DNA of 12,602 nt, taken from the NCBI RefSeq assembly GCF_006345805.1, contig NW_021826508.1, positions 1-12,602 on the forward strand, in the 5' to 3' direction. The position numbers and the translations under genes are program-made. The DNA is from Octopus sinensis. Taxonomy: Eukaryota. Below, piece by piece: positions 1-12,602 of this stretch (position 1 is its first letter; each line of letters starts with the position of its first letter). The notes beneath the pieces are model-generated. The model worked only from the letters and a program-made list of their open reading frames with translations. It was not told the DNA's origin and did no database searches.

Positions 1-100
1 AGGCCCAATTTAAGACCAATAGGGGCCCTAAGCACTGAAAATATTTTGGTGTCCCCATATATATGTAATTCAAGATATAAACACTAAAAACCATAAAAAT

Positions 101-471
101 TGACTGCGGCCATGCTGGAGCACCGCCTTTGGTCGAGCAAACCGACCCCAGGACCTAATCTTTGTAAGCCTAGAACTTATTATATTGGTCCCTTTTGCCA
201 AACTGCTAAGTTACAGGGACGTAAACACACCAACATCGGTTGTCAAGCAATACTAGGAGGACAAACACAGACACACAAACACACACACATATATACACAT
301 ATACATATATACGACAGGTTTCTTATAGTTTCCGTCTACCAAATCCACTCACAAGGCTTTGGTCGGCCTGAGGCTATAGTAGAAAACACTTGCCCATGGT
401 GCCATGCAGTGGGACTGAACCCGAAACCATGTGGTTGGTAAACAAGCTACTTACCACACAGCCACTCCTGC
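101..471 (-). mobile_element. tRNA-derived SINE, family 1, near full length
   Basis: On the minus strand there is an A-box-like TGGCTGTGTGG (454-464) and a B-box-like GGTTCAGTCCC (411-421). These are followed by CCATGGGCAAGTG, a central (TA/TG) microsatellite and a 3' body ending GCTCCAGCATGGCCGCAGTCA. Homologous blocks recur at about 1490, 5254, 6661 and 7031. Confidence 0.85.
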
Positions 472-489
472 ATATATATATATATATAT

Positions 490-577
490 ACATATATACG
501 ACGGGCTTCTTTCAGTTTCTGTCTACCAAATCCACTCACAAGGCTTTGGTCGGCCTGAGGCTATAGTAGAAGACTTG
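490..577 (-). mobile_element. SINE family 1 internal fragment
   Basis: GACGGGCTTCTTTCAGTTTCTGTCTACCAAATCCACTCACAAGGCTTTGGTCGGCCTGAGGCTATAGTAGAAGAC matches about 311-390 of the preceding copy. Confidence 0.8.
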
Positions 578-603
578 TGTGTGTGTATGTGTGTGTGTGT
601 GAT

Positions 604-750
604 GGTGGAGGCATGTAGCTTAGTGGTTCAGGTGTTGGACCATGATTGTAATATTGTGGTTTCGATCTCCGGACCAGGCAATGCAGTGTATTCTTGAGCA
701 AGACACTTCATTTTCATGTTACTCCAGTCCACTCAGCTGTAGAAATGAGA
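604..750 (+). mobile_element. tRNA-derived SINE, family 2, head plus conserved core (degenerate)
   Basis: A-box-like TAGCTTAGTGG (616-626) and B-box-like GGTTTCGATCTCC (658-670), then TCTTGAGCAAGACACTT...CTCCAGTCCACTCAGCTGTAGAAATGAG, which resembles conserved SINE central domains. The head is repeated at 759-840. Confidence 0.7.
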
Positions 751-758
751 ACCATTAT

Positions 759-876
759 TGGAGACACATGGCTTAGAGGTTAGGGTGTTGGATTTACAAT
801 TATAAGATTCTGGTTTCAATCCCTGGACCAGGCAATGCATAAGGTCTAGTTACCTTATAGAGGTGTTCCTCCTTGG

Positions 877-922
<46 letters not shown>

Positions 923-1410
923 GTAGGTTGAAGGAGATTTGGCTGCTATTTCTACCAGGTCTAGCTTCCACATAGAGTTCTCCCTCATTGGTTCATATAT
1001 ACATATAGACATAGATAAGACAGCTGGGTGTGATTTGAAGGAAATTTGGCTGCTATTTCTTGCAGGTCTAGCAACCATGTACAGGTCAATCTGCTACAGT
1101 CCACTCAGCGGAAGAAATGAATTTAGCCTGGACAGGAATGGACCCTGCCAGGCGTTTTCGCCTTAGATACACTACATGGCTGCAGCTCCCCAATGACCCT
1201 CAAGGGTGAAGGGACTTGTCAATTGTGTGTATGACTGTGCGTCTCCTTGTCTTGACATCACATGATGGTTGTAAACAAGCATCACTTTCATCCAAGCGGT
1301 GTTGTTTGTTTGTAGTGTTCAATGTAAAACATCTGGCCATGGGAAAGTACGACTTTCCTTGCAGGAAAAAAGTGTGGATTTGTGTCAGGAGGGGCAGCCA
1401 CTTATAGGAT
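759..1410 (+). mobile_element. SINE family 2, second copy, interrupted at about 841-1086 by minisatellite-derived sequence
   Basis: The head GGAGACACATGGCTTAGAGG...GGTTTCAATCCCTGGACCAGGCAATGCA parallels 607-684. The core resumes as CAGTCCACTCAGCGGAAGAAATGA at about 1097-1120. Assigning about 1190-1410 to the 3' body rests only on my recollection of similar repeats, so the right boundary is uncertain. Confidence 0.5.
841..1086. repeat. Displaced partial copy of the 99-bp minisatellite, including a (CA)n tract
   Basis: Near-identical to about 1947-2180, starting AAGGTCTAGTTACCTTATAGAGGTGTTCCTCCTTGGCTCTT(AC)n. The core ATTTGGCTGCTATTTCT occurs at 937 and 1044, the same 107-bp spacing as 2027 and 2134. 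Confidence 0.9.
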
Positions 1411-1480
1411 GTCTACCTTAATAAATTCTAATTGACTCATTTTGTCCGATGACTCAACTAGTTCCAAGGTAATTCTTTTT

Positions 1481-1734
1481 CTTTTCCTTGTTTGAGTCAT
1501 TTGACAGTGGCCATGCTGGAGCACCGCCTTTAGTCAAATGGTCGATCCCAGGACCTATTCTTTGTAAGCCTAGTACTTTTGCCAAACCGGTAAGTTATGG
1601 GGATGTAAACACACCAACATCAGCTGTCAAGCAATGTTGGTAGGACAAACACACACACCACACACACACACACACAAATATACATACGATGGGCTTCTTT
1701 CAGTTTCTGTCTACCAAATCCACTCACAAGGCTT
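1481..1734 (-). mobile_element. SINE family 1, 5'-truncated, with a small internal deletion
   Basis: CATTTGACAGTGGCCATGCTGGAGCACCGCCTTT...CTACCAAATCCACTCACAAGGCTT aligns to the other copies. TACTTATTCTATCGGTCTCTTTTGCC is collapsed to TACTTTTGCC. Confidence 0.8.
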
Positions 1735-1744
1735 ATAATATAGA

Positions 1745-1893
1745 ACAACAACAGCAACAACAACAACAATGATCCTTTCTACAAAAGGTACAAGGCCTGA
1801 AATTTTGGCAGAGGGGACTAGTTGATTATATCGACCCCAGTGTTTCACTGGTACTTAATTTATCAACTCCAAAAAGATGAAAGGCAAAGTTGA
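1745..1893 (-). mobile_element. 3' half of a SINE related to family 3, with a (TTG)n tail
   Basis: The reverse complement reads TCAACTTTGCCTTTCATCTTTTTGGAGTTGATAAATTAAGTACCAG...GGGGTCGAT, matching the core of 8608-8840. It has a different 3' end (CAGGCCTTGTACC...GAAAGGATC), then a TTG repeat. Confidence 0.7.
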
Positions 1894-1895
1894 TA

Positions 1896-2888
1896 TATAT
1901 AAGACAGTAGGGTGTGATTTGAAGGCGATTTGGCTTCTATTTCTGCAAGGTCTAGTTACCTTATAGAGGTGTTCCTCCTTGGCTCTTACACACACACACA
2001 CACACATATATAGTAGGTTGAAGGAGATTTGGCTGCTATTTCTACCAGGTCTAGCGTCCACATAGAGTTCTCCCTCATTGGTTCATATATACATATATAC
2101 ATAGATAAGACAGCTGGGTCTGATTTGATGGAGATTTGGCTGCTATTTCTACCAGATCTAGCTACCATCTACAGGTCTCCCTCATTGGCTCATACGTACA
2201 TAGATAAGACAGTAGGGTCTGATTTGAGGGAGATTTGGCTGCTATTTCTACCAGACCTAGCTATCATCTACAGGTCTCCCTCATTGGTTCATACGTACAT
2301 AGATAAGACAGTAGGGTCTGATTTGAGGGAGATTTGGCTGCTATTTCTACCAGACCTAGCTACCATCTACAGGTCTCCCTCATTGGCTCACACTACATGG
2401 ATAAGACAGTAGAGTCTGGAAGATTTGGCTGCTATTTCTAGCAGGCCTAGCAATCATCTACAGGTCTCCCTCATTGGTTCATATACACATAGATAAGATA
2501 GTAGGGTCTGATTTGAGGGAAATTTGGCTGCTATTTCTACCAGATCTAGCTACCGTGTAGAGGTCTCCCTCATGGGCCCATACATACATAGATAAGACAG
2601 TAAGGTCTGATTTGGGGGAGATTTGGCTGCTATTTCGACCAGATCTAGCAACCGTTTAGAGGTTCCCTCATTAGCTCATACATAAATAGATAAGACAGTA
2701 GGGTCCGATTTGAGAGAGTTTGGCTGCTATTTCTAGCAGGCCTAGCTACCGTGTAGAGGTCTCCCTCATTGGCTTATACATACATAGATAAGAAAGTAGG
2801 GTCTGATTTGAGGGAGATTTGGCTGCTATTTCTACCAGATCTAGCTACCATCTACAGGTCTCCCTCATTGGCTCACATATACATACAT
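1896..2888. repeat. 99-bp minisatellite, about 10 units
   Basis: The core (A/G)TTTGGCT(G/T)CTATTTC occurs at 1928, 2027, 2134, 2233, 2332, 2423, 2522, 2621, 2718 and 2817 (spacings 99, 107, 99, 99, 91, 99, 99, 97, 99). Confidence 0.95.
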
Positions 2889-3138
2889 TAAACAGTAGTC
2901 CATTGAGATATTTTCAAGAGGTCTCCCTCCTCAACGCGCTTAGCATGTGTGTGTCCGTGTGTCCCCATTTGTTCGCTCATGTGTCTGTGTGCGTGTGTGT
3001 GTGTCTGTATGTGTGTGTGTGTCGACGTTAACTTTGCACGTGTACAAATGGTACCGGTTTCGCACCCCTCTAGGGGGTTCGTTTTTTTTTTTTATAAATT
3101 CCCTCGTCAGGGTATCGGGTGTCAGAAGGGGACTGTTT

Positions 3139-3625
3139 GGTGGTGGCGGTGGCGTATCGGGGTATTTATAATTGATGCCCCTTGATTTTGGTGACCGCCG
3201 ATGATGCCGGCGGCGGCGGTGGCGATGGTGGTGGTGGTGGTGGTGGTGGTAGTGGCGATGGTGGTGGTGGTGGTGGTGATGGTGGTGATGCTGCTGCTAG
3301 TAAGAAGGTGGTTGTGGCGGTGGTGATTGCGGTATTTGGTGGGGGGGATGGGTATGATGGCGTCGGGGGTTGAAGGTGATGACCGTGATAATCATGGTGG
3401 TGGTGGTGGTGGTGATGCCCATGACGACGATGATGATGATGACGGTGATGGTGATGTTAACGATGATGACGATGTTGACGATGATGATGATGATGATGAT
3501 GACGATGACGGTGATGACGATGATGATGATGATGATGATGACGATGACGATGATGATGATGATGATGATGATAGTGATGATGATGATGATGATGATGACG
3601 ATGACGATGATGATGATGATGATGA

Positions 3626-3664
<39 letters not shown>

Positions 3665-3787
3665 TGATGATGATGACAACGGTGATTATCGTTGTTGACT
3701 TCTGTGATGATGATGATGATGATGGATGATGGCCTGGTGTTGGTAGCTAGGTAGTGGTGGTAGTGGTGGTGGTGATGGTGATGGTGG
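3139..3787. repeat. Compound trinucleotide microsatellite (GGT/GGC)n-(GAT/GAC)n-(GGT)n
   Basis: Directly visible, with the (GAT/GAC)n block at about 3421-3727. It produces the poly-Gly, poly-Asp, poly-Met and poly-Ser ORFs. Confidence 0.95.
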
Positions 3788-3896
3788 ACAGGCGGATTAA
3801 GGCAAAAGGGGGGGGGGTCGGAGTGGGGATGGGCAGAGGAAGCAGGGTAGGGAGCGAACAGGAAGATTAATATCTGTTACCCAAATTAAATGACCC

Positions 3897-3899
<3 letters not shown>

Positions 3900-3931
<32 letters not shown>
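3900..3931. repeat. (TA)n microsatellite
   Basis: Perfect TA run. Confidence 0.95.
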
Positions 3932-3933
<2 letters not shown>

Positions 3934-4084
3934 TCCATCCCCGTCCATCACCACCAACATCTCCCTTTCCATCTTGATGGGGCCTCATCTCTCTCCTCCT
4001 TTTTGTGATATGCTGTATGTGTATGTGTGTGTATGTGTGTGTGTTTATATGTTTGTGCACGTGTGTGTAAGATGTCAACACATA

Positions 4085-4708
4085 TACACATCCCCCTCCA
4101 CACACACGCACATATATACATACATACATGCATACATACATACACACATACATACATACACACATACATACATACATACGTATATACATACATACATACA
4201 TATATACATACATACATACATACATACATACATACATACACACATACATACATACACACATACATACATACATACATACATACCTACATACATACATACA
4301 TACATAAATGCATACATACATACATGCATACATACATACATACACTAATGCATACATACATACATGCATGCATACGTACATACATACATATATAACATAC
4401 ATATACATACATACATACATACACACATACACACATTACATACATACATACATACATACATACCTACATACATACATACATACACACATACATACATACA
4501 TACATACATACATACATACAGACACAATACATACATACATAATACATACATACTTACAACATACATACATACATACATACATACATACACAATACATACA
4601 TACATACATACATACACACATACACATACATACATACATACATACTACATACACACATACATACATACATACATACAACATAACTTACATACATACATAC
4701 ATACATAC

Positions 4709-4739
<31 letters not shown>

Positions 4740-5057
4740 CATACATACATAAAACATACATGCATATATACACACATACATACATACATACATACATACA
4801 TACATACACACATACATACATACATACATACACACATACATACATACATACGTATATACATACATACATACATATATACATACATACATATGTACATACA
4901 TGCATACATACACACATACATACATACATACGTATATACATACATACATACATATATACATACATACATATGTACATACATGCATACATACACACATACA
5001 TACACAGATACATATATACATACATACATACACATACACATACATACATACACACCT
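4085..5057. repeat. Long (TACA)n/(CA)n microsatellite
   Basis: About 970 bp of imperfect ACAT repeats, the source of the HTYI/MYVC ORFs. Confidence 0.97.
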
Positions 5058-5253
5058 ACAGATGTGTTTGCTCTTTGCTCTCATGATAGGTTTCTGGTGT
5101 CCTTCCTGAAAATTTATAGATCCCTATCTATGTGCCTGACTGTCTTTGAACCCCTTTTTCTAGCACTATCTTTCTGATTTGTATGAATGTATGTATGTAT
5201 TAATATAAATAATATATAAATATTAATATATAAATATATGCATATATATTTAT

Positions 5254-5634
5254 CTTGTTTACCAACCACATGGTTCCGGGTTCAGACCCAATGCGTGGCA
5301 CCTTGGGCAAGTGTCTTCTACTCTAGCCTCAGGCCGACCAAAGCCTTGTGAGTGGATTTGGTAGACGGAAACTGAAAGAAGCCTGTCGTATATATGTATA
5401 TATATATGTAGTGGTGTAGTTTGTGTGTCTGTGTTTGTCCCCTAGCATTGCTTGACAACCGATGCTGGTGTGTTTAGTCCCCGTAACTTAGCGGTTCGTC
5501 AAAAGAGAGCGATAGAATAAGTACTAGGCTTACAAAGAATAAGTCCCGGGGTCGATTTGCTCAACTAAAGGCGGTGCTCCAGCATGGCCGCAGTCAAATG
5601 ACTGAAACAAGTAAAAGAGTAAAAGAGTAAAGAG
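5254..5634 (+). mobile_element. SINE family 1, lacking the extreme 5' end (A box), with a (TAAAAGAG)n tail
   Basis: CCAACCACATGGTTCCGGGTTCAGACCC (B box), CCTTGGGCAAGTGTCTT and GGTAGACGGAAACTGAAAGAAGCC, ending GCTCCAGCATGGCCGCAGTCAAATGACTGAAACAAGTAAAAGAG. It is the reverse complement of the other family 1 copies. Confidence 0.88.
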
Positions 5635-5672
5635 TATATATATATATATATATATATATAAATATATATATA
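5635..5672. repeat. (TA)n microsatellite
   Basis: TA run directly after the SINE tail. Confidence 0.9.
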
Positions 5673-5902
5673 TCCACCCTAATTTGAGGGAATTTTTGCT
5701 GCTGTCTACCCAACACCCACGCAGGGGCTCCCTCATTCCACTGTTAGTCACCCCATTATAGTATTTTATGGTGCTTGCTTCCCTGCTTTTTGGTATTTTG
5801 AAGAATCACTGAACCGTGTCTAACACCTGCTCCAAGACTGGAATGTGGGGCCCCAAATAGAGCAATTCTTTCTCACACAAACAACAACTGGGGAAGCAAT
5901 TG

Positions 5903-6258
5903 ATGTGTGTGTGTGTTTGGTGTGTGTGTGTGTGTGTGGTGTGTGTGTGTGTGTTTGTGTGTGGGTGGTGTGGTATGTGTGTGTTTGTGTGTTGTGTGTG
6001 GTATTGTGTGTGTGTATGTGTGTGTATGTATGTATGGGTGTATGTATGTATGTGTGTGTTTGTGTGTATGTTGTGTGTTGTGTGTGTGTGTGTGTTGTGT
6101 GTGTGTGTGTGTGTTTGTGGTGTGTGTGTGGTTGTGTTGTGCATGTGTGTTGTGTTTGTGTGTGTGTATGTGTGTGTGTATGTATGTATGTGTGTATGTA
6201 TGTATGTATGTATGTATGTATGTATGTATGTGTGTGTGTTTGTGTATGTGGTGGTTTG

Positions 6259-6293
<35 letters not shown>

Positions 6294-6446
6294 GTTTGTG
6301 TGTGTGGTATGTGTGTTTGTGCATGTGTGTGTGTGTTTGTGTGTATGTATGTGTGTGTGTATGTCTGTGTGTGTGTATGTATGTATGTATGTATGTATGT
6401 ATGTATGTGTGGTTGTGTGTGTGTGTGTGTGTGTGTGTTGTGTGTG

Positions 6447-6487
<41 letters not shown>

Positions 6488-6526
6488 TTGTATGTGTGTA
6501 TGTGTGTGTATGTGTGTGTGTGTGTA
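5903..6526. repeat. Long (TG)n/(TATG)n microsatellite
   Basis: About 620 bp of imperfect TG and TATG repeats. Confidence 0.97.
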
Positions 6527-6535
6527 TCTATAATG

Positions 6536-6645
6536 GAGAGAGAAAGAGAGAGAGAGAAAGAGAGAGAGAGACAGAGAAAAAGAGAGAGAGACAGAAAGAG
6601 AGAAAGAGAGAGAGACAGAAAGAGAGAGAGAGAAAGAGAGAGAGA
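6536..6645. repeat. (GA)n-type polypurine microsatellite
   Basis: Imperfect GAGA/GAAA/GACA run. Confidence 0.93.
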
Positions 6646-6660
6646 ATGAGTGTATGTATT

Positions 6661-7013
6661 TCTCTTTCTCTTTTTTCTCTTTTTACTTGTTTCAGTCATT
6701 TGACTGTGGCCATGCTGGAGCACCGCCTTTAATTGAGCAACTCAACCCCGGGACTTATTCTTTATAAGCCCAATACTTATTCTATCAGTCTCTTTTGCTG
6801 AACTGCTAGGTTACGGGGACGTAAACACACCAGCATCGGTTGTCAAGCGATGTTGGGGGGGGGGACAACACAGACACACAAACACACACACACATATATA
6901 TATACATATATACGACGGGCTTCTTTCAGTTTCCGTCTACCAAATCCACTCACAAGGCTTTGGTCGGCCTGAGGCTATAGTAGGAGACACTTGCCCAAGA
7001 TGCCATGCAGTGG
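6661..7013 (-). mobile_element. SINE family 1, lacking most of the tRNA head, with tail
   Basis: Runs from the TCTC/TTTT tail and TTACTTGTTTCAGTCATTTGACTGTGGCCATGCTGGAGC to CCCAAGATGCCATGCAGTGG, stopping just before the B box. Confidence 0.88.
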
Positions 7014-7030
7014 CACCTCCTACTCACGGG

Positions 7031-7347
7031 TAGTACTTATTCTATCGGTCTCTTTTGCCGAACCGCTAAGTGACGGGGACGTAAACACACCAGCATCAGT
7101 TGTCAAGCAATGCTAGAGGGACAAACACAGACACACAAACACACACATACATACATATTTATATATATATATATACAGATATACGACAGGCTTCTTTCAG
7201 TTTCCGTCTACCAAATCCACTCACAAGGCATTGGTCGGCCCGAAGCTATAGCAGAAGACACTTGCCCAAGATGCCACGCAGTGGGACTGAACCCAGAACC
7301 ATGTGGTTGGTTAGCAAGCTACTTACCACACAGCCACTCCTGCGCCT
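7031..7347 (-). mobile_element. SINE family 1 with intact tRNA head, lacking the 3' part
   Basis: The minus strand starts AGGCGCAGGAGTGGCTGTGTGGTAAG (A box) and has GGTTCAGTCCC (B box). Homology ends at GAATAAGTACTA (7031). Confidence 0.88.
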
Positions 7348-7391
7348 AATTAATTACATAATTAATTACAAAAAATGTAAATAAATAAAGA

Positions 7392-8157
7392 TTTCATTTG
7401 ACATAGTAATCTGAATGCTGAGGTTTCAAACCAACCATAATTGGTCCAAATATTGTTTTATGTTTGACCCGGTCAGATCCAGCCTCTCACACCTACCTGA
7501 CAATGTCATTCCAATCATAAAGAATCACATCATTGAAATCTCAAAACTATGAGATAATCCATGATTAATCCAAAACAATGTGGATAAATAAGTATTCCAT
7601 TTGACAGAATAATCTGCGTGCTAAAGGACTAAACTGGCCATATCTGACCTCTCACACCTACTCTGCAATGTCATTCTAAAAATAAAGAATCACATCATTG
7701 AAATCTCAAAGCTATGAGATAATCCATGATTAATCCAAACCAATGTGGATAAATAAGGATTCCATTTGACAATAATCTGAATGCTAAAGGATTAAACTGG
7801 CCATATCTGACCTCTCACACCTACTCTGCAATGTCATTCTAAAAATAAAGAATCACATCATTGAAATCTCAAAGCTACGAGATAATCCATGATTAATCCA
7901 AAACAATGTGGATAAATAAGGATTCCATTTGACAATAATCTGCGTGCTAAGGGGTTTAACTAGCCAAATCCAGCGCAAATATTCTTGTTTTATGTTCAAA
8001 CCAGCCAGATAAGTATTACATTTGAGAAAGCCATATTAGGCCCAAATATTCTGTTTTATATTCAAACCAGTCAGATCCAGCCTCTCACACCTTCCCTACA
8101 ATATCATTCCAGTCATAAACAATCACATCATTGAAATCTCAAAGGTATGAGATAATC
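7392..8157. repeat. AT-rich tandem repeat family, about 163-270 bp units (host repeat)
   Basis: CTCTCACACC anchors at 7484, 7649, 7812 and 8082. Each is followed by CAAT(G/A)TCATTC...AATCACATCATTGAAATCTCAAA..TA(T/C)GAGATAATC. Confidence 0.9.
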
Positions 8158-8938
8158 ACCATCATTATCATCGTTTAACGTCCGTTCTCTGTGCTAGCAT
8201 GGGTTGGATGGTTCGACCGGGGTCTGGGAAGCCAGAAGGCTGCACCAGGCTCCAGTCTCATCTGGCAATGTTTCTACAGCTGGATGCCCTTCCTAACGCC
8301 AACCACTCCGTGAGTGTAGTGGGTGCTTTTTATGTGCCACCGGCACAGGGGCCAGAAGAGGCTGGCAAACAGCCATGATCGGCTGGTGCTTTTTACATGT
8401 CACCAACGCGGATGTCAGTCAGGTGGCGCTGGCATCAGCCACGTTCGGATGGTACTTTTTATGTGCCACCGGCACGGAAGCCAGTCTAGGGTGTCACGCT
8501 GGGTTTTGGTAGTGTTTAGGTGACTCTCCTGCATCTAATCACTGTCCTGTTCACCTGCTGTTGTCAAAGAGTATCCATTTCTCATCACAAGTAATGATTC
8601 AATGCAAGGCGGCAAGCTGGCAGAAATGTTAGCACGCCGGGCGAAATGCTGAGCGGTATTTCGTCAGCGGCTACGTTCTGAGTTCAAATTCTGCCGAGGT
8701 CGACTTTGCCTTTCATCCTTTCGGGGTCGATAAATTAAGTACCAGTTACGCACTGGTGTCGATGTAATCGACTTAATACCTATGTCTGTCCTTGTTTGTC
8801 CCCCTCTGTGTTTAGCCCCTTGTGGGTAATAAAGAAATAGGTACTTTTTATGTGTCACCGGCACGGGTATCTTAACTACAATTTCCATTTGATTTTTATT
8901 TTGATGTTGGTGTTAACATACTTGACTCAATAGGTCTT
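8158..8938 (-). mobile_element. (GAT)n-tailed retroposon (SINE-like or LINE-derived), minus strand, with internal 63-66 bp repeats, interrupted
   Basis: The minus strand ends CCCATGCTAGCACAGAGAACGGACGTTAAACGATGATAATGATG and contains GTTAGGAAGGGCATCCAGCTGTAGAAA. The motif GGT(G/A)CTTTTTA occurs at 8322, 8385, 8451 and 8840. Host repeat sequence lies on both sides. Confidence 0.6.
8608..8840 (+). mobile_element. tRNA-derived SINE, family 3, apparently full length
   Basis: 5' GGCGGCAAGCTGGCAGAA (A-box-like), GTTCAAATTC (8682-8691, B box), core GACTTTGCCTTTCATCCTTTCGGGGTCGATAAATTAAGTACCAG and an A-rich end AATAAAGAAATA. No clear target-site duplication. Confidence 0.8.
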
Positions 8939-8939
8939 G

Positions 8940-9094
8940 TTTAATTTAAATCATTGGGAAAAAATAAGGATCACATTTGACGGAACAATCTGAATGCTAA
9001 AGGTTTAATCTGGTCATGTCTGTTCCAAATATTCTGTTTAATTTTTGTTCAAAGAAGCCAGATCAGGCTTCTCACACCTAGCCTACAATATCTT
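8940..9094. repeat. Host tandem repeat, continuation up to the LINE insertion site
   Basis: AAATAAGGATCACATTTGAC...AATCTGAATGCTAAAGGTTTAA...CCAAATATTCTG...TTCTCACACCTAGCCTACAATATC matches the 7392-8157 units. Confidence 0.8.
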
Positions 9095-9557
9095 GCATAA
9101 GATCTGGTCATCAAATCTAAGTAGAGACTTCAAACTTGAAATCTTCAAAGCCACAGTTGAACCAATTCTACTATATGGCTCAGAAACCTGGACGTTATCA
9201 AAGAAGCTTCAGAGGCAGTTGGATGGAACCTACACTCGCCTCCTTATGAGAGCTCAAAATCTCTTGTGGAAGCGCCATCCAACCAAAATGCAAATATATG
9301 GGAAACTACCACCTGTGTCATCTCTTGTGAAAGGTAGAAGAGTCCAGTTTGCTGGACATTGTTGTAGAGCTGAAAAAGAAGTAATTTCTACTCTTCTCCT
9401 CTGGAAGCCATCTACTCGCAATCCCAGAGGGCGCACACTCTCCTACCCTGATGTAATCTCCAGGGATACAGGCATCCAGCAACAGGACCTCTGTAATGCT
9501 ATGATGGACCCTGAAGTCTGGCGTAGCATGGTAAATTCCATTGTCTCGACCACGGTC
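9092..9557 (+). pseudogene. C-terminal fragment of LINE ORF2 (post-RT region, RTE-like)
   Basis: LHKIWSSNLSRDFKLEIFKATVEPILLYGSETWTL...LDGTYTRLLMRAQNL.WK.HPT...RRVQFAGHC.R. The LYGSETW and R..FAGH motifs are typical of RTE-clade ORF2 downstream of the RT domain. The frame is open, but the N-terminal 16 aa of the tracked ORF come from host repeat and the RT core is absent. Confidence 0.85.
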
Positions 9558-12504
9558 AAGATACCAGAGGGTGCACACTCTCCTACCCTGATCTAATCTC
9601 CAGGGATACAGGCATCCAGCAACAGAACCTCCGTAATGCTATGATGGACCGTGAAGTCTGGCGTAGCATAGTAAATTCCATTGTCTTGACCATGGTCGCG
9701 ATACCAGAGGGTGCACACTCTCCTACCCTGATGTAATCTCCAGGGATACAGGCATTCAGCAACAGGACCTCCGTAATGCTATGATGGACCATGAAGTCTG
9801 GCGTAGCATGGTAAATTCCATTGTCTCGACCATGGTCGCGATACCAGAGGGTGCACGCTCTCCTACCCTGATCCAGGGATACAGGCATCCAGCAACAGGA
9901 CCTCCGTAATGCTATGATGGACCGTGAAGTCTGGCGTAGAATGGTAAATTCCATTGTCTTGACCACCGTCGCGATACCAGAGGGTGCACACTCTCCTACC
10001 CTGATCTAATCTCCAGGGATACAGGCATCCAGCAACAGGACCTCTGTAATGCTATGATGGACCCTGAAGTCTGGCGTAGCATGGTAAATTCCATTGTCTC
10101 GACCACGGTCGCGATACCAGAGGGCGCACATTCTCCTACCCTGATCTAATCTCCAGGGATACAGGCATCCAGCAACAGGACCTCCGTAATGCTATGATGG
10201 ACCCTGAAGTCTGGCGTAGCATGGTAAATTCCATTGTCTCGACCACGGTCATGATACCAGAGGGCGCACACTCTCCTACCCTGATGTAATCTCCAGGGAT
10301 ACAGGCATCCAGCAACAGGACCTCTGTAATGCTATGATGGACCCTGAAGTCTGGCGTAGCATGGTAAATTCCATTGTCTCGACCACGGTCGCGATACCAG
10401 AGGGTGCATACTCTCCTACCCTGATCTAATCTCCAGGGATACAGGCATCCAGCAACAGGACCTCCGTAATGCTATGATGGACCATGAAGTCTGGCGTAGC
10501 ATGGTAAATTCCATCGTCTAGACTACGGTCGCGATACCAGAGGGTGCACACTCTCCTACCCTGATGTAATCTCCAGGGATACAGGCATCCAGCAACAGGA
10601 GCTCCATAATACTATGATGGACCATGAAGTCTGGCGTAGCATGGTAAATTCCATTGTCTCGACCACGGTCGCGATACCAGAGGGTGCACACTCTCCTACC
10701 CTGATCTAATCTCCAGGGATACAGGCATCCAGCAACAGGACCTCCGTAATGCCATGATGGACCGTGAAGTCTGGCGTAGCATGGTAAATTCCATTGTCTC
10801 GACCACGGTCACGATACCAGAGGGCGCACACTCTCCTACCCTGATGTAATCTCCAGGGATACATGCATCTAGCTACAGGACCTCCGTAATGCCATGATGG
10901 ACCCTGAAGTCTGGTGTAGCATGGTAAATTCCATTGTCTCGACCACGGTCGCGATATCAGAGGGCGCACACTCTCCTACCCTGATGTAATCTCCAGGGAT
11001 ACAGGCATCCAGCAACAGGACCTCCATAATGCTATGATGGACCGTGAAGTCTGGCGTAGCATGGTAAATTCCATTGTCTCGACCACGGTCGCGATACCAG
11101 AAGGTGCACACTCTCCTACCCTGATGTAATCTCCAGGGATACAGGCATCCAGCAACAGGACCTCCATAATGCTATGATGGACCCTGAAGTCTGGCGTAGC
11201 ATGGTAAATTCCATTGTCCCGACCACGGTCGCGATGCCAGAGGGCGCACACTCTCCTACCCTGATGTAATCTCCAGGTATACAGGCATCCAGCAACAGGA
11301 CCTCCGTAATGCTATGATGGACCGTGAAGTCTGGCGTAGCATGGTAAATTCCATTGTCTCGACCACGGTCGCGATACCAGAGGGTGCACACTCTCCTACC
11401 CTGATCTAATCTCCAGGGATACAGGCATCCAGCAACAGGACCTCTATAATGCTATGATGGACCGTGAAGTCTGGCGTAGCATGGTAAATTCCATTGTCTC
11501 GACCACGGTCGCGATACCAGAGGGTGCACACTCTCCTACCCTGATGTAATCTCCAGGGATACAGGCATCCAGCAACAGGACCTCTGTAATGCTATGATGG
11601 ACCGTGAAGTCTGGCGTAGCATGGTAAATTCCATTGTCTCGACCACGGTAGCGATACCAGAGAGTGCACACTCTCCTACCCTGATGTAATCTCCAGGGAT
11701 ACAGGCATCCAGCAACAGGACCTCCATAATACTATGATGGACCATGAAGTCTGGCGTAGCATGGTAAATTCCATTGTCTTGACCACGGTCGCGATACCAG
11801 AGGGTGCACACTCTCCTACCCTGATCTAATCTCCAGGGATACAGGCATCCAGCAACAGGACCTCCGTAATGCCATGATGGACCGTGAAGTCTGGCGTAGC
11901 ATGGTAAATTCCATTGTCTCGACCACGGTCACGATACCAGAGGGTGCACACTCTCCTACCCTGATGTAATCTCCAGGGATACAGGCATCCAGCAACAGGA
12001 CCTCCATAATGCCATGATGGACCGTGAAGTCTGGCGTAGCATGGTAAATTCCATTGTCTCGACCACGGTCGCGATACCAGAGGGCGCACACTCTCCTACC
12101 CTGATCTGATCTCCAGGGATACAGGCATCCAGCAACAGGACCTCCGTAATGCCATGATGGACCGTGAAGTCTTGCGTAGCATGGTAAATTCCATTGTCTC
12201 GACCACGCTCGCGATACCAGAGGGTGCACACTCTCCTACCCTGATGTAATCTCCAGGGATACAGGCATCCAGCAACAGGACCTCCGTAATGCTATGATGG
12301 ACTGTGAAGTCTGGCGTAGCATGGTAAATTCCATTGTCTCGACCACGCTCGCGATACCAGAGGGTGCACACTCTCCTACCCTGATCTAATCTCCAGGGAT
12401 ACAGGCATCCAGCAACAGGACCTCCGTAATGCCATGATGGACCGTGAAGTCTTGCGTAGCATGGTAAATTCCATTGTCTCGACCACGGTCGAACGATGAT
12501 GATG
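9095..12504 (+). mobile_element. 5'-truncated RTE-like non-LTR retrotransposon (LINE) insertion with an amplified 3' end, flanked by a 10-bp TSD
   Basis: Identical ACAATATCTT at 9085-9094 and 12505-12514, with the host repeat continuous across it. RTE-type protein similarity at the 5' part, and a 3' end GAA CGA TGA TGA TGA (stop plus GAT tail) at 12491-12505. Confidence 0.88.
9416..12488 (+). repeat. 140-bp tandem array (22 units) derived from the LINE ORF2 3' end
   Basis: Unit starts at 9416, 9556, 9696, 9836, 9969, then every 140 bp to 12349. Unit 4 is 133 bp because of a 7-bp deletion. The total, 3073 bp, equals 21x140+133. Confidence 0.97.
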
Positions 12505-12602
12505 ACAATATCTTTCTAAAAATAAACAATCACATCCTTGAAATCTCAAAGCTACGAGATGATGCGAGATTAATTCAAAACATCGTGAATAAATAAGTTT
12601 TA
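12505..12602. repeat. Host tandem repeat resuming after the LINE
   Basis: ACAATATCTTTCTAAAAATAAACAATCACATCCTTGAAATCTCAAAGCTACGAGAT...ATTAATTCAAAACA matches the unit sequence following CTCTCACACCTAC at 7649 and 7812. Confidence 0.88.

What the first reader, a model, noticed from the sequence alone, without database searches (positions are those of the whole stretch)
9085..12514. Satellite born inside one LINE insertion: last 140 bp of an RTE-like ORF2 amplified 22-fold between intact TSDs
Seen in sequence: a single 5'-truncated LINE bounded by a perfect ACAATATCTT duplication. About 320 bp is unique ORF2 and 3073 bp is head-to-tail copies of the terminal 140 bp. Only the last copy has the stop and (GAT)n tail, so this is not a stack of independent insertions. 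The 140-bp period is not a multiple of 3, so the array cannot extend the protein. Established: TE fragments can seed satellites. Inference: this locus preserves a whole satellite-birth event with both ends. It may be unique to this site, or it may be a mobile LINE-plus-array unit.
Basis: partly seen in the sequence, partly recalled or inferred. Interest (0 to 1): 0.8.

Follow-up and report, generated by a model that had tools for sequence, protein, structure and literature searches.

The report
Tandem array grown inside one LINE copy
A short, dead copy of an octopus-type jumping gene (an RTE-like LINE) has had its last 140 bases copied head to tail 22 times between its intact insertion scars; it is an unusually clean example of a process that is already well documented.

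Summary
A 5'-truncated LINE 3' end (9095-12504, + strand) lies between two perfect copies of ACAATATCTT. It has 324 bp of unique ORF2, then 22 head-to-tail units (3073 bp; 21 of 140 bp, one of 133 bp), then one stop and a (GAT)n tail. Four uninterrupted copies of the 163-bp host repeat in the same window carry the target sequence once, so the duplication is a real target-site duplication. All 21 junctions are the same junction. It joins ...GGTCG to CGATACC... at a TCG microhomology inside the element's conserved 3' hairpin, with no tail between units. This rules out stacked insertions. Derived non-CpG variants are shared by subsets of units, two unit types tend to alternate, and u10 and u18 are identical. 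The array therefore grew stepwise at the DNA level, not in one burst. None of 209 related ORF2 fragments reads across the junction, and related copies carry one unit. The family is an APE-type LINE common in Octopus; RTE-like is plausible but was not placed phylogenetically. I could not search the source genome, so a mobile LINE-plus-array subfamily is not excluded. TE-derived tandem arrays, including LINE ORF2/3'-end satellites, are well documented, so interest is modest.

The parts
9085..9094 (.). Left target-site duplication, ACAATATCTT
   Evidence: Exact 10-mer found only here and at 12505-12514. Host-repeat paralogs carry it once.
9095..9418 (+). Unique part of the 5'-truncated LINE: ORF2 C-terminal region, 324 bp, open frame
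   Evidence: The translation is 89% identical to P0001 and aligns over its full length with 18 relatives. It is 93-94% nt identical to an Octopus vulgaris copy, L001.
9419..9558 (+). Unit 1: the native last 140 bp of ORF2, encoding ...PRGRTLSYPDVISRDTGIQQQDLCNAMMDPEVWRSMVNSIVSTTV. Its left edge CAATCCC is private to this unit.
   Evidence: L001 reads CGCGATACC at this place, like the junctions.
9419..12491 (+). Array of 22 head-to-tail units, 3073 bp, with 21 identical-type junctions ...ACGGTCG|CGATACCAGAGGG
9594..9596 (+). TAA that ends the ORF2 read-through 12 codons into unit 2 (frame shifted by +2 per unit)
   Evidence: ORF 9045-9596.
9839..9971 (+). Unit 4, 133 bp, with a 7-bp deletion (TAATCTC)
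12470..12504 (+). Terminal hairpin region CATTGTC-TCGAC-CACG-GTCGA-ACGATG. The array breakpoint (after GGTCG, 12491) lies in its 3' arm.
   Evidence: MFE fold. TCGAC-N4-GTCGA is present in all six family 3' ends compared.
12492..12504 (+). Single native 3' end: AACGATGATGATG, with stop TGA at 12497-12499 and a (GAT)n tail
   Evidence: Tails in relatives: AACAATGATGATGA....
12505..12514 (.). Right target-site duplication, ACAATATCTT
7443..8159 (+). Paralogous uninterrupted copies of the 163-bp host repeat (7443-7933 x3; 8052-8159), serving as empty-site models
   Evidence: The joined flanks with one TSD copy align colinearly, without a gap, at CTACAATATCTT|TCTAAAAATAAAC.

Best explanation
A roughly 477-bp 5'-truncated copy of an APE-type, RTE-like LINE inserted by target-primed reverse transcription into a copy of a 163-bp host repeat and made a 10-bp TSD. 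This copy comprised 324 bp of ORF2, the last 140 bp, and the stop in a short (GAT)n tail. Later, at the DNA level, the 140-bp segment bounded by two TCG triplets was duplicated once by slippage or microhomology-mediated repair. The triplets sit in ...ACTCG|CGATACC... within ORF2 and ...GGTCG|AACGATG... at the 3' end, an imperfect TCG(NN)CGAT direct repeat. That event created the single junction type. The dimer then expanded and was partly homogenised by repeated unequal exchange or replication slippage of one-, two- and multi-unit blocks, reaching 22 units, while CpG sites decayed. The array has no coding role and is most likely a neutral local minisatellite or nascent satellite. Shown here: the anatomy, the TSD, the junction, and stepwise growth. 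Inferred: the order insertion-then-amplification at this locus, and the molecular mechanism of each duplication.
For: The TSD is real, as four host-repeat paralogs have the target once. There is one junction type with 3-bp microhomology and no tail or TSD between units. The O. vulgaris copy L001 has CGCGATACC at the ORF2 site, so the junction is a plain fusion and unit 1's CAATCCC is a later change. Star-like, one-step origin is rejected. The derived non-CpG transversion GATGTAATC>GATCTAATC is in 10 units (9 as CTAATC, one as CTGATC) and tends to alternate with the ancestral type (permutation p 0.036). The derived CGT>CCT change is shared by units 1, 5, 6, 7, 11 and 13. Units 10 and 18 are identical and units 9 and 17 differ at 3 sites, against a mean of 6.6. 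Even offsets are more alike than odd ones. Divergence at CpG sites is ten times that at other sites (15% vs 1.5% per unit), as expected for DNA ageing in a methylating germline. Family copies normally have a single unit: L001, L002, L003 and L005 each give one BLAST match to the unit. None of 209 related ORF2 fragments carries the junction read-through peptide. The antisense array ORF, which covers all three minus frames, finds only a non-array O. vulgaris copy among 5.8 billion proteins. The window holds other local tandem arrays (99 bp x8, 163 bp x3, 66 bp x2.6), so tandem duplication is common here. A 477-bp original insert is a typical size for 5'-truncated copies. Local unit duplication after initiation is the documented route for TE-derived tandem repeats (PMC3389668).
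Against: The source genome could not be searched, so the same junction at other loci is not excluded. The protein-collection evidence covers only assemblies where ORFs were called ab initio, possibly from other species. Stepwise growth could equally have happened in a master copy before retrotransposition. No orthologous or allelic empty or single-unit state was seen. Copy number rests on one assembly.
Confidence: 0.66

Rival explanations
1. The array was already present in the source element, and a LINE-plus-array RNA was retrotransposed as one unit. An array-bearing full-length element would keep ORF2 almost intact: only the last two residues, ER, are replaced by a 12-residue extension. It would also keep a native hairpin and tail on its last unit, so it could remain mobile and scatter array seeds.
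For: The array lies wholly inside the TSDs and ends with one native tail. The ORF2 read-through loses only 2 residues. Only the terminal unit has the full hairpin with the tail arm. Stepwise growth does not say where the growth took place.
Against: None of 209 related ORF2 C-terminal fragments reads through the junction. The array ORF search found no other array. Four related copies carry one unit. It would require reverse transcription through 3.1 kb of array followed by truncation only 324 bp later, whereas a 477-bp truncated insert is the ordinary outcome.
Confidence: 0.15
2. The reverse transcriptase made the array, or its first few units, during the insertion itself. After copying 140 nt, the nascent cDNA end (complement of TCG) re-annealed to the TCG near the RNA 3' end and copied the same stretch again and again.
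For: All jumps would reuse the same microhomology and so give identical junctions. The breakpoint lies in the 3' hairpin that such enzymes are thought to bind. Tail repeats of such LINEs are commonly attributed to RT slippage (general knowledge).
Against: Shared derived non-CpG variants in 6-10 units, the alternating unit types, and the identical u10/u18 pair amid 4.7% mean divergence cannot arise from a one-step array with independent later mutation. Most copies therefore come from later DNA-level events. There is no positive evidence for the RT step, and no other family copy shows even a dimer.
Confidence: 0.06
3. The array is real but its length is an assembly artefact, with units expanded or collapsed in a tandem repeat.
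For: Tandem arrays of near-identical 140-bp units are hard to assemble. Units 10 and 18 are identical.
Against: Units carry many distinguishing variants (43 variable columns). The blocks 9-11 and 17-19 are not an exact repeat (3, 0 and 7 differences), so there is no simple assembly loop. Both ends are anchored in unique context.
Confidence: 0.08
4. The structure is a stack of independent insertions of a 140-nt SINE-like or truncated LINE RNA into the tail of the previous copy.
For: LINE-into-LINE-tail nesting does occur in this family: in L003 a second LINE starts directly after the (ATG)n tail.
Against: No junction contains a tail, stop or TSD. All 21 junctions have the same breakpoint, with TCG microhomology inside the hairpin.
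Confidence: 0.01

Closest known systems
TE-derived minisatellites and satellites formed by local duplication inside a TE copy (Ahmed & Liang 2012, PMC3389668; reviews PMC9659126, PMC12628747)
   Same: The unit is an internal TE segment. The array sits within a TE copy. Initiation lies between short direct repeats (Haber-Louis type) and is followed by local unit duplication. Such arrays arise preferentially from young TEs.
   Different: Most human cases have only two units. This one has 22 units (3 kb), with both TSDs, the unduplicated upstream ORF2 and the single native tail all preserved. The flanking direct repeat is only 3 bp perfect, or 7 of 9 with a 2-nt bulge.
Chicken HinfI (sCR1) satellite, derived from the CR1 3' UTR plus partial ORF2. 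Also PROsat and Pvc20 (L1 ORF2) and the common cetacean satellite (L1 3' end), as listed in PMC9659126
   Same: The monomer comes from the 3' end or ORF2 of a LINE.
   Different: Those are abundant genome-wide satellites whose birth locus is lost. Here only one small array is known, with its progenitor context intact, and its abundance elsewhere is untested.
Double-insertion model of satellite origin (McGurk & Barbash 2018, PMC5932611)
   Same: A TE provides the seed of a tandem array that then expands by unequal exchange.
   Different: That model makes junctions of TE 3' end (tail) to TE 5' end from two insertions. Here the junction is internal to one copy, has no tail, and uses TCG microhomology.
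Octopus RTE LINEs such as RTE-2_OV (Petrosino et al. 2022, PMC9115989; O. vulgaris repeat annotation PMC13282606)
   Same: It is an APE/RT LINE whose ORF ends in a microsatellite that makes up the 3' UTR. It is abundant in Octopus, and the closest named relative lies on O. vulgaris chromosome OX597819.1.
   Different: Identity with RTE-2_OV could not be tested, as no sequence is available. No tandem array is described for those elements.

Membership tests
Non-LTR retrotransposon (LINE) insertion by TPRT | Target-site duplication flanking a 5'-truncated copy that ends in the family's 3' tail | tested here: met
   The 10-bp TSD is unique in the window. Paralogous empty sites carry the target once. 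The tail AACGATGATGATG matches the tails of relatives.
Non-LTR retrotransposon (LINE) insertion by TPRT | ORF2 homology (RT plus C-terminal region) | tested here: met
   246 homologues at E<=1e-3, the best at 89% identity. Longer relatives carry RVT_1. The window fragment itself lies C-terminal to the RT domain; its only Pfam hit is DUF6451, below threshold.
RTE clade | Single large ORF with APE endonuclease and RT, and no sizeable ORF1 | tested here: inconclusive
   No full-length relative was recovered; the longest is 463 aa. The APE hits came from read-throughs into neighbouring elements (P0181 and the L003 ORF).
RTE clade | Very short 3' UTR made of a microsatellite, with the ORF ending in or next to it | tested here: met
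   The stop TGA lies inside the GATGATGATGA tail, and the same holds in L001-L005. This matches the description of octopus RTE-2_OV (PMC9115989).
RTE clade | Phylogenetic placement of the RT with RTE references | not tested
   No named reference set was on hand. The resemblance of the C-terminal GR..W.D...DR..WR region to BovB and Rex3 is recalled from memory only.
Satellite DNA proper | Long arrays and/or high genomic abundance at several loci | not testable with these tools
   No collection held the source genome. The junction and unit patterns gave 0 hits in metagenome, viral and prokaryote contigs, which is uninformative. Only one 3.07-kb array is known.
TE-derived tandem repeat (in-situ type) | Monomer homologous to an internal TE segment, arrayed head to tail inside that TE copy | tested here: met
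Mobile LINE carrying an internal array | The same junction at other loci with different TSDs | tested here: inconclusive
   0 of 209 related proteins have the read-through. No other array ORF was found. Four related copies carry a single unit. The source genome itself was not searchable.
Double-insertion tandem TE | Junction made of the 3' tail (with or without a TSD) followed by the TE 5' part | tested here: not met
   The junctions read GGTCG|CGATACC, with no tail.

The most novel reading that the evidence does not exclude
The LINE-plus-array is, or descends from, a retrotransposition-competent RTE subfamily. A full-length version would lose only the last two ORF2 residues and would keep a native hairpin and tail on its final unit. 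LINE retrotransposition would then disperse ready-made 140-bp satellite seeds, and this locus or its master would be the traceable origin of an octopus satellite.
Probability: 0.12. Interest if true: 0.6.

Novelty: new member of a known kind. Interest (0 to 1): 0.3.

Why it matters
This is a clean, fully bounded example of how a tandem array starts from a retrotransposon. The progenitor segment, the single founding junction with its microhomology, the native tail and both TSDs all survive, and the variants record stepwise growth. It could serve as a teaching case or a calibration case for models of satellite birth, and as a marker locus for copy-number variation in octopus populations. It does not reveal a new kind of element or mechanism unless the array proves to be mobile or to have seeded a genome-wide satellite.

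Tried and rejected
- **Public collections:** the junction pattern and a within-unit pattern gave 0 hits in metagenome, viral and prokaryote contigs. These collections evidently hold no close octopus DNA, so the result is uninformative.
- **Exact look-ups:** window-encoded ORFs (137 aa antisense, 183 aa sense) are not on record, so the source contig and species could not be retrieved.
- **Full-length relative for clade assignment:** only fragments up to 463 aa were found, and the loci L004 and L005 are truncated or decayed.
- **RNA scans:** Rfam and tRNA scans of the window found nothing.
- **Whole-unit RNA fold:** it is not more stable than shuffles (z -0.77). Only the terminal hairpin is notable, and it is invariant, so covariation cannot be assessed.
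- **Tail-inclusive junction model** (GGTCGAACGAT + ACCAGAGGG): rejected. It needs indels, whereas the plain TCG fusion needs none and matches L001's CGCGATACC.
- **P0135's 'IPEG' match:** it lies in the RT domain and is not a junction.
- **Identical pair u10/u18:** alone it is not significant, since about 0.3 such pairs are expected among 231 under a Poisson model. The case for stepwise growth rests on the shared non-CpG variants.
Full report
**Observation**

The sequence is as described. TRF reports one array at 9416-12491: period 140, 22.0 copies, 94% matches, no indels. Anchoring on CTCCTACCCTGAT gives 22 units spaced 140 bp apart. The one exception is a 133-bp spacing caused by a 7-bp deletion in unit 4.

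In the register CGATACC...GGTCG the array is 9419-12491, or 3073 bp. It is preceded by 324 bp of unique sequence (9095-9418) and followed by AACGATGATGATG (12492-12504).

- ACAATATCTT occurs only at 9085-9094 and 12505-12514. Shuffles gave a mean of 0.07 matches, and none of 200 had two.
- The ORF2 frame is open from 9095 through unit 1.
- Because 140 = 3x46+2, the frame continues only 12 codons into unit 2 and stops at TAA 9594-9596.
- In the last unit the native end reads ...STTVER, with the stop TGA at 12497-12499 inside the GAT repeat.

**What the element is**

The 156-residue translation has 246 homologues at E<=1e-3. The best is 89% identical, and all 18 aligned relatives end at the same C-terminus...STxVEQ/ER. 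Longer relatives carry RVT_1.

The only named relative is an antisense 'hypothetical protein' of Octopus vulgaris on chromosome OX597819.1. The LINE copy there (L001, minus strand, 10058-10405) is 93-94% identical in DNA to the window's copy. It has one unit and the tail AACAATGATGATGA.

The window also carries repeats that I recognise from memory as octopus-type SINEs, together with extreme microsatellites. The host is therefore very probably an octopod, though the exact source was not retrievable.

'RTE-like' fits in two ways: the ORF ends inside a microsatellite with no other 3' UTR, and this is exactly what is described for octopus RTE-2_OV (PMC9115989). I could not recover a full-length relative or place the RT in a phylogeny, so clade membership stays plausible rather than shown.

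**The insertion is real and single**

The flanks belong to a 163-bp host repeat that occurs uninterrupted four more times in the window (7443-7933 and 8052-8159). I joined the two flanks with one copy of ACAATATCTT. The result aligns colinearly and without a gap with all four paralogues: CTACAATATCTT|TCTAAAAATAAAC against, for example, CTACAATATCAT|TCCAGTCATAAAC. This is an in-window empty-site control, and it shows that the 10-mer is a target-site duplication.

**The junction**

All 21 junctions are variants of ...CGACCACGGTCG|CGATACCAGAGGG....

- The native 3' end is ...CGACCACGGTCG|AACGATGATG.
- The native ORF2 site in the O. vulgaris copy reads ...CTACTCG|CGATACCAAAGGG.
- The junction is therefore a plain fusion at a shared TCG, flanked by an imperfect direct repeat TCG(NN)CGAT.
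- Unit 1's own CAATCCC at that site is a later change: a CpG transition plus one transversion at the array's left edge, which unequal exchange cannot homogenise.
- No junction holds a tail, stop or TSD. A stack of independent insertions and the double-insertion route (PMC5932611) are therefore excluded.

The breakpoint lies in the 3' arm of a terminal hairpin, CATTGT-C-TCGAC-CACG-GTCGA-ACGATG. Its core TCGAC-N4-GTCGA is present in all six family 3' ends compared. It may be the RT recognition element and may have favoured slippage; that is inference.

**How the array grew**

Units differ pairwise by 6.6 sites on average, or 4.7%. Twelve of the 43 variable columns are shared by two or more units.

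- Relatives and the protein sequence show that GAT-GTA-ATC (D-V-I) is ancestral. The transversion to GATCTAATC is not at a CpG, is present in 10 units (9 as CTAATC, one as CTGATC), is absent from unit 1, and tends to alternate with the ancestral type (14 of 19 adjacent pairs differ; permutation p 0.036).
- The derived CGT>CCT change (R>P) is shared by units 1, 5, 6, 7, 11 and 13.
- GCT>GCC is shared by units 10, 11, 18, 19, 20 and 22.
- Units 10 and 18 are identical, units 9 and 17 differ at 3 sites, and units 20 and 22 share a further variant.
- Even offsets are more alike than odd ones (offset 2, p 0.024).

With non-CpG divergence of 1.5% per site, such sharing cannot come from recurrent mutation. 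A one-step array followed by independent decay is rejected. The array grew by successive duplications of single units, dimers and larger blocks, as expected from unequal exchange or slippage.

CpG positions have diverged ten times more than the rest (15% vs 1.5%). This indicates time spent in a methylating germline, so the array is not brand new.

**Unique locus or mobile unit**

This is the one question the tools could not settle, because none holds the source genome. Indirect evidence favours a local event.

- Four related copies (L001, L002, L003, L005) each give a single match to the 140-bp unit. L004's 3' end looks like a normal single end by motif, although it fell below the BLAST threshold.
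- None of 209 related ORF2 fragments contains the junction read-through peptide. The one 'IPEG' match lies in the RT domain.
- A 137-residue antisense ORF covering all three minus frames of the unit finds nothing but the non-array O. vulgaris copy among 5.8 billion proteins.
- The junction and unit patterns gave no hits in metagenome, viral or prokaryote contigs, but those collections are not informative here.

Against this, an array-bearing full-length element would lose only the last two ORF2 residues and would keep a native hairpin and tail on its last unit. A mobile LINE-plus-array is therefore mechanistically conceivable, and I give it about 0.12-0.15.

A reverse-transcriptase re-priming origin for the first units cannot be excluded. 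It has no positive support and cannot explain most of the copies.

**Comparison with what is known**

TE-derived tandem repeats are common. At least 23% of human minisatellites and satellites derive from TEs; they arise preferentially in young elements and grow by local unit duplication. Some are flanked by short direct repeats, as in the Haber-Louis model (PMC3389668).

Satellites derived from LINE 3' ends or ORF2 are catalogued in PMC9659126 (see also PMC12628747):

- chicken HinfI/sCR1, from the CR1 3' UTR plus partial ORF2;
- PROsat and Pvc20, from L1 ORF2;
- the common cetacean satellite, from the L1 3' end.

This locus is a new member of that kind. It is notable for how completely the birth context is preserved and for being in a cephalopod, where I found no such description. 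The same window holds other local tandem arrays (99 bp x8.3, 163 bp x3, 66 bp x2.6), so the process looks routine in this genome.

**Verdict**

- Observation: confirmed.
- Structural interpretation: supported.
- 'Satellite birth preserved whole': reasonable but not proven to be in situ, and not a surprise to specialists.
- Interest: 0.3.
- Most novel surviving reading: a mobile array-bearing RTE that seeds satellites, with probability about 0.12.

Noticed in passing
window 8160-8500 (minus strand), also 8840-8870: A SINE-like element ends ...GGACGTTAAACGATGATAATGATG, the same tail type as the LINE. It is inserted in another copy of the 163-bp host repeat (8052-8159). Its head carries 66-bp repeats containing GGTGCTTTTTATGTGCCACCGGCAC. 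It may be a non-autonomous partner of the same LINE family.
   Followed up: partly
L001 10300-10500 (minus strand; O. vulgaris OX597819.1): The LINE 3' fragment there has a 71-bp internal deletion. It is directly preceded by CATAAAAAGCAC-type repeats like those in the head of the window's SINE-like element, which suggests a chimeric head-plus-LINE-3'-end non-autonomous element.
   Followed up: no
L003 540-2908: A second, slightly 5'-truncated APE+RT LINE (Exo_endo_phos, RVT_1) begins immediately after the (ATG)n tail of the family copy, and an ORF reads through from the tail. This is LINE-into-LINE-tail nesting and may reflect a preference for the tail microsatellite as a target.
   Followed up: partly
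window 12470-12504, and the 3' ends of L001-L005: The family 3' end carries a TCGAC-N4-GTCGA hairpin present in all six 3' ends compared, with loops CACG, CAAG or TGCG. In most copies an outer stem CATTGT/ACAATG reaches into the tail. It is a likely RT recognition element. The whole-unit fold is not significant (z -0.77).
   Followed up: partly
window 1895-2898; 898-1087 vs 1988-2177: There is a 99-bp tandem array (8.3 copies, 86% matches) with a 289-bp higher-order period. A 190-bp segment is duplicated 1090 bp apart at 94% identity.
   Followed up: no
window 3421-3731, 4110-5060, 5904-6525, 6536-6645: Very long microsatellites: (ATG)103, (ACAT)240, (TG)320 and (GA)55. About a fifth of the window is simple sequence.
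   Followed up: no
window 100-488, 1473-1762, 6672-7360, 5251-5644 (inverted): Several copies of a SINE-like repeat, each with an internal (CA)n or (TA)n tract. Two of them lie head to tail 260-271 bp apart at 6700-7360. No tRNA or Rfam match was found.
   Followed up: partly
window 9419-12491: CpG sites in the array have diverged ten times more than other sites (15% vs 1.5% per unit). This implies germline CpG methylation of this repeat in the host.
   Followed up: yes
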